Virus record (IMG/VR): IMGVR_UViG_3300025161_000004 | Location: 62,001-126,000 of that record | Length of the DNA: 64,000 nt | Strand: one strand, 5' to 3' | Shown here: positions 1-64,000 of the stretch, one piece after another | How the letters are laid out: every line of letters begins with the position of its first letter | Numbering within the stretch: the first letter of the stretch is position 1 | Program-made: the position numbers and the translations under genes | Notes under the pieces: generated by a model | What the model saw: the letters and a program-made list of their open reading frames with translations, nothing else | What the model was told of the DNA's origin: nothing | The model's database searches: none

Positions 1-1
1 T

Positions 2-328
2 GTAGTACCAGTTGTTGATGCTGTGACTGATCGAGTTATGTCAAGACCATCTATTGATGGATTATTTGATTGTCTATACTTAACTGAGTACGAATTATTT
101 AATGTATATTTTTTTAACTCGAATAATCTACTTGTACATAAACCAGTTACTTCATACGTTATATTATCAATAGTAACTCCCGATAAACCAGTATATGTAT
201 TAAAAAATCCCCAATCTATGTTATTTGAAGTTAGAAGTATATTCATCGTATACGCAGAGTACGCAGGTGTACCTGTAGTGCCAGATGTTACTAATTTGAA
301 TGTTTTTTTTATTAACTCCATTATCCAT
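2..328 (-). CDS. Partial gene (runs off left edge), Thr/Gly/Ser-rich probable virion protein, MDNGVNKKTFKLVTSGTTG...
   Basis: ATG at 328-326 overlaps the stop of the upstream baseplate gene (TAATG). I read the frame open to the window edge. It is not in the ORF track, which shows only the + strand shadow 23..331. Confidence 0.75.
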
Positions 329-2178
329 TAAACTCTTAAATCAGTTCTTTTTCTTAAGTATACTTTTATGTCTCTTTCAGGATATTTAATTTCAAACATT
401 GAATCTGGTGTACTATAAATTGTATTATTAATCAATTTAATTTCTCCAGTAGTTTCATTTGCAAACTCCTGTTCAATAGGATTTAATGAATATCCATTTC
501 CAACTTTATTATAAATTTTCATTGAAATTATATTTATAACACCATCTATATCATTAATTGAATTTTGTAATGGTGCTAAAAAAATGTCCTCATTCATTTT
601 TTTATTTTTAATATTGAAATAATTAGTGATGGTACTAATAATATTATTTGCTATTTGACTATCATTTCTTTCTTCAACATAAACATCAATATCGATAGCT
701 ATATTGAATATTCTACCATCCCTTACCTCAATATAATCATTGACCATTCTATATTCACTTAACCACTCAGTAATATTATTTTTTAAAAGTGTATTGCTAG
801 TATTTGTTAATTTACCATTAGAGTCTATACCTAATATAACAATTACTACTTTATTATTTTCTTTAAATGCATTTGATCTAAATGGTGAACCATAACGCCC
901 TGGCATTCTGTTCACCATAGTTAGGTAATCATTTATTGTTACGGCTCTATATTGGCTTGAGTAGTTATATGATATAAGATTTCTTATTTCTTCTATGGAT
1001 AATCCATCATTACCTCCAATAGCTGGAATTGGGTTTGTCACCCTTAAACTTCTTTGTACACTATTATTTAAATCTTGACGAGCACCATTAACGCTCATTC
1101 TGAACTGACCCATTTGTGTAAGAACGTTACTACCTAAATTAGAATCACTCCCACCACCAACACGATATCTAACATATAACGTCCCTCTTTTTAGTTTCTC
1201 GCCTAATGAAGTGTTTTCTAAAAAATTCTGTAAGAATATATCATTACTAATACCAACTTTTGCAAAACCCTCTTTTAAAAGATCGAAATCAGAATTACCA
1301 CTACCAAATGTTAGTACACACAACCCATTTGCAGTATATTCCTTAATAAATTTTCTAGTCACATCAACCCATTTGCCGGCTTTAATTCCTGTACTTCCTG
1401 TAGTTGCATTTGTATTACCAGCATCCACATCCTCTAAAAATATTCTTTGTTGTGCTAAATAATCTACTTCATAATAACGAATATCTCGATTATAGAATAA
1501 TTCATCAGGTGGATTTGAACCAGCATTTTGATTTTGAACCAAAATAACACTATCTATGGATATGACATTATTATCTGGTAATGTTAATTCATAAAATGGC
1601 ACAATTTCTTGATCTGTAATAACCTTACGATAAATCTTAGTACTACCATTAATTACTATTTCTCTTTTAGTTATAAGATACGATGTGATAATACCATTCG
1701 AATCGAGAACAGGTATCTGACTTCTATTTGGATACCCTAAATTACTTACTGGTGAGGCAAAATCAATCACATCTTCTGTCTCAAAAACTTTTCCTCCACC
1801 AACTACTTGTGATTGTGGAAATAATACTGGATAATATGACGCATCTGGTTTATCACCCTTAACTGGTATCTGTACCGTAAAGTCAACTACTGTCACTGAT
1901 GGTCTTTTATTGGGTATATTAAATCCTAAGTTTTTAGCGATATTTAGGATTGATGCTCTTTGCTGTGCGTATTGTAATTGAGTTTCCTGAAACGCTCTAT
2001 CTGTATTAACCGATAAATTATTTGCTACACCAGCATTTAGGTCTATCAACATAGAACCTATATTAGAATCAGTGAAATCACTAAATACTTCTGGATAATA
2101 TTCTCGTATTAATGAAATAAGTTCATCTTTTATCTCAGTAAAGGTTTTTTTGTTATATGGTATTGTTTTATTCGCCAT
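328..2178 (-). CDS. Baseplate wedge subunit, T4 gp6-like
   Basis: N-terminal 'FTEIKDELISLIREYYPE..SDF..S.IG.MLIDL.A' helix pattern, 'AKNLGF', 'YRVGGG..SN', 'GG.D..SIEEIR' and 'RAVT..DY' motifs; adjacent to a gp25-like gene. Confidence 0.85.
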   Translation of the reverse strand: MANKTIPYNKKTFTEIKDELISLIREYYPEVFSDFTDSNIGSMLIDLNAGVANNLSVNTDRAFQETQLQYAQQRASILNIAKNLGFNIPNKRPSVTVVDFTVQIPVKGDKPDASYYPVLFPQSQVVGGGKVFETEDVIDFASPVSNLGYPNRSQIPVLDSNGIITSYLITKREIVINGSTKIYRKVITDQEIVPFYELTLPDNNVISIDSVILVQNQNAGSNPPDELFYNRDIRYYEVDYLAQQRIFLEDVDAGNTNATTGSTGIKAGKWVDVTRKFIKEYTANGLCVLTFGSGNSDFDLLKEGFAKVGISNDIFLQNFLENTSLGEKLKRGTLYVRYRVGGGSDSNLGSNVLTQMGQFRMSVNGARQDLNNSVQRSLRVTNPIPAIGGNDGLSIEEIRNLISYNYSSQYRAVTINDYLTMVNRMPGRYGSPFRSNAFKENNKVVIVILGIDSNGKLTNTSNTLLKNNITEWLSEYRMVNDYIEVRDGRIFNIAIDIDVYVEERNDSQIANNIISTITNYFNIKNKKMNEDIFLAPLQNSINDIDGVINIISMKIYNKVGNGYSLNPIEQEFANETTGEIKLINNTIYSTPDSMFEIKYPERDIKVYLRKRTDLRV

Positions 2179-2195
2179 TTTTTTTATCTGTTATT

Positions 2196-2594
2196 TTAGA
2201 ATGTTATTTCAACCACACCAGTTTCATTAAAAACACCTTCATCATACGAAAAACTAATCAATAATCTTATTTCATTCTCACTAATTGGATTATTATCTTC
2301 ATCTTTGGATGTATATATATCGATAGATGTTATTGTTAGTTGAGGAATAAATTCTTTGACAGTGTTTCTCAATTCTTCTTCTATATCACCAATTGTAATA
2401 TTATCGTTTGGTTCAAAGATGAATTTTTTTAGATTAGTCCCATAGTTAGGCATATAATATCTTTCGCCCTTTTCCGTCAATAATAGTAATAATAAATTTG
2501 AAGTTAGGACTGATTTCGTCACACTATTCATCTTGAATAGTCCATTCTTAACTTTATCATCTTCTATCGGAAATTTAATGTTGATTGATCTCAT
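2196..2594 (-). CDS. Baseplate wedge protein, gp25/GPW-like
   Basis: 'LLLLLTEKGERYYMPNYGTNL..FIFEP' signature. Likely start is MRSINIKFP at 2594, just downstream of a GTATTTAT motif, rather than 2636. Confidence 0.85.
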   Translation of the reverse strand: MRSINIKFPIEDDKVKNGLFKMNSVTKSVLTSNLLLLLLTEKGERYYMPNYGTNLKKFIFEPNDNITIGDIEEELRNTVKEFIPQLTITSIDIYTSKDEDNNPISENEIRLLISFSYDEGVFNETGVVEITF

Positions 2595-2621
2595 TGCCAA
2601 GTTTTTAATAAATACAATTAC

Positions 2622-2648
2622 AAAAAAAATCCGCAATATGCGGATTTT
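2622..2648 (-). terminator. Intrinsic terminator
   Basis: AAAATCCGCA-TAT-TGCGGATTTTTTTT hairpin with U tract downstream of 2673..3539. Confidence 0.75.
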
Positions 2649-2672
2649 AGATATCTATTTTACTATAAAATT

Positions 2673-3539
2673 TTATAGTTTTTCTACTATCTTACCACTA
2701 AACTTTAATACTTCATAATTACTATCATAATCAATTCTTTTCACATATTTATCAACTACAAAAAAATGTGTTTCACCCCATTCATCTTTAAACCATATCT
2801 GTCTAATATCACATATTTCTTTAAAAACTTCACTATTTTCATCATATTTATGTAAACCATATTTTTTATTGATAAAAAATTCATATAGTCTATGTATTGA
2901 TGATATTTGTTTGATATGTAAAAAATCAGTTAATTGTTCGATCTTATTAATCACTTCTCTGTCTCTAATCACATTAATTTTAAATTTTTTTTCTGCGGCT
3001 CTTTGAAAGTCATTTTTTAATTCATAATTATCATTCCTATAAATCAAATCTTTCATTGTAGAAAATCCATCAAGAGGTTTCGAATTATTAATCATGAATA
3101 AAACTGGATAATCATCATCTTTTACCCTTCTTTCTTCAACCTGAAGAGTAATAGCTTCTGCTATAGTCTTACCATAATACTTACTTTTAGGGTCATAAAA
3201 GCCATAATGTTCAAATCTTCTCCCCCACCTGTCCTTTTTACCATAAGACATACCATTTTTCTCTGCTACCATTTGTATTTGTTCCGCAGTAGCATGTTTC
3301 ATAAATTTTTCTGCCCTTTTTAGTATCTCATAATAATCTCTAACATATTTCTCATCTGTTTCACCAACCTCAAATTTTTTTAATAATTTACTTTCGTTTC
3401 TTTTCTTTAGTATTATTTTTTTATTTGAGTCTAATTCAAAATAATTAGTTTTAAATTCTTCTGCAACATTATTTAATGCTATTCCAATCTTTAAAAAAAT
3501 TGAATAGATTATGTTTTTTATCTGTTTAAAGATTTTCAT
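2673..3539 (-). CDS. Hypothetical protein (288 aa)
   Basis: Long ORF on the coding strand; no motif recognised. Confidence 0.75.
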   Translation of the reverse strand: MKIFKQIKNIIYSIFLKIGIALNNVAEEFKTNYFELDSNKKIILKKRNESKLLKKFEVGETDEKYVRDYYEILKRAEKFMKHATAEQIQMVAEKNGMSYGKKDRWGRRFEHYGFYDPKSKYYGKTIAEAITLQVEERRVKDDDYPVLFMINNSKPLDGFSTMKDLIYRNDNYELKNDFQRAAEKKFKINVIRDREVINKIEQLTDFLHIKQISSIHRLYEFFINKKYGLHKYDENSEVFKEICDIRQIWFKDEWGETHFFVVDKYVKRIDYDSNYEVLKFSGKIVEKL

Positions 3540-3576
3540 GTCTGTATGTTCTTTAATTTTAACTAATTATTTTTTA

Positions 3577-4974
3577 CTATACATCCAGTAATTGTTCTTT
3601 TTTAACAGAAATTGACTCATAAATTTCCGCTCTCTTATTTGTTACGTTTTTCAAATTATATTTCTCTTTAAAATCTTCATATAATTGATTACCTATTTGT
3701 TGGCGATATTCAGGATCAATAATTAATTTTTTTAAGGCTTTTGCCCAATCAGCATCAATATTCTTATTAATCATAGAATTTTTTGTATATGGTACTAATA
3801 AACAATTTCTACCATTAATACCATCCACATTATATGGTGGAATATCAGTACATACAATAGGAATTCTTCTTGTCCAGCACTCAACTTGTTTTAAATTTGA
3901 TTTCATTCTATTGAACATATTATCTGCAAGTGGTGCAATTGAAATATCCGTTTCATTTAGCACTTCAGCATAAACATTTGCTTTTTGTGTCCATCTTCTT
4001 GCGAAAACACCTTCATTGTGATATTTACCTCTCTCATAATTACGTAACCATTTTAGGTATTCCTTATCATTAATAATTCGATAATCATCGGTCAAAATTT
4101 TCTCATAACTAAGATATACCGATTCTTCGGATTTAATAGGTCTTTGATTAATAAAGAAAACTTTACCTCTATATTTATCTTTTATTGAGGTTGGGACTGG
4201 AATCATATCGATATTACCTCTTGATTTATTAATTGCCTTAATCATATCTGGAGTCCATAATCCTTTATTTTGTAGTTCTTTTCCAAATTCTTGATTAAAC
4301 ACAATATCGGTAGTAGTTCCCTCAGTATCCCAACCAGCAATAATAATTTTAAACTTACCTTTTGTATTAGGATCGCTATTTAAACGATTAATTACACCTT
4401 TTAACTGCTGAACATCATTTAGATGAGATGAACCTGCCATATATGTAATTCTAACCAAACCATTAGGATCTGGATATCTTTCATCTTTAAATTGCTTCAT
4501 CCATTCTGGATTTACTGAGTTGGGTAATACAAAAATATTATCTTTACCAGTTTGCTTTCTAATTTCGGCAGCAAATAACTCTGTAGTTGTAGTTACATAA
4601 TCCGCAATCTTAATATTATCTATAATATCGTTATAGACTTTCTTCTCCATAAATGTAATATACATTGGATGTGTCTTATCCAGCATCCAATAATCGTCAA
4701 TATCCATAACTAATACAACACCACTACTTTTAAGTTCATTAGCTAATCTAAGCATTTGTGGTACTGACGGAATCAAAAATCTATGATAATGAATAATATC
4801 GAAACCTTTTAAATAGTTGATTGTTTCTGGATCACTAAAATCTAGTGATGGATTAATTTCTACATCAAATTTATCTGAATGATCTCTTTCTAATTGTATT
4901 GCTGGAGTAAGTGTTCTATAGTAGTTAACCCCTGCACTGTCAAGGTTGTAGAATAGAATACGTTTTCTGCTCAT
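3577..4974 (-). CDS. GT-B fold glycosyltransferase (GT4-like)
   Basis: 'MDIDDYW', 'ADYVTTTT..FA', 'VLPNSV', 'DISIAPLADNMFNRMKSNLK..E' and 'DGINGRNCLLV' motifs. Confidence 0.8.
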   Translation of the reverse strand: MSRKRILFYNLDSAGVNYYRTLTPAIQLERDHSDKFDVEINPSLDFSDPETINYLKGFDIIHYHRFLIPSVPQMLRLANELKSSGVVLVMDIDDYWMLDKTHPMYITFMEKKVYNDIIDNIKIADYVTTTTELFAAEIRKQTGKDNIFVLPNSVNPEWMKQFKDERYPDPNGLVRITYMAGSSHLNDVQQLKGVINRLNSDPNTKGKFKIIIAGWDTEGTTTDIVFNQEFGKELQNKGLWTPDMIKAINKSRGNIDMIPVPTSIKDKYRGKVFFINQRPIKSEESVYLSYEKILTDDYRIINDKEYLKWLRNYERGKYHNEGVFARRWTQKANVYAEVLNETDISIAPLADNMFNRMKSNLKQVECWTRRIPIVCTDIPPYNVDGINGRNCLLVPYTKNSMINKNIDADWAKALKKLIIDPEYRQQIGNQLYEDFKEKYNLKNVTNKRAEIYESISVKKEQLLDV

Positions 4975-5064
4975 AATATTTATATTTTTTTATAATTTAT
5001 TATAAATACTATGATGCAGAACCAAAAGACACGAAAAAATAAAAAATATTTACGTCTTTAAATT

Positions 5065-5433
5065 TTATTCGAAATCTTCCGATTTCTCATCGTATTTTTT
5101 TATTTTTCTTTTTTCTTTTTTGGGTGGTTGAATATCTACCTGACTCTGCAAAGTTGGTGTTTCAGTCTTACTTACATTTGTCTGTTTTTGTTGCTGTTGA
5201 ATTTTTTCATATTCAATATCACTTATTTTTTTGACTGTGATAAGATTTTTTGCTTTTAAAATATGAACACCAAGAGGTAGATTATCAGCGTTAATAATCA
5301 TCTCTCTACCTGATGCTAATTTATAGAATTTCTTTTCAAATTGACTAAAATATTCAATATCTAGTGTTTGATTTAGATTTGGATGCCTCTTATCAAGTTT
5401 GTTTGTGATATTTTTAATTAAAAAATATGCCAT
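5065..5433 (-). CDS. Hypothetical protein (122 aa)
   Basis: ORF in a tightly packed run on the coding strand. Confidence 0.7.
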   Translation of the reverse strand: MAYFLIKNITNKLDKRHPNLNQTLDIEYFSQFEKKFYKLASGREMIINADNLPLGVHILKAKNLITVKKISDIEYEKIQQQQKQTNVSKTETPTLQSQVDIQPPKKEKRKIKKYDEKSEDFE

Positions 5434-5458
5434 ATTTCTGTTGTTAATTTAAATATTA

Positions 5459-6250
5459 TTAAAATACTTGAAGCATTATTGAACCATACTTAATTCCGTC
5501 ATAACCCATTTTTTTTGCTTTTTCTGATACAAGCATATTACATAGGTTTTCAAGTTTAGTTCCAACCTCAGTCGCAAGATCATTTAAATTTACATTAGGA
5601 AACCATATTTTAGCTAATCCAACGGTTGGTATTGTATCTTTGGTAAATGTGATATCCATTCTATCAGTATCAAGCAAATTGTCAAACTTAATTTCAAATA
5701 TCTTCATCCCTTTGTTGGGATTAAGTGAAAAAAAGTTCCCTACCTTTGAATTAGGTTTTGGCTCATCTTCTCTATACCCAATATAGATCTCACTATTTGT
5801 TTTTTTTTCGTTTTTAGGTATTTCACGGAATAATTGACTTAATATATCAGAATCTTGAACATCCTGAGATATTACTTCGTCAAGTGCTCTTTGTCTTTTA
5901 TAGTGAAAAATGTCAATTATCTTATTTAAAATTCTTGCAGCTTGATGCAGCGGTAAATCTATCTGTATAGCCCTTAATGGTTTATTTTTATTAATAAATG
6001 CTGCATATCTATGATGACCATCTAATATCTCATTATCTTTTGATAACCATATTGGTTGATTGATTTCACCACTTTTCATGATTGAAGATACTTTACATAA
6101 ATCAACTAAACCTTGCGTAGGCTTTAATTTATCAGGAGTAATCTTTAGTATTTTATAATTTACATTTTCATCGTCTAATTGATCTATAACATACAAAAAT
6201 GGTGCAGAAACCTGTGGTAAATATTTTGATCTATATCTCATTTCTATCAT
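5459..6250 (-). CDS. ParB/Sulfiredoxin-like N-terminal domain protein with a C-terminal 'GYDGI' (ART-like) region
   Basis: 'LKPTQ...PIWLSKDNEILDGHHRYAA' ParB/Srx motif; C-terminal 'GYRE..GNFFS...GYDGIKY'. Confidence 0.6.
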   Translation of the reverse strand: MIEMRYRSKYLPQVSAPFLYVIDQLDDENVNYKILKITPDKLKPTQGLVDLCKVSSIMKSGEINQPIWLSKDNEILDGHHRYAAFINKNKPLRAIQIDLPLHQAARILNKIIDIFHYKRQRALDEVISQDVQDSDILSQLFREIPKNEKKTNSEIYIGYREDEPKPNSKVGNFFSLNPNKGMKIFEIKFDNLLDTDRMDITFTKDTIPTVGLAKIWFPNVNLNDLATEVGTKLENLCNMLVSEKAKKMGYDGIKYGSIMLQVF

Positions 6251-6262
6251 TTCAAGATTTTT

Positions 6263-6829
6263 TTATAAATACTTTTTAATACTTTTTTTTATTAAAAACT
6301 CAATAGTTTGGTATCTTTCTACCAAATAAAATTGTCCGTTATTGACATGATAAATCTCTACCTTAATTGTGCTGTCAACTTCATGTTTTAATGATTTAAG
6401 TAATTCTATTTGATCGTTTTGATCGTCATAGATATTAATTTCTTCTAATGATGGAAATTTATCTAAAATATCTAATATCCTTTCTTTCTTATTTCTATTA
6501 TCATTTTTAAATGAATATTCATCAAAATATATTCCCATCGAATTAAGTAAATTCATTATAATTGGCTGAAATTTTGGTATCCTATTGGTTAATAAAACGG
6601 TGTAGGAATTAGGATTTGAATTTTCTCTTTCTAAAATATTTTTAATTTGCTCAAATGGTTTTATGTCAAAAACATTAGTATTTAAACTATCTAGTTGACC
6701 CCACCATCCTTTATGAGGATATTCTTTACCAGTTTTCTCTTTCCATAATAACCTACCAGTGTCTGGTGTAGGTACATCCATTAATGTACCGTCATGATCA
6801 ATAAAAACTAATTTAGTTATATTATTCAT
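6263..6829 (-). CDS. HAD-superfamily phosphatase (RNA-repair / polynucleotide 3'-phosphatase-like)
   Basis: Motif I 'FIDHDGTL', motif II 'LLTNR', Lys 'NKKERI', motif IV 'IYDD'; 'WW' motif typical of Swiss-army-knife RNA-repair HADs. Confidence 0.7.
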   Translation of the reverse strand: MNNITKLVFIDHDGTLMDVPTPDTGRLLWKEKTGKEYPHKGWWGQLDSLNTNVFDIKPFEQIKNILERENSNPNSYTVLLTNRIPKFQPIIMNLLNSMGIYFDEYSFKNDNRNKKERILDILDKFPSLEEINIYDDQNDQIELLKSLKHEVDSTIKVEIYHVNNGQFYLVERYQTIEFLIKKSIKKYL

Positions 6830-6833
6830 TTTA

Positions 6834-7214
6834 TTATGTGGTTATTTCTTTAACAGTCCCCTTTACCAAAAATATAATATCAAGAGGTTGCCAATTAGTA
6901 ATGTAATTACTCATAACTGGTTTTCCACCATTGTTAACGTCAACAGCAAGTGTTATGTGGGGAATTTTATTAACGCTAGGAAATCCTTCAACTCTAACTG
7001 CAATAACCTTTTCATCTATTCCTAGTGCAACAACTCTTAACATAACATCCATACCTAAGTATTTTCTATATTCCTCTTTAAGTTCACCCATGTTAATTGT
7101 CATATGGTGAGCATAGATTTTAAAATCTTTAGGTATAAATGTCTTAAATGTGTTAATTAATAAGTTATGTGAATCTTCATTAAGAACCACTGCACTATAT
7201 AATACCTTTTTCAT
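6834..7214 (-). CDS. 2H phosphoesterase (tRNA-ligase cyclic phosphodiesterase-like)
   Basis: Two HxT motifs, 'HHMTI' and 'PHITLA', followed by 'GGKPVMSN'. Confidence 0.75.
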   Translation of the reverse strand: MKKVLYSAVVLNEDSHNLLINTFKTFIPKDFKIYAHHMTINMGELKEEYRKYLGMDVMLRVVALGIDEKVIAVRVEGFPSVNKIPHITLAVDVNNGGKPVMSNYITNWQPLDIIFLVKGTVKEITT

Positions 7215-7216
7215 AA

Positions 7217-8314
7217 TTAACTTTTACTATATGAAATTATTCTAACACTAGTATTACCCATATTATCAATTGCAACTATCTTTATTTTTTGATGTGCAAT
7301 ATCTATAGAAATAGGTTCATTATACTCCACAAACTTGCCGTTATCGTTTAATTGTACTAATATTTTTTTTACACCAGACTTATTATCAATGGCTTCAATA
7401 TTAAGAATTCTTTTACTATTTAATTCGTTAATACTTTCATCGATTTTTATTTCAGGTGCTTTTATATCTAAATAAAATTCGTATACATTTGTTTCTTCCT
7501 GATTATTTATCCAATCAAGTGCATAATATTCTATTTTATGTTTACCATCTTTAAGACCTAACATTGTTATTGGTTTTTCATACGGTTTAAATCCGCCACC
7601 ATCAATACTATAATAGATTACACTAACACCGACATTATCATCAACACTACTAATAACTAATAAATCTTTAGATGATAGTATTGAGTCGCTATTATTTATT
7701 TTTGATACTGGTGCAGTATTATCGATACCAAATAATAAATTGTTTTTATCAGAAAAATATGAAATTTCGCTAATATCTTCGACATTTCCAACATTATCTA
7801 CAGAATAAAATTTGAGATTAATATCTTTTTTAGTATCAAATGATATTAAACCATCATATTTAACAAATTCAGACCCATCTATAGAGTAATAAGTTACTTT
7901 AACTCCAGAAAGGGCATCATATGATGTGAGTTTAGCTTTAACATCATCACTATAATATGTTTTACCTTTAAAAGTGTATTTTTCTTTAGATATAAAACTA
8001 ACCTTTGTAACAGGTGCTCTACTATCAGCATAAACTGTCCATAGCTGCTCTCTTAATGGTTGTACATACCTACCTAATGAATCCATCTCCCATTTAGTCC
8101 TTATATAATTAGCACCCTCAGTATCAAGATACATTGGTTTACTAAATTTATAATCTTCTTCTCCTGTGCTAATATGAATATATAGAGGTAGTGACTTATT
8201 CCATATAATACTATCACCTTTTTGATATATGGTTTTTTTTTCGGGTAATTGTGATTGACTAAACAACGGTAAAGCTATTACCGAGAATACAAATATCACT
8301 ATATAACGTTTCAT
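7217..8314 (-). CDS. Secreted/envelope protein with Ig-like (OmpL47-type) beta-sandwich repeats
   Basis: N-terminal signal peptide; repeated 'D..AP.(T/S)...D..SGV...YYSIDG..F..Y......YS.D..GN.E' units. Confidence 0.65.
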   Translation of the reverse strand: MKRYIVIFVFSVIALPLFSQSQLPEKKTIYQKGDSIIWNKSLPLYIHISTGEEDYKFSKPMYLDTEGANYIRTKWEMDSLGRYVQPLREQLWTVYADSRAPVTKVSFISKEKYTFKGKTYYSDDVKAKLTSYDALSGVKVTYYSIDGSEFVKYDGLISFDTKKDINLKFYSVDNVGNVEDISEISYFSDKNNLLFGIDNTAPVSKINNSDSILSSKDLLVISSVDDNVGVSVIYYSIDGGGFKPYEKPITMLGLKDGKHKIEYYALDWINNQEETNVYEFYLDIKAPEIKIDESINELNSKRILNIEAIDNKSGVKKILVQLNDNGKFVEYNEPISIDIAHQKIKIVAIDNMGNTSVRIISYSKS

Positions 8315-8976
8315 TAATTTTTCTCATTTTTAAATCTATCTTTTATTTGTTGTAGTTCTCTTTGCATTCTTGGGCTTAATGGTACACCATTATTTCTAAA
8401 TATCGTTGTAGAATCAAGAATAGGTTTACTTACAATTACTTCTCTTTCAGGTGTGATAAATACACGTAATATATGGGTTCGATCCAATCGAATAACATAA
8501 TTACCGGGTTCTAATTCTTCAAAAGTTTTTGTTTCAATTATCGGTTTTTCTGGAATTTTTAATTCTTCCTTATTCTTTACTTCGTTATCTTTGGCAAATC
8601 TTTTTATTTTTTCAAGCTCAGATTTGATGATATTAATTTCAGCAAGCAATTTTTTCTTTATTTCATCATCTTCTTTTTTTTTATACTCGTATGCCATTCT
8701 CTCCATTTCATTAGCTCTTTCATTTAGTGAATCTAAGCGAGATAATAATTTAGTTTTTTGTTTAATAATTTTATTAAGTATAGTATGTACATTATCCGTA
8801 TTTTTGTCAAAAGATATATTTAATTCTTCAGCTAATCTGATTATAGAATCTTCTCTTGTCATCGGTATCGATGATAATTGAATTGGTTTTTCTTCTTTTG
8901 GATTATATCCAGTACATCCAAGTAATATTAAATTACTTACGAAGAAGTATTTCAAGTACTTTATCAACTCTTTCAT
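8314..8976 (-). CDS. Predicted lipoprotein with coiled coil
   Basis: Lipobox 'LILLGC' after a basic/hydrophobic N-terminus; long heptad region. Confidence 0.6.
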   Translation of the reverse strand: MKELIKYLKYFFVSNLILLGCTGYNPKEEKPIQLSSIPMTREDSIIRLAEELNISFDKNTDNVHTILNKIIKQKTKLLSRLDSLNERANEMERMAYEYKKKEDDEIKKKLLAEINIIKSELEKIKRFAKDNEVKNKEELKIPEKPIIETKTFEELEPGNYVIRLDRTHILRVFITPEREVIVSKPILDSTTIFRNNGVPLSPRMQRELQQIKDRFKNEKN

Positions 8977-9250
8977 TTGTTTTTTCTATTTTAGAAGATA
9001 ATTCACTATTAGTCTTCTGTATATCATCTAATTGTTTCATTATTAATGCATCGTTACCTCTTGATTTTAATTGTTCCTCAAGATGTTCTATCTTTTTATC
9101 ATGCTCCTTTACCTTATAATCAGTTATCATATAATTTCCAACACCCATAGCAACAAAAAGTACAAAACCAATTATGGTTTTATAATGACTCAACTTAGTT
9201 GCTAAAATACCTTCAAAAGTATTATTCCCATTTTTTTCTGAATTTGCCAT
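8933..9250 (-). CDS. Small single-pass membrane protein with C-terminal coiled coil
   Basis: Hydrophobic stretch 'IIGFVLFVAMGVG' then heptads; overlaps the downstream lipoprotein gene by 44 nt. Confidence 0.6.
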   Translation of the reverse strand: MANSEKNGNNTFEGILATKLSHYKTIIGFVLFVAMGVGNYMITDYKVKEHDKKIEHLEEQLKSRGNDALIMKQLDDIQKTNSELSSKIEKTNERVDKVLEILLRK

Positions 9251-9284
9251 TTTATGTATTTTTTTACATACATAAATACAGTTC

Positions 9285-12284
9285 TTATGTTGTATTGATA
9301 ATATTTAATAAATCATTTTTATTATTTTTTACTTTATCAGAATATACTGAAATTAACATACTTTTTAATGCATCACCTAACTTTTTACCTGACATACCCA
9401 TGTTTAAAAGATCATTACCTGTAATAACTAAATCTTTATAACTTTTTGGATATTTACCAGTTTTTAATTCTTCTGTTGCCATTAATAATTTCTTAGGGAG
9501 AATTTTGCTGTTAAGTGACGCAGGATATATTGTGTACATATTATGAGCGACAATCCTATTTTTAATTGGATTATTTGTTACATTATTAAATCCTGTCTGT
9601 AATGCAAGGATTTCCTTATATGTTGATATATCACCCTTTAAAATATTTTTATAAAACTCTGCTGGATTTTCTTGAACTGGTGATGCTAATAGATAAATAT
9701 ATTCACCCATAGTTTTAACTTCATTCCATGCATTCAAATCCCAATGATCTTCAAAACCTTCAGGAGATTTTGCACCAAATATTTGTTCATATAATCCAGT
9801 TTCTCTTAATAGATCAGCACCATACAACACATCACCCTTTTTTACTATCTTATCAAGTTCAGTTAATATTCTTTCTGCTGGTATTTCTTTTATCCTATGA
9901 GCATTTTGTTTTATTAATTCCATTGTTTTTTCTTCGATCATAAATCCTTCAAATCTTGCTGCGAATTGTACTGCTCTAAGCATACGAAGCGGATCATCTG
10001 AAAATGCCTTTGGATTAACCACTCTAATGATTTTATTTTTTAAATCTTCTTGTCCACCATATGGATCAACAATATCACCAGAAGCACTTTTAGCGATTGC
10101 ATTAATAGTAAAATCTCTTCTCTCTAAATCTTTTTCTATTGGCAATGAATGATCTGAGGCTATTTCAAATCCTTTATGTCCACCCTTACCAGTCGCTCTT
10201 TCTGTTCTTGGAATTGCGATATCGATCTCTTCTGATGAACCTTCTGGTTTAAATTTTAGTATACCAAATGATTTACCAACAGCATTAACTCTACCGTATT
10301 TCGATAATAATTTTTCTAAATTTTCTAATGATATACCAGTAATTAATACATCAAGGTCTTTAGAATCTTTACCTAAAAACTCATCTCTAACTGCACCACC
10401 AACAGAATATAACTTACCACCAAGATTTTCAATTTCTTGCTTAAATGGTAAATCATTTATGTCATTAATACTTATTGCTTCATTTATATTATTGCTATTT
10501 GGGGCAACATAATGATCATAATACATTTCTAGTTGTCTTTCATTATAAAAGTAGCGCACATTCTCAGGCTTATAGTTTACCATTTCACGACCTTTAATTA
10601 TTACTCCGTCATAACCAAGTTTCATCATTTTTTCTGAAATAGAATTAACATCTCTACTATCAGGATATGTCTTACCTTTTGCTTTAGATATTGGAAATAC
10701 TATGTTATTTTGAAACCAAATTTCCCAATCATTTAATGTATTAAATACTTTAGGATTTTTTGGTTTGGCGTTCACTAACATAACAAGTTTACCATATTTT
10801 CTTGCCATACTTTTATTTGATGCTGGCACACTATATAATCCTCTACCAAGTATTGCCATTCCATTATTCTCACCGTTAACTGCATTATCTGAGATACCTC
10901 TATATGTTACGTTCTCTCTTTTCCATTTCTTATATTCTAAATCACTATTTTCTCTTATAGGTCTCAATTTTAAATTTGAAATATCTCCTTGATTACATGC
11001 ATCACTTGTACCATCTGATTTACCTGCTAATTTACAATTTCTTTTAACTTCTACAGACGTACTATTTGGCATATATGTCATTTTTCTTTCGAATACAGGT
11101 TCTGAATCTTTCAGATACATTCGCATTTCTCTAATAACATATTCTTTAATTTTAGAGTAGTATGATTTATATACATTATCATCTAAACCATAATCAATTA
11201 ATATTACGGCAGGTTTTCCATTCCTTATTGATATACCATACGACGATCTAGCAACTAAATCACCTACAGGCATATCAGCATCATCCATTAATTGTTTTAT
11301 AACTTTAGCAAATGAATTTGGAGACTTACTATTTTGAAATGCTTCGTATTCTTCAGGTGTTACTGCTTGTTTCCATTCTTGATTGTATTTTTCACTAGTT
11401 AAAAATACACCAAAAGTTCTAAAACTATAACCTTCAATTTCTTTAAATTTTTCTTCACTAATTTTTGAAGCATATTCGGATATTATCCAAATAAAATCAG
11501 GATCAAAATCAAACACTTGAGCCACTGCATCTGCATAGTATTTATCAGTACCAATTTCGGCTTCTAAAAAATTTTGACCTAAACCCTTACTATTTTTTGC
11601 TAATTTTATAACCTTTTTATTATCAATTTTGAAAACAATTCTACTACTACCTTCACCCAATAATTTCAACTTATTTTTTAAATAAAAAATTTTACCCTTG
11701 TATGTTTTTATTTTTTTTAAATCTTCAACACTAAATGGTTTATCCGCTATTTTATTTTCATTTTCAACAACACCATCAGTTGACATATATAAAGATGAAC
11801 CATTTTCATTAATACCTAAACTATTCAAATAATTTTTTAACATCATTAACTTTTCATAAAACATTGGTTCGTTATTAGATAATGCAATAGCTTTTTTTAT
11901 ATTATGTTTGATAATAGAATAATGCTTATATAAAACATCTTTACTAAATTCAGCATAGTCTGATATAGATTCAATAAATGAAACACTTTTTTTTATCTGA
12001 CTAAGATTAACACCCTTTATTAAATTTTCTGTTACTTTTAAAGGTTCGATTGCCCATAAATCATGATCATCGGATGGTGGTTCTATATTTCGAAGCTGAT
12101 CTTCTTTATTCATATCACGTAATTCGTCTGTCGGTGCTACACTATTGTAGTAGTCTGATGAATCTAATAAATTCTCCAACGACAGTTCAGTAGCTTCATT
12201 AATATCATTATTTTTTTCTAATTCGATTTCTATACCTTTCAATAGGATTTCTTTAGGGGTTTGTTTTGTGCTTTTTTGTAACAT
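9285..12284 (-). CDS. Multidomain protein: kinase-like domain, ART-like domain and C-terminal class II CCA-adding (tRNA nucleotidyltransferase) domain
   Basis: Kinase-like 'LGEGSSRIVF..VIKLA..N..E...GDL...LIDYG'; ART-like 'YRG...GRGLYS...GYDGVII'; nucleotidyltransferase 'VGGAVRD....KDLDV', 'DLERRDFTINA', 'DDPLRMLRAVQFAARF', 'ERI'. Confidence 0.85.
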   Translation of the reverse strand: MLQKSTKQTPKEILLKGIEIELEKNNDINEATELSLENLLDSSDYYNSVAPTDELRDMNKEDQLRNIEPPSDDHDLWAIEPLKVTENLIKGVNLSQIKKSVSFIESISDYAEFSKDVLYKHYSIIKHNIKKAIALSNNEPMFYEKLMMLKNYLNSLGINENGSSLYMSTDGVVENENKIADKPFSVEDLKKIKTYKGKIFYLKNKLKLLGEGSSRIVFKIDNKKVIKLAKNSKGLGQNFLEAEIGTDKYYADAVAQVFDFDPDFIWIISEYASKISEEKFKEIEGYSFRTFGVFLTSEKYNQEWKQAVTPEEYEAFQNSKSPNSFAKVIKQLMDDADMPVGDLVARSSYGISIRNGKPAVILIDYGLDDNVYKSYYSKIKEYVIREMRMYLKDSEPVFERKMTYMPNSTSVEVKRNCKLAGKSDGTSDACNQGDISNLKLRPIRENSDLEYKKWKRENVTYRGISDNAVNGENNGMAILGRGLYSVPASNKSMARKYGKLVMLVNAKPKNPKVFNTLNDWEIWFQNNIVFPISKAKGKTYPDSRDVNSISEKMMKLGYDGVIIKGREMVNYKPENVRYFYNERQLEMYYDHYVAPNSNNINEAISINDINDLPFKQEIENLGGKLYSVGGAVRDEFLGKDSKDLDVLITGISLENLEKLLSKYGRVNAVGKSFGILKFKPEGSSEEIDIAIPRTERATGKGGHKGFEIASDHSLPIEKDLERRDFTINAIAKSASGDIVDPYGGQEDLKNKIIRVVNPKAFSDDPLRMLRAVQFAARFEGFMIEEKTMELIKQNAHRIKEIPAERILTELDKIVKKGDVLYGADLLRETGLYEQIFGAKSPEGFEDHWDLNAWNEVKTMGEYIYLLASPVQENPAEFYKNILKGDISTYKEILALQTGFNNVTNNPIKNRIVAHNMYTIYPASLNSKILPKKLLMATEELKTGKYPKSYKDLVITGNDLLNMGMSGKKLGDALKSMLISVYSDKVKNNKNDLLNIINTT

Positions 12285-12300
12285 AATTTAATCTTTTTTT

Positions 12301-12334
12301 AAAAAAAAAGCTCACAGCATTAACCATGAGCTTT
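12301..12334 (-). terminator. Terminator-like hairpin
   Basis: AAAGCTCA-N12-TGAGCTTTTTTTTT. Confidence 0.55.
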
Positions 12335-12357
12335 AACTGCTATAGATAAATACTAAA

Positions 12358-13089
12358 TTAAGCACCTTTTCTTTTTTTTCTTTCTTGTAATTCTTTAATT
12401 GTTTTCAAAACACCCTCTCTAATCATACCATCAATATCCAATTCCAACAAAACTGCCTTCACTCGTTCTTTTGAATAAATTTCAATTATAGTATTTTTTA
12501 TTGCATTTTCAAGAATCACACCCACATTTTCATTTATATATTTGTTAAATATTCTATCAATCTCTTCATTAATATATTTCGTACTAATTTGACCGATTAT
12601 TGATTGTGAATTATCTGTGGTAGGTTGTTTTACTTGTTGTTTACCATAATATTGTTCAACTAAGTGACTAACATCCGATACACCATTTTGAAATTTTTTA
12701 ACAAGATCTTTGCTTTGCTGTTCCATTTTTCTAGACATTAATTCCTCTCTATCCACTTCAATCGATTCAGAAACATTTCTTGATTCGTATCCACGATTAA
12801 CAGATGTATCGTTAATTAATGAATATATATTTTCAGAGGAAAAATCTATTGTGTTTTTTTTCTTGATTCCAGTAGGTTTTTTTTCCTCTGCCAATTGTTC
12901 TACAATTTGCATTTTTTTAACCGCATTATTTGGTTTTCCTGTATTAAGTGATGTTATTAAATCTCTTAAAAACATATCACCACTTTTTGGAACTGTAATT
13001 TGTGTATCATTAGAATTGATGACTTGTGACTGACTTTTCCTTTTATCAATCTCTTCACGTATTTTTTTTATATCAAATCCTTTACTCAT
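12358..13089 (-). CDS. Hypothetical protein (243 aa)
   Basis: ORF preceded by a GTATTTATA motif at 13114-13123. Confidence 0.7.
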   Translation of the reverse strand: MSKGFDIKKIREEIDKRKSQSQVINSNDTQITVPKSGDMFLRDLITSLNTGKPNNAVKKMQIVEQLAEEKKPTGIKKKNTIDFSSENIYSLINDTSVNRGYESRNVSESIEVDREELMSRKMEQQSKDLVKKFQNGVSDVSHLVEQYYGKQQVKQPTTDNSQSIIGQISTKYINEEIDRIFNKYINENVGVILENAIKNTIIEIYSKERVKAVLLELDIDGMIREGVLKTIKELQERKKRKGA

Positions 13090-13145
13090 GAGTTATAAAA
13101 TTTTACTATTTTTTATAAATACTATAAAATATCTGAAAAGTCAGA

Positions 13146-13949
13146 TTATTGTTTTATTTTACTCCTAAACTTTTCTTTTTGTCTATTAAAAAAAGCTCTT
13201 ATTTCCGCATTGGTTTCTTTTTCGGTCTCCTTTTGAAATAATTCTTGTAAATTACCTAAATCCTCAAAATTACCATATTTAACTTTATTCTTTATTTCGT
13301 CGATAAAATAACTACCATCCTTTTTACCTACAAAGTAGTTTTTCGGACTTTTTTTATGGCTATGCTTTAAAATATTAAAGCGAGTAACTATAAAATCATG
13401 AAAATTAATTTCATCTTCTTGAGCACTATAAAATGACTTATATTTATTAATCTGTTTATTAGGTGCGGATTTATCAATTATAGTTGTATTCGGTTTCTCA
13501 ATTGAATCCATCCCCTCAATATTACTTTCCCTATCATTATTATCTACGGCAGCATAAATGGTTACCATTTGAGAATCATTTTCATTATAGTCAGGTCTAA
13601 TTTTACGAAATACTTTTGAGGTATTGATAATCGAAGTAATACCATCTAATCTGAATAATCTCCATCCCGGTTTCTCTGTTGGTTTACCTCTCAATCCTTC
13701 ATAAGAATCAGATACACCATGTTGTTGCCATGCTCTTAATACAGGATTTCCTGCAGTAGATACACCAACAGAAAAGGGTTCTATTGTTCTCCAGCCTCTA
13801 TGGATTGTTTTATCACCTGCATAGTAGATATACAGAATTTCTTTATCCTTAACAGCTTTAATAATAGGAGTCTTATCTATTGCCTCATTAATTGGAAATA
13901 GTCTAAACTTCTTTATATTATCAAAAAGGATTTTAAATTCATTATTCAT
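13146..13949 (-). CDS. WYL-domain protein
   Basis: 'IYY.G......GWRTIEPF..G.......LRAWQ......WRLFRLDGI' WYL signature; no HTH seen. Confidence 0.75.
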   Translation of the reverse strand: MNNEFKILFDNIKKFRLFPINEAIDKTPIIKAVKDKEILYIYYAGDKTIHRGWRTIEPFSVGVSTAGNPVLRAWQQHGVSDSYEGLRGKPTEKPGWRLFRLDGITSIINTSKVFRKIRPDYNENDSQMVTIYAAVDNNDRESNIEGMDSIEKPNTTIIDKSAPNKQINKYKSFYSAQEDEINFHDFIVTRFNILKHSHKKSPKNYFVGKKDGSYFIDEIKNKVKYGNFEDLGNLQELFQKETEKETNAEIRAFFNRQKEKFRSKIKQ

Positions 13950-14188
13950 TATGCAGATGCACTATCATATGGTTTATTGGGTGAAAATTTATTTTTCGCT
14001 AGTAATTTTTCCCTTACTTGTATATCTATTGCTGAACCAATACTTCCATTATTTTCACCCTTCCCCTTATTATCGCCATCAGATAATGCGTTAGGATGTG
14101 ATATACTATAATCATTATTTATCGAATACGTGTTTTTTGCAAGATTTTTATCTCTAAATTCCTTGCTTACCCTTTCAAGTCTACTCAT
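13949..14188 (-). CDS. Hypothetical protein (79 aa) with an internal repeat
   Basis: Likely start is MSRLERV at 14188, downstream of a GTATTTATA motif at 14221-14230; 'R.K.LAKN.(Y/F)S.N..Y' occurs twice. Confidence 0.7.
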   Translation of the reverse strand: MSRLERVSKEFRDKNLAKNTYSINNDYSISHPNALSDGDNKGKGENNGSIGSAIDIQVREKLLAKNKFSPNKPYDSASA

Positions 14189-14228
14189 CACTATATTTTT
14201 TTTATATAAAATTATTTTTTTATAAATA

Positions 14229-15107
14229 CTATACATTTAATTTTGTTAAGGCGTTGCTTACATAAAGCACTAAATTTGGCACAGTATCAATATATTCCAT
14301 TTCAGGAATACTATACCAACCATAAGCAGTATTCTCATTATTTAATTGAATATCATATAAATCACCATTATAAAATGCTGTAAAAACATGTAATTTTGAA
14401 TTAGGTAAATCAACCACAAACGATTTATTGAAATTATCTAATTCAAGTCCTGTTTCTTCCCAAACCTCTCTTTTTATTGCATCTTCTGGTTTTTCACCAT
14501 CTTCGACACCACCACCAACTAAAGCCCATTTATCTGGCATCCATTGGTCTTTTTCTGGTGATCTTTTAGCCAGCAAAACATTACCATCAGTATTATAAAT
14601 GACAGCAATAACATTATGCTTTATTCCCTTAGTTATTTCTCCAATAAATCCATCAACTTCCTCATTTATTCTATAATCTACAATATCAGCAATAAAATGA
14701 TTTTCAGATTTATAATCCTCGGTCATTTTTAAACTCAAATCCACAATACCTGATTGTGCACCTAAAGTATGGATACCAGTAGTTTTTTTTACATCAACTC
14801 CTTGTCTGTTTTTTGATGATAATTCAGTTCTTTTTCTCTCATTACTTAATGTTCTTTCAACCCATATTTTCATATCATCACCACCAGATAATTCATATTG
14901 TTCAGGTGTATTTTTTTTACTATTATAATGGTCGAAAAAATTCTTTAAACCCTTTAACATTTGATATGTACAATAACCATTTTTAACTAAGAATTTAGCT
15001 CTTTTAATCCCATCAGAATTATCATCTGCATTATAAATTAACACATTTAGCTTTTTAATGATTGAATGTGGTACTTTATATTTTTTATTGTAAAGTTGTG
15101 AGTTCAT
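14229..15107 (-). CDS. NUDIX hydrolase with an N-terminal domain of unknown function
   Basis: Nudix box 'GGGVEDGEKPEDAIKREVWEETGL'. Confidence 0.85.
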   Translation of the reverse strand: MNSQLYNKKYKVPHSIIKKLNVLIYNADDNSDGIKRAKFLVKNGYCTYQMLKGLKNFFDHYNSKKNTPEQYELSGGDDMKIWVERTLSNERKRTELSSKNRQGVDVKKTTGIHTLGAQSGIVDLSLKMTEDYKSENHFIADIVDYRINEEVDGFIGEITKGIKHNVIAVIYNTDGNVLLAKRSPEKDQWMPDKWALVGGGVEDGEKPEDAIKREVWEETGLELDNFNKSFVVDLPNSKLHVFTAFYNGDLYDIQLNNENTAYGWYSIPEMEYIDTVPNLVLYVSNALTKLNV

Positions 15108-15709
15108 TACTTCTTCTTATATTCGAGTAAATTCATTAATTTATCTAATTCGTTTTTAGGTAGTTTATTAAGTAATTCAGCCACCCTTTTCAATTTCAAA
15201 TCGTCTTGTTCCTTCTTTTTTATAACCGATTTGTCTTCAGTTTCCTTTGTAATAATATCTTCTTTAATTTGAATTTCATCAAGTTTTTTATTTTTTGAAT
15301 CGAAAGCACTTTCAATATGTGGTTTTATTACCCTCATAACCTCATACGCAAATTCAAAATCACTATCTTCTGGTTTCGATTCTTTAGAGTTAAATTTCTC
15401 TAAATCCATTTTAAGTTTTTCAGGTTTACCATTATAATATTTTAATAATTTACCATATTTCCTATATGCAATTTCTGCAATATCTTTAATTACTTGAGGC
15501 GTTTCATGATTAGAATCCTCATAATAATAAAATCCGAACCTACCTAAAAAATCATTTTTAAAATTCTGTGCATGCATACCAACATTTTGATCTGTTGTAC
15601 CATGAGCATCACTATCCATATTATTATCTACTTTAGGTATCGAATTATTACCAATAATATTACCGTCTTTATCTAAAATCTCTTCAATTTGCCTTTTCTT
15701 TATTTTCAT
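15107..15709 (-). CDS. Hypothetical protein (200 aa)
   Basis: ORF preceded by a GTATTTATA motif at 15727-15736. Confidence 0.7.
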   Translation of the reverse strand: MKIKKRQIEEILDKDGNIIGNNSIPKVDNNMDSDAHGTTDQNVGMHAQNFKNDFLGRFGFYYYEDSNHETPQVIKDIAEIAYRKYGKLLKYYNGKPEKLKMDLEKFNSKESKPEDSDFEFAYEVMRVIKPHIESAFDSKNKKLDEIQIKEDIITKETEDKSVIKKKEQDDLKLKRVAELLNKLPKNELDKLMNLLEYKKK

Positions 15710-15764
15710 AATTTTATTGACTTTTTTATAAATACTCCTCTATTATGAGATAGCCATATAAATA

Positions 15765-15792
15765 AAAAACTTTGGTATTACCCAAAGTTTTT
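15765..15792 (-). terminator. Intrinsic terminator after DNA polymerase
   Basis: AAAAACTTTGG-GTAATA-CCAAAGTTTTTT. Confidence 0.7.
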
Positions 15793-15817
15793 AAAAAAAT
15801 TAAAAAATATATATTTA

Positions 15818-18800
15818 TCAAGAAAAATCCTCAACATAGTCATCATATTCTATATCCTCAGATTCTAAATCACCCTCAAATGAGATACTCTTATTAATCT
15901 TATCCTTATTATTTGCTTTTTTGATTAATACTTCTTCCCTAATCCTTTCTTCTCTCATTTTTAACTCAATATCAGTTAATGGTACATTGAATTCTTCCAT
16001 CACTATTTCTATGTACTCGCCATTAAACTTACCCAAAGAGTATGACTCATAATTTTTTATTAATACAGCATCACCTTTATTTAGTTTATCATTCACACTT
16101 TTAACTGGAACATGCTTATTCATTTTTTTAGATAATAGCTCACTCACATATTTAATTGCGTTATCATAAAATGGTAGTACTAATACCTGATCTTCTGGAA
16201 TCTTAAATCCATCCCATATTTTAAATGGATTATAACCCGTTTTATTCCAAAATTTAATCTCTGATTTTTCAAGATACATTGATTCATCAAAATCATCATG
16301 ATCATAATTACGTAATTCTGATTGTTCTTTAGTAAAATAATTTCTTTTATCTGGTGATTTAACTATTAAATTATTTTTCACTTCTTCACTAAATCCCTCA
16401 AGTAATGTTTTAACACGCTTATTAAACGCACTGATATATCTTGCCACATTATATTCACCAGTCATTTCAGGATTCTCCTCTAATACTTTAGAACTGATTA
16501 ATCTTGAAGCCATATATGTTTCACCTGTCTTCTTATCTGTAATAATACAGCTATCACCGTGAGATTGCAGTTTACCAATATTAACAAGATAAATGATGCT
16601 ATCTAATTCTGGTTCAGGCTGTAAATATTCTCTCGACAACTCTAACACATATAAAGCTCTAAAATTTTCATTATTATTTATTTTCTCATTAAAGAGAATA
16701 ACTTCATTCTCTTCCATTTTATTCTCTATAAATCTACGAACCTCAATTAAATCATTATCATTAAAAGTGATTTTGCTGATGTCATCATATGGTGGTTCTG
16801 TTCGATATTTTTCTAAATAGATTTCTCTAAATTTCTGATTATGCATTTTATTTCTTTCCGCAATAATCAATTCCATATGAGCCTTCTTGGCTTTTAATCT
16901 ACCATTCTTATCTGTACCTCTATTCAAATATTCTTTGATAGTTTCCTTATATTTTTTCTTAGTAGCAATCTTCTTTAATGGAATTCTCTTGTAATAGATA
17001 TCTGTTAAATAATCATAGTAATACTCAATAAACTCAGCACCCTTGCCCTCAAGAATTAGTCTCAAACCTTTATCAACAAATTCTTCAATATATTCAGGCA
17101 TAACTTTAGATTTAATAGTATTACCTGTTAATTTAATCTTCTTTTTAGGTATCAAAACATTTCCATTATTAGAATCAGGTATCATGACAACTTCACCAGT
17201 TTTCTTATCTATCTCGGTATACATTAATGCATAGTTAATTCTTGAGATATTCAAGCACGATTCATACTTACCGTCATTATCAATACTCATGAAAGGTGAT
17301 TTCAATTCTTCAGTATTAAATTTATGAATTAATGCTGCAATACCTTTATTACCACCATAAATCCAAACCTCGTCAATTGGTTTAGGTTCGGGTATAGGAT
17401 TACCATTAATGTCAATTGTGGTCAAATCATCAAATGAGAAGTTAACACCATCAGTAACTGCGAGTAATGGTATACAACCATATTTTTTAAACCAACTAAT
17501 CATTCGTCTCAAATATAAACGACCAGTACATGTAATGCGAGCAGCACATACCGAATCAGACCAGTTAAATGCAACACCTGAACCCAACGCACCAAATAAT
17601 GAGTTATTAATAATTTTAATAGGTAGTTGTTTTACATCAAAAAGATTCATTTCCTCGTCAGTAAACTTTTCGCCAAATTTTAATTTATTATAAACCTTAT
17701 TATCTATTGTTTGAAGTAATTCGATTTCTTCTTCATTTAAGGTTTTATTTTTTGCTAACTTTTTATAAATATTTCGTGTTGTCGTCATGTACGTCAACAT
17801 TTTCTTAATTACGTTAGTTATATCAAAAATTGGAAATACGTCTTCGCTCAACTGTATCATAGGATACAATGACCCAAAATCTAATTTCACAACATTTTTA
17901 CTATAACCCCTTTTATAACAACGTACAAGACCACCAGAAAATTTTTCTTCGGATTTATCATGTTCAGGTATTGCCAAACCATTCTCATAACTCCATGCAG
18001 TCATAAGAATATTCCACACTGATGCATTACCCATTGTAGCCGTTCTTTGATATGTTGTCGGAACTATTTTGGCAAGCAAAAACGAACTTTGATTATATAA
18101 ATTATCTATTTGCTCAGTTTCCCACAAGTCATCAAGAAGATATCGTCTTACAATCTTTTTACCCGTAGTAAAAATATAATCACCAATAGTTTCCTTTTTA
18201 TTTCTTAACCAAGAAACAAATTCTTTTTCTGGTATTAAAATTTCATTCCTCAATCTTTTATAGTCGTCTTCACTAATATTTTTTTTCTTTAATTGTAGTA
18301 AATAAAGTTTTGCCGATAATTGCTGCCATTGATCAGGTATAACTTCATATACGTTATTTTTTGGATTAATAATATAAACCTTATTTTCTATCCACATCTT
18401 ACCGATCGTACCATCTGAACCGTTGATGTACATACGATCTGGTTTTGCAATCTTTTCAAATTTAGCGATATACTTAAGTTTGGTGCTCTTTATTTCACTA
18501 TTGACTGCTGCGGTTCTTTTAACCGCATGTAGAGTATCTATAATAGTATACCCCCATGCAACAGTTGCAGTATATCTTTCACCAGAATTTCCAATTTTTA
18601 CAGAAGCATTTTCTCTACGATAAATTTTTTTATCTGCCTTATAACATGTATGTAATTTATCTAAATTTAAACCTAATTCATTTGCTCTACCAATAATATA
18701 CTCCATGTCAAAACCCTCAATATTGTGTCCAACAATAACAGCAGGTTTTAACAATTGAATTGTGTTAAAAAAATCAATTATTAGTTTTGCCTCTTCCTCA

Positions 18801-19480
18801 TCATCATTTATTTTTTTTACTTCGAGAATTGCTTCAAAACCTCTATTATCTCTAATACCTATTTGAATAATTCTACCTGTTTTATATCGAAGCGTTGTTG
18901 TTTCAATATCAATTGTCATTCGGTGTAAATCACTGTAATTATCAATACCCTTAAATAAACGAACCGAATGATGTATTAAAAATTGCTCTTCTGGTTTTAG
19001 ACTAAAAAATATATCTTTATACTTTAAAGAATAACTACCATTATTAATCTTTTCATTTAGATTTAAACCACCATCAGCAAAAAACTTATATATAGCATTT
19101 AATGAAATTGTGCTGGTAACCATATATGAAAATCCTTCTTTTAATCTTCTATGATTCCCAGTCCTAAGTTTAATAATTTCAATACCATTTCTTATTTTAT
19201 TAATATTAAATAAGTCTTCATTACCACCATATAAATTTATGTTTAAGGCTTTTAAATCCTTAATATATATAAATGGTCTATACTCAATATACTCCAATTC
19301 TGGTTTTTTATTAGGTCTATGAAAAATACATGCCATCTTATTACTATCGGGATTTCCTTCGATATTAACAAGATAACGCATATCATGCTCAACACCATCA
19401 CTGGTAACTATTTTATCGTTTCTACCTTCAAGAAATTGTTGTATTTCTTTAATTACTTGAATTGTGTTTTTTTCCGACAT
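15818..19480 (-). CDS. Family B DNA polymerase (T4 gp43-like), 1220 aa
   Basis: ExoI 'DIETT', ExoII 'GHNIEGFD', ExoIII 'YLLDD'; motif A 'LDFGSLYP', motif B 'KIINNSLFG', atypical motif C 'AVTDG'. Confidence 0.9.
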   Translation of the reverse strand: MSEKNTIQVIKEIQQFLEGRNDKIVTSDGVEHDMRYLVNIEGNPDSNKMACIFHRPNKKPELEYIEYRPFIYIKDLKALNINLYGGNEDLFNINKIRNGIEIIKLRTGNHRRLKEGFSYMVTSTISLNAIYKFFADGGLNLNEKINNGSYSLKYKDIFFSLKPEEQFLIHHSVRLFKGIDNYSDLHRMTIDIETTTLRYKTGRIIQIGIRDNRGFEAILEVKKINDDEEEAKLIIDFFNTIQLLKPAVIVGHNIEGFDMEYIIGRANELGLNLDKLHTCYKADKKIYRRENASVKIGNSGERYTATVAWGYTIIDTLHAVKRTAAVNSEIKSTKLKYIAKFEKIAKPDRMYINGSDGTIGKMWIENKVYIINPKNNVYEVIPDQWQQLSAKLYLLQLKKKNISEDDYKRLRNEILIPEKEFVSWLRNKKETIGDYIFTTGKKIVRRYLLDDLWETEQIDNLYNQSSFLLAKIVPTTYQRTATMGNASVWNILMTAWSYENGLAIPEHDKSEEKFSGGLVRCYKRGYSKNVVKLDFGSLYPMIQLSEDVFPIFDITNVIKKMLTYMTTTRNIYKKLAKNKTLNEEEIELLQTIDNKVYNKLKFGEKFTDEEMNLFDVKQLPIKIINNSLFGALGSGVAFNWSDSVCAARITCTGRLYLRRMISWFKKYGCIPLLAVTDGVNFSFDDLTTIDINGNPIPEPKPIDEVWIYGGNKGIAALIHKFNTEELKSPFMSIDNDGKYESCLNISRINYALMYTEIDKKTGEVVMIPDSNNGNVLIPKKKIKLTGNTIKSKVMPEYIEEFVDKGLRLILEGKGAEFIEYYYDYLTDIYYKRIPLKKIATKKKYKETIKEYLNRGTDKNGRLKAKKAHMELIIAERNKMHNQKFREIYLEKYRTEPPYDDISKITFNDNDLIEVRRFIENKMEENEVILFNEKINNNENFRALYVLELSREYLQPEPELDSIIYLVNIGKLQSHGDSCIITDKKTGETYMASRLISSKVLEENPEMTGEYNVARYISAFNKRVKTLLEGFSEEVKNNLIVKSPDKRNYFTKEQSELRNYDHDDFDESMYLEKSEIKFWNKTGYNPFKIWDGFKIPEDQVLVLPFYDNAIKYVSELLSKKMNKHVPVKSVNDKLNKGDAVLIKNYESYSLGKFNGEYIEIVMEEFNVPLTDIELKMREERIREEVLIKKANNKDKINKSISFEGDLESEDIEYDDYVEDFS

Positions 19481-19486
19481 AAAAAT

Positions 19487-19840
19487 TTAATTACGTACGA
19501 TTGTTAATTTCTTATTTTTGGGATTGTAAATATAATCAATATTGTTATGTTTATATGTTAAACTATCTTTTAATTGATTAGGATATTTAGGATATACACC
19601 AATTAACCAAAGACTCGTTATTAAATTATTACCTCTTATTGTTAAACAATCACCACTTTTATCAAACTTAATGTCAACATTAAAAAGTAAATAATCATCA
19701 TCAGATGAAACTTTATCATATAGAAATTGATAACATTTTATTAATAATTGTTCTTGTACAGATGGTTTCTCCATATCAAGAAGTAAATATTCAACAAATA
19801 TATCACTCAAACTATTATAAACTTTTGGTTTATCGAACAT
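19487..19840 (-). CDS. Hypothetical protein (117 aa)
   Basis: Overlaps the helicase stop; lies between helicase and polymerase. Confidence 0.7.
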   Translation of the reverse strand: MFDKPKVYNSLSDIFVEYLLLDMEKPSVQEQLLIKCYQFLYDKVSSDDDYLLFNVDIKFDKSGDCLTIRGNNLITSLWLIGVYPKYPNQLKDSLTYKHNNIDYIYNPKNKKLTIVRN

Positions 19841-22667
19841 ATTTTTTCTTCAAACTTCCAATTAAATCATTTAAGATAGACTCGGACACCTTAGACTGAA
19901 AATCTACATTGTCAATTGCTTTCGATATTTCTTTCCTTTTATTTTCAATAAGCTCAAATACCTTTTCGTCAATAGTTCCCATTAATTGAGGTATATAAAT
20001 GGTAACATTATTTTTTTGACCTATTCGATGGCAATTATGAACAGTTGATAACCCAACAACAAAAGAATGATCATCTTCAACAGTAAGATCATATACTCTT
20101 TCATTACCACGTTTTAATCTAACGATTTCAATTTTTGCTATTGAAAATAATAAATTGCCATTATCGTTTATTATAAATTTATTTTTTGTTGTCATATCAT
20201 TTAAACCATATTCAAGAGACCAAGATGAGTATCTTTTATTTGAATTATTTTGTTTTATTCTTGGTATATTACCAATTAATGACTCTAATAAAATTATTTG
20301 ATATGACAAATATTTAGATATTCTGCTTACTTGTTGCGAACCCTTTCTTTTATACCCATTAGTACTATAAATACCATCTAATAATGATTTAATCAAATCA
20401 TGTTTTAAATTAAAAAGTAATTCGGGTATTTTTTTATTTTTTGCAGTTTCACCAAACAAAAATTCAAAAACATCTCTTAAATCTTTAGAAAATATTGTAT
20501 ATACCACATATTTTTTATCTGACTTAAAATATTTATCATATGTGCTATTCAAACCAAAACTATCACTAATATATTCAATACACCTTTTAACTTCTAAATC
20601 TTCATCAATACGACCACTTATACAAACAGAATTTTCATTCACCCAACCATCACCAATAAATCTACCCATAGCATACAATAATTTATTATCCAATTTAATA
20701 TTTCTGTTTACGAATTTTAAATCACATCCTATTTTTTCTTCTATATAATCAATATTAAACTCATTTAAAGTATTATTTCCTATGTTCAATTTTGATAATA
20801 CAATCATATGATCAAATATATTAATATTTGATGCCTCAACCCATTCGTATGATTTTTTTATTTTATCATATACATATAATTTGTGATCTTGAGTACAAGA
20901 CAATGGTAAATGATATCCTTTGTAGTATATTTTATATAATGCTTTTTTCTTTTCTAATTTAGATTTAACATCAAGCACTTTTTTCCAATTACCTTTATGC
21001 GTATAGACTAAATCACCTATTTTAATATTTTCAATTTTTTTATATCCGTCATTTTTGGTCAACACTAATTGACCACTTAATATACATCTATCACTAACCT
21101 GATCATACTCACCAACACTAAATGGGAGTGTAATTATAAAAATTTTATTTGATGCTGTCAATGTCAAACCATAACTACATGTTTGTATTGAACCTAAAAA
21201 TAATTTTAAATCACTATTAGGATCTTGAAATTTACTTACAATAGTATTTCTTTCTTCAACAGATTGATCACCTGTATGTACTGCCGATATTGTCGGAAAC
21301 AATTTATTAATCTCATATAGATTTTCTTTGAACATATCAATAACTACAATTTTTTCATCTTCCTCAACTAATCTCTCAAGTAATTCTGCTACCATTTTAA
21401 TTTTTTGTTTTGCAGTATATTGTCTCAATCTAATTAAAACAGTTAATGGATTTAATTGTGTTTGATGTATATTACCGAAGATTATCTCCTCAACCACACC
21501 CTTCTCTATCTCTTTATACTCATCCAATTGATTTTTATCCATCTCAATGAATATTTTTTGATATATCTTATCTGGTAAATCTAGTACTTCTTCTTTTCTT
21601 TTCCTATAGGTATAAGCAGATAGTTTATTATAGAGTTCATCTAATTTAGGCAAATTATTTGTTTCCCAAGTCATTAACTCTGTATTGAATACCATTCCAC
21701 AATAATACTCAAAAAAATGTTTTTTTGTAGCAAACTCTATTGGTGATATTTGATTTAATGTAGTATATAATTCGTAAATTCTATTCGGTGCTGGTGTACC
21801 AGATAAAAACACTTTATGTTCAACTTTCTTAAATAACTTCTTAAAATTTTTGTAAGTGTTTGATTTGCTATTTTTTAACTTATGTGATTCATCGCAAATA
21901 ACACATTTTGGTATAAAATCTAAACCTAAATTTTTTAACTTATTTTTAATATTATCACTATTGCTCTTGTTAAAAAATTCATAGTTAAAAATAATGTATT
22001 TAGATTCTTCAATACTATATTCATTATTTTTATTACCTATGATATATGCTTTTGAATCAGTAAATTTTTTTATTTCATTAAAATAATTAAACTTAAGACT
22101 ATTTGGTGTGATAACAAATACTTTATCAAAACCCTTCATCTCAACAAATGCAATACTCACTAATGTTTTTCCTAGTCCCATTTCAAATGAAATCAATGCA
22201 CTGCCAACATATTCAAGAAATAACGCAGCTACAATTTGATGATTAAATAAAGTAACTCCGTTCTTTAAATTTTTTAAGACCTTATCCGCATATTGTTGTG
22301 GATTTTGCTCGTATTCTTTTTTAAATTTTATAGCTAAATCATTTTTTTCAAGCTGATTTTTTAATTCAAGAATTTTCTTTTTGGCTTTTTCATCTTCTTT
22401 TCGGGTAAGATTAATAAATTCTTTTTTATTTTCTTCACCCATGAAATCAAAAAATATTATCTTAGAATTACGATATGCTAAAATAACACTAAATAATCCT
22501 GCGGGGCTAATTTCCCATGCCTTTTGGGATGGATTCCAAGATCTTTGCTTGATAGGCAAGCTCTTTATTTTTTCAACTAATTGCTTATTATAGGGAAATC
22601 TGACATAATATTTGTTTGTATTGGGTACTTTTTCACAAAGTACAATGAATCGGGTATCTGAAGTCAT
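19830..22667 (-). CDS. SNF2-family (SF2) helicase with N-terminal HARP-like domain and an intein
   Basis: 'FPYN..LVEKIK......WNP..KAW' HARP-like; 'EMGLGKT', 'DESH', 'LSGTP', 'GLTLT'; motif VI 'QVSDR^CHRIGQ' split by an intein. Confidence 0.9.
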   Translation of the reverse strand: MTSDTRFIVLCEKVPNTNKYYVRFPYNKQLVEKIKSLPIKQRSWNPSQKAWEISPAGLFSVILAYRNSKIIFFDFMGEENKKEFINLTRKEDEKAKKKILELKNQLEKNDLAIKFKKEYEQNPQQYADKVLKNLKNGVTLFNHQIVAALFLEYVGSALISFEMGLGKTLVSIAFVEMKGFDKVFVITPNSLKFNYFNEIKKFTDSKAYIIGNKNNEYSIEESKYIIFNYEFFNKSNSDNIKNKLKNLGLDFIPKCVICDESHKLKNSKSNTYKNFKKLFKKVEHKVFLSGTPAPNRIYELYTTLNQISPIEFATKKHFFEYYCGMVFNTELMTWETNNLPKLDELYNKLSAYTYRKRKEEVLDLPDKIYQKIFIEMDKNQLDEYKEIEKGVVEEIIFGNIHQTQLNPLTVLIRLRQYTAKQKIKMVAELLERLVEEDEKIVVIDMFKENLYEINKLFPTISAVHTGDQSVEERNTIVSKFQDPNSDLKLFLGSIQTCSYGLTLTASNKIFIITLPFSVGEYDQVSDRCILSGQLVLTKNDGYKKIENIKIGDLVYTHKGNWKKVLDVKSKLEKKKALYKIYYKGYHLPLSCTQDHKLYVYDKIKKSYEWVEASNINIFDHMIVLSKLNIGNNTLNEFNIDYIEEKIGCDLKFVNRNIKLDNKLLYAMGRFIGDGWVNENSVCISGRIDEDLEVKRCIEYISDSFGLNSTYDKYFKSDKKYVVYTIFSKDLRDVFEFLFGETAKNKKIPELLFNLKHDLIKSLLDGIYSTNGYKRKGSQQVSRISKYLSYQIILLESLIGNIPRIKQNNSNKRYSSWSLEYGLNDMTTKNKFIINDNGNLLFSIAKIEIVRLKRGNERVYDLTVEDDHSFVVGLSTVHNCHRIGQKNNVTIYIPQLMGTIDEKVFELIENKRKEISKAIDNVDFQSKVSESILNDLIGSLKKKYVR
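20034..21086 (-). mobile_element. Intein (351 aa) with LAGLIDADG homing-endonuclease domain
   Basis: Starts 'CILSGQLVLT'; block B 'CTQDHKL'; 'GRFIGDGW' and 'LDGIYSTNG' endonuclease blocks; ends 'VYDLTVEDDHSF.....VHN' followed by Cys+1. Removal restores helicase motif VI. Confidence 0.92.
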
Positions 22668-22687
22668 TTTAGGCTATGGCTATATTG

Positions 22688-22695
22688 CAAATATA
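22688..22695 (-). promoter_or_regulatory. Bacteroidota-type -7 promoter element (TATATTTG) for the helicase-polymerase unit
   Basis: Matches TAnnTTTG about 20 nt upstream of the helicase ATG. Confidence 0.55.
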
Positions 22696-22702
22696 GCTAA
22701 AT

Positions 22703-23107
22703 TTAAACTACAGTGGTAACTGTGATTGAATCTTGAATATAAATATCTATCATTTGATTAGTTGGGAATGCCATTTTTCCACAAAAATTCCCTAAAAAAT
22801 CAATTTGAAACTGACCTTTAAAATGTCCTTCTTTTCTGGTGTCTTTTGATGAAAAACGATAAGTTAATGTATATTTCACCTCATCTGGTTCTAATGCTCT
22901 ATTTTCGCTAATCTCTAAATTTGCCTCTGAATTGGCTATTTTATATATTCCTGTATCAGCATCCACCATAGAAAATGTAACAGCACAATTTTCTAGCATA
23001 TCTTCTGTAATATCATAATATTCCATGATTGCTTGTGTTAAAGGAAATTTTAACTTAGGTAATGTACTGTTCTTTTTTATGTAAAAAATTTGTCTACTTT
23101 GATGCAT
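22703..23107 (-). CDS. Hypothetical beta-rich protein (BppU N-terminal-like, probable virion)
   Basis: 'FYIKKNSTLP.L....VTFSM.D...Y.F...DT...G.F.GQF.I.F' pattern. Confidence 0.55.
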   Translation of the reverse strand: MHQSRQIFYIKKNSTLPKLKFPLTQAIMEYYDITEDMLENCAVTFSMVDADTGIYKIANSEANLEISENRALEPDEVKYTLTYRFSSKDTRKEGHFKGQFQIDFLGNFCGKMAFPTNQMIDIYIQDSITVTTVV

Positions 23108-23110
23108 ATC

Positions 23111-24043
23111 TTAAGTGTTAATATTGTTTTCATTATAATCTATATTGATATTATCATATAAATACATTCTTATTGTGAGACCACCAGTGTTCGGTATAAC
23201 ATTATCAAGCCAAGAATGATTTGTATCAGTCAACAAAATATTTTTCAAAACAGATTCTGCGCCCTCAATGTATTTGAATATTGCACTATTGTATTGTTCG
23301 AGGAATAATAACCCTAGATTTTCAGCCTCTATCTGTGTAACACCCAAAGTCATCATAATCAAACCAACAGTATTTGTTTTTAACGTCGATATGACATTTC
23401 TTCTTCTAACCTCACCAGCCTGAATAGCTTCCTCTACCGTATAATATTTAGTTGTTTTCTTCGTTTCACCTGATGTACCGTCAGTATAATACCAAGTTAT
23501 AGTCATTTCACGTCTACTTAACATTTTATTAGTACGGTAATATGTTCTATCTTCACTTACACATAACTTACTATACGTTTGATTTATTGGATTATATTCT
23601 CCATAATACTCAACCCTATATAATTCACCCTTTCTAAAAAATCTTTTCTTGTGTAAACCAATTATATCATAATCTATATTTAATGGTGCAATCTTAGCAT
23701 TTATTTGTCTTGAAAAATTTTCGTAATTAATATAATCATATATCCTATAATAATGATCTAACACATAATTTTGAACTACACTTAGTTCAGATTCATTCAA
23801 TTCCGTTAATGATTCGGGCAATAATTTACTTATTTCAAATCTAACAGTATTATAATTTAAAACATTCTCACCAAATAAACCCCAATTCAATATTGAACTA
23901 ATATCCACATATCCATTCGGGATTGTTTCACCAGAAAAAATCCACTTGAATGGATCATTACCAGATAATTCTGAATTATCCCATGATGTCTTTTCAACAC
24001 CAATTATTTGACCATTTAAAACATATGCTAATAATTTTCTCAT
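23111..24043 (-). CDS. Hypothetical protein (310 aa), probable virion/fibre-associated
   Basis: Coupled to the fibre-like gene cluster. Confidence 0.65.
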   Translation of the reverse strand: MRKLLAYVLNGQIIGVEKTSWDNSELSGNDPFKWIFSGETIPNGYVDISSILNWGLFGENVLNYNTVRFEISKLLPESLTELNESELSVVQNYVLDHYYRIYDYINYENFSRQINAKIAPLNIDYDIIGLHKKRFFRKGELYRVEYYGEYNPINQTYSKLCVSEDRTYYRTNKMLSRREMTITWYYTDGTSGETKKTTKYYTVEEAIQAGEVRRRNVISTLKTNTVGLIMMTLGVTQIEAENLGLLFLEQYNSAIFKYIEGAESVLKNILLTDTNHSWLDNVIPNTGGLTIRMYLYDNINIDYNENNINT

Positions 24044-24044
24044 A

Positions 24045-25166
24045 TTATCTTACTTGTTTTGCTCTTATTGAACCATATGTTATAAACGCAGTACCACCGC
24101 CAACTTGTCTAAATCTAATTTCAAAAGTATGTATACCAGATGTAAGTGTCAAATCTTTTGTTAATATAAAAGGCATTACATTTACAGATGCATTCGATTG
24201 AATTCTATTTTCTACACCTTGTAATACATTATCAATATAAAATCCTATAACAATACTTCTATTTGAAGTAATATTTCCACCTACAGCATTGAAATCAATA
24301 GACCATGTACCACCATCTAAAAAACCAGACCTACCACTAAGGTATACTACATCAGTAGTAGTCGTATTATTTTGAGTTGTTGATCTATCAATATAATAAT
24401 AAAATCCTGTACCACCAGTAATAGTATTTATACTTACATTCGAATTTTTTAAATTACCATTAGCATCAAATATTGCGATATTATTTGTAGCACCAAAAAC
24501 TTTATCAATTTTATTATTTGTAATACCAGTGACATAACCATTATCTACTAATGATCTCGCATTATAATTTGCAGATAGATTAGTAGAATATTGAATTGGA
24601 AAACCAGCAAAGGTTAGTCTACTTCCTGTTGCTGGTGAAGTTATTGTTGTCGCACCTGTTAATGTACCACCTAATCTAACATTTGTTCCATTTTTTGTTA
24701 AACCATTATTTGCAGACTGAAGTGCAGTACTACCTGTATAGGTATTAAATATCGTTTTACTTAAAAAGGTATTTGGAGCAGTACTACCTGTATAGGTATT
24801 AAATAAACCCTTATTTAATTTACCATTTATAGTTGATTCAGTTGTTGCGGTATAACCATTAAAAACTGATTCAGATATTCCACTAATATTTGTTGTTGCA
24901 GTATAACCTGTTAATTGACCATATGTAACATATGAATCTGGAGATTTATCAACAGTATCATTTAAATATGATCTTATTGTCTGATCGTCATTTAAAACTA
25001 TACTACCACTTTGTTCTCTATAAAAGTAAAGTGGTTGATTTTGAGGTATGAAAAAATTAATTTGAATTTCACCAGTATTAGGTGGTAAAGGTGCAAAAGA
25101 AGTTGTACTCCTATCAACTAATGTATTATTATAATCAGTTCTATAAAGATAATATTCCAATGCCAT
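24045..25166 (-). CDS. Fibre-like virion protein
   Basis: T/G/S-rich; 'F..YT.(T/S)T' repeats; 'ANNGLTK.G..V.LGGTLTG.T' module; N-terminus paralogous to 25192..27051. Confidence 0.65.
   Translation of the reverse strand: MALEYYLYRTDYNNTLVDRSTTSFAPLPPNTGEIQINFFIPQNQPLYFYREQSGSIVLNDDQTIRSYLNDTVDKSPDSYVTYGQLTGYTATTNISGISESVFNGYTATTESTINGKLNKGLFNTYTGSTAPNTFLSKTIFNTYTGSTALQSANNGLTKNGTNVRLGGTLTGATTITSPATGSRLTFAGFPIQYSTNLSANYNARSLVDNGYVTGITNNKIDKVFGATNNIAIFDANGNLKNSNVSINTITGGTGFYYYIDRSTTQNNTTTTDVVYLSGRSGFLDGGTWSIDFNAVGGNITSNRSIVIGFYIDNVLQGVENRIQSNASVNVMPFILTKDLTLTSGIHTFEIRFRQVGGGTAFITYGSIRAKQVR
24724..24805. repeat. 28-bp exact direct repeat with 54-bp period inside a fibre gene
   Basis: GCAGTACTACCTGTATAGGTATTAAATA at 24724-24751 and 24778-24805 (encodes FNTYTGSTA twice). 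Confidence 0.85.
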
Positions 25167-25191
25167 TTAATCACATTCATTTATTAACTCA

Positions 25192-27051
25192 TTATTGCAA
25201 TGTATTCTTCTTTTTAATCAATATTGTTGGGTTTGGTCTTGTGTTAGTAGTACCAGCAAGTCCAGCTCTAAATACTACTAAATCAAGTCTTGTTCCTGAT
25301 GTTAATGATACTACAACACTTGGTAATGCGAGATTGCCAACGCTATCTGCTCTCGATGTATTTTCTGCAGCAAATGTTCTATTTATTACGGTTGTATTAT
25401 TAATAACAATATTACTACCATATGATCTCACATTATTATTACCTGTATGTATTATTGGAATATTATATGTGATTTCATAATCACCAGTTTGGTTAACAAA
25501 TATCCCACTACCACCAGTCCAAGAAAATAGCGTGGATGATTTTAATTGACCATTCCAAACAATGGGTGTCGGTGTGATCGTATTAATATCAATTCCTGTT
25601 GTTCCTGTTCTAATTAAATAAATCTCATCTGATTTAGTTGTTGCAGTATAACCAGTAAATACATTGATACTAAGTTTTGTATTATCTAATCCAGAAGTTA
25701 TACCCGATATATATGCAATATCACTCTCAATATTATCTAAACGTGTATCAGTTGATGCTGTATATACATTAAAATCTAAATTATTAAGTTTTGTGTTAGT
25801 GATTCCAGAGATATATGTAATATCATCTTCTATACCTCCTAATCTAATTTCTGTTGTAGCGGTATATGAATTAAATAATAATTCGTCTACTTTTGAATTA
25901 AGTACTACACCTAAAGTACCACCAGTAACCTCAACATTTAATTGAGAACCATCCCAATCTAAATTATCGCCAGCTATTGCAGCACCATCAAGAGATATTA
26001 AATTACCAGATATATTAATACCAACACCAAATGTATATGAATTAGCTGCACTAAATTGAACCCAATTAATTGGGTCGATATTAATATTTACAATACCATC
26101 CCAATCTATAACCCAACCACTTGATCCATTGGTATTTCCCGTCTCAACAAATACAAATACACCACCAGATATCTCATTTGAAGGTATACCATCCATGTCT
26201 GCCGATCTATACCATACACCAGAAGATATAACTACATAGATACCGTTTTGTTGTGGTGATAGTTGATTTTTAACCAATACTCTATCTCCATTAACTAATG
26301 TTACACCATCGATTGATGTTGGTGCTGATGTAAACGCACCTGTCCCAGCAGTACCACCAGTTACAATATAAACTGCTCCAGTTAAATCCGAAACAGTTGC
26401 AACACGAACCGATTCTTTTGGATCAAGACCTGCCGAAATGGAATCGATATATGTTTTAGTTGCTGCACTATAAGCATTAAAATTACTTATCTTTAATCTT
26501 GCCGCAGTTTCACCAGATAAATAATTTATATTATCCTCAATAGCTGAAATTTTTATGTTTGTTGTTGCAGTATATGCTGTGAAAACTTCAATTGAGGTTG
26601 CACCACTAATTCCAGTTAATAAATCATTAATATCATAACCCGAATCAATTAATGTAGTACCACTCGCACCAAAAATTGGAACATTACCAGTTATAGCACC
26701 GAATACTTTATCTAATTTACCTGCGGTTTGCCCTGAAAGATAATCAATATCGTTATTTACGTTACTAAATTCTATTTGAGTTGTAGCAGTATAACCAGTG
26801 AATGTTTGATAATCTAATGGTGAATCAGGAGAAGGTGGATTAATGAAATTTAACCAATTATTAATGTTGGTTTCTGTATTTGGAATTACGTCACTTGGTA
26901 GTGATACTCTCCATAGATAGAGTGGTTGATTTACTGGAATGACAAAATCTGTAAATAATGCTGCTTCATTTCCTGTTGAATCATTAACAGCTGATTCTCT
27001 TACGATTGTATTACCATAATCAGTACGATATATTAGATATCTAAATGTCAT
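25192..27051 (-). CDS. Fibre/decoration-like virion protein
   Basis: 'F..YTATT...I.YLSG.T' heptad repeats; 'GLDPKESVRVAT...DRVLVKNQ....QNGIY' module typical of phage fibre proteins; C1q-like beta C-terminus. Confidence 0.7.
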   Translation of the reverse strand: MTFRYLIYRTDYGNTIVRESAVNDSTGNEAALFTDFVIPVNQPLYLWRVSLPSDVIPNTETNINNWLNFINPPSPDSPLDYQTFTGYTATTQIEFSNVNNDIDYLSGQTAGKLDKVFGAITGNVPIFGASGTTLIDSGYDINDLLTGISGATSIEVFTAYTATTNIKISAIEDNINYLSGETAARLKISNFNAYSAATKTYIDSISAGLDPKESVRVATVSDLTGAVYIVTGGTAGTGAFTSAPTSIDGVTLVNGDRVLVKNQLSPQQNGIYVVISSGVWYRSADMDGIPSNEISGGVFVFVETGNTNGSSGWVIDWDGIVNINIDPINWVQFSAANSYTFGVGINISGNLISLDGAAIAGDNLDWDGSQLNVEVTGGTLGVVLNSKVDELLFNSYTATTEIRLGGIEDDITYISGITNTKLNNLDFNVYTASTDTRLDNIESDIAYISGITSGLDNTKLSINVFTGYTATTKSDEIYLIRTGTTGIDINTITPTPIVWNGQLKSSTLFSWTGGSGIFVNQTGDYEITYNIPIIHTGNNNVRSYGSNIVINNTTVINRTFAAENTSRADSVGNLALPSVVVSLTSGTRLDLVVFRAGLAGTTNTRPNPTILIKKKNTLQ

Positions 27052-27077
27052 TACTACTCCTTTATTTTATATTTTAT

Positions 27078-28103
27078 TTATAATATCTTATTAATTTTAA
27101 TCCAACTTCCATTTTTAACAGTAGTAACACTACCTGCACTACCTATTCTAAATGCCACCAATTCAACATAGTCACCCGAATTTAAATTCACCTTATAAGG
27201 TGGCATCGTATTAGATCCTGAACCACTACTATTCTTCATAAATGATGAACTTGTGAGTTGTGTTATAAGTGTAGTACCGTTCTTTTTTATAACTGTACCA
27301 ATATTTTTATCACCACCACTACCAAATTCAAGATTTAATACATAACTTAGTTCAAATAATCCTGTTTCTGATATATAAATACGACTTCCACCAGTAAAAT
27401 TGAGTGATGTTCCACTATATTCTTGTGTTGTCCATGTTATTGGTGTATGTGGTATGGTATTTACTTCTGTACCACCAGAAATATCAATTAATTGTAGTGA
27501 ATTGGGTAAAACTACATTGATAGTATTACCTGTGGTTATTTGTATACCTTTACCTGCTGTTAGCTGATCTTGTTTACCTAAAATAAGTGAATATGTTTGA
27601 CCAGAATATGTATCAAAATCATTAATTGATACGTATGTATTAGGTGCTGTTGTACCAGTATAATCAGCAAATGCTGATATGTTAACTTTTGTATTTAAAT
27701 CTGTTAAATATGCAATTGTTCCTGATGAATCTTGTACTTTTAGTGTTCTAAAGACACCAGATGTTATACCAGAAGTTTGAATATTAATTCCCTTAGTATT
27801 ATCAACTCCATCAAAAATTTGAAAATTCGTAGAACTAAAAAAAGATGGTATATCACCCAATCTTCTCCATGTAATACCATTCGAATAGTATAATCCTGCT
27901 TCTTTTCTATTTAAAACATATGCTCCAGATGAATTACGAACTACATAAATATCACCATTATGTAAAATTGCTGGTGGTAAATGTGAATATAAATTAACTT
28001 CTTGATACGTAGAGCTACTTCCACCAGTATAACCAGTACCCGTAAAATCTTTATCGAATAAAAATACCTTTCCTGATATTAAATCTATAGTAAAAGTAGC
28101 CAT
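27078..28103 (-). CDS. Fibre-like virion protein with C1q-like C-terminus
   Basis: 'KQDQLTAG.GI' module; C-terminal region similar to that of 25192..27051. Confidence 0.6.
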   Translation of the reverse strand: MATFTIDLISGKVFLFDKDFTGTGYTGGSSSTYQEVNLYSHLPPAILHNGDIYVVRNSSGAYVLNRKEAGLYYSNGITWRRLGDIPSFFSSTNFQIFDGVDNTKGINIQTSGITSGVFRTLKVQDSSGTIAYLTDLNTKVNISAFADYTGTTAPNTYVSINDFDTYSGQTYSLILGKQDQLTAGKGIQITTGNTINVVLPNSLQLIDISGGTEVNTIPHTPITWTTQEYSGTSLNFTGGSRIYISETGLFELSYVLNLEFGSGGDKNIGTVIKKNGTTLITQLTSSSFMKNSSGSGSNTMPPYKVNLNSGDYVELVAFRIGSAGSVTTVKNGSWIKINKIL

Positions 28104-28171
28104 TTATCGTATTTATAGAGTTTCATATAAATACTCAAAATTTAAAGCAACACACTACTTTAATTAGATTC

Positions 28172-28501
28172 CTATAAATATGTTAATGTATATCTATCAT
28201 CCCATGCATATCTGAAAAACTGCTCTCCACCAGCAAATTTTTGTTCCCAAACACTACCAATCTGTTCAATTCTTTTAATTTTCCAAACAGGCTCACTTTC
28301 ACTTGAGCCATATTCTGCCCATCCCAAATAATACAAAGTTTCACTCACTACATCGATTCGGGTAGGTGAATCGTCTCTAATAAGATTAACTTCACGACCA
28401 TGAGCGTCAGTGCCTTCAGTATCAAACTTTATCGGATTAGTATTTGTACCTATGGGTCTGTATTTTGTACCACTATTTCTACCATCAGCTTTTTTTGCCA
28501 T
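28172..28501 (-). CDS. Hypothetical protein (109 aa), probable virion accessory
   Basis: 'YLGWA..GS....PVWKIKRI......F...WDDR..LTY' pattern; GTATTTATA motif upstream. Confidence 0.7.
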   Translation of the reverse strand: MAKKADGRNSGTKYRPIGTNTNPIKFDTEGTDAHGREVNLIRDDSPTRIDVVSETLYYLGWAEYGSSESEPVWKIKRIEQIGSVWEQKFAGGEQFFRYAWDDRYTLTYL

Positions 28502-28604
28502 ATGATAATACTTTATTATAAATACTTTTTTTTATTATAATAATAAAAAAAGAAATTCTTTAGAATTCCTTAATCAAAACCATATTTAGTATTTTTTATT
28601 ATAA

Positions 28605-28919
28605 TTAAAGTATCACATCAACATTACCAACACCAACATATTGTTCCAAAAATGCTTTAACATCATTATGAATGGTTAATGGTGTTAAAGCTGCATATTC
28701 TTCATCCGTTAACTGTTTTATGAAATTTTTAACAGGTATTTCAACGACATCAATGTCTGCTTTGTTTTGATTTAGTGCTTCAAGTGATCTATATATCAAA
28801 AAATCCACACTGTAATTCTTTCCTCTATGTGGAAATCTTGTACTGAAAATTACATACGATCCTGATTCTACTGTTCCTCCATCTGTTGTTGTTAGTGTCG
28901 TATTAATTCGTAATGCCAT
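28605..28919 (-). CDS. Hypothetical protein (104 aa), possible fibre chaperone/accessory
   Basis: Follows the adhesin-like gene; GTATTTATA motif upstream. Confidence 0.65.
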   Translation of the reverse strand: MALRINTTLTTTDGGTVESGSYVIFSTRFPHRGKNYSVDFLIYRSLEALNQNKADIDVVEIPVKNFIKQLTDEEYAALTPLTIHNDVKAFLEQYVGVGNVDVIL

Positions 28920-28952
28920 AATGTTATTTTTTTTATAAATACTTTAAAATTA

Positions 28953-30755
28953 TTAAGATACCCTTTGTACTTCTAATATAACATGCCAATTAATTGTTGT
29001 AGATGCAGCACCTGTAACTCTCACCCTAACATCATTACCTGACACATCAAAAGTGCTATCCCATGCAGAATTTGATTCTATATCTGAAATAACATCTTGT
29101 GTTGTACCTTGTTGTACTGCGCCACCACCTTCACGATAAAACAAACCTTGTTTAACATATAATGCACGATCTGCGCCACTAACTTCTCTTGCTTTTATTG
29201 TTGCCTTAATTGAATAAGTACTACCAGTTTGTAGTGTATATGCTAATAAAGTTGTGGTTGTGTTATTTGTTGTTTGTAAAGTACCCTTTATTAATTTCAA
29301 ATCGTCATTTGAATTCCAACCAAATTGTACACTATTTGTTGTATTATTATTACAATTATTTCCGATTGTAATAGCTCCTGTTGCAGTAGTACTAATATTA
29401 GTACCAATAGATATTCCATTAGAAGATGTCGCAACACTATTAGAGCCAATTATTATTGTTGTTGCACCAATATTAGCATTTACTGCACCACCACCAGCAT
29501 TTTTTCCTAATATTATACTTTCAGCACCAAAACTACCAGTAGTAACACCAGCATTAGTACCTAATGAAATTGCATTTGTTGATCTTGTTTTTGCTCCAAT
29601 ACCAATGGATATACCATCGCCTTCACTCGCAGAAGTACTACCAATAGACACACCACCATCAGAATTAGCGTTATTACCTATTGCTATTGAATTAGTACCA
29701 ATTGATTTTGACGATACTCCTATAGCAACTGAATTTTGACCAATATTTGAACTTCCCTGATTTGAAAGTGCACCAATTGAAATTGAATTTATACCAACAA
29801 CACCAGTGGTATTCCCTGCACTCCTACCGATTGAAATAGTATCTGCACTTATAGATTGTGCTGCACTACCAATAGCAATCGAATAAGTACCGATAGGTTT
29901 TGTACCTTGATTTGCATTATATCCGATAGAGATTGAATGATGTCTACCTGTTGCAGAACCAGATGTTTTACCTGCTCTATATCCTAAAGCAATCTGACCA
30001 CCATTCCATGCTCTGGCTTCTTGACCAATAGCAATATCAAAACCTCCGATGGCACTTGTACCGTGACCTATAAAATAAGCTGAAGGTAAAATTCTAAATA
30101 TTAGATTGTTTGATGAGCCAGTATAATATCCTCTAATATCTAGAGCAGATGACTCATTACCATTAGTCGCAGTTGAAAATCTCCAAAGCAGTTCAATCGC
30201 TGGTTTTTCAACTAAAGTTGAAGTTGGAGAAACAAATTTTATAATACCGACATTATTTACGTCTGGAGTACCGCCAGAATTTCTTTTAACGAATGTCGCT
30301 ATATTCCTCCCCGCACTTGCAGTACCAGTGTCTACAATAAAATTGAATGGTGAAACAGTATCATCTACTGTAATAGTATCACTCCTAAAATTTTGATTAC
30401 TTGTTGTAGTTACAGATAACGTACTTAATTTAGAACTTGCCGAACCAAAATTCAAGTAATAACCACCACCAGCAATTTCAGTATTACCAGTAAGTGTACC
30501 GCCCAATTTAACTCTTTTTCCTGTTTTTGTTAAGCCATTAGTTGCACCAGTAATTATAAGAGATGTTACATTTGATATAGAATCATCAACATATTGTTTA
30601 TGTACAATCTCTGTTGGTTCACTAATTGATATCGCTGATTGATAATTTAACGAACCACTATTTGCAATAATAGTGTCGCCAGATAAATTAAGTGTAGAGC
30701 CACTTACCTGCTTGAATTTTTGATTACTTAAATTTTGTTTTGTTGAGAATGCCAT
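28953..30755 (-). CDS. Fibre/adhesin with YadA-head-like (SIAIG) beta-roll repeats
   Basis: Many 14-residue-type '(S/A)I(A/S)IG..(A/S)' repeats; N-terminus paralogous to 33930..34931. Confidence 0.75.
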   Translation of the reverse strand: MAFSTKQNLSNQKFKQVSGSTLNLSGDTIIANSGSLNYQSAISISEPTEIVHKQYVDDSISNVTSLIITGATNGLTKTGKRVKLGGTLTGNTEIAGGGYYLNFGSASSKLSTLSVTTTSNQNFRSDTITVDDTVSPFNFIVDTGTASAGRNIATFVKRNSGGTPDVNNVGIIKFVSPTSTLVEKPAIELLWRFSTATNGNESSALDIRGYYTGSSNNLIFRILPSAYFIGHGTSAIGGFDIAIGQEARAWNGGQIALGYRAGKTSGSATGRHHSISIGYNANQGTKPIGTYSIAIGSAAQSISADTISIGRSAGNTTGVVGINSISIGALSNQGSSNIGQNSVAIGVSSKSIGTNSIAIGNNANSDGGVSIGSTSASEGDGISIGIGAKTRSTNAISLGTNAGVTTGSFGAESIILGKNAGGGAVNANIGATTIIIGSNSVATSSNGISIGTNISTTATGAITIGNNCNNNTTNSVQFGWNSNDDLKLIKGTLQTTNNTTTTLLAYTLQTGSTYSIKATIKAREVSGADRALYVKQGLFYREGGGAVQQGTTQDVISDIESNSAWDSTFDVSGNDVRVRVTGAASTTINWHVILEVQRVS

Positions 30756-30850
30756 GTGTTATATTTTTTTATAAAAAAATTTATTATGTAATTAATCTTA
30801 TTTATTATCACAAATAAATAGTTTTATTTTTTTTTAATATGTTAGTTAGA

Positions 30851-31873
30851 TTATGGAATATAATTTAAAAGTGCCCATTCATCTATTGTTTGATCATAAA
30901 CTATTTCAATACCACCTCTCTGTGTATTAATTATTGCAGTTGGAAAACCATCTATAGTATTTCCATTTCCATCTATAATTATATTATTAATATTTGCACT
31001 TCCCACATCTTTTATTTTGTATACTTGACCATCTACAGGAGATGCTGGTAACGTAATAGTTAATCCACTTGTTGAACTATCAACAAAAACCACAAAATTT
31101 GTATTTGTTAATGTAGTATTCGCACTAACAATTATTTTCTGATTATAAATATTTTGAGGTGAAGTATAACCTGTAACAAAACCAACATCGGGTATTGATC
31201 TTGCAGTATAGTTAGCAGAATAATCTGTTAAATATTGAATGCCAGCAAAATCAGAAAAATTATTTTCACCAATAACGATTTTAGATGCGCCGCTTAATTC
31301 AATAAATACATTTGATGGCTCAGAATCGTTGCTGCTTAATCTTAATTTTTGATAGTCAATATTAATTGTTGAATTGTCTCCTGATAAACCAGCAGAAATC
31401 ACTATTGAATTTTGAGTGGTGTGGTTGGTAGATATCTCAATAATAGCATCATCTTTACCATATAATCCGATTAAACCAGATGTGCCTGAAACAGCAACAA
31501 TAAATTCATTAAATTCACTAACATTAAAGTCGCCAAAATATAGTGAATTTCCAGCACCACCAATTGTAGTGTCACCAGTTAAAGTACCACCAAGTACAAT
31601 TGTATTACCAAGTTTTGTTAAACCATTAGATGCTAATGTTGTTGTTCCAGTTGATGTTTTTAGAATCAGATCTGTATTACTAACACCATCTCTATACCAA
31701 TACTCTTTATCATTAACTAATACCGTTAAACCTCTATGTCTCTCAGATATTGGGATAAGAGTATTAACTTGAGTAACACCACTGTATGGAGCATTAGTAT
31801 TTGGGTTCAGATACTTAGCTTCAGATGGTTTACCTGCATTTACTTTAATATTATCGTTTAATATAATAGCCAT
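30851..31873 (-). CDS. Fibre-like virion protein
   Basis: 'ASNGLTK.G..IVLGGTLTGDT', 'YSANYTARS'; C-terminal 'VDS.....TITLPASP.DG....IKD.......I.IDGNGNTIDG' fibre module. Confidence 0.7.
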   Translation of the reverse strand: MAIILNDNIKVNAGKPSEAKYLNPNTNAPYSGVTQVNTLIPISERHRGLTVLVNDKEYWYRDGVSNTDLILKTSTGTTTLASNGLTKLGNTIVLGGTLTGDTTIGGAGNSLYFGDFNVSEFNEFIVAVSGTSGLIGLYGKDDAIIEISTNHTTQNSIVISAGLSGDNSTINIDYQKLRLSSNDSEPSNVFIELSGASKIVIGENNFSDFAGIQYLTDYSANYTARSIPDVGFVTGYTSPQNIYNQKIIVSANTTLTNTNFVVFVDSSTSGLTITLPASPVDGQVYKIKDVGSANINNIIIDGNGNTIDGFPTAIINTQRGGIEIVYDQTIDEWALLNYIP

Positions 31874-31888
31874 TTCTTATCTTATATA

Positions 31889-33928
31889 TTAACTATTCCT
31901 TAATTCCATAGCACCAGTTGTTGCCGTTTGATAGTTGCTTATGTATACTTTATATTCAATTCCTGACCATAATACTGTTGTTACACTCACTAAATCAAAA
32001 TTAGGAAATAAATTACCTGAAGGAGTGACAGCACCACCAATTGATCCGTTATTTAATGCATTAACGTACCATACAGTTTTGCTTGTTGATGTAGATGGTA
32101 TTGCAAACCATAAATAATCATCTGATGTTGCTCCGAATGTTATTGTGATCGTACCCATTGATGATGCAACTACTTTAGTACCACCAGAAACTAATGCACT
32201 TGTTGCTGTTGGTCTATTATCACCTGGGGCAGCACCACCTGAAGCAACTTTACCATAAAAATATGGATATATACCAGTAATTGTTACAGATTGATTTCCT
32301 GTCGTACCAGATGGTAATGGTGTTAAATATGGATTACCAGAACTATCATATGGTTGAGTACCTGCATCATAAGTAACAGACGATTGCCAAGTATTTGAAC
32401 CTGATAATACGGTATAACCAGTTACAGTTTGTGTATCTGTTAATGATGTAGATAGTACTGATGATGGTAATCCAGTACCTATATAATTATATCTGTTCGG
32501 TAAACCACTTCTAAATGCATCTGGACTTGAATACTGTGGTGACTTACTACCTCTATTAAATGTTGCAATAAATGATATGTTTATAGTACTACCAACTTCA
32601 AATATTGTACCTGATGGCGATGTTTTACTAAAAGTATTCGATGGATTAGTGAGTGTAGGGAATAATGTAGGTACAAGCAAGTCTTGAATTATCTGACTTA
32701 AAGTTTTACCAGTCAATACATAACCAGCATTTATACCACCTAAACTTATTGATGCTGGCGATATACCTTCGTATATGGTGCTTGCTGTTAAGCCAGTTGC
32801 TGTTACTTCAAATTCAATATTATCACCATTATCTGTAATAGTAATTCCATTACCAGCAACTAATGATTTAAAATATCCAGTATTCGAACTAACCCCTGAA
32901 AGTACATTAACACCAGTACCAACGTTTTGTAAATTTTGAATTCCACTAAAAGGTATGGAAAATGGTGACCATAAAATAGGATCAACATTAATAGTTACAA
33001 CACTTGGAGATGTTACCATCCAAGCAGTATTTCCTAATGTATTACCGCTTAAAACAGATACAAACGAACCAGTATTGATTTCACCAGCAGCATCAAAATC
33101 AGTTGCTCTTGTAAATAATTGAGTGCCTGAATTATAAGTATATATACCGTTTTGTGATGGTGTTGTTTGATTTTTAATTAAAACTCTCCAACCGTTCAAA
33201 ACAGGAATTCCATCTAAAATTCCTGATGTAAATGGAGATGTTAAATTTATATTACCATCAGTATCAGTAGTTGAAACATTAACAGGAGTTTTAGGTATTA
33301 ACCCTGCGGCTAAACTATCCACATACTCTTTATCGACAAGAGATCTATTTGAATACGTTGAATGATAATTTCCACCATATTCAATACCTCTTTTTATAAT
33401 ACTATTGTCTCTTACAAAAAAGTCTGAAGTACCACCCGTTATTGTAATATCAATACTTCCTTTAGCAGTATATCCACTTAATTCTACTGCAATTCTATTA
33501 AGTGTGAGTTGTGTTGAACTTATACCACGACCAGCAGTTAATTGATCTTGTTTACCTGTTGTGATTCCAGATATGTATGTAATATCAGAATGAATATCAT
33601 TAATTACTGATTCTGTTGAAGCACTAAATGTTTGTAAATCTACTATATCTCCCTCAATATTCTGAAGTCTTGTTTCAGTAGCTGCAGTGTATGCTGTAAA
33701 TAATGTAGTATCAAATTGTTTAGGCACTAAATCGCTATTAGTGACACCATTCTTATACCAATATTCAACTCCTAAAATATTTACTGTTAAACCAGTATGT
33801 CTAATCGTTATTGGTATTTCGCTATTAACCTGTGCAACAGAATCATATGGTACACCATTCCTTAGATATTTACTATCTGCTGGAAGTGGGTTTATAACTT
33901 TAAGACCGAAAGGTAATTCTAAACTCAT
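31889..33928 (-). CDS. Fibre/decoration-like virion protein (679 aa)
   Basis: Shares modules with 30851..31873, 25192..27051, 27078..28103 and 33930..34931. Confidence 0.7.
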   Translation of the reverse strand: MSLELPFGLKVINPLPADSKYLRNGVPYDSVAQVNSEIPITIRHTGLTVNILGVEYWYKNGVTNSDLVPKQFDTTLFTAYTAATETRLQNIEGDIVDLQTFSASTESVINDIHSDITYISGITTGKQDQLTAGRGISSTQLTLNRIAVELSGYTAKGSIDITITGGTSDFFVRDNSIIKRGIEYGGNYHSTYSNRSLVDKEYVDSLAAGLIPKTPVNVSTTDTDGNINLTSPFTSGILDGIPVLNGWRVLIKNQTTPSQNGIYTYNSGTQLFTRATDFDAAGEINTGSFVSVLSGNTLGNTAWMVTSPSVVTINVDPILWSPFSIPFSGIQNLQNVGTGVNVLSGVSSNTGYFKSLVAGNGITITDNGDNIEFEVTATGLTASTIYEGISPASISLGGINAGYVLTGKTLSQIIQDLLVPTLFPTLTNPSNTFSKTSPSGTIFEVGSTINISFIATFNRGSKSPQYSSPDAFRSGLPNRYNYIGTGLPSSVLSTSLTDTQTVTGYTVLSGSNTWQSSVTYDAGTQPYDSSGNPYLTPLPSGTTGNQSVTITGIYPYFYGKVASGGAAPGDNRPTATSALVSGGTKVVASSMGTITITFGATSDDYLWFAIPSTSTSKTVWYVNALNNGSIGGAVTPSGNLFPNFDLVSVTTVLWSGIEYKVYISNYQTATTGAMELRNS

Positions 33929-33929
33929 A

Positions 33930-34931
33930 TTACGCTGTTGTTATTTGATGTTTGTGATTTGAACTATATGGTGTACCAACGTTCATTTCATAAATGTTAT
34001 AGTTCCATATGGTTGGTCCTGATCCTCCATTATCTAATACTGGTGTCGATGATGAAACTAAAACATAGTTAGCAGTTATATTTGCATTAAGTGCATCTAA
34101 ATCTATTACTGATGTGATGACACGCCCAGGTGGTAGTGCAACAACAAACTTAGTTAACACATTACCAGTATTTAGTATAAATGTATTTATATCAGCAGTT
34201 TGATATGCATTCAACGGTAATGCTCTAACTGCTGCACTGGTAGTTGGTGTTGTTGATGCTGGGCCATAGAATCTTAAATATCTTGCGGTAACAGTATAAT
34301 TAGATGAAATAAATGTACCTGATTGTGTATTTGTCCCTTCTGCTCTCCATACTTGTGTCGAACCATTTGTCGCTAATTCTCTATTATTAATAGTTACCAA
34401 TTCAGAGCCATCATTAGCTAAACCAGTTGCAAGTGTTGTACCAGATGATACATCTCTAATTACAATACTGTTTGCTAAAACATTTCCTGAATTTGAAGTT
34501 GCCCAAGTGAATGTTCTTGAGCCAGACAACACAGTACCAACTTCTACTGGTGTTGTTTGTGACGATGAAAATGAAGTAAATGCTGGTGCTTGATATACTA
34601 CAAGCATATCCCTTAATATAACATCCAATGGTTTACCTGCTAAAACATATCCATTACTTATACCTCCAACAGGACTCGATAATGATGCTGGAGAATCTAA
34701 CATATAGACACCTGTACCACCACTACCTGTCTGATCTATTAATCTTATTTTACCATCTATATCAACACCTAAAACCTGATTGTATGTACCACCAGTAGCT
34801 ATAATTTCTCTACCATGTAAAATAAACGTACCACCACTAACAATCTCTGTTGTTCCAGAAAGCGTTAAGGTGCTACCACTTACTTGTTTAAATTGTCTAT
34901 TATCGAGTTCTGGACGTGTAAAGAAAGCCAT
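33930..34931 (-). CDS. Virion structural protein (fibre-associated)
   Basis: 'FKQVSGSTL.LSG.T' N-terminus shared with 28953..30755; Ig-like C-terminal part. Confidence 0.65.
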   Translation of the reverse strand: MAFFTRPELDNRQFKQVSGSTLTLSGTTEIVSGGTFILHGREIIATGGTYNQVLGVDIDGKIRLIDQTGSGGTGVYMLDSPASLSSPVGGISNGYVLAGKPLDVILRDMLVVYQAPAFTSFSSSQTTPVEVGTVLSGSRTFTWATSNSGNVLANSIVIRDVSSGTTLATGLANDGSELVTINNRELATNGSTQVWRAEGTNTQSGTFISSNYTVTARYLRFYGPASTTPTTSAAVRALPLNAYQTADINTFILNTGNVLTKFVVALPPGRVITSVIDLDALNANITANYVLVSSSTPVLDNGGSGPTIWNYNIYEMNVGTPYSSNHKHQITTA

Positions 34932-35126
34932 TCTATATTAATACATTTAAAATATGTTCATATTATTCAATATATAATTACACACTTTTTTATTCCTCAT
35001 AAAATTTTATCTAACTTGCTGACCGTCTATATAGTTACACAATTAAAAGTATACACTAATCCCTGTATAACTATTATTCGTTACATATAAATACCCAATT
35101 ATTAAAATAAAAAACTAATAAAAAAT

Positions 35127-35154
35127 AAAAAAGCAGAGAAATAATCTCTGCTTT
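35127..35154 (-). terminator. Intrinsic terminator
   Basis: AAAGCAGAGA-TTAT-TTCTCTGCTTTTTT. Confidence 0.75.
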
Positions 35155-35194
35155 AAAAATGTTTTTTTATATTAAATCTTAATTCAACTATAAA

Positions 35195-36218
35195 TTATTC
35201 TAATAGATTAAAACCGATTTTTCCATTAAATTCTTTGTGTCCGTTATAATTGTTGTAATTATAGAGTTCTGCTAAAGTATGCTCTTTATTTACTCTTATA
35301 TCAGAACCAATTCTTTCAAGAACTTTATTACACATGTCAATCGATAATCTTCCAAAATTAACTTCAGCTAACAATCTTCCTTTTCTAAACAAAGCCGTAT
35401 CAATATTTTCTTTGACATTGATAGTTGCTAAAATCTTTATCTTAAAAAGATCACCCATAATACCATCACAAACGTTTAACAGTGTAGAGATTATATTATT
35501 TGATCGCATTTTTCTATCTATAAATAGATTTTCACTATCCTCAAATATAAGAATATTGTCTTTCAAATTTTGAATTACAAAACTCATATTTCTCGGCTCA
35601 AATAAATATTGAACCATGTCTTGTGTTACGTAAACAAAATCTTTTTTAACACTCTTCACTAAATGCTTTATAAGATAGGATTTTCCAGTACCTGGGTCAC
35701 CCATAAAAATAATTAATCCGCTTTTATCCATTGATAATATTTCTTGTAATTCATTAATGGTGAAGTTAATATTATAACTATCTTCATGTAATTCAAACTT
35801 AGGTAATGTAAATGGTATCTTGTTGATATTATAATTATCTGCAACAAGAAAATATACATTATCTTTTTTTTTCTAGACTTTTCTCGAAATCAATTAACAA
35901 AGCATTAATTTTTTCTGAATTTTTAAACTTACTACAGTAAAAATGTGATATTTTAAAAGTAATCAAAATATATGATTTATATGTTTTGTGAACTAAATGT
36001 ATCTCATTACTAAAATCTAATAAAATAGAATAACCTGCATTAAGTAATTTTTGTAATAAATCAGGGTTTATCAAGTTTTCATTATTATTTTTAAATATTT
36101 TATGGAATAATGTATTATTACTATCAATATTCATCACATCAAAAATATAACGGTAGTATAAAAAACTATTATATACCCCAATATATTTAGAATCTAATTG
36201 TTTATTTGTTCGAGTCAT
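35195..36218 (-). CDS. AAA+ ATPase apparently split by a frameshift at an A9 tract (joined product about 340 aa)
   Basis: Walker A 'GDPGTGKS', Walker B 'LIFED', 'LLNVCDG', 'ATIN', 'DTALFRKGR'. The ATPase frame is open for 44 codons upstream of 35731, back to the A9 tract at 35864-35872. Deleting one A fuses it to ORF 35859..36218. Confidence 0.7.
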
Positions 36219-37197
36219 AATGTTTGTTTATTATTTTAAAACTTCCTTTACTATATTGTACTACTACACCTTCAAACGGTTTACCATATAATTCTTTTAG
36301 GTCTTCAGAATATTTTTTTATTAAATCTGGCGTTAAAATCACGTTTTCTTCAACTAATTTCACCGTAGGTAAATCCATTTCCTTTGCAACATTAAGAAAA
36401 TAAAATTGATCGCCTTTACGTGCATATCTACGTTCATCAATCAAATAAACAGAAAACATTGCCCAACCATTACTCAATTTTGAGTGTGGATTAATCTTTA
36501 TTGATTGAATACCAATACCATATGATTCACCACGAATTGAAAGAGAGATTCTATACTTTTCACTAAACTCGGTAAGTTTCCTTTCAATATCATATCTTGA
36601 GACATTATTAGTATAGTTATTTGAAATTTCTAGCTTTAATTCATGTTTCCTACCCAAAACACCAAATGTTTTTTCGACGAAATGACGGTAAAATGAATTA
36701 CTTTGACCATCAATTTTTAAAAAAATATCAACCAATTCACCATATGGTAATTCTGAATTATCTAAATTTTCCCACCTTTCTTCATCAGTTACAGGAATAC
36801 CATATGGTAATTCTCCTTTTATTGAGATATCGGTTGGTGTGGGTGGTTCATAATGACTAATCCAAAGTAGTTCTGATACATCCTCACCAACATGGTAATC
36901 TTTAATTGTTTCGGAAATTTCCTTGGGTAATGCTGTGAATGGTATAATAATACCTTCACTCCAAATATCACGAAGTTTAACCGCCTTCACTCTTTTTTGA
37001 GAATATTTTTTATATTCTTGTGCCCACTCAGAATCTGGAAATACACTATCGGGTCGAACATAAATAACTTTATCACCAACCTTAAACTGATCTCTTTTTG
37101 TGATACATTTATACCCCAATACTGTACAAATATCTAAACGATCGGCGTTCGGATGATTGATAACTTCTTTTACTACTTCAATTGTTGCATCTCTCAT
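36202..37197 (-). CDS. ATP-dependent RNA ligase, DRB0094/Rnl5-like, with N-terminal OB (tRNA-binding-like) domain
   Basis: N-terminal 'HPNADRLD...V.G......F.VGD.V.Y..PDS'; motif I 'KIDG', III 'RGE.YG.GIQ', IV 'EGVV', V 'FKII'. Confidence 0.85.
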   Translation of the reverse strand: MRDATIEVVKEVINHPNADRLDICTVLGYKCITKRDQFKVGDKVIYVRPDSVFPDSEWAQEYKKYSQKRVKAVKLRDIWSEGIIIPFTALPKEISETIKDYHVGEDVSELLWISHYEPPTPTDISIKGELPYGIPVTDEERWENLDNSELPYGELVDIFLKIDGQSNSFYRHFVEKTFGVLGRKHELKLEISNNYTNNVSRYDIERKLTEFSEKYRISLSIRGESYGIGIQSIKINPHSKLSNGWAMFSVYLIDERRYARKGDQFYFLNVAKEMDLPTVKLVEENVILTPDLIKKYSEDLKELYGKPFEGVVVQYSKGSFKIINKHYDSNK

Positions 37198-37254
37198 GAA
37201 TTCAGGATTTTGTTATCAAAATTTTTTTTCTCGAAATTTCTATCCCTTATCTTA

Positions 37255-37262
37255 CAAATATA
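37255..37262 (-). promoter_or_regulatory. Bacteroidota-type -7 element (TATATTTG) upstream of the RNA ligase
   Basis: TAnnTTTG match 58 nt upstream of the ATG. Confidence 0.5.
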
Positions 37263-37315
37263 ACAAAAAATAATGTTTAAGACAGCTATTACATTGTAAA
37301 TTTTCTTTTTTCAAT

Positions 37316-37438
37316 TTATTTATTTTTGATTGATTTTTTGGTTTTAGATTTTTTTAACTCTCTTTTTTTTAGCTTTTTATGTTCTGAATTGTTTTTATTA
37401 ATCTTTTCCTGATTAATACCGTCAAGCCAAATATTCAT
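37316..37438 (-). CDS. Possible small Lys-rich protein (40 aa, MNIWLDGINQEK...)
   Basis: ATG-to-TAA ORF read by hand in the 500-bp gap; below the ORF-track cutoff. Confidence 0.3.
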   Translation of the reverse strand: MNIWLDGINQEKINKNNSEHKKLKKRELKKSKTKKSIKNK

Positions 37439-37641
37439 AAATTATGATTTGATTTTAACTTATCTTTTTATGGATTAAAAATAACAATAAATAATTTAAT
37501 TTTTATGAAAAAAAAATATTATTTATCTTTTTTACATATAAAAAACTACTTTTAAATCTATTCTCTCCAATGATTAAAAATATTTTTGAAATTGAGAATA
37601 ATATATTCAGGATAGTTATGATTAAAACTTCCATTTTTGAT

Positions 37642-37675
37642 AAAAAAAGGGGTATTCGTTCACATAAATACCCCT
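37642..37675 (-). terminator. Intrinsic terminator ending the TROVE-like/ARPP-like operon
   Basis: AGGGGTATT-loop-AATACCCCTTTTTTT. Confidence 0.75.
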
Positions 37676-37698
37676 ATAAAAATAAAATAAGTTAATTT

Positions 37699-38802
37699 TT
37701 AGATACTAAAATTACTTTGTTTGCGTGATTTAGCCCTTAACTCGGTAACCCTACGTAATGATTCTGGATTAAATCTTTCTCTTTTAACAATACTTACCAT
37801 GTGGTGATAATTCTCTTCAGAGATAACTTGACCAACATAACCAGTGTGTTTTAATATATAACTTTTTGGTAAAGAAGCAGTTGCATCACTTGGATTACCT
37901 GTAGTATCCAAAGTAGATTCAAATGTAAGATCAAGTAATTCTTTTACTTTATCTTCAACAGACTTGGTAATATTTTTCTTGGTTTTATTCAAAGCAGTTT
38001 CTATCTTGCTAAGAACATCACCTCTATTTACTTTAGAATATTCTTCAGTAAAATACTTCTTACCACTTTTCTTATTCAACTCACTGATAATAGCAAGTGA
38101 CCCATAGCAATCACGTATAAGTCTTTCCCATACTTGTTCAGCATAGGTAAATGAAGGAAACTTATCAATCGCAACTATTTCACCATCGATCAATACAATT
38201 GTACCAATCAAGTTCTTTGGTCTTTCAAAGTGTGCAATAAACTGTTCGAGTTTCTTGTCGTACTTATTAAAATACTTATCAAGATAATATCCAGTATTGG
38301 TATTGGTATCTCTACCTAATTTTTCAATAGCAGGATATATGTTTGCATGACCAACAGTATAACCTACTTTATCAAACAACATTTCTCTCATTGAGAGAGG
38401 TATCAAACGCATTTCGTTGCCGTTTGTATCTCTGATGTAACCTGTTTGTGAACCCTGTACACAACCAGCATCATCATATCTTACAGTAGATGATTTTGGC
38501 AAGTATGCTGACTTCACCATACCGTGATTTTGTGCTGATTGTTTAGTCATTATCGCCAATTGAGTTGGCATAATAACTTCCTTGTTTGATTCATTCTTAA
38601 ATATTAAGTTACCATAACCACTATTAGATGCTTTAACATCTTTAAATGGATTAGCAAATCTTTCATCCAAAGAAAATTCCTTGTCTGTAGTTAAACAAAC
38701 CAATTGCATATTCATTATTGATTGAACAACTATGTTTCCAGACGCATCCTTTACTGGTCTGCAACCTTTCAATAATTCGACAAATTCTTTCTGTGCATTC
38801 AT
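37699..38802 (-). CDS. ARPP/DUF6569-like protein
   Basis: 'YG.L.F.N......P......K..AQNH...', 'GCVQ.SQ.G' and 'G.IVLIDGEIVAID.FPS..Y...W..L' pattern, recognised from memory as ARPP-type; 11 nt downstream of the TROVE-like gene. Confidence 0.5.
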   Translation of the reverse strand: MNAQKEFVELLKGCRPVKDASGNIVVQSIMNMQLVCLTTDKEFSLDERFANPFKDVKASNSGYGNLIFKNESNKEVIMPTQLAIMTKQSAQNHGMVKSAYLPKSSTVRYDDAGCVQGSQTGYIRDTNGNEMRLIPLSMREMLFDKVGYTVGHANIYPAIEKLGRDTNTNTGYYLDKYFNKYDKKLEQFIAHFERPKNLIGTIVLIDGEIVAIDKFPSFTYAEQVWERLIRDCYGSLAIISELNKKSGKKYFTEEYSKVNRGDVLSKIETALNKTKKNITKSVEDKVKELLDLTFESTLDTTGNPSDATASLPKSYILKHTGYVGQVISEENYHHMVSIVKRERFNPESLRRVTELRAKSRKQSNFSI

Positions 38803-38813
38803 ATTCTTAATCT

Positions 38814-40451
38814 TTAGGCTTTGACATAATTTTTTCTTATTCTTGAAACATTGTTTGCTTCAATCAATTTTACTTGATTTAACAACCACTGTTTAGTATC
38901 AACTTCAAGCATCTTAGCACTCATTTGAGTAGCAATTGATGCTGGGTTGCTCACTGCAAGTAATGCAACATTCGTGTTTGCAATTGGTCTCACATTTGCA
39001 TTCATTTCAGCACCAACGATTGGTGAAATCTGGAATATAGGTAATGATCTCTGTGTTTCATTGATATATGTTTCAATTACTTCACCTGCCAAACCTTCAT
39101 ACTGATTTTCATAACCATCAGTGATTATAAAAATTGCATCATATTTATTTTGTTCACTTTCGTTTTTCAACAGAGAAACAAATGCTGTAGCAATATCAGT
39201 TGCCTCACCTTCAGTATTTACCACAACTTGAGTTTTAGATGATTTTTCCAAAACTTTTACAGTGAAATCAGCAATTGCTCTTGGAGTATTCTTTGATTCC
39301 ACTTTATTACCGAACATTGAGTTTGATCTATCAACAATAATTCCAATATTGTTGTACGCAAAACCAGTGATCTTATTAGATTCTGCAAGTTTATCAATTG
39401 CATTAATCAATTTAGCATCAAAACCATTTTCATAGCCAGTTTTATACAATGCCATGAAATCAGTCGCAGCTTCTAAATTAACTTCCTTAACTACACCAAG
39501 TTTTTCATTTTTCTTGGTCTGTCTTACTTGCTGATTTACAGAAGTAACTTCATTGTTTTTTCTAATCAATGCAAGTGTTGATTTTCTCAACAATTTAGTT
39601 GACCACATACCAGCATATTGTGGGTGTTTCTTATTTGAAACTAAACCAACCAATACTTCTTCAGGTACTTTAGTTACTGAAGTAATATCTTGTGTTGCAA
39701 CATAAAATTCGCTGATAATTGGAAATTCACTTTTTGAATAAAATGATTTATCACCCTTACCAAAGATGAATAAAAAAATCTTGTATAATTTTTCACTATT
39801 AAGAATTGGAGAATACTTTTTAAGAAAAGTATTACTGATTTTTACCTCCTTTTCATTTGAATAAACTCCACCACTTCTAATATACTTTTCAGCAATAGAA
39901 AGAAGAATAGATGTTTTCTTTTCACCATAGACGTGTTTTAAAATATTTCTAATCTTTTTTCTATATTTAACAGAATAAAACTCTAAATTGGGATTACCCA
40001 AAATGTAACCAAGTACTATTTTTCTTGCTCTTTCGTTATTAATTTTATTCTTGCGTAATAAAATAAACAAACGAAGCACATAAGAAATACCTAAATTTTT
40101 ATCTAGATTATACAATGCACCAAGAAGTGCTTTATCTGAAATACCATTATCAATCCAATCAATAGGATTAACAATATAACATGCACCACCATTAGCTGTA
40201 TTTTTAAATTCATTCAATATAGCTTCCTGAATAAATTTACCTGTAACACCATTTTGATTTGCAAGTATCAATGGTAATTCTTTTGATGTTGAATATAATG
40301 ATGATATAGCATTTTTTATTGCAACATCTTGCTCCTCTTTAGAATGATAATATGTAGCTCCACCTCTCGCACCACTTGCAATAGAAATACCATCAATTAA
40401 TGATTTTTTTATTACTGATAATTGTTTTGCGGTTAATACTAATTGTTCCAT
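38814..40451 (-). CDS. TROVE/Ro60-like protein with C-terminal vWA (MIDAS) domain
   Basis: About 360-aa basic helical N-terminal region starting 'GGATYY'; then MIDAS 'IIVDRSNSM', 'ATDIA', 'IITDGYEN'. About 545 aa, as for Ro60. Likely ATG is at 40451. The vWA call is firm; the TROVE call is inferred. Confidence 0.6.
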   Translation of the reverse strand: MEQLVLTAKQLSVIKKSLIDGISIASGARGGATYYHSKEEQDVAIKNAISSLYSTSKELPLILANQNGVTGKFIQEAILNEFKNTANGGACYIVNPIDWIDNGISDKALLGALYNLDKNLGISYVLRLFILLRKNKINNERARKIVLGYILGNPNLEFYSVKYRKKIRNILKHVYGEKKTSILLSIAEKYIRSGGVYSNEKEVKISNTFLKKYSPILNSEKLYKIFLFIFGKGDKSFYSKSEFPIISEFYVATQDITSVTKVPEEVLVGLVSNKKHPQYAGMWSTKLLRKSTLALIRKNNEVTSVNQQVRQTKKNEKLGVVKEVNLEAATDFMALYKTGYENGFDAKLINAIDKLAESNKITGFAYNNIGIIVDRSNSMFGNKVESKNTPRAIADFTVKVLEKSSKTQVVVNTEGEATDIATAFVSLLKNESEQNKYDAIFIITDGYENQYEGLAGEVIETYINETQRSLPIFQISPIVGAEMNANVRPIANTNVALLAVSNPASIATQMSAKMLEVDTKQWLLNQVKLIEANNVSRIRKNYVKA

Positions 40452-40515
40452 AAACAAATTTTATATTTAAAAACTAATCTATGTCTTTATTTTCCGTATT
40501 TTCTTATTGATACCT

Positions 40516-40546
40516 CAAAGGTAAGTAATTATATTTTTCCGTCAAA
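40516..40546 (-). promoter_or_regulatory. Bacteroidota sigma70-type promoter of the TROVE-like gene
   Basis: -33 TTTG (40546-40543), 19-nt spacer, -7 TACCTTTG (40523-40516). Confidence 0.7.
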
Positions 40547-40553
40547 ATAAAAT

Positions 40554-40584
40554 AAAAAAAAGTGATGAATTTTTTACTCATCAC
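40554..40584 (-). terminator. Intrinsic terminator closing the ncRNA cluster
   Basis: GTGATGAG-TAAAAAA-TTCATCAC-TTTTTTTT. Confidence 0.75.
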
Positions 40585-40660
40585 CTCTTCAAAAATCTTG
40601 AATAATTTTATTAGGTTATATTTTGACTTACTTATACAGTAAGTATCTAAATTTCTTATT

Positions 40661-40751
40661 TAAAGGAATATTTCTTTTGTATTTTTTTGGTCGTAAAAGT
40701 GAAATTTTACAATTTAACTATTTTACTGAAAATACAAATAGTTTTCCTTTA
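40661..40751 (-). ncRNA. Structured small RNA unit A (Y-RNA-like, about 91 nt)
   Basis: Ends pair (TAAAGGAA/TTCCTTTA); internal loop; second helix TTTGTATTTT/AAAATACAAA; contains GGAAAACT-N11-CAGTAA; inner hairpin GTAAAA/TTTTAC. Confidence 0.6.
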
Positions 40752-40868
40752 ATGTCTTCAAATTAAAACCACCTATTTTAATTTTTTAATAGGAATATAC
40801 AAGTTCGATTTTTTTAATTGGTTATAACTTAAAATTTGAATCAAAAATCGTAACTTCATTATATATAG

Positions 40869-40941
40869 TAGCGAGAGCAGGATTCGAACCTGCGATCTTG
40901 TGGTTATGAGCCACACTAGTTAACCGCTTCTCTATCTCGCA
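40869..40941 (-). tRNA. tRNA-Met (CAT), initiator-like, no encoded CCA
   Basis: Cloverleaf: acceptor TGCGAGA/TCTCGCT with 1:72 mismatch, anticodon arm TGTGG-CTCATAA-CCACA, T arm GCAGG-TTCGAAT-CCTGC; 3' end ACTA; weak D stem. Confidence 0.85.
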
Positions 40942-40945
40942 ATAT

Positions 40946-41072
40946 GATTTAGGGAAAAATTTGTCAGTTATTTTTTTTGACAGATAAACACTAACACTAC
41001 TTATTAGTAAATTATCACTCTATAATAATTTAATTAAATTACTGTAATAACTTCAAGTTTTCCCATTAAATC
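40946..41072 (-). ncRNA. Structured small RNA unit B (Y-RNA-like, about 113-127 nt)
   Basis: Ends pair (GATTTA/TAAATC, GGGAAAA/TTTTCCC); upper helix AGTTATT/AATAACT; contains GGAAAACT-N11-CAGTAA. Confidence 0.6.
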
Positions 41073-41104
41073 TTTAAATAACAACCATCTGCTGTTATTT
41101 TATG

Positions 41105-41240
41105 TGGGGGAGGCAGGATTCGAACCTGCTATACTTACTATTGGATTAGTAATATGACCCAATTACTGTAAATATAATCAGTTCTCCAAAAAAGGAGTAG
41201 TTTAAATTATATTTGAAAGTATTCGTTTTACTACTCCCCC
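41105..41240 (-). ncRNA. 136-nt tRNA-like RNA (unit C) whose anticodon arm is replaced by the permuted repeat motif
   Basis: Acceptor GGGGGAG/CTCCCCC-A; D-like arm AGTA/TACT; perfect T arm GCAGG-TTCGAAT-CCTGC; central arm AAATATAAT..CTCC-T6-GGAG-AACTG-ATTATATTT then ACAGTAA; extra hairpin TTACTA/TAGTAA. Confidence 0.75.
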
Positions 41241-41250
41241 ATTTGTTTCA

Positions 41251-41281
41251 CAAAAATAAACTGTAAAATTTATCTTGTCAA
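41251..41281 (-). promoter_or_regulatory. Bacteroidota-type promoter of the ncRNA cluster
   Basis: TTG at 41281-41279, 20-nt spacer, -7 TATTTTTG at 41258-41251, about 10 nt upstream of the tRNA-like 5' end. Confidence 0.65.
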
Positions 41282-41366
41282 GTATTCCAATAAAAAATTT
41301 TACATTTTTTATTCGTATTATATAAATAGTCTTTTTAATAAAAAAAACAGTTTTTTATGTCAAATT

Positions 41367-42953
41367 TTAATCAGAATTTAGTTTTTTTATACTTTCATCC
41401 CTTAATTTCTGTAATTTTTCTTGGAATTTATCATCTAGACTATCAAGATTTATTTCATCTTGTAATTCAAGGGCTTTGGTGACATTTTTTAATACATCAT
41501 CTTTATCCTCATTATCTACCTTATTATTTTTACTATCAAGTTTCTTCATTTTCTCATTAAGATACTCTGGTTCATTCTTCTTAAATTCATCAGCACTACT
41601 CTTTGTTTTAAGCATATTACCAGTACCTTCGATTTCAAGTGTGTTATTATTAAAAATGCAATCTTTAAATATATAACCATCTTTAGCAAAACGTGCTTTC
41701 AATATCTGAAGGTTTGCTAAATTGTGGAATTTCTGTTCTTGTGTTCTGGCTATGGACATTAAGAAATGTGATTTTTGTGCTCTTTTAATATTTCCACTCA
41801 TATGATTTATATAAACTAACTCACTTTCAATACCAGAGCGATTAGTTTGAATTGCTGTCCAGCATGGAACATTAAACTCTGCTGCCATTGATTCGAATGC
41901 TTTGATAACCGCTAATTCATCTGCATTAGTATCACCACCCCTTTTATGTGAATCAACACAATCAATATAATCAAGAATTATAATATCGAACTTATAGCCA
42001 TATTTTTTTTGAAATCTAATTATATAATCCTTAATCATTGGTAAGGTAGTATTTTCTTGGGAGAATCTTTTTATAATTAGTTTATTATTGTATTCTTTTT
42101 GAATCTCCTCATGTTTTTTATTTACTGCTTTAGCTACTTCTTCAGTCCTATCATCAATCTCAGATAATGGAATTTTAGACCATATAGCATAATGCTTTCT
42201 TCTGATTTGGTCTGGCGTATCTTCAAATATGATCTGAAGAACATTTTTACCACTATCAAATGCATGATTTGCGAATTTAGTTAAAATTGTTGTTTTACCT
42301 GCACCAGTTGGTGCTAAGATAACACCTATCTCGCCACGACCAAGACCTCCGCCTGTAGCTTCATCGAGTATAACTATTCCAGTTGGAATAGGTTCTCTAA
42401 ATTCCTTACGTAATGATGATTCAATATCAGTAAACACTTCAATTGCATCATCATCTTCAACACCTATATCAGAAATTTTTCTGATTCTTTCTTCTATTTC
42501 ATAAACATTCTTATCAAGTTTATTCCGTACCAACTTTTCAATAATTTCATTGGCAAGTTTCTTGTATTCCTGTTGCTTAATAAAATGCCATGTTTGTTTT
42601 TGAACAGTATCGCCATCAAACATTAAAACTCCATTAATACATGCTTCTTGCCAGTATATTATTGGCTTTAATACACCAGTTAATTGTTCATAGTCAATTT
42701 CATTATCTAATTGAAATTCTTTTATTGCATGATTAATACTTTTATTTTGAAGATTAGGTACTTTCTTGTATTTGTCATAATATTCTTTAATAACAATAAA
42801 AAATCTTTTGTAATTATGATCATCAAAATAACCAACTTCAAGATATGGTAATATTTTTTCGCAAAAACTACTTTCAGTGACTAACTGCCATAGTAGTTTG
42901 AGTTGAAAATCCGTACCTAAATATGTTGCAATACTATCTTTGTTTTCAGACAT
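41367..42953 (-). CDS. DnaB-like replicative helicase (T4 gp41-like)
   Basis: 'IPTG...LD..TGGGL.RGE...ILAPTGAGKT', 'ILDYID', 'WTAIQTNR', 'LKARF'. Confidence 0.9.
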   Translation of the reverse strand: MSENKDSIATYLGTDFQLKLLWQLVTESSFCEKILPYLEVGYFDDHNYKRFFIVIKEYYDKYKKVPNLQNKSINHAIKEFQLDNEIDYEQLTGVLKPIIYWQEACINGVLMFDGDTVQKQTWHFIKQQEYKKLANEIIEKLVRNKLDKNVYEIEERIRKISDIGVEDDDAIEVFTDIESSLRKEFREPIPTGIVILDEATGGGLGRGEIGVILAPTGAGKTTILTKFANHAFDSGKNVLQIIFEDTPDQIRRKHYAIWSKIPLSEIDDRTEEVAKAVNKKHEEIQKEYNNKLIIKRFSQENTTLPMIKDYIIRFQKKYGYKFDIIILDYIDCVDSHKRGGDTNADELAVIKAFESMAAEFNVPCWTAIQTNRSGIESELVYINHMSGNIKRAQKSHFLMSIARTQEQKFHNLANLQILKARFAKDGYIFKDCIFNNNTLEIEGTGNMLKTKSSADEFKKNEPEYLNEKMKKLDSKNNKVDNEDKDDVLKNVTKALELQDEINLDSLDDKFQEKLQKLRDESIKKLNSD

Positions 42954-42967
42954 GCAATACTAAATTT

Positions 42968-43660
42968 TTAATTACCTAAAGATATCTCTTCTTCTTGCTG
43001 ATCAGTAAAATATTTTTTACGAATTTGAATCCTCATACTCTTAACAAATTCTTCATCATTAATATTTTTTAAATAAATCTCTCTCTGCTCACGACCTAAT
43101 TCTCTAACATTATTAATATGTGGAAATCCATAACAATTAATAATATCAAAATCATCCCAGATATTATTAATGTCACTAGTTTTAATATTTTGCTTAATGT
43201 CTTCAACAATTTCATTAACTGTAGATACAATATCGTTACTAAATCTTACTGACGGATTATAATTGTCCACATAAAATAATCTTTCAACAATTAGATTATT
43301 GTTTATGTATAGACAAAATTTACACTCAACACCCTTAATTGTTCTACCATTAATAGTTCGTGTCGTCGACTGTGGTTTTGTCAATTTATTAATTTCTACG
43401 TTATAAAATGATGTCAAATCTTCATAATACTTTAATAAATCATATTCTTTATCAGCGTATGTAACTTTATACTCAGGATTTTTTTTTGATAAAAGTTTTT
43501 GAAGTCTTTGTATTATAGAAGGTATTAATTCACGAATATTAACTGAATATCTCGACATTTGACTATATACATCCGCAGGAAATATTCTTTCAACAAGAAC
43601 ATTTGATTCTTGATAAAGTGAAAACTTAAAAAAGTTTTCATGATTTTTTTGTTCTAACAT
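42968..43660 (-). CDS. Hypothetical protein (230 aa) with internal duplication
   Basis: 'KF.LY...N..VER.F..D.Y....R(Y/F)S' occurs twice; TAnnTTTG promoter upstream. Confidence 0.75.
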   Translation of the reverse strand: MLEQKNHENFFKFSLYQESNVLVERIFPADVYSQMSRYSVNIRELIPSIIQRLQKLLSKKNPEYKVTYADKEYDLLKYYEDLTSFYNVEINKLTKPQSTTRTINGRTIKGVECKFCLYINNNLIVERLFYVDNYNPSVRFSNDIVSTVNEIVEDIKQNIKTSDINNIWDDFDIINCYGFPHINNVRELGREQREIYLKNINDEEFVKSMRIQIRKKYFTDQQEEEISLGN

Positions 43661-43684
43661 AATTAAATAATTTTTAGTTTTTTA

Positions 43685-43714
43685 CAAAAATAAACTATAT
43701 AAAAAAAAAGTCAA
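43685..43714 (-). promoter_or_regulatory. Bacteroidota-type promoter
   Basis: TTG at 43714-43712, 19-nt spacer, TATTTTTG at 43692-43685. Confidence 0.6.
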
Positions 43715-43728
43715 TAGAAAAATCTAAA

Positions 43729-44778
43729 TTATCCTTCGAGATATTTCTTTAATAATTCTTTCTCTTTCATGATTACAGGATAAAATGGTTCAACATAACT
43801 AACAAACGTACTACCCCATGAATTTAAAAATTCATCCTCCATCATCATTTTATATAAATTTTCACTACCTCTTTTATTACCATGACCATCATCTTCAGCC
43901 AAAGGCATATTTAATTGTTCTAATTCGTCTAGTGCTCGTTCATTTAATAATGGCTCTTTTAAATTCATTAACTTATGATTTATAATCAATCTATCTACAC
44001 CATTAATTAAATTTTCAAGTACTTTAAGTGGTTTTTTTTTATCAGATTTTCTTTCCTCAAGAATTTGCTTCGCTTTAATACATATTTCCCTAACAGTCAT
44101 TTTTTTTAATTTTAAATCAGGGAAATATTTTAATAATGTAGTTTCTTTTAAACCCTCAATCCCCTTAATATTATCTGAAACATCGCCACAAATTATTTTT
44201 ATGGTTAATACATTTGAATAATGATATGGAAAATTAAAAAAGAAATTTTTCTTATTTATTGGTTCTGATTTATTTTCAAACAAAATTGTCACGCCAAGAT
44301 CAATTAATTGTGCAAAGTCTCTATCGTTTGTGAAAATATATATATCTTCTTTCTCATAATTTCGAAGACAATAGGCAGCAATTAAATCATCAGCTTCTAT
44401 TTCTGGAACTTCTATTTGTCTCAAATATAGTTCTTCGGCATATGCTTGTATTCGCTTTCTTTGTTTAAGAATCGATTCTTCTTTTTCACTTTCTATTCTA
44501 ATTTGTTCATCTGTCATTTCAATTTTTTTATGCCATGCTTTATCTTTTCGATTAGACTTATATGCAGGATCAATAATATGTCTTTTTATTCCACCATTTT
44601 CACCATCCCACATAAGAATAACCTTATTGAAAGCATGCTCTTTAATAAGTTTACGAACAGTGGTGAGAAAAGAATACAATCCGCCGATGTGTTCTTTTCG
44701 ATTGTATTCTTTCGCACCATGAAATGATCTTTTTAGTAGATATGAAGAATCAACTAATAAAGTTTTTATCAATTTCAT
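43729..44778 (-). CDS. 5'-3' exonuclease / flap endonuclease (T4 RNase H, PolA N-terminal-like)
   Basis: 'LLVDSS', 'WDG', 'YKSNR', 'EADDLIA', 'TNDRDFAQL', 'GDVSDNIKGI.G'. Confidence 0.9.
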   Translation of the reverse strand: MKLIKTLLVDSSYLLKRSFHGAKEYNRKEHIGGLYSFLTTVRKLIKEHAFNKVILMWDGENGGIKRHIIDPAYKSNRKDKAWHKKIEMTDEQIRIESEKEESILKQRKRIQAYAEELYLRQIEVPEIEADDLIAAYCLRNYEKEDIYIFTNDRDFAQLIDLGVTILFENKSEPINKKNFFFNFPYHYSNVLTIKIICGDVSDNIKGIEGLKETTLLKYFPDLKLKKMTVREICIKAKQILEERKSDKKKPLKVLENLINGVDRLIINHKLMNLKEPLLNERALDELEQLNMPLAEDDGHGNKRGSENLYKMMMEDEFLNSWGSTFVSYVEPFYPVIMKEKELLKKYLEG

Positions 44779-44793
44779 TAAACCACATTAATA

Positions 44794-45906
44794 TTACATA
44801 TCGTTCATCATTGCGTTGAACTCTTCAACATTCATATCTTCATTGTCTACATTGTATTTAGTAACTATCTCTTCTGGTTTAACATCAATACCTAAAGAAT
44901 CTCTAAAGTATTTAATATGTTCTTTCTTATAATTTTCTTTATCCTCTGAACTAACACCAATAAATCCATGTGGAGTAGATATTAATTTACCCTCGAATGC
45001 AATACCACCTAAGTCACCATCAATCTGATTTTTAACAATTGAAATTTTAGTTTCAATACCATAAAAAATTTCTCTGTTCTTGGATGTTGCAATAATCTTT
45101 TTAGTACCGTGAGTTAATACTCCACCATGATGATAGATTAGTCTTGCTCCGTATGCAAGTGCCTCACCACCCTTATGTCTTACTACTGGTTGACCACCAC
45201 TCATACTGTCTAACCATATTTTTTGTACTGCTATAAGCGTATTAGTATATGGTTTGTTTGATTTACGTGAAGATGGTATTCTATTATTAATTAGTGATTT
45301 AAATGCTCTTTCAAATGCGTTCGCATTCCACATGTTATTATCTGTCCCACCATTCTCTTTCGCATTAACTGTTTTAACACAATCTAATGTACCAATAGAA
45401 TCAATTACAAACAACAAATCGTATGGTAAGTCACCATTATCTTGAAGATCAATAAAATGATGTATACATTCTGACATATCTTCAATAGTAGCTTCACGTG
45501 CCTTACTATCTCTTTTCTTACCAAAATTTTCCAAGAGATAATCATTATCTATTTCAATAAAAAAATCATTATTCCAATCAAAACCCATCATTTCTAATCT
45601 CTTTCTACCCATATTATTTTCGGTATCAATTAATATAGGTAAAATACCCATTTTCTGAGCACTAACTGCAGCTTCACATACAGATGTCGACTTACCTGTA
45701 TTAGTAAACCCCCTTGAAAGAGAAACATATCCTTTTGGAAACCCAGGTAAACCAGTTGCCTCTTGAAATGCTTTGGAACATCTAATCCACTCTAATGGTT
45801 TTTCTGGAATATCTTCACTATTTATTTTCTTTTTAAAATCTGAAAGAGAAAACGTTTTCTTTAATGTTGGTTTTCTCGAATTAGTATTTTTTGGTGTTTC
45901 TATCAT
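44794..45906 (-). CDS. uvsX: RecA/UvsX-like recombinase
   Basis: Walker A 'GFTNTGKS', 'IDTEN', Walker B 'VIDSIG', 'KGGEAL', 'VKNQ'. Confidence 0.85.
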   Translation of the reverse strand: MIETPKNTNSRKPTLKKTFSLSDFKKKINSEDIPEKPLEWIRCSKAFQEATGLPGFPKGYVSLSRGFTNTGKSTSVCEAAVSAQKMGILPILIDTENNMGRKRLEMMGFDWNNDFFIEIDNDYLLENFGKKRDSKAREATIEDMSECIHHFIDLQDNGDLPYDLLFVIDSIGTLDCVKTVNAKENGGTDNNMWNANAFERAFKSLINNRIPSSRKSNKPYTNTLIAVQKIWLDSMSGGQPVVRHKGGEALAYGARLIYHHGGVLTHGTKKIIATSKNREIFYGIETKISIVKNQIDGDLGGIAFEGKLISTPHGFIGVSSEDKENYKKEHIKYFRDSLGIDVKPEEIVTKYNVDNEDMNVEEFNAMMNDM

Positions 45907-45935
45907 TTACCTTAATCTATTTATTTGTTGTTATT

Positions 45936-45973
45936 AAAAAAATAGGATTGAGAGATAGCTATCTCTCAATCCA
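45936..45973 (-). terminator. Intrinsic terminator after SSB
   Basis: GGATTGAGAGATAGCTATCTCTCAATCC perfect palindrome followed by TATTTTTT. Confidence 0.75.
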
Positions 45974-45987
45974 TTGAACTTTAATAA

Positions 45988-47115
45988 TTAAAATGGTAAA
46001 TCATCTAAATCATCTATTGTTGTTGGAGCTTTTCCAGTAATCACATCCATTGCGTCATCCTTAAATGTACCAACATCACCTGCACTAATTTGCTCAATAC
46101 TACGATATGTTTGAGTACTATATGATTCATCTTCGTATACTTCTCCACTCTGGAAATTTTCATCCCTTGTATTAGCTGCGGCTTCAAGTTCTGGGTGGTT
46201 AGGGAAAACCCATCTCTTATTCTGTGGATCACTATCATCCCAATAAGGTGCATTACCTTCTGCAGCTAATTCCAGATATTGGAGAGTTGTAATTTTAGGT
46301 GCTGACTTGGGTTTGAACACATCTCTCCAAGTAGTCTTATCATTCAACCACGCAGATGCTGTTACTGGGTCTTCGCATAACACTGATGCTGGACGAGCCA
46401 TTACTGATGATACATCTCTATATTTTTGTCCAGTTGGAGTATGATTGTCGACTACATTAATGACTATATCAATTCCTTTCTGAGGATCAGTGAAATTTTG
46501 TCCTGTTTGTTCAACATAGTCTGATAATACTGGGATTAGCTTATCATAAACACCCTGTCTTTTTTTGTTGGCTTTAAATCTCCAAAATTTAACACCATCT
46601 TTAGTAGCACCTCTATCAATACCTCTTACAATATAATATTTATCTGCAGACCACTTCATTGCTTCTTTGTAAAGTGCATCATTTTTTTCTTTAATTTTTA
46701 ATTCTGCAGAAGTTAACTCCTCTTTCTTTTTCTTAAGAATTGATTTATCTTGTTGATTCAAATAGAAATCAGCTTTTTCACAAAGAGGACATCTTGGTCT
46801 AACCATAACAGTTCTACCTTGTGAATCTTTCACTACATTACCAGCATCATCCCTTTTTGGTTCGGGTTGATCATTGTGACGTGGACAATACGCTTTAATA
46901 TATTTTCCATTTACCTTTAATGTGTGAAAATATGCTGTTTCAATGTACTCATCACCAATAGGTGGTAGAATTCTAAAGACTTCTTTATCTTTTCTTGGTA
47001 TGAAATACTTAGCAAGTATTTCTTCTTTATTCGGCTTTGATTTACCTTGATTTTTGTGATCCTCAAACATTTTAGTTAGTCTCGGATCAAGCATCGCTGA
47101 TTTTGTTACTTCCAT
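45988..47115 (-). CDS. Single-stranded DNA-binding protein, T4 gp32-like
   Basis: 'FRILPP', putative Zn ligands 'FH..YCPRH...CPLC', 'FTDP.KG.D', acidic C-terminus 'DDLDDLPF'; sits next to UvsX and RNase H. Confidence 0.8.
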   Translation of the reverse strand: MEVTKSAMLDPRLTKMFEDHKNQGKSKPNKEEILAKYFIPRKDKEVFRILPPIGDEYIETAYFHTLKVNGKYIKAYCPRHNDQPEPKRDDAGNVVKDSQGRTVMVRPRCPLCEKADFYLNQQDKSILKKKKEELTSAELKIKEKNDALYKEAMKWSADKYYIVRGIDRGATKDGVKFWRFKANKKRQGVYDKLIPVLSDYVEQTGQNFTDPQKGIDIVINVVDNHTPTGQKYRDVSSVMARPASVLCEDPVTASAWLNDKTTWRDVFKPKSAPKITTLQYLELAAEGNAPYWDDSDPQNKRWVFPNHPELEAAANTRDENFQSGEVYEDESYSTQTYRSIEQISAGDVGTFKDDAMDVITGKAPTTIDDLDDLPF

Positions 47116-47127
47116 ACACAGTTTAGT

Positions 47128-47197
47128 TTAAATTTACACAATTATTATTAATTAAAAAAATACAAAATAAAATACCCTCACAGTTAAATTTACACAA
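47128..47197. repeat. 14-bp direct repeat in the SSB leader
   Basis: TTAAATTTACACAA at 47128-47141 and 47184-47197. Confidence 0.7.
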
Positions 47198-47242
47198 CAC
47201 ACTATAATATATCCTTATCGCACATTTCTTTTAATAAATACA

Positions 47243-48655
47243 TTACTTATTAAAAAGACCATTATTTACAATGGTAAACCTTAAAGGAGATTTCACTGAA
47301 TATTCCGCACCATTATTCACTCTCAATTCGAGATAATAATCTTGTGGAATCAACCATGAAGTATCAATATCAAACTCATATCCTTTTAAAGTTCTATCCA
47401 CTTTAGTAAATGGTATAATGTCAATCTGGTATTTATCACTTTGTGTCGTATATATTCTATACTCAAGTTCTAATGGGAAAAAATCATTTTGTGAGTAAAG
47501 TTTTTTTATATTTATTCTAACTTTTCTCTTTTCACCGCTTTTAAGCAATTCATTTGATTTTATTCCCGAATAACTAAAGTAAAAATCGTCAAAATTTAGT
47601 CTGTTGTCAAGTGAGAATCCAAAATAATTTTCTGGCTTGATTAAATAAAATTCTTGCTCAATAGTCTTTGCCTTACCATTTTGATTTATAAGCCATTTAT
47701 CTGTAAACAATACAGAATCGACGTATGTGTCTGAATCTAAAGCAAATGATATTTTATATATACCCTTTTTTACCTTAGTTATACCAGATTCTGGTATTGA
47801 CAGAATTTCGTTATTATGATGGTCATAAATTGTCACTGCTGATACTATAACATCTTCATATTTACCACCTACAGTTGAATATAAATATAATTCATTCTGC
47901 TTATCTAAAAAAAAATAATTTCTATCATCCTGAATAGTATCATTCAATATTGTTTCTACAAATGGTTCATAAAATGTGTTTGTATATTTAGTATGAAATG
48001 CAACTGCTTGTCTATTTATTGTTTCTAAATTTTCTAATTCATCAATAAATTTAATACCTAACCCAAAAGTAGTTCCTGTGAAACCAGTACCAATATTTAA
48101 TAAGTGATTTACATAATCGGTAATATCTATTTCAATATTCTCATCGCCTTTTATAAAAACTTGTGAACCAATTATAGTTGATCCAGTACTTCCTGTAGAA
48201 TATGCACCTTCAGTACTCCATGTTTGATTTGTTTTTCTATAATACCAATTTACAGGATGCCTAGATAATAATCGATTCGTAATGTACACGTTATCGTCAT
48301 ATACAAAATCATATCCACTACCTTCATCCCAATCTTCATCGATATTAAATAATTCAAGAACAAATGAACTTGCCCTATCAGTGTTTCCATCATATGATTT
48401 CCTACCTAATAAATCAGGTCTGTAAGCAATTGTGTTTGTCAATTTAAGAACATGTTTACTGATAGAATTTACTGATATCTCACCAGAATCAATACGATTT
48501 TTTAAATCAGTGATATCGATTGAGAATATAAATCGACTCACCTGTTTATTTAATGTACCATATGATATTTCTGTAACGGGATTTTGAGAATTGTTTATTT
48601 CACTGTATTTAATCAGTGAAGCATTCTTTGCAAAATATGACCTAAAACGACTCAT
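47243..48655 (-). CDS. Hypothetical protein (470 aa), probable virion structural
   Basis: Beta-rich; 'WDEG.G.D' and 'W...G' motifs; GTATTTATA motif upstream. Confidence 0.65.
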   Translation of the reverse strand: MSRFRSYFAKNASLIKYSEINNSQNPVTEISYGTLNKQVSRFIFSIDITDLKNRIDSGEISVNSISKHVLKLTNTIAYRPDLLGRKSYDGNTDRASSFVLELFNIDEDWDEGSGYDFVYDDNVYITNRLLSRHPVNWYYRKTNQTWSTEGAYSTGSTGSTIIGSQVFIKGDENIEIDITDYVNHLLNIGTGFTGTTFGLGIKFIDELENLETINRQAVAFHTKYTNTFYEPFVETILNDTIQDDRNYFFLDKQNELYLYSTVGGKYEDVIVSAVTIYDHHNNEILSIPESGITKVKKGIYKISFALDSDTYVDSVLFTDKWLINQNGKAKTIEQEFYLIKPENYFGFSLDNRLNFDDFYFSYSGIKSNELLKSGEKRKVRINIKKLYSQNDFFPLELEYRIYTTQSDKYQIDIIPFTKVDRTLKGYEFDIDTSWLIPQDYYLELRVNNGAEYSVKSPLRFTIVNNGLFNK

Positions 48656-48690
48656 CGTAATTTTTCTATAAATACTTACCCCATAAAAAC

Positions 48691-48714
48691 AAAAAGGGTC
48701 GAATTCGACCCTTT
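48691..48714 (-). terminator. Intrinsic terminator
   Basis: AAAGGGTCGAATTCGACCCTTTTT. Confidence 0.75.
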
Positions 48715-48734
48715 AATGCTATAAGGATTTCGGG

Positions 48735-50141
48735 TTATAAATATTTTTTTAGCTCTTCTTTAGCTTTTTCCCAATCATCCATAACTTTATAAATTTTATC
48801 TACACTACCGTCAGGAAATATTTTAACGATCAAAATTTTCTCATTATCACTTCCTATTGGATGATATGTTGTTCTTAATGCTATTCTTTTATCTTCATGA
48901 CCTGCAGGTATCCAGTTTCCTTTTTGGTCATAATTTAATGTTAATGGCTTAAAATCATCCATTTCAAATAATGGTTCATTATGTAATAATTCTGAATCAA
49001 TTCTTAGTGGATTTGCAGGATAATCTAATCCACCATCATATTTTGAAACATTTGTATCTTCAGTATCAACAGAATTATCCAAATATGCTCTATCAAAGTC
49101 AACAACAGAATCTACATTTTCCTTAAATAAGCCATCTTTTTTTTCCAAAGAATTTACTGAATCATTTGATGATACATTAACCCCTCTGTTTTTTAAATCT
49201 TTAACAAGTGATTTTTTATAATTTTCATTATCCTTGGTATAATCACCATCTATACTTGATGTTGTATCGTTAGTTTCTTTTAACATGCCGTGTTTCAATA
49301 GCAATTTTCTTGCCTCTTCTTTAGACATTCCACCCATAATAGTAGCCATAGCATCACTCATTTTCATAGTTTTCTTAGCTACCATTAATTGATTATATAG
49401 TGCAGGATTTGATGATTTTATTTTTTCTAATTTACTATTCGCTTCATTCATTGATTCACCAATTATATTACCATAATCATCTACAAGCGATACATTTCCA
49501 TGATCAGAAATAAACCAAGTATTAGGATAGAAGTTATTTCTTTTTTTCCATTCTCTCACAGCAGCAAATGCTTTGTCATCCTCATCAAACTTACCAATAA
49601 ATTTACCACCACATGACACCGACAATTCCCATCCATTAGAACTGATTATACAATCATCTTCCTCTGGTTTTGTTGGTAATGAATTATTACTATAGTCATC
49701 AATTTCGTCTATTGAATTATCCATTTCTTTATCTGCTACAATATTCCCTGATTTTTCATCCTTCCAATTCAAATATTTTTCATTACCTTTTACACCCCAA
49801 GTATTTGGTGATTCAAGACCATTTACTAAATAACCATCATCACCAAATTTTTTTGTAAACTTTTTAACCCAATTATCGAAATCCATTTCGGTTGAAATCT
49901 GGGTATATTCCATTGGATTATCTGGTGATGGAAAATATTCTTTGTTTAAAGATACCTTGTATGTTTTACCATCACTAGATGTTTGTAATATGAATTCAAT
50001 ACCAATCTTTTCTGGTGTAATATCTTTAATCGAAACAATCCTGCCTTTAGGTATACCTGATTCATTAAGAGTAACTTTATTTACTCTTGACATCATTTCA
50101 AATAATCTTTGTTTTGAGCCTGACTTATTATATATTTTCAT
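48735..50141 (-). CDS. Hypothetical multi-segment protein, candidate head-internal polyprotein
   Basis: 'KQRLFEMM.RVN..LNE' N-terminus and recurring hydrophobic-x-E linkers between short domains. Confidence 0.65.
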   Translation of the reverse strand: MKIYNKSGSKQRLFEMMSRVNKVTLNESGIPKGRIVSIKDITPEKIGIEFILQTSSDGKTYKVSLNKEYFPSPDNPMEYTQISTEMDFDNWVKKFTKKFGDDGYLVNGLESPNTWGVKGNEKYLNWKDEKSGNIVADKEMDNSIDEIDDYSNNSLPTKPEEDDCIISSNGWELSVSCGGKFIGKFDEDDKAFAAVREWKKRNNFYPNTWFISDHGNVSLVDDYGNIIGESMNEANSKLEKIKSSNPALYNQLMVAKKTMKMSDAMATIMGGMSKEEARKLLLKHGMLKETNDTTSSIDGDYTKDNENYKKSLVKDLKNRGVNVSSNDSVNSLEKKDGLFKENVDSVVDFDRAYLDNSVDTEDTNVSKYDGGLDYPANPLRIDSELLHNEPLFEMDDFKPLTLNYDQKGNWIPAGHEDKRIALRTTYHPIGSDNEKILIVKIFPDGSVDKIYKVMDDWEKAKEELKKYL

Positions 50142-50185
50142 TATTTACTGAGTTTTACTTTTCACTAGATTATTTATAGTATTAT

Positions 50186-50953
50186 TTATTCTATATGTGA
50201 GGTGGATTCTGTTATTGAATTAGACTTTTTTTCTGTACCTTCATAATAAAGAAAACTATCTCTAATCTCTTTGTCACTTAATTTTGGTAAGTTGTCAAAA
50301 TCTGCTATATATGTACCATCATCAAGTTTTATAATACCCTTTTCATTGTATTGATCTCTTCTCGCTTCAAACCAATTACCTTTCCACAGATCATTTAGAT
50401 TATAATAAAATGGATGTGAATCTTGTTTTCTCGACATTAATTTTTCTTGGTTGGTAGGTTCTCTTACTTCTTCAACTTCCTTATTTAGTTGTTGATATTT
50501 ATAATCTAAATTCTTGAATAAAGAATCAAGCTCTTTTACTTTTTCATTTAATTTTTTTATAATATCTAGCTGTAAAGCTAATAAATCAGTTTGTTTTTTA
50601 TCAATGTCGGTTGAATCAGATGGGATTAATGATTCTGATGACACCGATTGTGTGTCTACTGTTAGTGAATCACCAGTATTAATTGTATCCGTTGTATCTA
50701 ATGGTGTTTCAGTAGTACCTGTAGGAGTATTTTCAATATTAGACTCACTATCTTCACTTACAATCGAATCAAAAATATTCGTATTATTAGGTGTTTGAGG
50801 CTGTACACCACTATATATTGACTTTGAAAGAACGTCATTATCAACACTATTTAATTCATCAGATAAAATAGCTTTATAACTCGCCTCTTTAAGCGGATAT
50901 TTAGAGATATATCTGATCCTATCAATATGTTCCTGTAGGGTCTTACGACTCAT
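50186..50953 (-). CDS. Hypothetical acidic coiled-coil protein
   Basis: Likely start MSRKTLQE at 50953; low-complexity acidic middle; coiled coil; 'PT..EKL..R..DSHPF'. Confidence 0.7.
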   Translation of the reverse strand: MSRKTLQEHIDRIRYISKYPLKEASYKAILSDELNSVDNDVLSKSIYSGVQPQTPNNTNIFDSIVSEDSESNIENTPTGTTETPLDTTDTINTGDSLTVDTQSVSSESLIPSDSTDIDKKQTDLLALQLDIIKKLNEKVKELDSLFKNLDYKYQQLNKEVEEVREPTNQEKLMSRKQDSHPFYYNLNDLWKGNWFEARRDQYNEKGIIKLDDGTYIADFDNLPKLSDKEIRDSFLYYEGTEKKSNSITESTSHIE

Positions 50954-50964
50954 AATTATATAAA

Positions 50965-51144
50965 TCAATATTGCTCTCTTAATAATTGTTTTCCGTCTTC
51001 TGTAATAAATATTTTATCAATTCTTTCGATTAAACCCTCACGTTCTTTTATAATAACCTCTTTGTTATTTACCTTAGTCTTTTTAGGCTTTTTTTGGGAA
51101 TTATCACCCAAAAACTGATCTAATATGTTTTCTTTATTTTCCAT
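50965..51144 (-). CDS. Small hypothetical protein (59 aa, MENKENILDQFLG...EGLIERIDKIFITEDGKQLLREQY)
   Basis: Read by hand; fills the gap exactly; GTATTTATA motif at 51160-51169 just upstream; absent from the ORF track. Confidence 0.75.
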   Translation of the reverse strand: MENKENILDQFLGDNSQKKPKKTKVNNKEVIIKEREGLIERIDKIFITEDGKQLLREQY

Positions 51145-51175
51145 AGTAGTATATTTTTTTATAAATACTTAGTAT

Positions 51176-51823
51176 TTACTCATTTGATAAAAAAACAGGC
51201 ATGTATCGCTTTAAATTGTCAAAATTAGGTAATTTTTTATAGTAAAATTGATACTTCGAACCATCGACATCGTCAATATATTGGAATGATCTGTTTTGTA
51301 ATTCTGTTTTTATTTTTTCGATATCAAAATCAAAGTAATCATATATTCTTAAATCTATTCCCATAATTTTATTATCACAAAGAACATATGCCATATCATT
51401 TTTATAAATATAACTATAAACCCTTTTTAATGTTAATAAATCTCTAACATCAGTTTTTGGAAGCATGTTGATTAATTCCTCCACAGATTCAATGGCAAAA
51501 AATACTGGGTCTATATTAATATATGTGTATTTACTATTAAAATAAAATTTAGGTACTTGCTGTACAAATTCATCCACTTTACTAATGTGTCCATGCTTAT
51601 CTTCATTAAATGCGTATGCCCAATATAATGTGTTTGAAATTATTTTATTATCAAGAATGGATACATCATCAACGACCTTCTTTACTAATTTCCATCCAAC
51701 GATAAGAGTTGGTAATTTGAAACTCATATCAATATTGTCAATACCCTTAATATATTCGATATACTCAAGAGGTTCGTGATTAACTAATTCATCTGTATAA
51801 TATATTCTTGCTAATTTAATCAT
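51176..51823 (-). CDS. Hypothetical protein (215 aa)
   Basis: 'LPTLIVGW' motif; no function recognised. Confidence 0.7.
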   Translation of the reverse strand: MIKLARIYYTDELVNHEPLEYIEYIKGIDNIDMSFKLPTLIVGWKLVKKVVDDVSILDNKIISNTLYWAYAFNEDKHGHISKVDEFVQQVPKFYFNSKYTYINIDPVFFAIESVEELINMLPKTDVRDLLTLKRVYSYIYKNDMAYVLCDNKIMGIDLRIYDYFDFDIEKIKTELQNRSFQYIDDVDGSKYQFYYKKLPNFDNLKRYMPVFLSNE

Positions 51824-52076
51824 TTAAATCCGAATTTATATGTTTAAACAAATAATCAACACTCCTCTCAACTTCATTATATAATTCATTATGCTCTTTC
51901 TCGAACTTTCTATATATTCTATCATTTTCTAAATCTTCAATCGAATCTTTTTTTATATGTGTGTACATATAATAATTATAGGTTACATATCTCGCAATAT
52001 CATAAATTAATCGTTTATCACCACTAACCAACTTATTAATTGCATCTTGTAGTTCAGTAGGTGATTTAATAATCAT
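51816..52076 (-). CDS. Hypothetical protein (86 aa)
   Basis: Overlaps the next start by 8 nt. Confidence 0.6.
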   Translation of the reverse strand: MIIKSPTELQDAINKLVSGDKRLIYDIARYVTYNYYMYTHIKKDSIEDLENDRIYRKFEKEHNELYNEVERSVDYLFKHINSDLND

Positions 52077-52131
52077 AAATTATTAAAATAATAATTTATC
52101 TTATTCGAATTTAATTTCATTTTTTTTAAAC

Positions 52132-53160
52132 TCAATCAATATATCTATTATAAAACAATCCCATAATCCTTTCCGCAGATTTACCGTCTCCATATGGTGA
52201 TTCTTGATTAACTACATAATCATTTATGTGTTCTTCAAAAACTAATTGAAGCAGACTTGGTTCTTTAACTAAGAAAGATGTATATCCAAGTGCTTCTGGT
52301 CTTTCTGTAGTTTTCCTACATACTAAGCACTTCTTGTTTAAGAAAGAACATTCTTCCTGAATCCCACCGCTATCAGTAATAACTAATTTACATTTAATTA
52401 ATAAATTAAGTAAATTTTCATGACTTAATGGTTCAACGACTTCAATTTTTTTTAATAAATACTTGTATTTTTGTACATTAGGATTAGGGTGAATAGGCAT
52501 TATAAACCTATAATAAGGATATTTTTCAGCTAAATTATTTAGTTCAGTAAACCATTGATCCATAATATCATGATTTTCACGTCTATGCATCGTGATTAAT
52601 ATAATATCGTCATATTCACATTTTTCTTTATACCCCAATAAACTATCTAATGCAGTATTACCAACAATATATGCATTTTTGGTTATATTTTCGCTTCTTA
52701 AATTATTTAATGATTCTAATGTCGGGCATAAGTGGATATCGGCAATCTCAGATATTAATCTTCTATTAACTTCCTCAGGAAAGGGATTTTCTTTATCATA
52801 TGTTCTTAATCCAGCTTCAAGATGAATAACTTTTACTTTATTATAAAATGCAGATAAAGCAGCAGCAACTGCCGATGTTGTATCACCTTGAACTAATACA
52901 TGTGTAAATGATTTATCATTTCTTAAAATATTTGATATACCATCCATAACAGATATATACACATTCGTCAATCTGTCATCGATAATAATATCTTTTATTT
53001 GTAAAAAATAATTAGCTAAAATTTTTTCATTTTTTAAAATTTCATGTTGACCTGTTGCGACAATTTTAAATTGAATTCTATTTTGTTTAGATAGAATATC
53101 TACTAACGATTTAATCTTAATCCATTCTGGTCTTGTCCCAAATACAATCAATAATTTCAT
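52132..53160 (-). CDS. wecB: UDP-N-acetylglucosamine 2-epimerase (non-hydrolysing)
   Basis: 'GTRPE.IK', 'TGQH', 'VQGDT', 'HLEAGLRT....PFPEE.NR', 'HRREN', 'TDSGGIQEE', 'TERPE', 'PYGDG'. Confidence 0.95.
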   Translation of the reverse strand: MKLLIVFGTRPEWIKIKSLVDILSKQNRIQFKIVATGQHEILKNEKILANYFLQIKDIIIDDRLTNVYISVMDGISNILRNDKSFTHVLVQGDTTSAVAAALSAFYNKVKVIHLEAGLRTYDKENPFPEEVNRRLISEIADIHLCPTLESLNNLRSENITKNAYIVGNTALDSLLGYKEKCEYDDIILITMHRRENHDIMDQWFTELNNLAEKYPYYRFIMPIHPNPNVQKYKYLLKKIEVVEPLSHENLLNLLIKCKLVITDSGGIQEECSFLNKKCLVCRKTTERPEALGYTSFLVKEPSLLQLVFEEHINDYVVNQESPYGDGKSAERIMGLFYNRYID

Positions 53161-53948
53161 ATCATATCACTAATTATTTCAGGTAAATCCCCATCAAATT
53201 TAATTGCTTTAGACCAAGCAGATGGGTTTACTAAATGTAAATTTACACTATCTTCATTCCATTTTAACCAAACATTATTATACCATTTTTCTTTATTAAA
53301 ATCATTAGTATGACCCCAAGTATTGATTTTTTGCAGTAATTCTTCGTTAGATAACACATATGACCCATGATAACAAATTGCTACTTCATTTGGAATTAAA
53401 ATACTGTTAATCGAATCAACACCATTATTCTTAAAAGGTCTTCTCTTTGATTGGAATCTAACACCGTTCTTTAAGTTAATACAAAATTCAGGATAACCTG
53501 TTATTTTATTGCCCGAAGAATCGAGCAAAATATAATTAAATGATTTCCAAAAACAATACCAACCAATCTTATAAAGGTCAAAATTAGGATGTTTTCTTAT
53601 AAAGTTTTTTATTTTTATCCATGATTCATTAAAATAAAATTCATCCGCATCATGAATTATTAAATAATCAATACCATCTGATAATGCTAAATCAACACAA
53701 GCATTTCTTTGATCTTCTTCTCTTGCCCAAACACCTTCAATAATTTTTATTTTATCAATGAACGCTGAATCCTTGATTTGTTTCAAATCAAAAGAATTTT
53801 TATATATCTTCTTAGCATTTGGATTATAATCCCAAGGTTTATCACTATATGCAACATAAATTATATCTACATGCGGATATGCATTTTCAATGTTTCGCAT
53901 AATCCATTTATCTTGACCAAACAATAATACATGTGTAGCTATTTTCAT
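53157..53948 (-). CDS. GT-A fold glycosyltransferase-like
   Basis: 'QRN...DYLIIHDADEF' DxD motif; 'H.SYV......KI..WGH'. Confidence 0.7.
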   Translation of the reverse strand: MKIATHVLLFGQDKWIMRNIENAYPHVDIIYVAYSDKPWDYNPNAKKIYKNSFDLKQIKDSAFIDKIKIIEGVWAREEDQRNACVDLALSDGIDYLIIHDADEFYFNESWIKIKNFIRKHPNFDLYKIGWYCFWKSFNYILLDSSGNKITGYPEFCINLKNGVRFQSKRRPFKNNGVDSINSILIPNEVAICYHGSYVLSNEELLQKINTWGHTNDFNKEKWYNNVWLKWNEDSVNLHLVNPSAWSKAIKFDGDLPEIISDMI

Positions 53949-54772
53949 AAATTACTATTATATGGTATCATTAATTTTCTATCAATTCCATAAGTAATAT
54001 TTTTATTTATCTCATTCATAACATTATGTTCACATATATATTCAGAAAATAAATTTTCAAATTCAACTAATTTGTCTATATGTACACATACATGATCTGA
54101 TGGATAATAATAATCAAGATAAAAAATATAATAATTCATTTTTCTTAAAAATGTCGCTAAATCAAAACAACTATTACCAGTTTTTCTCATCTGATTTTCC
54201 TCAAATTCAATGATTATTACTGGCTTATCTCTCTCTATTGTTCTTAATCCACCCATTAAAACATTTATTTCATATCCCTGAACATCAATCTTGATTAAAT
54301 CAATTTTCGGTAATTCATATGAATCTAACGGTCTTGAACGTATCCCGTCAATAGAGTTACTATCAACTATAGTAGGTGTAAAATTACCCATATTACATAT
54401 TTCTGATGATTTAATATATGGTAGTTTCACTTTACCATTCACATCTGAACACGCCTCATTATATATTATTACATTTTCAATTTTATTATGTTTTATATTA
54501 TTACTTAATAAAGTAAAATTCTGTATCTGCGGTTCAAAAGAATATATATAACCTTTATTCTTAACTATTTCAGAAAAAAATAATGTATGATACCCAAAAT
54601 TCGCACCAATATCAACAATATTATTTATATCATATTTTTCACTATATTTCTTTACAAATTCTAATATATGTGCTTCCCATTTTTTATTTTGCCCAATTGA
54701 ATTACTTGCCATAACATCATTCTCATAATATTCAATATAAAATTTTTGATGTTTTACTATTTTAGTTTTCAT
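53945..54772 (-). CDS. FkbM-family methyltransferase
   Basis: 'DIGANFGYHT', 'FEP', 'IKIDVQGYE..VL.G', 'PVIIIE'. Confidence 0.9.
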   Translation of the reverse strand: MKTKIVKHQKFYIEYYENDVMASNSIGQNKKWEAHILEFVKKYSEKYDINNIVDIGANFGYHTLFFSEIVKNKGYIYSFEPQIQNFTLLSNNIKHNKIENVIIYNEACSDVNGKVKLPYIKSSEICNMGNFTPTIVDSNSIDGIRSRPLDSYELPKIDLIKIDVQGYEINVLMGGLRTIERDKPVIIIEFEENQMRKTGNSCFDLATFLRKMNYYIFYLDYYYPSDHVCVHIDKLVEFENLFSEYICEHNVMNEINKNITYGIDRKLMIPYNSNL

Positions 54773-55725
54773 TAACTTAAAAAAATTTGTTTGAATTTAT
54801 TCATTACCTTTTCTGGTGTATAATTATGATAACAATTCCAAGAAATCTTTTTCTGTAAAAATTCTGGATTTATCAATAAATTTAATAATTCACTCTGACT
54901 ATTATAGTATATTCCATTATTACCGAGAATATCAAAATGTGCTTTATCGATAGCATTTCTACATGTTAATATTGGTTTATTTCTAGTTGAGAACTCACCA
55001 ATAGCCAATCCAAATGATTCACCCTTATGTCTTGCATGTATCATTGCATCACATGTATTTATGAATTTAACTTTCGTATATAAATCAGCAGTACCGTCTA
55101 AATATATGATATTTTTATATTTAGAATCACTAAATCTTTGAGTGTTCATAAATAAAAAATACAAATCAGGTTTTTTTATTGCTGCTTGTTTCACTGCTTC
55201 TTTAGCATAGGCAATATCAAACGTTTCATAGCCACCATATCTACCATAAACAATAGCATTATCTGGTATATTAAGTTCTTGACGCATATTATCATTATGT
55301 TCTGGTAAGTCTATCATATGTGGTACAAATGGATGACGATAACCATATAACCTACTCAACCATTCAGAAACATATGCATATACATTTCCGTGTGGTTCTT
55401 CATATTGGAAAACAGCATGTACTACTGTTTTATGTTTTTTTGAAATAACATCATCAATATAACCTGCCTTAAGAGTGTAAAATACGTCAGCCCGATAAGC
55501 ATCTAAGATTTCTTCTATTTGTTTTACATTATCATAAAAAATAACATCAAATCTATTTTTAAATTTTTCAATAGCTTTTTCATTAGAATATCTCCAAATA
55601 CTGGGATTCTTAGTTAGAATTATACTTTTATTGCCAAGTAATACTTCATTATGATGTGCATAATCATACATGGCAACCTCAGTACCTCTTAATGATAGTT
55701 GATTAGTGTGAAATACAATATTCAT
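54772..55725 (-). CDS. GT-B fold glycosyltransferase
   Basis: 'RGTEVAMYDYA', 'GRYGG', 'CDAMIHAR..GESFGLAIGE'. Confidence 0.8.
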   Translation of the reverse strand: MNIVFHTNQLSLRGTEVAMYDYAHHNEVLLGNKSIILTKNPSIWRYSNEKAIEKFKNRFDVIFYDNVKQIEEILDAYRADVFYTLKAGYIDDVISKKHKTVVHAVFQYEEPHGNVYAYVSEWLSRLYGYRHPFVPHMIDLPEHNDNMRQELNIPDNAIVYGRYGGYETFDIAYAKEAVKQAAIKKPDLYFLFMNTQRFSDSKYKNIIYLDGTADLYTKVKFINTCDAMIHARHKGESFGLAIGEFSTRNKPILTCRNAIDKAHFDILGNNGIYYNSQSELLNLLINPEFLQKKISWNCYHNYTPEKVMNKFKQIFLS

Positions 55726-56366
55726 TATTTTAATATTTTACATAAAATAAAATCACCACCATTATTCCATTTATCTTCTCTGATATGTTGTTCATATACT
55801 ATTTCGGTATTACATAACATTTTTAAATGTTCATAAAACGGATAATGAGATGCATCATCAATTAAAACAAAAGTACCATCTTTGAATCTATTAAAACAAT
55901 GAAGAAAAGCTAAACTTCTACCGTTACCATGAGGGCCATCCACAATAACTAAATCTATTGTTTCAGGTAACATACTTTCATTAATCTTATAGAATGTATT
56001 TTTTTGTCTTGTATGTGACGGAGTTAATTTATCTCTCATTTTAGATTCATCATATTTTTTATTAATAAACATACTTTCAAACGTATTATCGTCAGTATCA
56101 ACCAACGATATGATACTAAGAAGTAAGTTCTCATCGTGTCCTTTATATGCATATTCTATTGAATCATCAAAAGAGTAAATTTTAAAACGAGATGAATGTA
56201 TGGTATTAAAATCAATTAAAAACTCTGTCGATATTCCAGATCCAAACTCAACGATATTTAATTCTCTATCATTATTTTTTGATAAAAAATCATATAGTAA
56301 TTCAAATTCTTTTCTGGATAAACCCCAACCATCATTCTTATATTTTTCTAAATTCACCATATACAA
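55725..56366 (-). CDS. Class I SAM-dependent methyltransferase-like
   Basis: 'VEFGSGIST', 'DLVIVDGP..GR', 'LIDD'. Confidence 0.75.
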   Translation of the reverse strand: MYMVNLEKYKNDGWGLSRKEFELLYDFLSKNNDRELNIVEFGSGISTEFLIDFNTIHSSRFKIYSFDDSIEYAYKGHDENLLLSIISLVDTDDNTFESMFINKKYDESKMRDKLTPSHTRQKNTFYKINESMLPETIDLVIVDGPHGNGRSLAFLHCFNRFKDGTFVLIDDASHYPFYEHLKMLCNTEIVYEQHIREDKWNNGGDFILCKILK

Positions 56367-57076
56367 GTTTTATTTAATGTTTCTGCACCTTTAAGATAGT
56401 TTCTGGTCAATTTTAATCCTAACATTTTATCAAGTGTTGATCCAATATCAATATATGTATTTTTCTTATTAAATTTCCAAAACTCATATGTTATTATATT
56501 TGCAAGAGGACCTGCGGCAATTAAATATATGTAGTTATTCATATTATATTCACTAATATCCATCATCAATTTTTGGATTAACTGGCTACTGTTAACCCAT
56601 GCATCTATCCCTATTGGATAGAATTGTTCAACGTTAAATGGTAAATTTTCAGGTTTACTTTTATTATTTGCTATCAAAATTATTTTTTTCTCTTTTAATA
56701 CAGGAATTAATTCTGAAAGAAAATATTTATAATTCGAATTAACAAATATATTAGCCCAAGTTAAATTTTCTTCTGGTTGACCAGATAATTTTTTCATATA
56801 TTCAAATTTTTCTTTACCAACACAACATCGACACGCAATACCTATATAATAATTATCATCTACATACTTATATGAGTTTAACAAAATTTCACGCATCTTA
56901 ACATGTATTTGGCTTTTTGGGTCATACATAAATTCACCATCACCTTTATGTCTAATATCAATAAATTTATTCTCAAGAATCATTAATTCACCATCACCCC
57001 ATCTTGACAATGCAAAATGTTCATTATTTTTTAGTTTATTTAAAAAATGATCAAAATCGCCCTTAAACGTTTTCAT
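56354..57076 (-). CDS. GT-D fold (DUF1792-like) glycosyltransferase-like protein
   Basis: 'SRWGDGE', 'AAGPLA', 'IDIGS' motifs; likely start MKTFK at 57076. Confidence 0.55.
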   Translation of the reverse strand: MKTFKGDFDHFLNKLKNNEHFALSRWGDGELMILENKFIDIRHKGDGEFMYDPKSQIHVKMREILLNSYKYVDDNYYIGIACRCCVGKEKFEYMKKLSGQPEENLTWANIFVNSNYKYFLSELIPVLKEKKIILIANNKSKPENLPFNVEQFYPIGIDAWVNSSQLIQKLMMDISEYNMNNYIYLIAAGPLANIITYEFWKFNKKNTYIDIGSTLDKMLGLKLTRNYLKGAETLNKTCIW

Positions 57077-57077
57077 A

Positions 57078-57707
57078 TTATTTAACAAATTTCGATATTA
57101 TAAATCCACAATTACTTACGCTATCTTTTAATGGGGTTCTTTCAATAAATTTTGTTACTTTAGCATCTGCCCATGATCTAGCAATTTCACATTGGGGTGG
57201 TTTTACTGTGAAGTAATCATGACTCCATATAATAAAATCATTTTGTGCATTTTTCTCCATTAATTCAAGTTCTGTTTTCACATGATGATATTCATGATTA
57301 CCATCTTGAATAATGAAGTCAAAATCAAACGATTTACTTAAAAAATTCAATGAATTATCAATTACTCTCTTAAAATTTTTACTATGTAATTTATCATATT
57401 CTAATCGTTCCATTATATCAAGTAATGTCACTTCACCATAACCATTCATATCCACAGCTTGTAGTACATGATTAGTTGTACCTCTACCAAGGTAATTACC
57501 GATTTCAAGTATATGTCTAGGTTTAAGATATCGAATTATCACATATATAAATTTCCCTTCACTTTCCCATGCAGAACCACTCGGTTCTTCAGGATATCCA
57601 CTATACTTTGATTCATCATAATATTTAACAAAATCATCCAATGATATTCCAAATAGCTTATTAGTGGCATCAAAATAAGATTTAATAAAGTCTTGTTTTT
57701 TATCCAT
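57078..57707 (-). CDS. Class I SAM-dependent methyltransferase-like (Methyltransf_24-type)
   Basis: 'ILEIG...G', 'DFIIQDGNHEY..V..E', 'HD'; likely start MDKKQ at 57707. Confidence 0.7.
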   Translation of the reverse strand: MDKKQDFIKSYFDATNKLFGISLDDFVKYYDESKYSGYPEEPSGSAWESEGKFIYVIIRYLKPRHILEIGNYLGRGTTNHVLQAVDMNGYGEVTLLDIMERLEYDKLHSKNFKRVIDNSLNFLSKSFDFDFIIQDGNHEYHHVKTELELMEKNAQNDFIIWSHDYFTVKPPQCEIARSWADAKVTKFIERTPLKDSVSNCGFIISKFVK

Positions 57708-57723
57708 AATTTTATTATTTATT

Positions 57724-58386
57724 TTAATCAACCCATCCTCTATTACCAGCATTTTTATGAGTATATCCCATTAATTCTGATAATGTTATATTATAATTAT
57801 AATCAGTATGTATATATTTTTTTTCTAATACATTTAATTTTTTATCATTTATAACACTATATAAAAATACTTCTGGTGATATTGAATTTCTAATATCTCT
57901 ATGAATATTATTTTCATCATTAAAAAGTTTTAAATTACCAAAAACCTCTTCAGCACCATTTTTAGAAATAAAAAACACTTCCATCAAATAATAATTATCA
58001 CCGTATAATGTTGTTGGTAATGGCTTACGACATATAGCATCATATTTTTTGTTAATAATTAAATTTATATTGTCATAAAATACTTTTTTTGCATTTTCAG
58101 TGTTAACTAAAGAGACATCATCATGAGAAAAAATAATAACATCTGGATTATATTTTATTGATGCTTGCATTGTAGTGATACAGCCATTAACGCAGCCTAT
58201 TTTATGTGATATTCCTTCAAACTTTATATATTCAATATTACTAAACTGTTTTAACGTTTCTTTTGGGTTCTGATTATTATATCCGATAATAGAATATGAA
58301 TCAGGAAATAATTCTTTTTCTATTTTCACCGTATTGTAGAGTGTATTAAATCTATTATAAACATTATGTGCGAATACTATTCTCAT
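57724..58386 (-). CDS. GT-A-like glycosyltransferase
   Basis: 'HNVYNR' N-terminus, 'IIFSHDD'; cluster context. Confidence 0.5.
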   Translation of the reverse strand: MRIVFAHNVYNRFNTLYNTVKIEKELFPDSYSIIGYNNQNPKETLKQFSNIEYIKFEGISHKIGCVNGCITTMQASIKYNPDVIIFSHDDVSLVNTENAKKVFYDNINLIINKKYDAICRKPLPTTLYGDNYYLMEVFFISKNGAEEVFGNLKLFNDENNIHRDIRNSISPEVFLYSVINDKKLNVLEKKYIHTDYNYNITLSELMGYTHKNAGNRGWVD

Positions 58387-58387
58387 G

Positions 58388-59113
58388 TTAATTATTAACT
58401 ATTTTCCAACCTCTTTTAATACATTCAATTACAATTGAATCTCTTAATGGGATATGAGATTTCATCAACCATGATGCATTTTTATCACTACCAACAGTTC
58501 GACCATACTCAGGAACACAACTCCAAATATTTCTGTTATTTTCTGGATGAGGAGGAACATATGTGTTTATATTAGCATATTTTTGTAATAAATATGAAAA
58601 CATGATATCTTCTCCATTATCCCACGATACTGGTTGTTCATACCATAAATATTTTGCCCATTCCTGCTTAAAAAACCAACAATGACCGACTAAATCTACT
58701 CTTTCAATGTTATTACTATGTATACCATTCCAACCAAATTTTACATGTCCACTATATGATTTACTACTATTAAGTAATACACCACTTGCACCGTATAATC
58801 CTTCATTCTTTTCAATACACTCCACACAATTTTTAAACCAATCTTTATATGGTAGAATATCATCATCAAATATTGCAACATATTTTGTTTTACATAACAA
58901 TGAAATTGTAAATCTTCCATAAAATTTGGTATTCCAATTACATTGATAAGTTTTTATTTTTTTATCTGTTGGAAGTTGTTGTGGAACATCACCATTATTA
59001 TACCATACATGAATATTTTCACTCAAAACGGGTATTGATTGATTTTTTATTGCTTGAATCTGTTGCTCAAGTTTATCTGGTCTTTTATATACATTTAAAA
59101 TTACGCTAATCAT
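58388..59113 (-). CDS. GT2-like glycosyltransferase
   Basis: 'ISVILNVYKRP', 'IFDDD', 'GEDI'. Confidence 0.75.
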   Translation of the reverse strand: MISVILNVYKRPDKLEQQIQAIKNQSIPVLSENIHVWYNNGDVPQQLPTDKKIKTYQCNWNTKFYGRFTISLLCKTKYVAIFDDDILPYKDWFKNCVECIEKNEGLYGASGVLLNSSKSYSGHVKFGWNGIHSNNIERVDLVGHCWFFKQEWAKYLWYEQPVSWDNGEDIMFSYLLQKYANINTYVPPHPENNRNIWSCVPEYGRTVGSDKNASWLMKSHIPLRDSIVIECIKRGWKIVNN

Positions 59114-59114
59114 A

Positions 59115-60164
59115 TTAATCGAAAGTTATATCACTTAAATCTCTATCCGTATCATATTTATTCTCACCATCAATAAATTTTTTTGTGTAAGATTTTTTTG
59201 TTTTTCTTGCAATCTCATTAAGTTTTGAATCAAAATTACCATCGTGCCAAACCAATGAATTAGGCATTCTATATACTTTCACACCAAAGGTTTTAATATG
59301 TTGAACTATTGTATCCCAAAAAAACGTACTGGTATATGTTGCAATTTTTTTTATTCCTATATCAACATAGTGATCAAAAAATTTTAAAAATCTATTATCG
59401 AATAATGTTCCACCATCAATAGCAATTGATTGACCATCATACCACCAATCAGGTTGAGGTTTGTCCTTTAAATACCCATATATGTGATAACTAAATACCA
59501 TATATGAATTATCCATTTCTTTCACTCTGAAAAACTCATCCATTAAAATATTCAAAAAATTATCACATAAAATAAAATCATCATCAATCTGTAAAAACCC
59601 ATGACACTTATACTGTTTACCAACACTCCAAAGTTTATTTACTGTTTTCCAATAATTTTTTTTTCCACCATTAATATCATTTTTTAAATAAATAATATCT
59701 GGAAATTCGATTTGTAAATTATCATATCTAATATCATTAGAGCCGTCATTAATTAAACAAAATTTAAACGTATACTTAGTTTTTTGAGTAAAAAGTTGTT
59801 TTAATATTCTTCTAATTTTATTATATCTATTGTATGATGCAACACAAATTACTACATCGTAATCTACATCTTTTTCTTTTACGTAATATCCATAATCTCT
59901 TAACGTTACAGGTACATCAGATACAATGTTTACTTTTGCCGTATTTTGTTTATTAGAAGCTAAATTTCCAATTCTCTGACTTAATCTAGGATGTGTATTT
60001 TGTCTTATTTTATCTTCAATTTTAACTGATTTTGGTGGTTCATTTCTCATCTTTTTTTCAAAATAATTATCGACATGTGTTTTGCCTATAATGATTTTCT
60101 TTTTATCATTAGTTAATTCGATCTTACGTTTTATCACCCTCTTAATATCCAGTTTTTTTGCCAT
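59115..60164 (-). CDS. GT2-like glycosyltransferase with basic N-terminal extension
   Basis: 'SYNR', 'INDGS', 'QIDDD', 'SLVWH'. Confidence 0.75.
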   Translation of the reverse strand: MAKKLDIKRVIKRKIELTNDKKKIIIGKTHVDNYFEKKMRNEPPKSVKIEDKIRQNTHPRLSQRIGNLASNKQNTAKVNIVSDVPVTLRDYGYYVKEKDVDYDVVICVASYNRYNKIRRILKQLFTQKTKYTFKFCLINDGSNDIRYDNLQIEFPDIIYLKNDINGGKKNYWKTVNKLWSVGKQYKCHGFLQIDDDFILCDNFLNILMDEFFRVKEMDNSYMVFSYHIYGYLKDKPQPDWWYDGQSIAIDGGTLFDNRFLKFFDHYVDIGIKKIATYTSTFFWDTIVQHIKTFGVKVYRMPNSLVWHDGNFDSKLNEIARKTKKSYTKKFIDGENKYDTDRDLSDITFD

Positions 60165-60805
60165 TATAATCCTAAATTATGTTTTCTAATTATAGTAAGA
60201 ATAGCATCCTTCTCACTATTTGTGTTTGAGGTGATTCCTTCATCTAAATAGTAAGCAAAAAAGAATACATCAGGTAAAAAAATACCCTCAATACCATTTC
60301 TTAACATAGTTAAAAAAATGTCCCAATCCTGAAGGCGTTTTAGATTTTCATCAAACATTGGAAATACATCTCGTCTAATCAATGACATCGTAGAAATATA
60401 GTTTCCTTGCTTTAATCGATTACCATTAAATGGCATTGAGGGTATGCAAAAATTACCTTTCATCGGATGAGTATCTGGATGTAACACAATCCCATAATAT
60501 CCACAATAAGCATAACCCTTATCTTGATTATTTTTTAATTTATTCAACATTAAAGACAACATATTTTTAGGCATAACAATATCATCATCACAAAAAAATA
60601 CAAATGGTTGTGTGGATTTTTTAAATCCATCATTTCTTTTTTTTGGTGCACTACCTTCATTATCATTTATAATAATTTCTTTAGGGTTATTTGCTTCTAT
60701 CATAGGTAATACAAATTCATCAAAAAATTTTCTTCTTTTAGGTGATAGTGGAACTATTACTGAAATAGGTAATCCATCTTCTACTTTATCAATGAAAATA
60801 GCCAT
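60164..60805 (-). CDS. GT2-family glycosyltransferase
   Basis: 'ISVIVP', 'RNDG', 'FCDDD', 'FDENLKRLQDWD'. Confidence 0.8.
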   Translation of the reverse strand: MAIFIDKVEDGLPISVIVPLSPKRRKFFDEFVLPMIEANNPKEIIINDNEGSAPKKRNDGFKKSTQPFVFFCDDDIVMPKNMLSLMLNKLKNNQDKGYAYCGYYGIVLHPDTHPMKGNFCIPSMPFNGNRLKQGNYISTMSLIRRDVFPMFDENLKRLQDWDIFLTMLRNGIEGIFLPDVFFFAYYLDEGITSNTNSEKDAILTIIRKHNLGL

Positions 60806-61216
60806 CTATAATTCTATGTTAATATTTACACAATTATTATTTTCTATCAAATAAATAATATCATCAGGTATCGTATTATTTTCTATAATAAAATAATTTG
60901 GCACTATCCTTATTACTAAACTCTGATAATATTTATCAGACAAATTATTTGTAACAAAATCAATTAACTTAGGACTAACCAACACATTTACATCATATCG
61001 TATTACTTCACCATCAATACTTTTAATTGATAGTCCTTGTTCTTTTAATGTTATACTTGATAATTCATTTAATGCATTTATTATTGTAGATAAAAATAAA
61101 TAATCATTATCATCATCTTCTATAAAATTATTAAAAAATATACTACTAAACTTCTGTTTACATTTTAAAGTTTTATGGAGAACAAAATCATCAATATCAA
61201 TCTTTTCTTCTATCAT
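60806..61216 (-). CDS. Hypothetical protein (136 aa)
   Basis: ORF abutting the GT2 gene. Confidence 0.6.
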   Translation of the reverse strand: MIEEKIDIDDFVLHKTLKCKQKFSSIFFNNFIEDDDNDYLFLSTIINALNELSSITLKEQGLSIKSIDGEVIRYDVNVLVSPKLIDFVTNNLSDKYYQSLVIRIVPNYFIIENNTIPDDIIYLIENNNCVNINIEL

Positions 61217-61440
61217 TACAATATCTTATTACAAAATTTCATATTTACCTTACTCTTATTTCTAAATTTAAATTTTAAGTAATATATTTTTTTCTATTAA
61301 TAAAAAAATATTATTATTTCAGTTACTACCAATTTCATTATCGACGATTAAAAATTATATATGTTAAACATCAATAATTCCAATAATTAGTCCCACTTTC
61401 CATTTTAATTTAATAATATTTAAAATAATATATTTATCAT

Positions 61441-62157
61441 TTATATTTTTACAGGTAATTCATCAGCATATTGTGTTACAAATTGTTGTCTATTTTGTTC
61501 CCACTGTTGATTGGTTATGCCAATAGAATGGTGCGTTATTCTTATATCAGTAATAACACCAATATTACACCCATCAAGATAATTAGGAAAACAAAATGAT
61601 AAATCATAAAAATGAAATCCTCTATAGGTTTCATCAAATGGGTGTTCAATATCTTCAGGGTCTACTGCCATGAATAACCCATCGATTACAACTACTGGTT
61701 TTACTCCAAAATGTGGATTACTGTATTTACTTTCCCACTTACGAACACCATTATCATGATTTACTATTCCAATCATTTTAGAAAAATTCATATTTTTACC
61801 TGTTGCATCTAACCACCAACAACCATGAGAATTTAACTCGGTTGTACCTGCAACACCAATAATTTGGTAATTATTGTTTCGTCTATTAAAATGGTTTAAT
61901 AAAATTTTACCCCAATCTTTAGTATCAAACTCAATATCATTATGGCAGAACACAAAAACAGCATCTTTCTTATCTAATTCATTTAGGGCTTTGTTATAAA
62001 CTTCAGTTAATGAATATTGGTTATAGTTTTCATATGGGTGAATACTGAATTCAAAACTATTAGATATACCAATGGTTTTATATATGTGATCATTGAACTT
62101 ATTATTAAATGCTTGTCCAAGATGAGAGCTATAAATCACACGGATTATGGATTTCAT
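61441..62157 (-). CDS. Glycosyltransferase-like (GT-A) protein
   Basis: 'YN.A....VFCHNDI', 'IIGVAG', 'IDGLFMA', 'FHFYDL', 'H.S.G'. Confidence 0.75.
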   Translation of the reverse strand: MKSIIRVIYSSHLGQAFNNKFNDHIYKTIGISNSFEFSIHPYENYNQYSLTEVYNKALNELDKKDAVFVFCHNDIEFDTKDWGKILLNHFNRRNNNYQIIGVAGTTELNSHGCWWLDATGKNMNFSKMIGIVNHDNGVRKWESKYSNPHFGVKPVVVIDGLFMAVDPEDIEHPFDETYRGFHFYDLSFCFPNYLDGCNIGVITDIRITHHSIGITNQQWEQNRQQFVTQYADELPVKI

Positions 62158-62199
62158 ACAAAAATCAAAAATAATAGAAAATTTGATTCTTGTAAAGTG

Positions 62200-62514
62200 T
62201 TATTGATTTCTTATTTTTTGTAGACCGCTCTCATATACTGATTTAACTCTTTCCAATGGAAAGGGAATACGTATTAAAGTACCATCAGGGATATCAAATT
62301 CAGATAAATATTCAGGATTCGCAAATAGTATAAAAAAATCATAAAATGGATCATTATAATATTTTTGTGATAATTTATCCATTCTACTTCTACCTTCATT
62401 CCAAATTTCATATTTATCTGTACTGGCTATTGGTATCTTTACAAATGGTAATTGATCTATATCACCATTTTCATTAATGAAAATCTCGTATCTATTATAT
62501 GTATTTCTTATCAT
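62200..62514 (-). CDS. Baseplate gp53 / LysM-like tail protein
   Basis: 'RMDKLSQKYYNDP....IL.ANP......IPDG..IRIP'. Confidence 0.75.
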   Translation of the reverse strand: MIRNTYNRYEIFINENGDIDQLPFVKIPIASTDKYEIWNEGRSRMDKLSQKYYNDPFYDFFILFANPEYLSEFDIPDGTLIRIPFPLERVKSVYESGLQKIRNQ

Positions 62515-62526
62515 AAATTAATTTAT

Positions 62527-63999
62527 TTAAAAACTAATATTTTTAGGATCATCAGTTCCATACTGTAAATCCTCATATTTTTTAGGTAATGCGTAAACAC
62601 CTTTATCATAATATGTAGAATTTGCATAATAGTTAAATCCTATAGCATTTTGAAGTGCATCGATAGGTCCTCTTAATGACTGACCACCTATTACCTTCAT
62701 AGACATTGAAATATCACAAATCATATACTGCATTCCCATTCCCTCAGGATTCGTATCCCAAGGTGCATCACTATAGTTAAAATTAATACTTTCTATAATT
62801 ACTTTAGTATGAAAAAAGTCACCAATACGTAATATACATACTGGTTGACGACCAAATACAGAATTCTTACTACTTAATTGTTCACCATTAGAACTTATCA
62901 TTCTCATGGCTGCGCCTTGGCGTACACATTGCTGTAAAAATGTTAATCTTTTATGAAAATCTTCTGGTGTTTGAGAATAAAAAACTGGTACAAATTTATT
63001 TTCACGTATATAATTAAACCCCCTAACTTTACCATCTTCAATTGTAAATGGATTAAATATACAATTTGATGGGTAGTTTTGTTCTGCTTTTATTCTAGAT
63101 ATTTCCTTATCCAAAGAATCTTTTGCTTCGATTAAATTATCAATTTCTTCTTGATTTATATTCGTTTGATTTTCGATAGTTTGTTGTTCTGTAACACCTT
63201 TGTTTCTAAATATAATTCTCACATATCTCGATTTTTTTGATTCAGGAAGATTTATACTGTCAGCAGATCTTGTACTTTCAGGTGCTAAAATACTACTATT
63301 AGGTACAATCGTAACAGTAGCACCTAGTTCTTCCATAGTTTTACCATTATTAGCTTCTTTGAATTTTTGTTCAAAGAAATTTTTTACAGCAATAGCTCTT
63401 CTTTCACTTAACTCTTTGTTATAATCAAATTCTTTTGATCTATCAATATACAACTTTGATGCATTACCTTCAAATATAATTTCAAGTGAAGCAATAGTAT
63501 CATCATCCTTTATGGATTGAATTCTATTATTAATTAATTCAACAAAATTACTATTCAAATTATCATTATTAGTGGCATATATATTTGTTGATTGATTACC
63601 TGTCTCATAATTAGCATCAATAATATCATTTTGTATTGTGGTATTTAGATTTGCATCTATTTTAGGTATGTCATTTGGGAAAAATATATTTATATCACTA
63701 TAATTAAAATCCTTATAATTTCTAATTACAGTTTTTTCTCTTAAAGTTTCAATTTGTTTAACTATATCATCTCTCTTTTTTACTTTATCTGATAAATTAT
63801 ATGTTTCTTTAGGTGTAGCTTCACCACCAAAAGCAAAAAAATCTGCAAATTCTTTATTTGTTGTAAATCCTTTTATTTGGGGTGGATAATCTATAATTAA
63901 CTTAAATGATAGAGTTGCAGATCTTTCAGAAAAACCATAAGTATACATTGGTTCATTTCTACCAATGAAATTTACTTGTTCCCACTTAGCAGTTGCTTG
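62527..63999 (-). CDS. Partial (starts beyond right edge) baseplate/tube-initiator-like protein with an inserted OmpA-like domain
   Basis: Frame is open upstream of 63948 ('W.QVNFIGRNEPMYTY...ER'); OmpA-like 'G.AS......N.ELSERRA.AV....R.V'; C-terminal 'P.CILRIGDFFHTK.II.S....Y...PWD.NPEG.G'. Confidence 0.7.
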   Translation of the reverse strand, partial: QATAKWEQVNFIGRNEPMYTYGFSERSATLSFKLIIDYPPQIKGFTTNKEFADFFAFGGEATPKETYNLSDKVKKRDDIVKQIETLREKTVIRNYKDFNYSDINIFFPNDIPKIDANLNTTIQNDIIDANYETGNQSTNIYATNNDNLNSNFVELINNRIQSIKDDDTIASLEIIFEGNASKLYIDRSKEFDYNKELSERRAIAVKNFFEQKFKEANNGKTMEELGATVTIVPNSSILAPESTRSADSINLPESKKSRYVRIIFRNKGVTEQQTIENQTNINQEEIDNLIEAKDSLDKEISRIKAEQNYPSNCIFNPFTIEDGKVRGFNYIRENKFVPVFYSQTPEDFHKRLTFLQQCVRQGAAMRMISSNGEQLSSKNSVFGRQPVCILRIGDFFHTKVIIESINFNYSDAPWDTNPEGMGMQYMICDISMSMKVIGGQSLRGPIDALQNAIGFNYYANSTYYDKGVYALPKKYEDLQYGTDDPKNISF

Positions 64000-64000
64000 T

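Follow-up and report, generated by a model that had tools for sequence, protein, structure and literature searches.

Phage RNA repair is known experimentally almost only through T4 Pnkp and Rnl1. In bacteria, the HD domain of Cca combines 2',3'-cyclic phosphodiesterase with 2'-nucleotidase/phosphatase activity (Yakunin 2004, as cited in PMC10673834 and PMC2190708), and in E. coli Cca and M. tuberculosis PcnA these healing activities are coupled to CCA addition, which allows blocked tRNA 3' ends to be re-tailed. For jumbo phages, Iyer et al. 2021 (PMC7824862) listed a repair kit of stand-alone Swiss-army-knife (SAK) HAD phosphatases, 2H phosphoesterases, CCA-adding enzymes, Rnl1 and Rnl2 ligases, TROVE proteins and many tRNAs, in which a 2H enzyme and then a SAK-HAD are predicted to act in RNA repair. 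2H domains are also typical of polyvalent proteins, together with Kinase-PolyVal, ART, GNAT and DdrB-like ParB domains (Iyer et al. 2017). Comparative genomics had thus already predicted that jumbo phages repair RNA with 2H and SAK-HAD enzymes, so the 2H/HAD gene pair described here is a further instance of a kit known from computation.

The locus departs from that literature in the company the pair keeps: in the texts that were accessible, 2H and HAD proteins are linked to ligases and the CCA enzyme is treated apart, whereas here 2H and HAD go with the CCA enzyme. The proposed coupling of healing to CCA addition recalls E. coli Cca and M. tuberculosis PcnA, and the HD domain of bacterial Cca is the closest functional analogue of the pair. 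Cca, however, carries a single metal-dependent HD domain inside the CCA enzyme, while the phage has a metal-independent 2H protein and a HAD, each with its own gene (relatives also have 2H-CCA-HAD fusions), and a CCA domain without HD. With T4 Pnkp/Rnl1 the pair would share the task of countering, with phage-encoded enzymes, the kind of RNA damage that produces cyclic phosphates, and its HAD is structurally nearest the Pnkp phosphatase; it differs in that this phage has a bona fide Pnkp and Rnl1 elsewhere and its 2H/HAD pair is tied to CCA addition. Burroughs and Aravind 2016 aside, neither the CCA-2H-HAD-ParB-p122 cassette nor the related kinase-CPD fusions are described in the part of the literature that was accessible to us.

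The 2H phosphoesterase and the HAD_SAK phosphatase

The window, the whole 64,000-nt stretch analysed, comes from a phage genome of ~250 kb, the available sequence of which is 79% complete. An ORF listing places exactly two minus-strand ORFs, 4 nt apart, in 6263..7214: a stand-alone 188-aa phosphatase of the HAD_SAK_1 ('Swiss-army-knife') family (6263..6829) and a stand-alone 126-aa 2H phosphoesterase (6834..7214). Adjacent 2H and HAD genes had been claimed at this position, and the ORFs, motifs and folds bear the claim out. Searches with the two families named in the original prediction gave a divided answer. The HAD exceeded the cut-off of Pfam HAD_SAK_1 (PF10307; 42.6 bits, E=7e-11, cut-off 25.6; 41 bits in a whole-genome scan), whereas the 2H protein fell just under that of tRNA_lig_CPD (PF08302; 22.0 bits, cut-off 23), aligning to profile positions 161-218 only. 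Many homologues of the 2H protein clear the latter cut-off; close homologues and fused relatives do so with 27.4, 28.1 and 25.6 bits.

Both HxT motifs of the 2H protein, H37-M-T39 and H86-I-T88, are invariant among 45 aligned homologues. Its AF2 model (pLDDT 96.3) matches the catalytic domain of mouse CNPase (2xmi_A) with Z 13.1 and an rmsd of 2.0 Å over 124 of 126 residues; other 2H families reach Z 7.4 at most (Acb1 7.0, plant Appr>p CPDase 6.5, LigT 6.1). In a wide structure search the best 15 matches were all 2H enzymes, among them CNPase, phage PDE, Acb1, CPDases, LigT, ns2, Usb1, VP3 and ASCC1, and the best 30 Foldseek matches were CNPase or RICH. The sequence had no match in the PDB, and the 2H profile gave chance-level matches only. 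In a quick IQ-TREE run, the sister proteins of the window 2H, with which it groups at SH-aLRT 96, were fusions of an AAA_33 P-loop kinase to a CPD domain, the architecture of Trl1 and CNPase. As modelled, the 126-aa protein is a minimal core of the CNPase/tRNA-ligase-CPD clade with a bilobed α+β 2H fold, and it is predicted to be a 2',3'-cyclic phosphodiesterase. The window protein shares its 2H clade with fungal and plant Trl1 kinase-CPD and with vertebrate CNPase by fold and by a Pfam match just short of the cut-off; a 2'-phosphate/3'-OH product would be expected, and its sister phage proteins share the P-loop kinase and CPD layout. It differs in being a stand-alone core of ~60% of the CNPase domain with no kinase or ligase attached, and in having a phosphatase, not Tpt1, as its partner.

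In the 188-aa HAD, motifs I-IV are intact and conserved (D11xD13xT15, T81, K114 and D135-D136), and W42-W43 and R83 are invariant among homologues. Its AF2 model (pLDDT 96.0) shows a Rossmannoid fold with HAD phosphatases as top matches, nearest being Pnkp1 (Z 14.1) and the T4 Pnkp phosphatase (Z 13.8), although the lead of Pnkp over other HADs is small (Z 14.1 against 13.6 and 12.4). The sequence itself found no match in the PDB; the best PDB match of the HAD profile was again the Pnkp phosphatase domain. We consider the protein a predicted RNA-end 2'/3'-phosphomonoesterase. SAK-type HADs (at least 534 clusters) and miniature CNPase-like 2H proteins (at least 694 homologues) are widespread in large phages, and the two small, confidently folded proteins described here suit biochemistry. 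The SAK proteins were reportedly defined by Burroughs and Aravind (NAR 44:8525, 2016). Counting against an RNA-end substrate, Lem4 and MDP-1, which are cap-less HADs, act on proteins.

Gene order and natural fusions

A CCA-adding domain had been placed about 2 kb from the pair, and we found it in a 999-aa minus-strand protein at 9285..12284, from which the 2H gene is separated by three genes for membrane or secreted proteins. The protein consists of an N-terminal region, a protein-kinase-like domain (~aa 200-390), a middle segment (~400-610) and a CCA region (~620-995). Pfam (PolyA_pol, PolyA_pol_RNAbd and tRNA_NucTran2_2) identifies the C-terminal part as a class II CCA-adding tRNA nucleotidyltransferase with no HD domain, and the protein matches the tRNA nucleotidyltransferase family phrog_2244 at E=8e-67, and also phrog_4301. 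We considered the kinase-like domain as a candidate for the missing RNA 5'-kinase and rejected it: it resembles instead the protein kinases of the T7-kinase and Kinase-PolyVal clusters, a similarity that is a lead only. On the other side of the pair lie, on the minus strand, genes for a 263-aa ParB-like protein (5459..6250; phrog_2859, E=1.5e-13, with a weak ParB-like match to phrog_620) and for p122, a lysine-rich 122-aa protein (5065..5433) that is the last of the conserved cassette and has no significant family match in Pfam and phrog profile searches.

In the 80 related viral loci compared, the genes run [kinase-like/CCA giant protein]-2H-HAD-ParB-like-p122. The CCA enzyme is encoded upstream of the 2H protein or fused with it in 36/39 solo and 17/17 fused loci; the HAD is downstream of the 2H protein in 38/42 and 17/17, the ParB-like gene is downstream in 39/42 and 16/17, and a p122 homologue follows the ParB-like gene in 56/80. 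The 80 loci come from related phages, so common descent, and not independent selection, accounts for part of this order. Natural fusions of the types 2H-HAD (as in P0131), 2H-CCA-HAD and CCA-2H also recur. HAD_SAK is fused to this 2H domain, in both orders, in 17 of 150 representative HAD_SAK clusters and to CCA in 13 of the 150; by Pfam, P0155 joins tRNA_lig_CPD, CCA and HAD_SAK_1, and P0159 and P0171 are HAD-ParB fusions. On the quick 2H tree the CCA-2H fusion requires at least four gains or losses. Natural fusions show which activities belong together; nevertheless, the large fused relatives belong to the 'polyvalent proteins', with additional SAM lyase, GNAT, NleE-like, ART and Acb1/LigT-type 2H domains, and because these counter-defence domains are unrelated, fusion may reflect co-delivery and not a single pathway. 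Gene order and repeated fusions together strongly support the link of the pair to the CCA-adding enzyme.

Ligases, Pnkp and competing roles

The original prediction tied the pair to an RNA ligase at 36202..37197 and, by analogy with T4 Pnkp/Rnl1, to repair of cleaved anticodons. A profile search confirms the ligase as a member of the Rnl2 family, lying 29 kb from the pair within a Ro-like/ARPP-1 cluster. Pfam finds no TROVE domain in the 'Ro-like' protein; in an ESM-Atlas structure search, the 547-aa protein at 38814..40457 resembled a TROVE/vWA_Ro60 cluster with TM 0.56/0.66, a structural lead only. The window holds no P-loop polynucleotide kinase, as had been noted, and the search of the rest of the genome located a T4-type Pnkp at G000:C1:212162..213076, ~86 kb past the window end (PDB Pnkp1, E=1e-58; T4 Pnk, E=4e-43). 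Rnl1 lies at about 198971..199519, ~73 kb past the window end. Both are inside a tRNA island at least about 130 kb from the pair. Profiles for TROVE, RtcB, LigT-type 2H, Acb1 and Tpt1/KptA had no match in the genome at its 79% completeness.

If the pair, working with a polynucleotide kinase, healed the 3' ends at anticodon-loop breaks of tRNAs so that ATP-dependent ligases could seal them, as Iyer et al. 2021 (PMC7824862) proposed, the Rnl2-family ligase, Rnl1 and Pnkp of this genome would provide the other activities. Furthermore, each of the five essentially complete relatives with the module encodes one or more ATP-dependent RNA ligases, but only one of the five has a T4-type Pnkp match, restricted to the kinase half, so that 2H and SAK-HAD may be the sole 3' healers there. 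The healing module of Trl1 also has a counterpart in the kinase-CPD fusions of this 2H clade. The genomic context nevertheless gives the proposed tie no support. A ligase or Pnkp occurred within 10 kb of the 2H gene in 0/80 related loci, the fusions found include CCA and never a ligase, and polyvalent-type 2H domains were never associated with RNA ligases (Iyer et al. 2017). In this genome the ligase of the window sits in its separate cluster, and the complete Pnkp, already a source of 3'-phosphatase, stands beside Rnl1 in the tRNA island. We therefore regard service to the ligases as an unlikely role, though one compatible with re-tailing. The original prediction is borne out in part: healing of RNA 3' ends is both the best reading and the best-supported function, and the conserved partner is the CCA-adding enzyme, for which the link is strong, and not a ligase, for which it is unsupported.

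A different target altogether would be nucleotide signals of host immunity: the 2H protein would degrade 2'-5' oligoadenylate, 2',3'-cNMPs or, in the manner of Acb1, cyclic oligonucleotides, and the products would be dephosphorylated by the HAD. Acb1 is likewise a small phage-encoded 2H protein, its fold and those of other viral 2H enzymes match that of the window protein (Z 7.0-7.4), the relatives of the cassette are polyvalent counter-defence proteins, and either this role or that of an RNase was proposed for polyvalent-type 2H domains (Iyer et al. 2017); moreover, the 79%-complete genome has no other Acb1-like gene. The Acb1-like, anti-CBASS activity that the original prediction had named as its counter-case is, however, weakened, if not eliminated, by the much greater similarity to CNPase/CPD (Z 13.1 against 7.0 for Acb1), and Pfam Acb1 (PF23474) matched neither the protein at E<=1 nor the genome at E<=0.1. 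In relatives of the window phage, Acb1/LigT-type 2H domains coexist with the CPD-type as separate entities, in the same polypeptide (L066) or as the immediate upstream neighbour (L042), implying different jobs, and the recurrent fusion partners, namely a CCA enzyme, an RNA-kinase-like P-loop domain and a HAD of the RNA-repair type, point to RNA ends. Degradation of immune signals is accordingly quite improbable. More improbable still is the clearing of an NAD by-product, in which an ART-type enzyme would make ADP-ribose 1''-2'' cyclic phosphate for the 2H protein to open and the HAD to dephosphorylate, as with yeast Cpd1 or plant CPDase after Tpt1. P0141 joins HAD_SAK to ART-PolyVal, the CCA protein of the window has a middle segment that weakly resembles the ART-PolyVal C-terminus (E=0.003), and plant Appr>p CPDase shares the 2H fold (Z 6.5). 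Yet no Tpt1/KptA was found in the 79%-complete genome, ART-PolyVal is grouped with protein-modifying ARTs (PMC5512222), and similarity to CNPase and Trl1 dominates, that to ART in the window being marginal.

A proposed healing and re-tailing of tRNA 3' ends

Because the 2H/HAD pair travels with, and is often fused to, a CCA enzyme, it most likely cleans blocked tRNA 3' ends before re-tailing; we lean towards the pair being the end-healing half, and the CCA enzyme the synthetic half, of a conserved phage cassette. The folds, intact active sites, conserved order and recurrent fusions support this explanation. A metal-independent RNase of the host or a competitor, or spontaneous damage, would leave a 2',3'-cyclic phosphate on the 3' end of a tRNA or other RNA, and an end so blocked can receive neither an amino acid nor further nucleotides. 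The 126-aa 2H protein would open the cyclic phosphate, probably yielding a 2'-phosphate and a free 3'-OH as CNPase and Trl1 CPD do. The HAD_SAK phosphatase would strip the remaining phosphomonoester, and the CCA-adding domain would restore the missing C-C-A. In the 79%-complete genome, profile searches found neither Tpt1/KptA nor another 2H protein that could handle the 2'-phosphate. The pathway so proposed, cyclic phosphate to 2'-phosphate to 3'-OH/2'-OH to CCA, is testable. Since healed 3'-OH ends could also feed the ATP-dependent RNA ligases of the phage, a second role in sealing is compatible with it. Against the model, 34 of 36 phage tRNA genes lack an encoded CCA, which gives the CCA enzyme work in tRNA maturation independent of any healing; the three genes that separate the CCA and 2H genes in this phage count against it too. 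Confirmation would mean that phages repair tRNA acceptor ends besides anticodon loops, and would point to host nucleases with the CCA end as their target.

The healing model has precedents: cleavage of the acceptor end by CdiA-CT EC869 leaves a cyclic phosphate (PMC9071432), and the CCA enzyme PcnA counteracts MenT3, a toxin of the tRNA 3' end (PMC11541572). We tentatively suggest, as a more specific proposal that is possible but short of probable, that the CCA enzyme, CPD-type 2H and SAK-HAD form a dedicated counter-defence cassette against host or competitor nucleases whose cuts in tRNA acceptor ends produce cyclic phosphates, with the ParB-like protein and p122 as further components; relatives may deliver it within giant polyvalent proteins early in infection. 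If true, the cassette would stand in for the Cca HD domain as a non-orthologous replacement, and the tRNA 3' end would be a second front, beside the anticodon loop, of the tRNA-centred conflict between phage and host.

A scan for sigma-70 promoters found 50 sites against 52.5 expected, with no enrichment. When the 2H family was sought in ~185,000 cellular species genomes, it appeared in only three contigs, all from MAGs and perhaps mis-binned phage sequence, and the scan gives no inference of the host. Comparison of the DNA with deposited phages gave one match, of 4%, to a 636 kb uncultured phage.

The 2H and HAD proteins

The virus record is a linear sequence of 246,768 bp (~79% complete, ~28% G+C), of which the window covers bases 62001-126000, and the minus strand carries nearly all genes in the window. 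As originally predicted, the interval 6263..7214 contains adjacent genes for a 126-aa 2H phosphoesterase (6834..7214, minus strand) and a 188-aa HAD_SAK_1 phosphatase (6263..6829, minus strand); these are the only two ORFs of the interval, 4 nt apart, with HxT and HAD motifs intact. They belong to a close-packed run in the order 7217..8314, 2H, HAD, 5459..6250 and 5065..5433.

The Pfam tRNA_lig_CPD profile, suggested as a check in the original prediction, did match the 126-aa protein, but over the second half of the profile only and at 22.0 bits against a cut-off of 23; the PHROGs match is to a family of unknown function. A word-indexed search returned at least 694 homologues, 121-135 aa long; many were already annotated as PF08302, and many come from contigs of 100-300 kb. 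When 45 of these were aligned, neither HxT motif (H37-x-T39, H86-x-T88) varied. When the AlphaFold2 model (pLDDT 96.3, pTM 0.89) was compared exhaustively with solved structures, the best match was the catalytic domain of mouse CNPase (Z 13.1, rmsd 2.0 Å, 124/126 residues), followed by a phage phosphodiesterase (Z 7.4), Acb1 (7.0), CPDases (6.5-7.0), LigT (6.1) and Usb1 (5.1), and all of the top 30 Foldseek matches were CNPase or RICH. Because the HxT motifs are preserved, the model is confident and CNPase lies far ahead in the fold ranking, the modeled protein is a bona fide 2H enzyme that retains a minimal core of the CNPase/tRNA-ligase-CPD clade. Members of this clade convert 2',3'-cyclic phosphates to 2'-phosphates. 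Nearly all of the 126-aa protein's family is viral: IMG/VR gave 203 confirmed hits, whereas ~185,000 species genomes gave 3 MAG contigs.

A second 2H subgroup consists of phage proteins of ~300-317 aa that combine an N-terminal AAA_33 P-loop kinase with a C-terminal CPD-type 2H domain (Pfam tRNA_lig_CPD), found in related viral loci at L051:9431-10360, L067:9428-10378, L031:9470-10372, L075:2588-3541 and L072:2299-3222. This architecture is common to Trl1 and CNPase, and its loci are usually without a nearby SAK-HAD (HAD downstream in 4/18). The window 2H clusters with the kinase-CPD subgroup in a quick maximum-likelihood tree of 2H domains (SH-aLRT 96), which together with the subgroup itself ties this 2H clade to RNA-end chemistry.

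The 188-aa protein scored 42.6 bits against Pfam HAD_SAK_1 (cut-off 25.6), bearing out the predicted assignment, and an exhaustive HMMER search collected 534 representative clusters of its family. HAD motifs I-IV are intact and conserved (D11xD13xT15, T81, K114, D135-D136), alongside the family-specific invariants W42-W43 and R83. Among solved structures, its model (pLDDT 96.0) comes closest to Pnkp phosphatase domains, those of Pnkp1 from Capnocytophaga (Z 14.1) and of the T4 enzyme (Z 13.8 and 13.2); since the remaining HADs follow closely at Z 12-13.6, this match is supportive, short of decisive. Pnkp1 was also the top PDB sequence for the family profile, at a marginal E=0.012. Foldseek matches further include Lem4 and MDP-1, which are cap-less HADs with macromolecule substrates.

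A conserved cassette with a CCA-adding enzyme

Searching 80 fetched viral loci carrying the 2H gene with the window proteins revealed a cassette whose genes share strand and order: one or two giant kinase-like/CCA-adding proteins come first, followed by 2H, HAD_SAK, a ParB-like gene and a gene homologous to the 122-aa ORF. Where 2H stands alone and the flank is long enough, 36/39 loci have CCA upstream, 38/42 have HAD downstream and 39/42 have the ParB-like gene downstream. The 2H forms the C-terminal domain of the CCA protein in 17 loci, all of which have HAD next. The predicted link to the CCA domain is thus stronger than had been recognized. Among 150 HAD_SAK representative clusters, HAD is fused to 2H in 17 (both orders), to CCA in 13 and to a ParB-like domain in 2; examples are a natural 2H-HAD fusion (P0131), a CCA-HAD protein (P0151) and a protein with tRNA_lig_CPD, CCA and HAD_SAK_1 domains by Pfam (P0155). 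These independent fusions agree with the gene order on a HAD/2H/CCA partnership. The CCA-fused state requires at least 4 changes on the 2H tree, indicating that the coupling was remade repeatedly.

The synteny is partly inherited, as the 80 loci come from related phages. Giant relatives of 1700-2417 aa (L066:3128-10381, L042:1794-8906, L029:5279-10381 and L009:2549-9073) are polyvalent proteins in which the CCA-adding enzyme accompanies SAM lyase, GNAT, NleE-like methyltransferase, ART-PolyVal (weak) and Acb1/LigT-type 2H domains, so fusion can mean co-delivery instead of a shared pathway. The CPD-type 2H lies inside the same polypeptide in L066 and L029 and is the next separate gene in L042 and L009.

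The window CCA protein (9285..12284, minus strand, 999 aa) has a class II CCA-adding module without an HD domain. Its kinase-like segment was considered as a possible polynucleotide kinase but resembles T7-kinase/Kinase-PolyVal protein kinases instead, a resemblance that serves as a lead only. Its middle segment aligns weakly (E=0.003) with the ART-PolyVal region of the HAD_SAK fusion protein P0141, towards the C-terminus of that region, and by eye shares a short G-Y-D-G-[IV] motif (10560..10640, minus strand) with the ParB-like C-terminus (5459..5520, minus strand).

Three genes separate the CCA and 2H genes (7217..9250, minus strand), and by eye their products are envelope or secreted proteins. 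One, of 365 aa, begins with a signal-like segment and carries Ig-like/CHB_HEX_C domains; another, of 220 aa, has a lipobox-like LLGC; and the third, of 105 aa, contains a hydrophobic helix. The Ig-like gene recurs in the closest relative, L006, and is absent from the other loci. Between the cassette and the DNA polymerase/helicase genes lies the gene for a 292-aa protein that ends in a NUDIX domain (14229..15107, minus strand; Pfam E=2e-18).

A proposed pathway for RNA 3' ends

The reading best supported by the folds, active sites, gene order and fusions is that of a heal-and-retail pathway acting on the 3' ends of RNA, most likely tRNA, in line with the general function originally predicted. 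We infer that the 2H enzyme would open a 2',3'-cyclic phosphate, the HAD would then strip the resulting phosphomonoester, and the CCA-adding enzyme would rebuild the tail. Unlike bacterial Cca, the phage enzyme lacks the HD domain and has 2H and HAD in its place. Attacks on tRNA 3' ends do occur in conflicts: CdiA-CT EC869 makes acceptor-end cuts leaving cyclic phosphates (PMC9071432), and the 3'-end toxin MenT3 is counteracted by the CCA enzyme PcnA (PMC11541572). As 34 of the 36 phage tRNA genes have no genomically encoded CCA, the CCA enzyme also serves in tRNA maturation, a task for which no healing enzymes are required.

Preparation of ends for ligation is compatible with healing and retailing and may dominate in relatives, since ATP-dependent ligases occur in all five complete relatives and any T4-type Pnkp match in only one. 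An Acb1-like or 2-5A-degrading activity, proposed for polyvalent-type 2H domains (PMC5512222), is weakened by the fold ranking (CNPase well ahead of Acb1), by the failure of the 2H to match the Acb1 profile, and by the separate Acb1/LigT-type 2H domains that relatives carry alongside the CPD type. Processing of ADP-ribose cyclic phosphate by the pair, a reading prompted by HAD-ART fusions, is a minor possibility.

The jumbo-phage repair repertoire was described as including 2H enzymes, stand-alone SAK-family HADs, Pnk-HAD, Rnl1/Rnl2, CCA-adding enzymes, TROVE and many tRNAs, with the 2H-then-HAD logic (Iyer et al. 2021, PMC7824862); the window pair therefore belongs to an already predicted kind. 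In the accessible literature, which excludes the 2016 SAK-defining paper, we found no prior description of the CCA coupling, the CCA-2H-HAD-ParB-p122 cassette or phage kinase-CPD fusions, for which priority is uncertain.

Ligases, Pnkp and tRNA genes

The window contains no 5'-OH RNA kinase, as originally noted; the rest of the genome encodes a 304-aa T4-type Pnkp (G000:C1:212162..213076, coordinates of the whole record) that carries the P-loop and the DxDGT motif characteristic of T4 Pnkp (PDB matches Pnkp1, E=1e-58; T4 Pnk, E=4e-43). It is embedded, like an Rnl1-family ligase (G000:C1 about 198971..199519), in a tRNA island outside the window, forming a complete T4-style heal-and-seal pair independent of the 2H/HAD pair. 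The window itself holds an Rnl2-family RNA ligase (36202..37197; PHA02142 OB and RNA_ligase), adjoining an ARPP-1 protein (37699..38802) and a 547-aa protein (38814..40457). Homologues of this ligase, the ARPP-1 protein and the genome Pnkp occurred within 10 kb of 2H in 0/80 loci, so the suggested link of the pair to the ligase and T4-type anticodon-nuclease repair is not supported by genomic context. RtcB, LigT-type 2H, Acb1 and Tpt1/KptA were not found in the ~79% complete genome sequence.

The proposed Ro-like locus belongs to this ligase cluster, which lies apart from the pair at a distance of 29 kb. No Pfam family, TROVE included, matched the 547-aa protein, whereas its Atlas model is similar to TROVE/vWA_Ro60 clusters (TM 0.56/0.66), making the assignment plausible but unproven. 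The candidate Ro-like RNP locus spans 38814..41240 (minus strand) and includes, upstream of the 547-aa gene, tRNA-Met (40868..40941, minus strand) and a 136-nt tRNA-like element (41105..41240, minus strand; Rfam tRNA 34 bits, no ARAGORN call); the ARPP-1 and ligase genes come after the 547-aa gene. The element combines a closing stem of acceptor type with a canonical T-arm and a ~65 nt insert (MFE z = -3.98); it may be either a tRNA with an intron or a Y RNA of the YrlA-like kind.

All but one of the 36 genome tRNA genes lie in one island at 187-231 kb (G000:C1:187555-231505). An ARAGORN tRNA at G000:C1:230500-230572, with anticodon CTA and labelled tRNA-Pyl, is a potential amber suppressor and may be a hint that TAG is recoded in part of the genome; every ORF used in the analysis is open under table 11.

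Follow-up and report, generated by a model that had tools for sequence, protein, structure and literature searches.

A five-module polyvalent protein of a giant T4-like phage, with a CCA-adding enzyme and hydrophobic-x-Glu motifs at its module borders

Polyvalent proteins of phages and conjugative elements, described by Iyer, Burroughs, Anand, de Souza and Aravind in 2017 (PMC5512222), join many unrelated effectors in a single polypeptide; among these are ART, a truncated kinase of the Ser/Thr/Tyr type, GNAT, 2H, NUDIX, lysozyme, Zeta toxin and RadC. The class is predicted to be delivered by the virion, entering with the invading DNA, and cis processing by an MPTase peptidase domain has been proposed for it (PMC5512222). 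By that prediction, no phage weapon would arrive in the cell earlier than these proteins.

In T4, the ART Alt, which like the internal proteins IPI-III is a substrate of the prohead protease gp21, is packaged in the head, processed at both ends by gp21, which cuts after L/I-X-E as is typical of its protease type, and injected with the DNA (PMC9026906). Large sets of head-internal proteins of phiKZ and SPN3US are cut after the Glu of a three-residue motif and then ejected; the gp21-like proteases of these phages prefer another motif, a short sequence ending in Glu (PMC9026906, PMC10052503). Stand-alone CCA-adding enzymes are common among jumbo phages and are seen as cytoplasmic RNA-repair enzymes (PMC7824862).

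The protein described here, P0001, is encoded by a giant T4-like phage from hot-spring sediment; the window, i.e. the whole stretch of DNA analysed, spans 64,000 nucleotides. P0001 belongs to the known polyvalent class, combining at least two disparate catalytic or effector domains in one phage polypeptide, and its family displays the extensive domain shuffling typical of that class. It differs from the described members in having no peptidase domain and prohead-protease-type sites at its junctions instead. A further difference is the CCA-adding enzyme, which has 0 occurrences in the text of PMC5512222 and is carried by 27 of the 159 proteins considered here (the query and 26 relatives). As for the T4 Alt system, the likeness lies in the T4-like genome with its gp21 homologue. 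However, Alt is one enzyme trimmed at its ends only, whereas the sites in P0001 would separate five modules; moreover, the N-terminus of P0001 is unlike the T4 CTS (MKTYQEFIAE), and its ART is of the ART-PolyVal rather than the Alt/Mod lineage.

Module composition of P0001

P0001 is the product of a single unbroken ORF and is a phage polyvalent protein, a beads-on-a-string polyprotein with five modules: a degenerate DUF5661 plus helical N-domain, a truncated kinase-like domain (module K), the cassette L, a divergent ART-PolyVal-like domain (module X) and a class II CCA-adding enzyme, in this order. Its features, all on the minus strand, are as follows:

9285-12284, minus strand: polyvalent protein gene P0001 (999 aa), ATG start to TAA stop; identical protein on 7 contigs
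12141-12266, minus strand: degenerate DUF5661-like segment, residues 7-48, with other residues in place of the family's EHT/DHL
11814-12140, minus strand: helical N-domain, residues 49-157, function not assigned; common only to P0001, P0002 and P0017
11805-11813, minus strand: junction I-N-E (158-160), invariant in all three N-domain proteins
11151-11732, minus strand: module K, residues 185-378, truncated protein-kinase-like domain (alignment invariants, AF2, Foldseek, VIA, Atlas, phrog_4301)
11127-11135, minus strand: junction I-R-E (384-386), C-terminal to module K; a further V-F-E (397-399) stands at the entry to the L cassette
10950-11087, minus strand: cassette L, residues 400-445, a conserved 46-aa element with two Cys and hydrophobic-x-E on both sides
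10515-10928, minus strand: module X, residues 453-590, divergent ART-PolyVal-like ADP-ribosyltransferase fold (invariants, AF2, Foldseek, VIA, BFVD, Atlas, hhalign)
10479-10487, minus strand: junction I-N-E (600-602), 27 residues ahead of the GGAVRD motif
9294-10460, minus strand: full-length class II CCA-adding enzyme module, residues 609-997, with head, neck, body and tail

An earlier note on this DNA had described a fusion of three modules, kinase-like, ART-like and CCA-adding. All three folds hold, and the limits given for them were accurate (for example, 11730-11150 against 11151-11732 for the kinase; 10920-10500 against 10515-10928 for the ART); the count, however, is five, the N-domain piece and the L cassette having been missed.

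An ORF of this length might arise from assembly or gene calling that fuses separate genes, and the syntenic phage L005 does have its CCA enzyme as a separate 681-aa gene beside a 1185-aa K-L protein. Such an artefact is nevertheless very improbable: gene calling gives the identical product on 7 contigs, drawn from several samples; contigs from further hot-spring and soil runs cover the stretch at 99-100% identity, and the matching strain shows no indel that would break the frame; no stop codon falls within the 3 kb in a genome of 28% G+C; and P0002, P0004, P0010 and P0016 have the same fused module order. Reads and contigs of four public runs place the sequence in several hot-spring and soil samples and confirm its existence only. 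One run labelled 'RNA?' contains ~380 nt from the CCA head region, which is not proof of transcription.

The relatives range from 165 to 5166 aa and present K and X in every order. In 29 large relatives these are joined by CCA (12), 2H (7), ART-PolyVal (6), GNAT (6), SAM lyase, RadC, lysozyme, Zeta toxin and Topo I domains; NUDIX is likewise among the modules shuffled with K and X, and fusions of CCA to 2H occur. Among deposited phages megablast gave no match, and a tblastn search of 50,697 deposited phage records with residues 1-620 recovered three weak K-module matches only (XacN1 and Alishewanella phages) and no proteome-characterised relative. While 507 phage records match P0001, the maximal coverage of the protein in any of them is 37%.

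The degenerate state of the N-terminal segment is reflected in its scores: PF18905 gives 13.7 bits with residues 7-48 (E 0.08, under the cut-off) as opposed to 38 bits with the orthologous segment of P0017. A DUF5661 paralogue (50 bits) lies at G000 214795-215295; elsewhere in the same genome no module paralogues were found. The N-terminal 175 aa retrieved generic helical (TPR-like) matches only from the ESM Atlas, at TM <0.5, and no informative fold.

Module K (~195 aa) shows a kinase fold from which the C-terminal subdomain has been lost. It retains the G-loop (G210-x-G212-x-x-R215), the Lys (K227), the Glu (E241), the catalytic Asp (D342) and the DFG-like Asp (D364-Y-G366), with G212, R215, K227, E241, D342 and D364-Y-G invariant in the alignment. 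The AF2 model (pLDDT 89.8) bears out the kinase-like fold proposed earlier: Foldseek recovers APH(2'')/ULK1/PknB at ~1e-4, VIA gives Z 8-9.6 with matches spanning only the kinase N-lobe to DFG, and the Atlas returns RIO1/ABC1/Pkinase at TM ~0.5. The module also matches phrog_4301. The Pfam model Kinase-PolyVal (PF18762) has no match in P0001 and one among 48 relatives (E 0.044).

For module X, all matches from Foldseek, VIA, BFVD and the Atlas are ARTs, many of them ART-PolyVal, in agreement with the proposed ART-like fold. Its AF2 model (pLDDT 85.3) retrieves from the PDB the AcrIF11-like 6kyf, cholix, ExoA, DT and PARPs; VIA reaches Z 6.5, and BFVD yields MuF-fusion and ART-PolyVal proteins with E down to 2.8e-5, the best viral structural match being a capsid-protease/MuF fusion. 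A profile-profile comparison by hhalign aligns it to ART-PolyVal (E 2.3e-5, probability 76%), while PF18760 finds no match in P0001 above threshold and 7 weak ones among 50 module-X relatives (best E 0.0018). Hence both K and X, unlike the described polyvalent proteins, fall under the Pfam Kinase-PolyVal and ART-PolyVal thresholds. The invariant residues of module X are R462-G463, Y484, Y497 and E567, and its catalytic motif reads R-Y-E (YRG ... GLY[ST] ... RE) against the H-Y-E of the family (YHG ... GxYF ... GE): R462 takes the position of the family's His, with Y484 and E567 retained. AcrIF11 (6kyf, E 2.8e-3) and the MuF-fused ART-PolyVal (MuF-like fusion, E 2.8e-5) are its nearest structural neighbours, both being phage ARTs directed at host or defence proteins; module X differs from them in its first NAD-binding motif, with R for H, and shares 13-22% sequence identity. 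The structural scores of the kinase and ART modules are moderate (Z up to 9.6 and 6.5, respectively). A further structural match, to the Cyanophage A4 pre-ejectosome, stays a weak lead because the paper describing it names no ART domain.

Cassette L has the consensus R..YMP.S..V.VK..C.L.G....TS.ACNQGD I.NL.L..I-R-E, its C-terminal end being the I-R-E site at 443-445. It is found in 59 of 159 relatives, occurs once in the genome, and is absent from every searchable library, with no Pfam or PDB match; a word-indexed search with the cassette alone as query returned only the query itself. Its profile met Cas12g and L33 among PDB sequences at E ~0.2, which is chance level.

The CCA-adding module

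The C-terminal module is an intact class II CCA-adding domain, as had been proposed. Pfam recognises PolyA_pol at 625-754 (6e-23), PolyA_pol_RNAbd at 780-836 and tRNA_NucTran2_2 at 947-994; CCA-adding enzymes in the PDB match at 1e-28 and phrog_2244 at 7.8e-67; and the motifs GGAVRD/DLD, RRD and DDPLRMLR align to 6ibp. NF009814 aligns over positions 13-391 of its 396, with 162 bits against an NCBIfam equivalog cut-off of 290. CCA models outscore those for PcnB (107 bits) and A-adding enzymes (81 bits); specificity for CCA, as opposed to A-adding or poly(A) specificity, is putative. The stand-alone jumbo-phage enzymes (phrog_2244; PBECO4-like, CcrColossus and Aeromonas phage 65) are the same class II enzyme, with 27-42% identity over head and neck, but are separate genes of ~250-420 aa, whereas that of P0001 is fused.

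The 247-kb record contains 36 tRNA genes according to ARAGORN, nearly all without an encoded 3' CCA. Given this count and the conventional make-up of the class II enzyme, which is complete and has every head motif, the module might mainly serve housekeeping: whatever its route of entry, it would supply the phage's own tRNAs with CCA and not act in counter-defence by repairing damaged host tRNAs. This plainer role competes with the earlier note's reading, in which tRNA 3' ends are restored as infection begins. However, host cells possess a CCA-adding enzyme of their own, and a fused, possibly pre-delivered copy, along with 2H phosphoesterase, HAD_SAK_1 and NUDIX domains as neighbours or fusions, points to the healing of damaged RNA ends. 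Housekeeping is moreover compatible with a repair role and not exclusive of it. We hold a mainly housekeeping role to be less likely than not.

Junction motifs and the prohead protease

The earlier note had drawn attention to I-x-E sites in the linkers that resemble those cut by gp21. All four, GINE (157-160), VIRE (383-386), PIRE (442-445) and NINE (599-602), exist, lie exactly at homology-defined module borders and are conserved in relatives. There is no protein-wide excess: the 15 [IL]-x-E of P0001 are at chance (13.7 +/- 3.3 in shuffles). The significance of these sites is in their placement and its conservation in relatives, and not in their overall frequency. The motif marks module junctions in ~150 relatives: 168 of 235 flanks (71%) have an [IL]xE no more than 20 aa from the edge of a K or X module, against a background of 24% and 68.5 +/- 6.4 in within-flank shuffles, though these counts are not independent events because the flanks are homologous. 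At the position of I-N-E (600-602), inspection of the printed flanks shows hydrophobic-x-E in nearly all of the relatives' CCA modules (~24/26).

The junction logo has I/L at P3, mostly N at P2 and E at P1, at near-fixed offsets. Glu is required at P1, with D, K and Q depleted, and P3 is I/L and not A/G/S; none of the control motifs [IL]xD, [IL]xK, [AGS]xE and [IL]E is enriched at the same flanks. Proteases of the phiKZ/SPN3US type prefer S/A/G-X-E. The P0001 family is distinct from those systems in that [AGS]xE is depleted at its junctions, and the substrates are not homologous.

The same genome encodes what its sequence identifies as an intact T4 gp21-type prohead protease, a Peptidase_S77 (77 bits) at G000:C1:164412-164888 that matches phrog_207 (4e-41) and keeps the His and Ser positions when aligned to T4 gp21 (5jbl). 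Prediction of a complex between this protease and a junction peptide (588-616) scored 0.01, which speaks neither for nor against the interaction. Because the junction motifs fit the phage's own head-maturation protease, P0001 is probably split into separate enzymes within the capsid, to be delivered along with the DNA. P0001 itself contains no peptidase domain; the head protease would process it in trans.

Alternatively, P0001 might be an uncleaved, cytoplasmic multidomain enzyme, expressed close to replication functions and acting in tRNA 3'-end maturation or repair and host modification, with [IL]-x-E as a helical-linker signature of mobile modules. The chance-level overall count of [IL]xE would accord with this, as would the existence of the stand-alone CCA enzymes as common cytoplasmic RNA-repair genes of jumbo phages (PMC7824862). 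Against it, the motif is specific at both P1 and P3, is kept while the neighbouring linker sequence varies, and stands at near-fixed offsets beyond the confidently modelled cores. AF2 gives lower scores to the K-C, X-N and X-C junction segments (block means 45-73) than to the cores. Moreover, a protease family with this specificity is represented in the genome. Finally, relatives as long as 2000-5000 aa that combine as many as a dozen unrelated activities are hard to rationalise as a single functioning chain. The motif could nonetheless be a structural feature of helical linkers.

Genomic setting and a possible route of delivery

The P0001 gene lies outside the head module, in a conserved locus. 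In three phages this locus starts on the downstream side of the DNA polymerase gene; in the present genome it runs on towards baseplate genes. The surrounding features are:

12307-12334, minus strand: hairpin resembling an intrinsic terminator, with a 12-bp stem and a T-run, in the gap that separates the ORF start from the upstream gene
12358-13089, minus strand: upstream gene, 243 aa, strongly [IL]-x-E-rich (12 sites vs 3.8 expected, z 4.6)
14229-15107, minus strand: NUDIX hydrolase gene, part of the conserved locus; the relatives P0006 and P0014 have NUDIX fused to module X
6834-7214, minus strand: 126-aa 2H/tRNA_lig_CPD-like gene downstream of P0001, conserved in syntenic L005
6263-6829, minus strand: 188-aa HAD_SAK_1 gene downstream of P0001, conserved in syntenic L005

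This setting bears on the cytoplasmic alternative. With the DNA polymerase at its start and NUDIX, 2H-like and HAD_SAK_1 genes among its members, the conserved block would also suit an early or middle cytoplasmic enzyme. The late-type motif that the earlier note had placed ahead of the gene is not there: no T4-type late promoter TATAAATA was detected on the sense strand in the 12 kb upstream of P0001, and the late motif is not enriched in the window (35 vs 26.9 +/- 5.3). Instead, the terminator hairpin precedes the ATG by 22 nt. A CTS-like N-terminus (M(x)TYxEF) is also absent from P0001, which begins MLQKSTKQ..., and from every ORF of the genome. Weighing these points together with the junction evidence, we hold an uncleaved cytoplasmic enzyme to be rather unlikely, and favour, with modest confidence, a polyprotein that is packaged, cut by the phage's head protease and injected with the DNA. 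A possible virion link is seen in P0014, a relative whose gene comes after one for a terminase and another of 930 aa; the capsid-protease/MuF fusion matched by module X is a second. The 2H-like and HAD_SAK_1 genes (6263-7214) have an RNA-repair flavour.

Orthologues of the upstream 243-aa gene directly upstream of the polyvalent gene are similarly rich in [IL]xE (L005, 11 vs 3.7; L008, 12 vs 3.7), as is a scaffold-like gene beside the protease. The 243-aa product is a candidate scaffold-like or core partner, which the protease would degrade.

In the packaging model, the polyprotein would be incorporated in the prohead core, possibly assisted by the [IL]-x-E-rich upstream product. The T4-type prohead protease would then cleave after the Glu of every junction, releasing fragments of ~15, 26, 7, 18 and 44 kDa that would be retained by the head until they pass into the cell together with the DNA. 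After entry, the kinase and the ART might modify host targets, whether host proteins or defence components, and the CCA enzyme might rebuild 3' ends, both of host tRNAs damaged by defence nucleases and of the phage's CCA-less tRNAs.

More tentatively, and at less than even confidence, we propose that a T4-like jumbo-phage clade repurposed its prohead protease for modular effector delivery. Each mobile module would bring its own flanking [IL]-x-E sites, and the L cassette and a dedicated upstream protein would load the prohead core. The cargo would include ready-made RNA repair (CCA, and 2H in relatives), present before phage gene expression and pre-empting tRNA-targeting defences. The locus itself suggests a testable rule, namely hydrophobic-x-Glu at every module border, matched by a head protease of the same genome. 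If true, it would account for the delivery of 1000- to 5000-residue chains in the form of small enzymes, and tRNA 3'-end repair would join the activities injected with the DNA, with a bearing on how tRNA-targeting immunity is beaten. Searches for packaged effectors in uncultured phages could also make use of three simple sequence markers: the junction motif, the partner gene and the L cassette.

Among the relatives, 28 of 159 start with M-T-Y-x-E-F; its likeness to the T4 CTS is a lead only, as this stretch may be the first helix of module K. Internal copies show D-Y-P-x-S-F where the N-terminal ones have M-T-Y-x-E-F.

Domain architecture of the 999-residue protein

The gene at window 9285-12284 proposed by the earlier note is a single uninterrupted frame of 999 codons, running from ATG to TAA on the minus strand. 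Its product, the polyvalent protein P0001, is identical on seven contigs, and several metagenomes from hot springs, sediment and soil contain near-identical DNA, so the fusion is not an assembly accident. In a run labelled RNA, only the CCA head domain (window 10011-10391) is covered, by two short contigs of together about 380 nt at 99% identity; they could represent transcription or carried-over DNA. The viral contig containing the window (IMG/VR; 246,768 bp, 28.5% G+C, completeness estimate 79%) is, judging from its gene content, a distant T4-like jumbo myovirus, because it encodes a baseplate wedge protein, a family-B DNA polymerase, a DnaB-like helicase, a prohead protease whose closest cultured kin are from Microcystis, Flavobacterium and T4-type phages, and 36 tRNA genes (G000:C1:187555-231505, outside the window, and one site within it).

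The kinase-like, ART-like and intact class II CCA-adding modules predicted by the earlier note were all recovered, and BLAST against relatives divides P0001 at the same borders. Two further elements had been left unseparated there, namely a DUF5661/helical N-domain and a cysteine-containing cassette (L).

Elements of P0001 outside the three catalytic-like modules
Window 12141-12266 (-), residues 7-48: degenerate DUF5661 (13.7 bits), with the EHT/DHL residues lost
Window 10950-11087 (-), residues 400-445: L cassette of 46 aa with two Cys, between modules K and X

The DUF5661 region, which scores 38 bits in the orthologue P0017 and 50 bits in a same-genome paralogue, is followed by a helical domain extending to residue 157. 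The paralogue is a 166-aa protein with an intact C-terminal DUF5661, encoded at G000:C1:214795-215295 (+), outside the window, with TATAAATA 51 nt upstream.

Module K (residues 185-378) matches phrog_4301 and has no match in Pfam or NCBIfam. Its invariant residues in a 48-sequence alignment (G212, R215, K227, N231, E241, D342 and D364-x-G366) correspond to the glycine loop, VAIK-type lysine, helix-C glutamate, catalytic-loop aspartate and DFG-like motif of kinases. The confident AlphaFold model (pLDDT 89.8) retrieves APH(2''), ULK1 and PknB, as well as RIO1, ABC1 and Pkinase clusters; MPS1, ULK1 and PRPK score Z 8-9.6, in alignments that begin in the N-lobe and go no further than the DFG motif. 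Module K is a kinase-like domain lacking the C-lobe, of the type found in the polyvalent proteins of Iyer et al. (PMC5512222), but it is not detected by the Pfam Kinase-PolyVal model.

Module X (residues 453-590) displays the invariants R462-G463, Y484, Y497, G557-x-D-G and G565-R-E567. In searches with its AF2 model (pLDDT 85.3) all structural neighbours proved to be ADP-ribosyltransferases, among them the anti-CRISPR entry 6kyf, cholix toxin, exotoxin A, diphtheria toxin, PARPs, MbcT and ParT, albeit with modest scores (Foldseek E from 3e-3, Z up to 6.5). Scores are better against viral models, where a capsid-protease/MuF fusion (2.8e-5) is followed by many 'ART-PolyVal' proteins, and an atlas search again returned ART matches. 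Profile-profile comparison with the ART-PolyVal segments of relatives gave E 2.3e-5, with the motifs aligning as YRG/YHG, GLY[ST]/GxYF and RE/GE. Because the structural neighbours are all ARTs, the profiles match and the motifs line up, X is taken as a divergent ART-PolyVal-like domain with R replacing the first-motif H.

Residues 609-997 match PolyA_pol, PolyA_pol_RNAbd and tRNA_NucTran2_2, along with phrog_2244 (7.8e-67) and solved CCA-adding enzymes (1e-28). The Bacillus-type CCA model NF009814 aligns over its full length at 162 bits, which is below its equivalog cut-off and above the scores of the PcnB and A-adding models. The head motifs GGAVRD/DLD, RRD and DDPLRMLR are in register with 6ibp.

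A variable family at a conserved locus

Residues 1-620 match 2,207 cluster representatives through modules K and X. The smallest relatives are single-module proteins of 165-230 aa, and the longest chains reach 5,166 aa. In 29 large relatives the partner domains include the CCA-adding enzyme (12), 2H phosphoesterase (7, plus LigT and Acb1), ART-PolyVal (6), GNAT (6), SAM lyase, RadC, lysozymes, Zeta toxin, topoisomerase I and NT5C, while NUDIX is fused in other relatives. The family belongs to the 'polyvalent protein' class (PMC5512222). A tblastn search of deposited phages with residues 1-620 found no cultured or proteome-characterised relative.

Features around the polyvalent gene and elsewhere in the window
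Window 6263-7214 (-): 2H-like gene (126 aa, weak tRNA_lig_CPD (2H) match, 22 bits) and HAD_SAK_1 gene (188 aa)
Window 12307-12334 (-): strong intrinsic-terminator-like hairpin, 12-bp stem with a T-run
Window 12358-13089 (-): [IL]xE-rich 243-aa gene, directly upstream of the P0001 ORF
Window 40868-40941 (-): one tRNA-Met gene

The locus keeps its position while its content varies. DNA polymerase, NUDIX, three small genes, the polyvalent gene, 2H-like and HAD_SAK_1 follow one another in both the window and the syntenic phage locus L005; a second such locus, L008, shares this order only up to the polyvalent gene. The polyvalent gene itself encodes 999 aa in the window, 2,332 aa in L008 and 1,185 aa in L005, where a separate 681-aa CCA-2H gene is present. 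Both downstream genes, which recur in L005, look RNA-repair related; together with the fusion of CCA to 2H in relatives, they suggest an RNA-end-healing theme for the locus.

A late-type motif had been thought to precede the gene; however, there is no sense-strand TATAAATA within 12 kb upstream of the ORF. The hairpin stops 22 nt short of the ATG, and these 22 nt contain no recognisable promoter. Elsewhere in the window, TATAAATA lies 31 nt upstream of a 619-aa protein gene (25192-27051, -) which, like its 679-aa paralogue (31889-33928, -), has head-decoration or Ig-like virion-protein matches. Another gene (19830-22667, -) encodes a 945-aa protein with an unusual combination of a helicase match (phrog_62, residues 67-533) and an anaerobic ribonucleotide reductase large-subunit family match (527-919).

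Junction motifs and the prohead protease

T4 gp21 cleaves after L/I-X-E and trims both ends of the packaged ADP-ribosyltransferase Alt (PMC9026906). The genome encodes a Peptidase_S77 prohead protease of this type (G000:C1:164316-165023; 77 bits; phrog_207 at 4e-41) that retains the His and Ser positions in alignment with 5jbl. Over the whole of P0001, [IL]-x-E is not in excess (15 observed versus 13.7 +/- 3.3). The sites singled out by the earlier note nevertheless fall exactly at module borders: I-N-E 158-160, I-R-E 384-386, I-R-E 443-445 and I-N-E 600-602, with an additional V-F-E (397-399) at the start of the L cassette.

Using core HMMs for K and X in relatives, we found [IL]xE in 168 of the 235 twenty-residue flanks (71%), as against 24% of random windows from the same proteins and 68.5 +/- 6.4 flanks after within-flank shuffling; as the flanks are homologous, these statistics count sequences and not independent events. 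None of [IL]xD, [IL]xK, [IL]xQ, [AGS]xE and [IL]E exceeds background. The Glu lies at a near-fixed distance from X (-9 on its N-terminal side) and from K (-7 on the N-terminal and +10 on the C-terminal side); P3 is occupied by I or L and P2 mostly by N, and nearly all of the relatives' 26 CCA modules have a hydrophobic-x-E about 27 residues ahead of GGxVRD. The K-C, X-N and X-C junction segments have lower scores than the cores in the AF2 models. The motif may instead be a feature of helical linkers; a predicted complex of protease and junction peptide spoke neither for nor against cleavage.

The L cassette (R..YMP.S..V.VK..C.L.G....TS.ACNQGD.I.NL...) is strongly conserved and is likewise bounded on both sides by hydrophobic-x-E. 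It is found in 59 of 159 relatives, mostly in single copy and in many cases at the very C-terminal end. Neither Pfam nor PDB yielded a match to it. The cassette is a candidate for a role in loading or cleavage. The 243-aa upstream protein contains 12 [IL]xE where 3.8 are expected; its z of 4.6 is the joint highest of the genome. A like excess is seen in the orthologues that immediately precede the polyvalent gene in L005 (11 versus 3.7) and L008 (12 versus 3.7); an acidic scaffold-like protein adjoining the protease has 17 versus 8.2. These counts would fit cleavage by the head protease, and the 243-aa product is a candidate core or adaptor protein that the protease would degrade.

Proposed packaging, processing and roles

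Beyond the modules, folds, conserved residues, junction motif, protease gene and synteny established here, we lean slightly towards P0001 being packaged and cleaved. It would enter the prohead core, possibly aided by the 243-aa protein and/or the L cassette, and cleavage following the Glu of every junction would yield fragments of roughly 15, 26, 7, 18 and 44 kDa, which would be ejected together with the DNA. The ART and kinase fragments could then modify host proteins or defence components, as has precedent in Alt, AcrIF11 and the T7 kinase.

That P0001 is instead an uncleaved cytoplasmic protein seems rather unlikely to us. We count against packaging the missing late-type motif and the terminator-like hairpin before the ATG, the homology of the flanks, the possible helical-linker origin of the motif and the lack of a cultured or proteome-characterised relative, and also that the locus starts downstream of replication genes. 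The N-terminus bears no likeness to the T4 capsid-targeting sequence MKTYQEFIAE (PMC8442874). A resembling M-T-Y-x-E-F start is present in 28 of 159 relatives (P0044, P0052, P0066 and P0149 among them) and in none of this genome's ORFs; this start could be no more than module K's first helix.

Polyvalent proteins, phage CCA-adding enzymes and gp21-type processing have all been described before. What appears to be new is the CCA-adding enzyme as a recurrent polyvalent module, unmentioned in the 2017 survey (PMC5512222), together with the L cassette and the [IL]xE-rich partner gene. Also apparently new are junction motifs that would imply processing in trans by the head protease, in contrast to the cis processing by an MPTase domain proposed earlier for polyvalent proteins (PMC5512222).

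If delivered with the other fragments, the CCA enzyme would rebuild tRNA 3' ends. It could just as well act on tRNAs of the phage itself, whose 36 genes almost all lack an encoded CCA. These include three tRNA-Cys genes and an amber suppressor-type tRNA with a CUA anticodon (G000:C1 230500-230572).

What the first reader, a model, noticed from the sequence alone, without database searches (positions are those of the whole stretch)
36202..41281. Candidate undescribed phage Ro60/Y-RNA-type system: ncRNA array, TROVE/vWA protein, ARPP-like protein and RNA ligase
Seen in sequence: a 900-bp stretch without a credible ORF has its own promoter (41251-41281) and terminator (40554-40584). In transcription order it contains a tRNA-like RNA, a structured RNA, tRNA-Met and another structured RNA. 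It sits directly upstream of a two-gene operon (a 545-aa helical + vWA/MIDAS protein and an ARPP/DUF6569-like protein), followed by an RNA ligase. Established: bacterial Ro60 (Rsr) is a TROVE+vWA ring that binds Y RNAs encoded next to it, some of which mimic tRNA (YrlA), often near RNA-repair ligase genes. Inference: this is a divergent phage version with its own RNA family, perhaps repairing or decoying tRNAs cut by host anticodon nucleases. Neither the RNA motif nor the ARPP-like partner matches the canonical Ro60/Y RNA/RtcB arrangement as I know it.
Basis: partly seen in the sequence, partly recalled or inferred. Interest (0 to 1): 0.92.

Follow-up and report, generated by a model that had tools for sequence, protein, structure and literature searches.

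The report
Ro60-like ring protein with scaffolded tRNA-like RNAs
A jumbo phage carries a very divergent relative of the Ro60 RNA-binding ring protein, always paired with an enzyme-like ARPP protein and preceded by small RNAs that mount tRNA-shaped modules on one shared stem; the same trio also sits inside tRNA gene arrays of Planctomycetota and Myxococcota, and no paper I found describes it.

Summary
GGARAACT-N11-CAGTAA occurs three times in the 64-kb window, all at 40723-41187 on the minus strand (0.00 expected). These copies lie in an ORF-free RNA unit with a promoter, tRNA-Met and a terminator, upstream of a 545-aa protein, an ARPP-1 protein and an RNA ligase.

The 545-aa protein matches no Pfam, PHROG or PDB sequence model. 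Its AlphaFold model (pLDDT 93) hits only Ro60 structures over full length, and profile-profile comparison with canonical Ro60 gives 86% probability.

The motif is the 5' half of a conserved RNA scaffold: closing stem P1, AAC internal loop, stem P2, ACAG junction. The scaffold carries tRNA or tRNA-like cargo in several topologies, including a circularly permuted, YrlA-like one. Covariation supports every helix.

Scaffold RNAs, the Ro-like gene and ARPP occur together in about 80 jumbo-phage loci. These include relatives at 24-28% identity. The same set occurs in bacterial genomes and MAGs, mainly Planctomycetota and Myxococcota, inside large tRNA arrays. The ligase is not a conserved member.

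In this window several cargos have decayed while their scaffolds remain intact.

Best reading: a new variant of the Ro60/Y-RNA ribonucleoprotein, tied to tRNA biology. RNA binding and function remain untested.

The parts
41253..41281 (-). Promoter-like site of the RNA operon (TTGACA-17-TATTTT)
   Evidence: Best consensus match in the region, 10 of 12. The -35 TTGACA is invariant in L008 and L009. Function not shown.
41103..41240 (-). Unit A, a class-A RNA. It is a tRNA-like RNA with an acceptor stem (41240-41234 with 41111-41105) and a T arm (41129-41113). A capped scaffold hairpin is inserted between the D region and the anticodon-like arm: P2' 41214-41205, P1' 41197-41194, loop, P1 41187-41184, AAC 41183-41181, P2 41179-41170, ACAGUAA 41169-41163.
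   Evidence: Rfam tRNA 34 bits with a 79-nt insertion. In the 43-sequence class-A alignment A5, 96.3% of cells are paired against 83.6% in shuffles, and 20 of 30 pairs show compensatory change. Acceptor is 100% paired, P2 95%, P1 99%. The relative L009 lacks the insertion and keeps a plain 72-nt tRNA-like RNA.
41078..41098 (-). Conserved hairpin between units A and B
   Evidence: Nearly invariant in window, L008 and L009. Role unknown.
40947..41069 (-). Unit B. The scaffold is intact: P1 GGGAA(AA) 41064-41058 with 40958-40952, AAC 41059-41057, P2 41052-41046 with 40972-40966, ACAGUAA 41045-41039. The cargo has decayed.
   Evidence: The MFE fold reproduces P1, the internal loop and P2. The R1 model hit of 29.3 bits covers the scaffold only. 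In L008 and L009 the same unit holds a normal tRNA; the window copy is diverged and lacks 11 nt of the T arm.
40868..40941 (-). tRNA-Met(CAU), initiator-like, with a U1.U72 mismatch and no encoded CCA. The window copy has two D-stem mismatches.
   Evidence: ARAGORN and Rfam 58.6 bits. A tRNA(CAU) lies upstream of the Ro-like gene in most loci. U1.U72 occurs in 39 of 44 distinct copies.
40801..40856 (-). Structured spacer: a long-range stem, AAGUUACGAUU with AAUCGAACUU
   Evidence: L008 and L009 have a stem at the same place with a different sequence (CCUACGAGU with ACUCGUAGG). By eye only; not tested formally.
40659..40754 (-). Unit C. The scaffold is intact: P1 40752-40744 with 40668-40660, AAC 40743-40741, P2 40738-40729 with 40685-40676, CAGUAA 40728-40723. 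The cargo is reduced to an acceptor minihelix.
   Evidence: The MFE fold gives a 9-bp P1 and a 10-bp P2. R1 hit 30.8 bits. A deletion of about 40 nt relative to L008 and L009 removes the anticodon and T arms. An identical sequence is present in another metagenome.
40597..40657 (-). Remnant of a fourth scaffold unit (class D). The motif is mutated: AAC to AAU and CAG to CUG.
   Evidence: Intact in L008 and L009 (GAAGAAC...CAGUA...UUCUUC).
40554..40590 (-). Intrinsic terminator of the RNA operon
   Evidence: 15-pair stem with a U tract. Conserved in L008 and L009.
40505..40545 (-). Possible promoter of the protein operon (-35 TTGACG)
   Evidence: TTGACG and its surroundings are invariant in three relatives. 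The -10 is weak and the site is not in the scan list.
38814..40451 (-). Ro60-like protein, 545 aa: a helical TROVE-fold region (about 1-358) plus a vWA domain with MIDAS (D374-x-S376-x-S378, D445-G446)
   Evidence: AF2 pLDDT 93, pTM 0.91. Foldseek against PDB and BFVD returns Ro60 or Ro-like proteins only. HHalign against Ro60: 85.8%. Invariant residues from alignment A1. No Pfam, PHROG or NCBIfam hit.
37699..38802 (-). ARPP-1 family protein, 367 aa, the obligatory partner
   Evidence: Pfam PF20208, 2.5e-14. Adjacent downstream of the Ro-like gene in all 84 phage loci and in 57 of 62 bacterial loci. Invariant residues Q91, H93, C114, R139, E193, R230, C232, Y233, G234, Q325. The AF2 model (pLDDT 86.6) has no solved structural relative.
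37648..37675 (-). Intrinsic terminator ending the two-gene operon
   Evidence: 10-pair stem with a U tract, 24 nt after the ARPP stop codon.
36202..37197 (-). Rnl5-type RNA ligase (N-terminal OB domain plus nucleotidyltransferase). A neighbour, not a conserved member of the system.
   Evidence: Matches Naegleria RNA ligase 5COT, E 5e-24. Pfam PHA02142 OB domain plus RNA_ligase. Present only in the window subclade among phages, and once independently in a bacterial locus, L098.

Best explanation
The locus encodes a ribonucleoprotein system of the Ro60/Y-RNA kind, in a very divergent form.

The 545-aa protein has the Ro60 build: a HEAT-repeat TROVE ring closed by a vWA/MIDAS domain. A separate RNA operon lies just upstream. 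Each of its RNAs shares one portable scaffold: a closing stem P1, an internal loop with invariant AAC, a second stem P2 of about 10 bp, and an invariant ACAG junction. The distal end of the scaffold carries a variable cargo, which may be a normal tRNA, a tRNA-like RNA, a circularly permuted tRNA-like RNA, or a small hairpin.

I infer that the Ro-like protein binds the scaffold, as Ro60 binds the bulged stem of Y RNAs. The resulting particles would display tRNA-shaped modules. The always co-encoded ARPP protein, which looks like an enzyme (invariant Cys, His, Gln, Arg), would be the effector or a MIDAS ligand.

The system sits in tRNA operons and arrays, and the anticodon of the scaffolded tRNA changes between close relatives. 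The most likely field of action is therefore tRNA surveillance, protection or decoying during phage-host conflict or translational stress.

Shown here: protein fold and remote homology, RNA structure by covariation, and three-way genomic linkage across phages and bacteria. Inferred: binding, the role of ARPP, and the biological function.
For: Protein:
- AF2 pLDDT 93. The top 12 PDB hits are all Ro60, full length, probability 1.0. BFVD top hits are Ro-like and TROVE proteins.
- HHalign against canonical Ro60: 85.8%, E 5e-6, including the shared VKYR motif and MIDAS.
- ESM atlas nearest named clusters are TROVE plus vWA_Ro60.

RNA:
- The motif is beyond chance, and its spacer is fixed at 12 nt in 160 of 179 units.
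- Class-B alignment: 96.4% of cells paired, 22 of 37 pairs compensatory, covariation 0.407 against 0.129 in shuffles and 0.03-0.09 in slid controls.
- Class-A alignment: 96.3% paired, 20 of 30 pairs compensatory.
- Units defined by motif alone have a P1+P2 partner strand in 40% of cases, against 3.2% after shuffling.
- The scaffold is the most conserved part of the RNA: 0.18-0.31 bits, against 1.15-1.2 for the acceptor stem and the anticodon loop.

Linkage:
- Scaffold density is 1.24/kb upstream, against 0.13-0.18/kb elsewhere or shuffled, in 80 phage loci, and 1.15/kb against 0.06-0.16/kb in 54 bacterial loci.
- Scaffolds are present at 24-28% protein identity, with entirely different P1 and P2 sequences.
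- In bacterial arrays of 20-40 tRNAs, scaffold matches cluster in the kilobase just upstream of the Ro-like gene, at about 8 times the density elsewhere in the locus.
- ARPP is adjacent in 84 of 84 phage loci and 57 of 62 bacterial loci.

Precedent: Ro60 genes of bacteria and phages have Y RNAs with tRNA-like T-AS-D modules encoded within 4 kb on the same strand (PMC4201824). The phiLo phage Ro60 binds two upstream Yrl RNAs (PMC12135203).
Against: - There is no direct evidence of protein-RNA binding or of stable RNA products. No RNA-seq run was found. One run of unknown type holds only a 255-nt piece of the array.
- No Pfam TROVE hit for any of 85 family members. Full-length TM-scores to Ro60 are only 0.42-0.48.
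- The known Ro-binding motifs (GNCGAAN0-1G, GGUCCGA) are absent, and Rfam YrlA and Y_RNA models do not match.
- In class-C units the scaffold is simply a leader-trailer duplex around an ordinary-looking tRNA with an encoded ACCA. It could be a processing signal.
- Within the main phage clade, conserved synteny alone would produce the co-occurrence.
- In this window much of the array is decayed.
Confidence: 0.65

Rival explanations
1. The scaffold is a processing signal. P1 and P2 would be leader-trailer stems, like rRNA or T7 RNase III sites, that direct host or phage nucleases to cut tRNAs out of a polycistronic precursor. The Ro-like and ARPP genes would be linked to tRNA operons for another reason and would not bind these stems.
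For: Class-C units place the scaffold exactly around normal-order tRNAs, and the phage copies encode ACCA followed by an A-rich trailer. The units lie in one operon between a promoter and a terminator. A bulged duplex of 15-20 bp resembles known RNase III sites (established knowledge).
Against: - The unpaired AAC and ACAG are nearly invariant from AT-rich phages to GC-rich Planctomycetota, while the stems covary freely. That pattern indicates sequence-specific recognition.
- In class A the scaffold is an internal hairpin capped by a loop, often GNRA, inside a tRNA-like RNA. It is not a leader-trailer duplex.
- In class B, removing the scaffold would split the RNA.
- Class-D units carry no tRNA at all.
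- In bacterial arrays, scaffold matches cluster beside the Ro-like gene and are rare in the rest of the locus, so most array tRNAs appear to lack one.
Confidence: 0.17
2. The protein pair works without the neighbouring RNAs. A vWA/MIDAS protein plus the ARPP enzyme would act on ADP-ribose or NAD-derived molecules, or on proteins, as ARPP is predicted to do in ARG-centred conflict systems. The Ro-like fold would be a scaffold for something other than RNA.
For: ARPP is described in NAD/ADPr conflict contexts, with a conserved Cys and Gln (PMC9503650). Those residues are invariant here. The protein has no detectable sequence motif for RNA binding, and no binding data exist.
Against: All solved structures that match the model are RNA-binding Ro60 proteins. 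The gene pair is tied to scaffold RNAs and tRNA arrays across phages and at least two bacterial phyla, although flanking protein genes change.
Confidence: 0.1
3. The RNA stretch is a decaying phage tRNA cluster. The repeated motif would be a remnant of tandem duplication with no function of its own.
For: In this window unit B has lost its T arm, unit C its anticodon and T arms, unit D its motif, and tRNA-Met has D-stem mismatches.
Against: Compensatory changes in every helix. One intact class-B copy in each of 66 phage loci, at 100-161 bits. Conservation down to 24% protein identity and into bacteria. In the window the scaffolds stay intact while the cargos decay.
Confidence: 0.05

Closest known systems
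Bacterial and mycobacteriophage Ro60 (Rsr) with YrlA/YrlB Y RNAs (Chen et al. 2014, PMC4201824)
   Same: A ring-plus-vWA protein. The ncRNAs are encoded just upstream on the same strand. The 5' and 3' ends pair into a stem with a conserved internal loop. The distal module mimics tRNA in the permuted order T arm, closed acceptor stem, D arm (class B here). [quoted passage not shown]
   Different: No Pfam TROVE or vWA_Ro60 hit, whereas Bxz1 gp220 scores 9e-50 and 4e-54. The conserved RNA motif is AAC...ACAG, not GNCGAAN0-1G. No Rfam YrlA match. There are 2-8 scaffold RNAs per locus in four topologies, some carrying complete normal tRNAs. Class B keeps an anticodon arm. The obligatory partner is ARPP rather than RtcB/RtcA.
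Thermus phage phiLo Ro60 with Yrl1 and Yrl2 (PMC12135203; PDB 9L5Y)
   Same: A phage-encoded Ro60 with two Y-like RNAs upstream. It is a structural hit of my model (E 3e-5).
   Different: phiLo Ro60 is recognisable by sequence, and its Yrls carry the CGAA motif without tRNA cargo. It has no ARPP partner as far as that paper describes. It is reported to recruit host PNPase.
Deinococcus radiodurans Rsr-Yrn1-PNPase (RYPER)
   Same: The concept of a Y RNA tethering a Ro ring to an effector. Rsr (2NVO) is a structural hit.
   Different: No PNPase link is shown here. The PNPase-like Foldseek hits of ARPP are insignificant.
[quoted passage not shown]
   Same: The bacterial homologues sit inside arrays of 20-40 co-oriented tRNA genes. 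The phage copies sit in a small tRNA operon.
   Different: The parts of those papers that I read name HNH endonuclease, rtcB and dpsA among the proteins linked to or embedded in the arrays. They do not mention a Ro-like/ARPP pair or scaffolded tRNAs.
ARPP in ARG-centred NAD/ADPr conflict systems (Iyer et al. 2022, PMC9503650)
   Same: Same Pfam family (ARPP-1; the bacterial partners also hit ARPP-2). The conserved Cys and Gln are retained.
   Different: The listed contexts are ARG, HIRAN, WYL and a deacetylase. Pairing with a Ro-like protein and tRNA-like RNAs is not among them.
Circularly permuted tRNA genes (red alga Cyanidioschyzon merolae) and two-piece tmRNA (from my own knowledge, not checked here)
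   Same: The gene order of the tRNA halves is permuted while the fold is kept.
   Different: Here the break is bridged by a conserved protein-binding-like stem. The same scaffold also occurs in non-permuted and internally inserted forms.

Membership tests
Ro60 / Rsr (TROVE + vWA) proteins | HEAT-repeat TROVE ring followed by a vWA domain (overall fold) | tested here: met
   AF2 pLDDT 93. The Foldseek top 12 PDB hits are all Ro60, about 575 aligned columns, E 3e-7 to 5e-4, TM 0.29-0.48. BFVD top hits are Ro-like and TROVE proteins. I could not inspect ring closure itself.
Ro60 / Rsr (TROVE + vWA) proteins | Sequence membership: Pfam TROVE (PF05731) and vWA_Ro60 (PF25045) | tested here: not met
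   0 of 85 family members hit TROVE. P0001 has no TROVE hit even at E<=10. The control protein Bxz1 gp220 hits both families. Remote homology is detectable only profile-to-profile: 85.8%, E 5e-6, columns 119-452.
Ro60 / Rsr (TROVE + vWA) proteins | MIDAS motif in the vWA domain | tested here: met
   D374 is invariant, S376 and S378 are conserved in at least 90% of sequences, and D445-G446 are invariant. This motif aligns with the Ro60 MIDAS in HHalign.
Ro60 / Rsr (TROVE + vWA) proteins | Binds Y RNA or misfolded ncRNA | not testable with these tools
   Needs EMSA, RIP or a solved structure.
Y RNA / YrlA | Encoded near the Ro gene on the same strand | tested here: met
   All units lie 0.1-3 kb upstream on the coding strand. 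208 of 211 model hits are on that strand.
Y RNA / YrlA | 5' and 3' ends pair into a stem that holds a conserved internal loop or bulge | tested here: met
   P1, the AAC loop and P2 are supported by covariation. Exception: in class A the stem is an internal capped hairpin.
Y RNA / YrlA | Ro-binding sequence GNCGAAN0-1G or GGUCCGA; match to Rfam Y_RNA or YrlA | tested here: not met
   No Rfam hit at E<=10 in the window RNA region, nor at E<=1 in four relatives. The conserved nucleotides are AAC and ACAG(UAA). In the control, YrlA was found upstream of Bxz1 gp220 at 32.5 bits.
Y RNA / YrlA | tRNA-like module in the order T arm, closed acceptor stem, D arm | tested here: met
   Met in relatives: class B is present in 66 phage loci and in L080, and all helices covary. 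Not met in the window itself, which has class A and decayed class C units.
tRNA | Cloverleaf that scores with tRNA models | tested here: met
   tRNA-Met at 40868-40941: 58.6 bits, and called by ARAGORN. Unit A scores 34 bits only by skipping a 79-nt insertion. Units B and C are not detected as tRNA.
ARPP-1 (PF20208) | Pfam model above the gathering score; conserved Cys and Gln | tested here: met
   53.7 bits against a cut-off of 27. Bacterial partners score 102-126 bits. C114, C232, Q91 and Q325 are invariant.
Rnl5-type RNA ligase (NgrRnl/DraRnl) | N-terminal OB domain plus a nucleotidyltransferase domain; similarity to NgrRnl | tested here: met
   5COT, E 5e-24, over residues 4-260. Pfam PHA02142 OB domain plus RNA_ligase. 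I did not inspect the catalytic lysine motif.

The most novel reading that the evidence does not exclude
A widespread ribonucleoprotein module that no paper I found describes. It consists of a Ro-like ring, an ARPP enzyme, and 'scaffolded' tRNAs or tRNA mimics whose anticodon changes rapidly. It rides inside mobile tRNA arrays of jumbo phages, Planctomycetota and Myxococcota. It would act in tRNA-centred conflicts, by baiting, sensing or repairing damage from anticodon nucleases or translational stress. The scaffold would be a portable protein-binding handle that evolution has grafted onto tRNAs in normal, permuted and internal positions.
Probability: 0.35. Interest if true: 0.9.

Novelty: new variant of a known kind. 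Interest (0 to 1): 0.82.

Why it matters
What Ro60 and Y RNAs do is still poorly understood, and the role of the tRNA-like module of YrlA is unknown. This family links a Ro-like protein to real tRNAs, tRNA mimics and tRNA arrays more directly than any described system. It adds a second conserved protein, ARPP, whose chemistry is unknown. It also offers a natural series of topological variants of one RNA scaffold, which is ideal for defining the binding determinant.

The system occurs in cultured bacteria: Minicystis rosea DSM 24000, Novipirellula sp. SH528, Stieleria magnilauensis, Thalassoglobus neptunius and Roseiconus nitratireducens. The hypothesis is therefore directly testable, even though the phage itself is known only from metagenomes. 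The result may also help explain why large supernumerary tRNA arrays persist and how jumbo phages manage tRNA supply under host attack.

Tried and rejected
- Sequence searches of the 545-aa protein against Pfam, PHROGs, NCBIfam, PADLOC and PDB, by phmmer and by profile, gave nothing usable.
- HHalign against a single Ro60 sequence gave only 25%, in the vWA domain. A 25-sequence Ro60 profile was needed.
- Rfam search found no Y_RNA or YrlA.
- A simple mutual-information scan in a fixed register failed, because the RNA classes are mixed.
- An alternative 'S' helix in class A, pairing the acceptor 5' strand with the P1'/P2' region, is paired in only 79% of cells. I rejected it as the main fold.
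- The ARPP structure search found no significant match. The PNPase hits (E 0.04, probability 0.05) are noise.
- The search for RNA-seq evidence found only DNA runs and one run of unknown type. Laying contigs confirmed the DNA sequence but says nothing about transcripts.
- Other relaxed-motif hits elsewhere in the window (for example 55438, 18517, 5814) are not matched by the covariance model and are treated as chance.
- GenBank phages contain no close relative. The only hit is LR756500, an uncultured 462-kb phage, at 27% identity.
- Literature searches found no description of this trio.

Full report
OBSERVATION

The window is part of IMG/VR contig UViG_3300025161_000004, a 246.8-kb jumbo-phage contig. 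All genes of the locus are on the minus strand.

Shuffles expect 0.00.
- The 900-bp stretch has no credible ORF.
- It begins with the best sigma-70-like site of the region, TTGACA-17-TATTTT at 41281..41253. It ends with a strong intrinsic terminator at 40590..40556.
- It holds a tRNA-Met(CAU) at 40868-40941. It also holds a second Rfam tRNA match, at 41105-41240, that is interrupted by 79 nt.
- Downstream lie a 545-aa ORF, a 367-aa ARPP-1 protein (Pfam 2.5e-14) and a 331-aa RNA ligase.
- The ligase is of the Rnl5/NgrRnl type (5COT, E 5e-24). A second terminator at 37675..37648 separates it from ARPP.

THE 545-AA PROTEIN

- It matches nothing in Pfam, PHROGs, NCBIfam, PADLOC or PDB sequences.
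- It has hundreds of relatives at about 58% identity on contigs of 200-360 kb, and representatives down to 23% identity.
- In an 85-sequence alignment the MIDAS residues are invariant or nearly so: D374-x-S376-x-S378 and D445-G446.
- AlphaFold2 on that alignment gives pLDDT 93 and pTM 0.91, with a helical region 1-358 and an alpha/beta domain 368-532.
- In Foldseek against the PDB, the 12 best hits are all Ro60: Xenopus 1YVP, human 9NEP/9NFA, Deinococcus Rsr 2NVO and Thermus phage phiLo 9L5Y. They align over the full length, with E 3e-7 to 5e-4. After them come only isolated vWA domains.
- BFVD gives Ro-like and TROVE proteins of Gordonia phage and giant viruses. The ESM atlas gives TROVE plus vWA_Ro60 clusters.
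- As a positive control I took the Ro-like gp220 of mycobacteriophage Bxz1, which hits Pfam TROVE and vWA_Ro60 strongly. A 25-sequence profile of its relatives aligns with my family profile at 85.8% probability and E 5e-6. The alignment spans 299 columns, including the VKYR motif of the TROVE region and the vWA domain.
- Conclusion: the protein has a Ro60-like fold and is a remote homologue of Ro60, outside the Pfam family boundaries.

THE RNA SCAFFOLD

- The consensus is GGRAR-AAC-U-NNNN-GUGUUUA-CAGUAA, with a 12-nt spacer in 160 of 179 distinct units.
- The purine run before AAC pairs with a downstream pyrimidine run to form P1, of 5-9 bp.
- The NNNNGUGUUU segment pairs with AAAUACN'N'N'N' to form P2, of about 10 bp.
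- AAC, opposite an A-rich strand, forms an internal loop. ACAG(UAA) leads into the cargo.

Four topologies occur.

- Class C. The scaffold brackets a normal-order tRNA.
- Class B. The scaffold brackets a circularly permuted tRNA-like RNA, in the order T arm, acceptor 3' strand, (N)CCA-containing loop, acceptor 5' strand, D arm, anticodon arm.
- Class D. The scaffold brackets only a small hairpin.
- Class A. A tRNA-like RNA has normal termini, and the scaffold is an internal hairpin (P2', P1', capping loop that is often GNRA, P1, AAC, P2) between the D region and the anticodon-like arm.

The formal tests agree with this model.

- Class B, 26 sequences. 96.4% of cells are paired, against 81.9% in shuffles. 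22 of 37 pairs show compensatory change (0 of 500 shuffles reach this). The covariation score is 0.407, against 0.129 in shuffles and 0.03-0.09 in slid controls. All six helices are supported.
- Class A, 43 sequences. 96.3% are paired and 20 of 30 pairs are compensatory. The acceptor stem is 100% paired, P1 99% and P2 95%. A competing helix is paired in only 79% of cells.
- Units defined by sequence motif alone have a complementary P1+P2 strand downstream in 40% of cases, against 3.2% after shuffling.
- Within class B the scaffold is the most conserved part, at 0.18-0.31 bits of entropy. The acceptor stem (covarying) and anticodon-loop positions 1-5 are the most variable, at 1.15-1.2 bits.

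DISTRIBUTION AND LINKAGE

Phage loci.
- In 80 non-redundant phage loci the relaxed motif is 12-fold enriched in the 2.5 kb upstream of the Ro-like gene on the coding strand. The density is 1.28/kb, against 0.106/kb elsewhere and 0.056/kb on the other strand.
- A structure-aware scan gives 1.24/kb, against 0.125/kb in shuffled sequence.
- A covariance model of class B finds exactly one hit above 100 bits in each of 66 loci. It finds 76.9 bits in L080, a relative at 24% identity. 208 of 211 hits are on the coding strand.
- ARPP follows the Ro-like gene in all 84 phage loci. The ligase does so only in the window's closest relatives.
- Distant, GC-rich phage relatives at 24-28% identity have the same architecture with unrelated stem sequences: P1, [A/G]AC, N12-13, CAG, then P2' and P1'. 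In L080 and L082 the cargo is the tRNA(CAU) itself.

Bacterial loci.
- A scan of one genome per prokaryotic species found 62 further loci. They include complete chromosomes of Minicystis rosea, Novipirellula sp. SH528 and Stieleria magnilauensis, and many Pirellulaceae and Polyangiales MAGs.
- ARPP is adjacent in 57 of the 62 loci.
- The gene pair sits inside co-oriented tRNA arrays. Minicystis has 22 tRNAs upstream and 15 downstream; Rhodopirellula sp. SM50 has 24 upstream.
- Scaffold units lie just upstream of the Ro-like gene, at 1.15/kb against 0.06/kb in shuffled sequence and about 0.15/kb elsewhere. Matches are about 8-fold denser in that kilobase than in the rest of each locus, so most of the array tRNAs appear not to carry a scaffold.
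- In 11 Planctomycete genomes the scaffolded tRNA is invariant at 97 of 122 positions. Its anticodon is nevertheless CUU (7 genomes), UAG (2), UUU (1) or AUG (1).
- Between the window's close relatives, the orthologous unit likewise switches between CAA and GUA, and between CGA and UAA.
- Flanking protein genes differ among the distant loci.
- The trio of scaffold RNA, Ro-like protein and ARPP is therefore the conserved entity, and it is tied to tRNA genes.

THE WINDOW'S OWN ARRAY

I compared the window with relatives whose Ro-like protein is 86-89% identical.

- Unit A (class A) is intact.
- Unit B keeps P1, AAC, P2 and ACAGUAA, but its tRNA cargo has diverged and lost part of the T arm.
- Unit C keeps a 9-bp P1 and a 10-bp P2, but a deletion of about 40 nt leaves only an acceptor minihelix.
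- A fourth unit has a mutated motif.
- The tRNA-Met has two D-stem mismatches.
- MFE folds of units B and C reproduce the scaffold.
- Identical DNA pieces occur in two other metagenomes, so the decay is not an assembly error.
- The window subclade lacks the permuted class-B RNA.

MECHANISM

Shown here:
- the Ro60-like fold and remote homology of the protein;
- a structured RNA family with an invariant internal loop and junction;
- obligatory co-occurrence of the protein, the RNAs and ARPP across phages and at least two bacterial phyla, in tRNA contexts.

Inferred, by analogy with Ro60/Y RNA (PMC4201824, PMC12135203):
- the protein binds the scaffold and displays tRNA-shaped cargo;
- ARPP is the effector or a MIDAS ligand. 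It has invariant Q91, H93, C114, R139, E193, R230, C232, Y233, G234 and Q325, and no solved structural relative;
- the system acts on tRNA surveillance, protection or decoying. The changing anticodons fit a bait or decoy role, but they could also reflect weak constraint.

The main rival is that the scaffold is a leader-trailer processing signal. Class A, class D, the invariant unpaired nucleotides, and the clustering of scaffolds beside the Ro-like gene all speak against it.

COMPARISON AND NOVELTY

Phage Ro60 with upstream Y-like RNAs is already known. Examples are mycobacteriophages, CcrColossus, Bacillus phage G and phiLo (PMC4201824, PMC12135203). A review of jumbo phages notes ROT/TROVE proteins in a few of them (PMC7824862).

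New here:
- a protein clade invisible to the TROVE models;
- a different conserved RNA motif and scaffold;
- arrays of units in four topologies, including real tRNAs;
- the ARPP partner, which is not among ARPP's published contexts (PMC9503650);
- the location inside bacterial tRNA arrays, which is not mentioned in the tRNA-array paper I read (PMC8421152).

I rate it a new variant of a known kind.

LIMITS

- No transcript data exist. One run of unknown type holds a single 255-nt contig covering 40947-41201.
- No binding data exist.
- I did not inspect ring closure or electrostatics in the model.
- Synteny by descent explains part of the co-occurrence within the main phage clade.

Noticed in passing
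window 40868-40941 (-); L001-L082 equivalents: The tRNA(CAU) beside the array is initiator-like: it has A11:U24, and the L039 copy is very close to E. coli tRNA-fMet. It carries U1.U72 instead of C1.A72 in 39 of 44 distinct copies, and CCA is not encoded. The window copy has two D-stem mismatches.
   Followed up: partly
L024:5104-5192, L026:5181-5266, L034:6461-6547, L041:2954-3039, L047:5226-5313, L051:4421-4503, L052:3579-3667, L075:5850-5938: Eight relatives have 83-89-nt versions of this tRNA(CAU), with a hairpin inserted in the variable region.
   Followed up: no
L013:5782-5856, L024:4076-4151, L066:5730-5806, L073:5381-5454 (UCA); L040:5408-5479 (UUA): Some scaffolded normal-order tRNAs carry suppressor-type anticodons. 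This suggests possible stop-codon recoding in those phages. I did not check their gene calls.
   Followed up: no
window 35195-37197 (-): The ligase, a 119-aa ORF and a 178-aa AAA ATPase form a three-gene block. It is present only in the window subclade, inserted between ARPP and the homologue of the 333-aa ORF that directly follows ARPP in most other phages.
   Followed up: partly
L098:7666-8523 (Thalassoglobus neptunius KOR42): A bacterial locus independently has an Rnl5-like ligase hit (27% identity, 2e-23) 1.1 kb downstream of ARPP on the same strand. The ligase association is therefore rare but recurs.
   Followed up: no
L080:7923-9062: A weak match to an MTPAP-like nucleotidyltransferase (poly(A)/CCA-adding type palm domain; 23.7 bits, below the Pfam cut-off of 27) lies two genes downstream of ARPP in a distant phage relative.
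   Followed up: no
L086 (Minicystis rosea CP016211, 8.26 Mb), L099, L103, L108, L131 and others: Bacterial homologues lie inside arrays of 20-40 co-oriented tRNA genes. In Planctomycetota a tRNA-Cys(GCA) always precedes the scaffolded tRNA. I did not examine whether these arrays are on mobile elements or prophages.
   Followed up: partly
window 40947-41201: Run X7 (type unknown, 15 Mb, 2025) holds one 255-nt contig at depth 45. It covers the 3' part of unit A and all of unit B, and nothing else of the 5.2-kb locus. That pattern is compatible with an abundant RNA but proves nothing.
   Followed up: partly
window 37198-37647: About 450 nt between the ARPP terminator and the ligase start contain only 40-43-aa ORFs. 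No Rfam match at gathering score.
   Followed up: no
L009:3386-5141, L028-L032:1539-3368, L049:2190-4104: In several relatives the DnaB-like helicase match is short or split, and is preceded by more than 1.5 kb of unexplained DNA. This could be an intein, an intron or a homing-endonuclease insertion.
   Followed up: no
ARPP model of window 37699-38802: The best PDB Foldseek hits of the ARPP model are PNPase cores (E 0.04, probability 0.05, TM about 0.1). This is curious given the known Ro60-PNPase link, but it is statistically meaningless.
   Followed up: yes
L086:3690-3830: Minicystis rosea has a further permutation variant. The scaffold opens the tRNA-like RNA between the D arm and the anticodon arm, in the order anticodon arm, T arm, closed acceptor, D arm. 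That is the same point where class A carries its internal scaffold. Seen by eye only.
   Followed up: no
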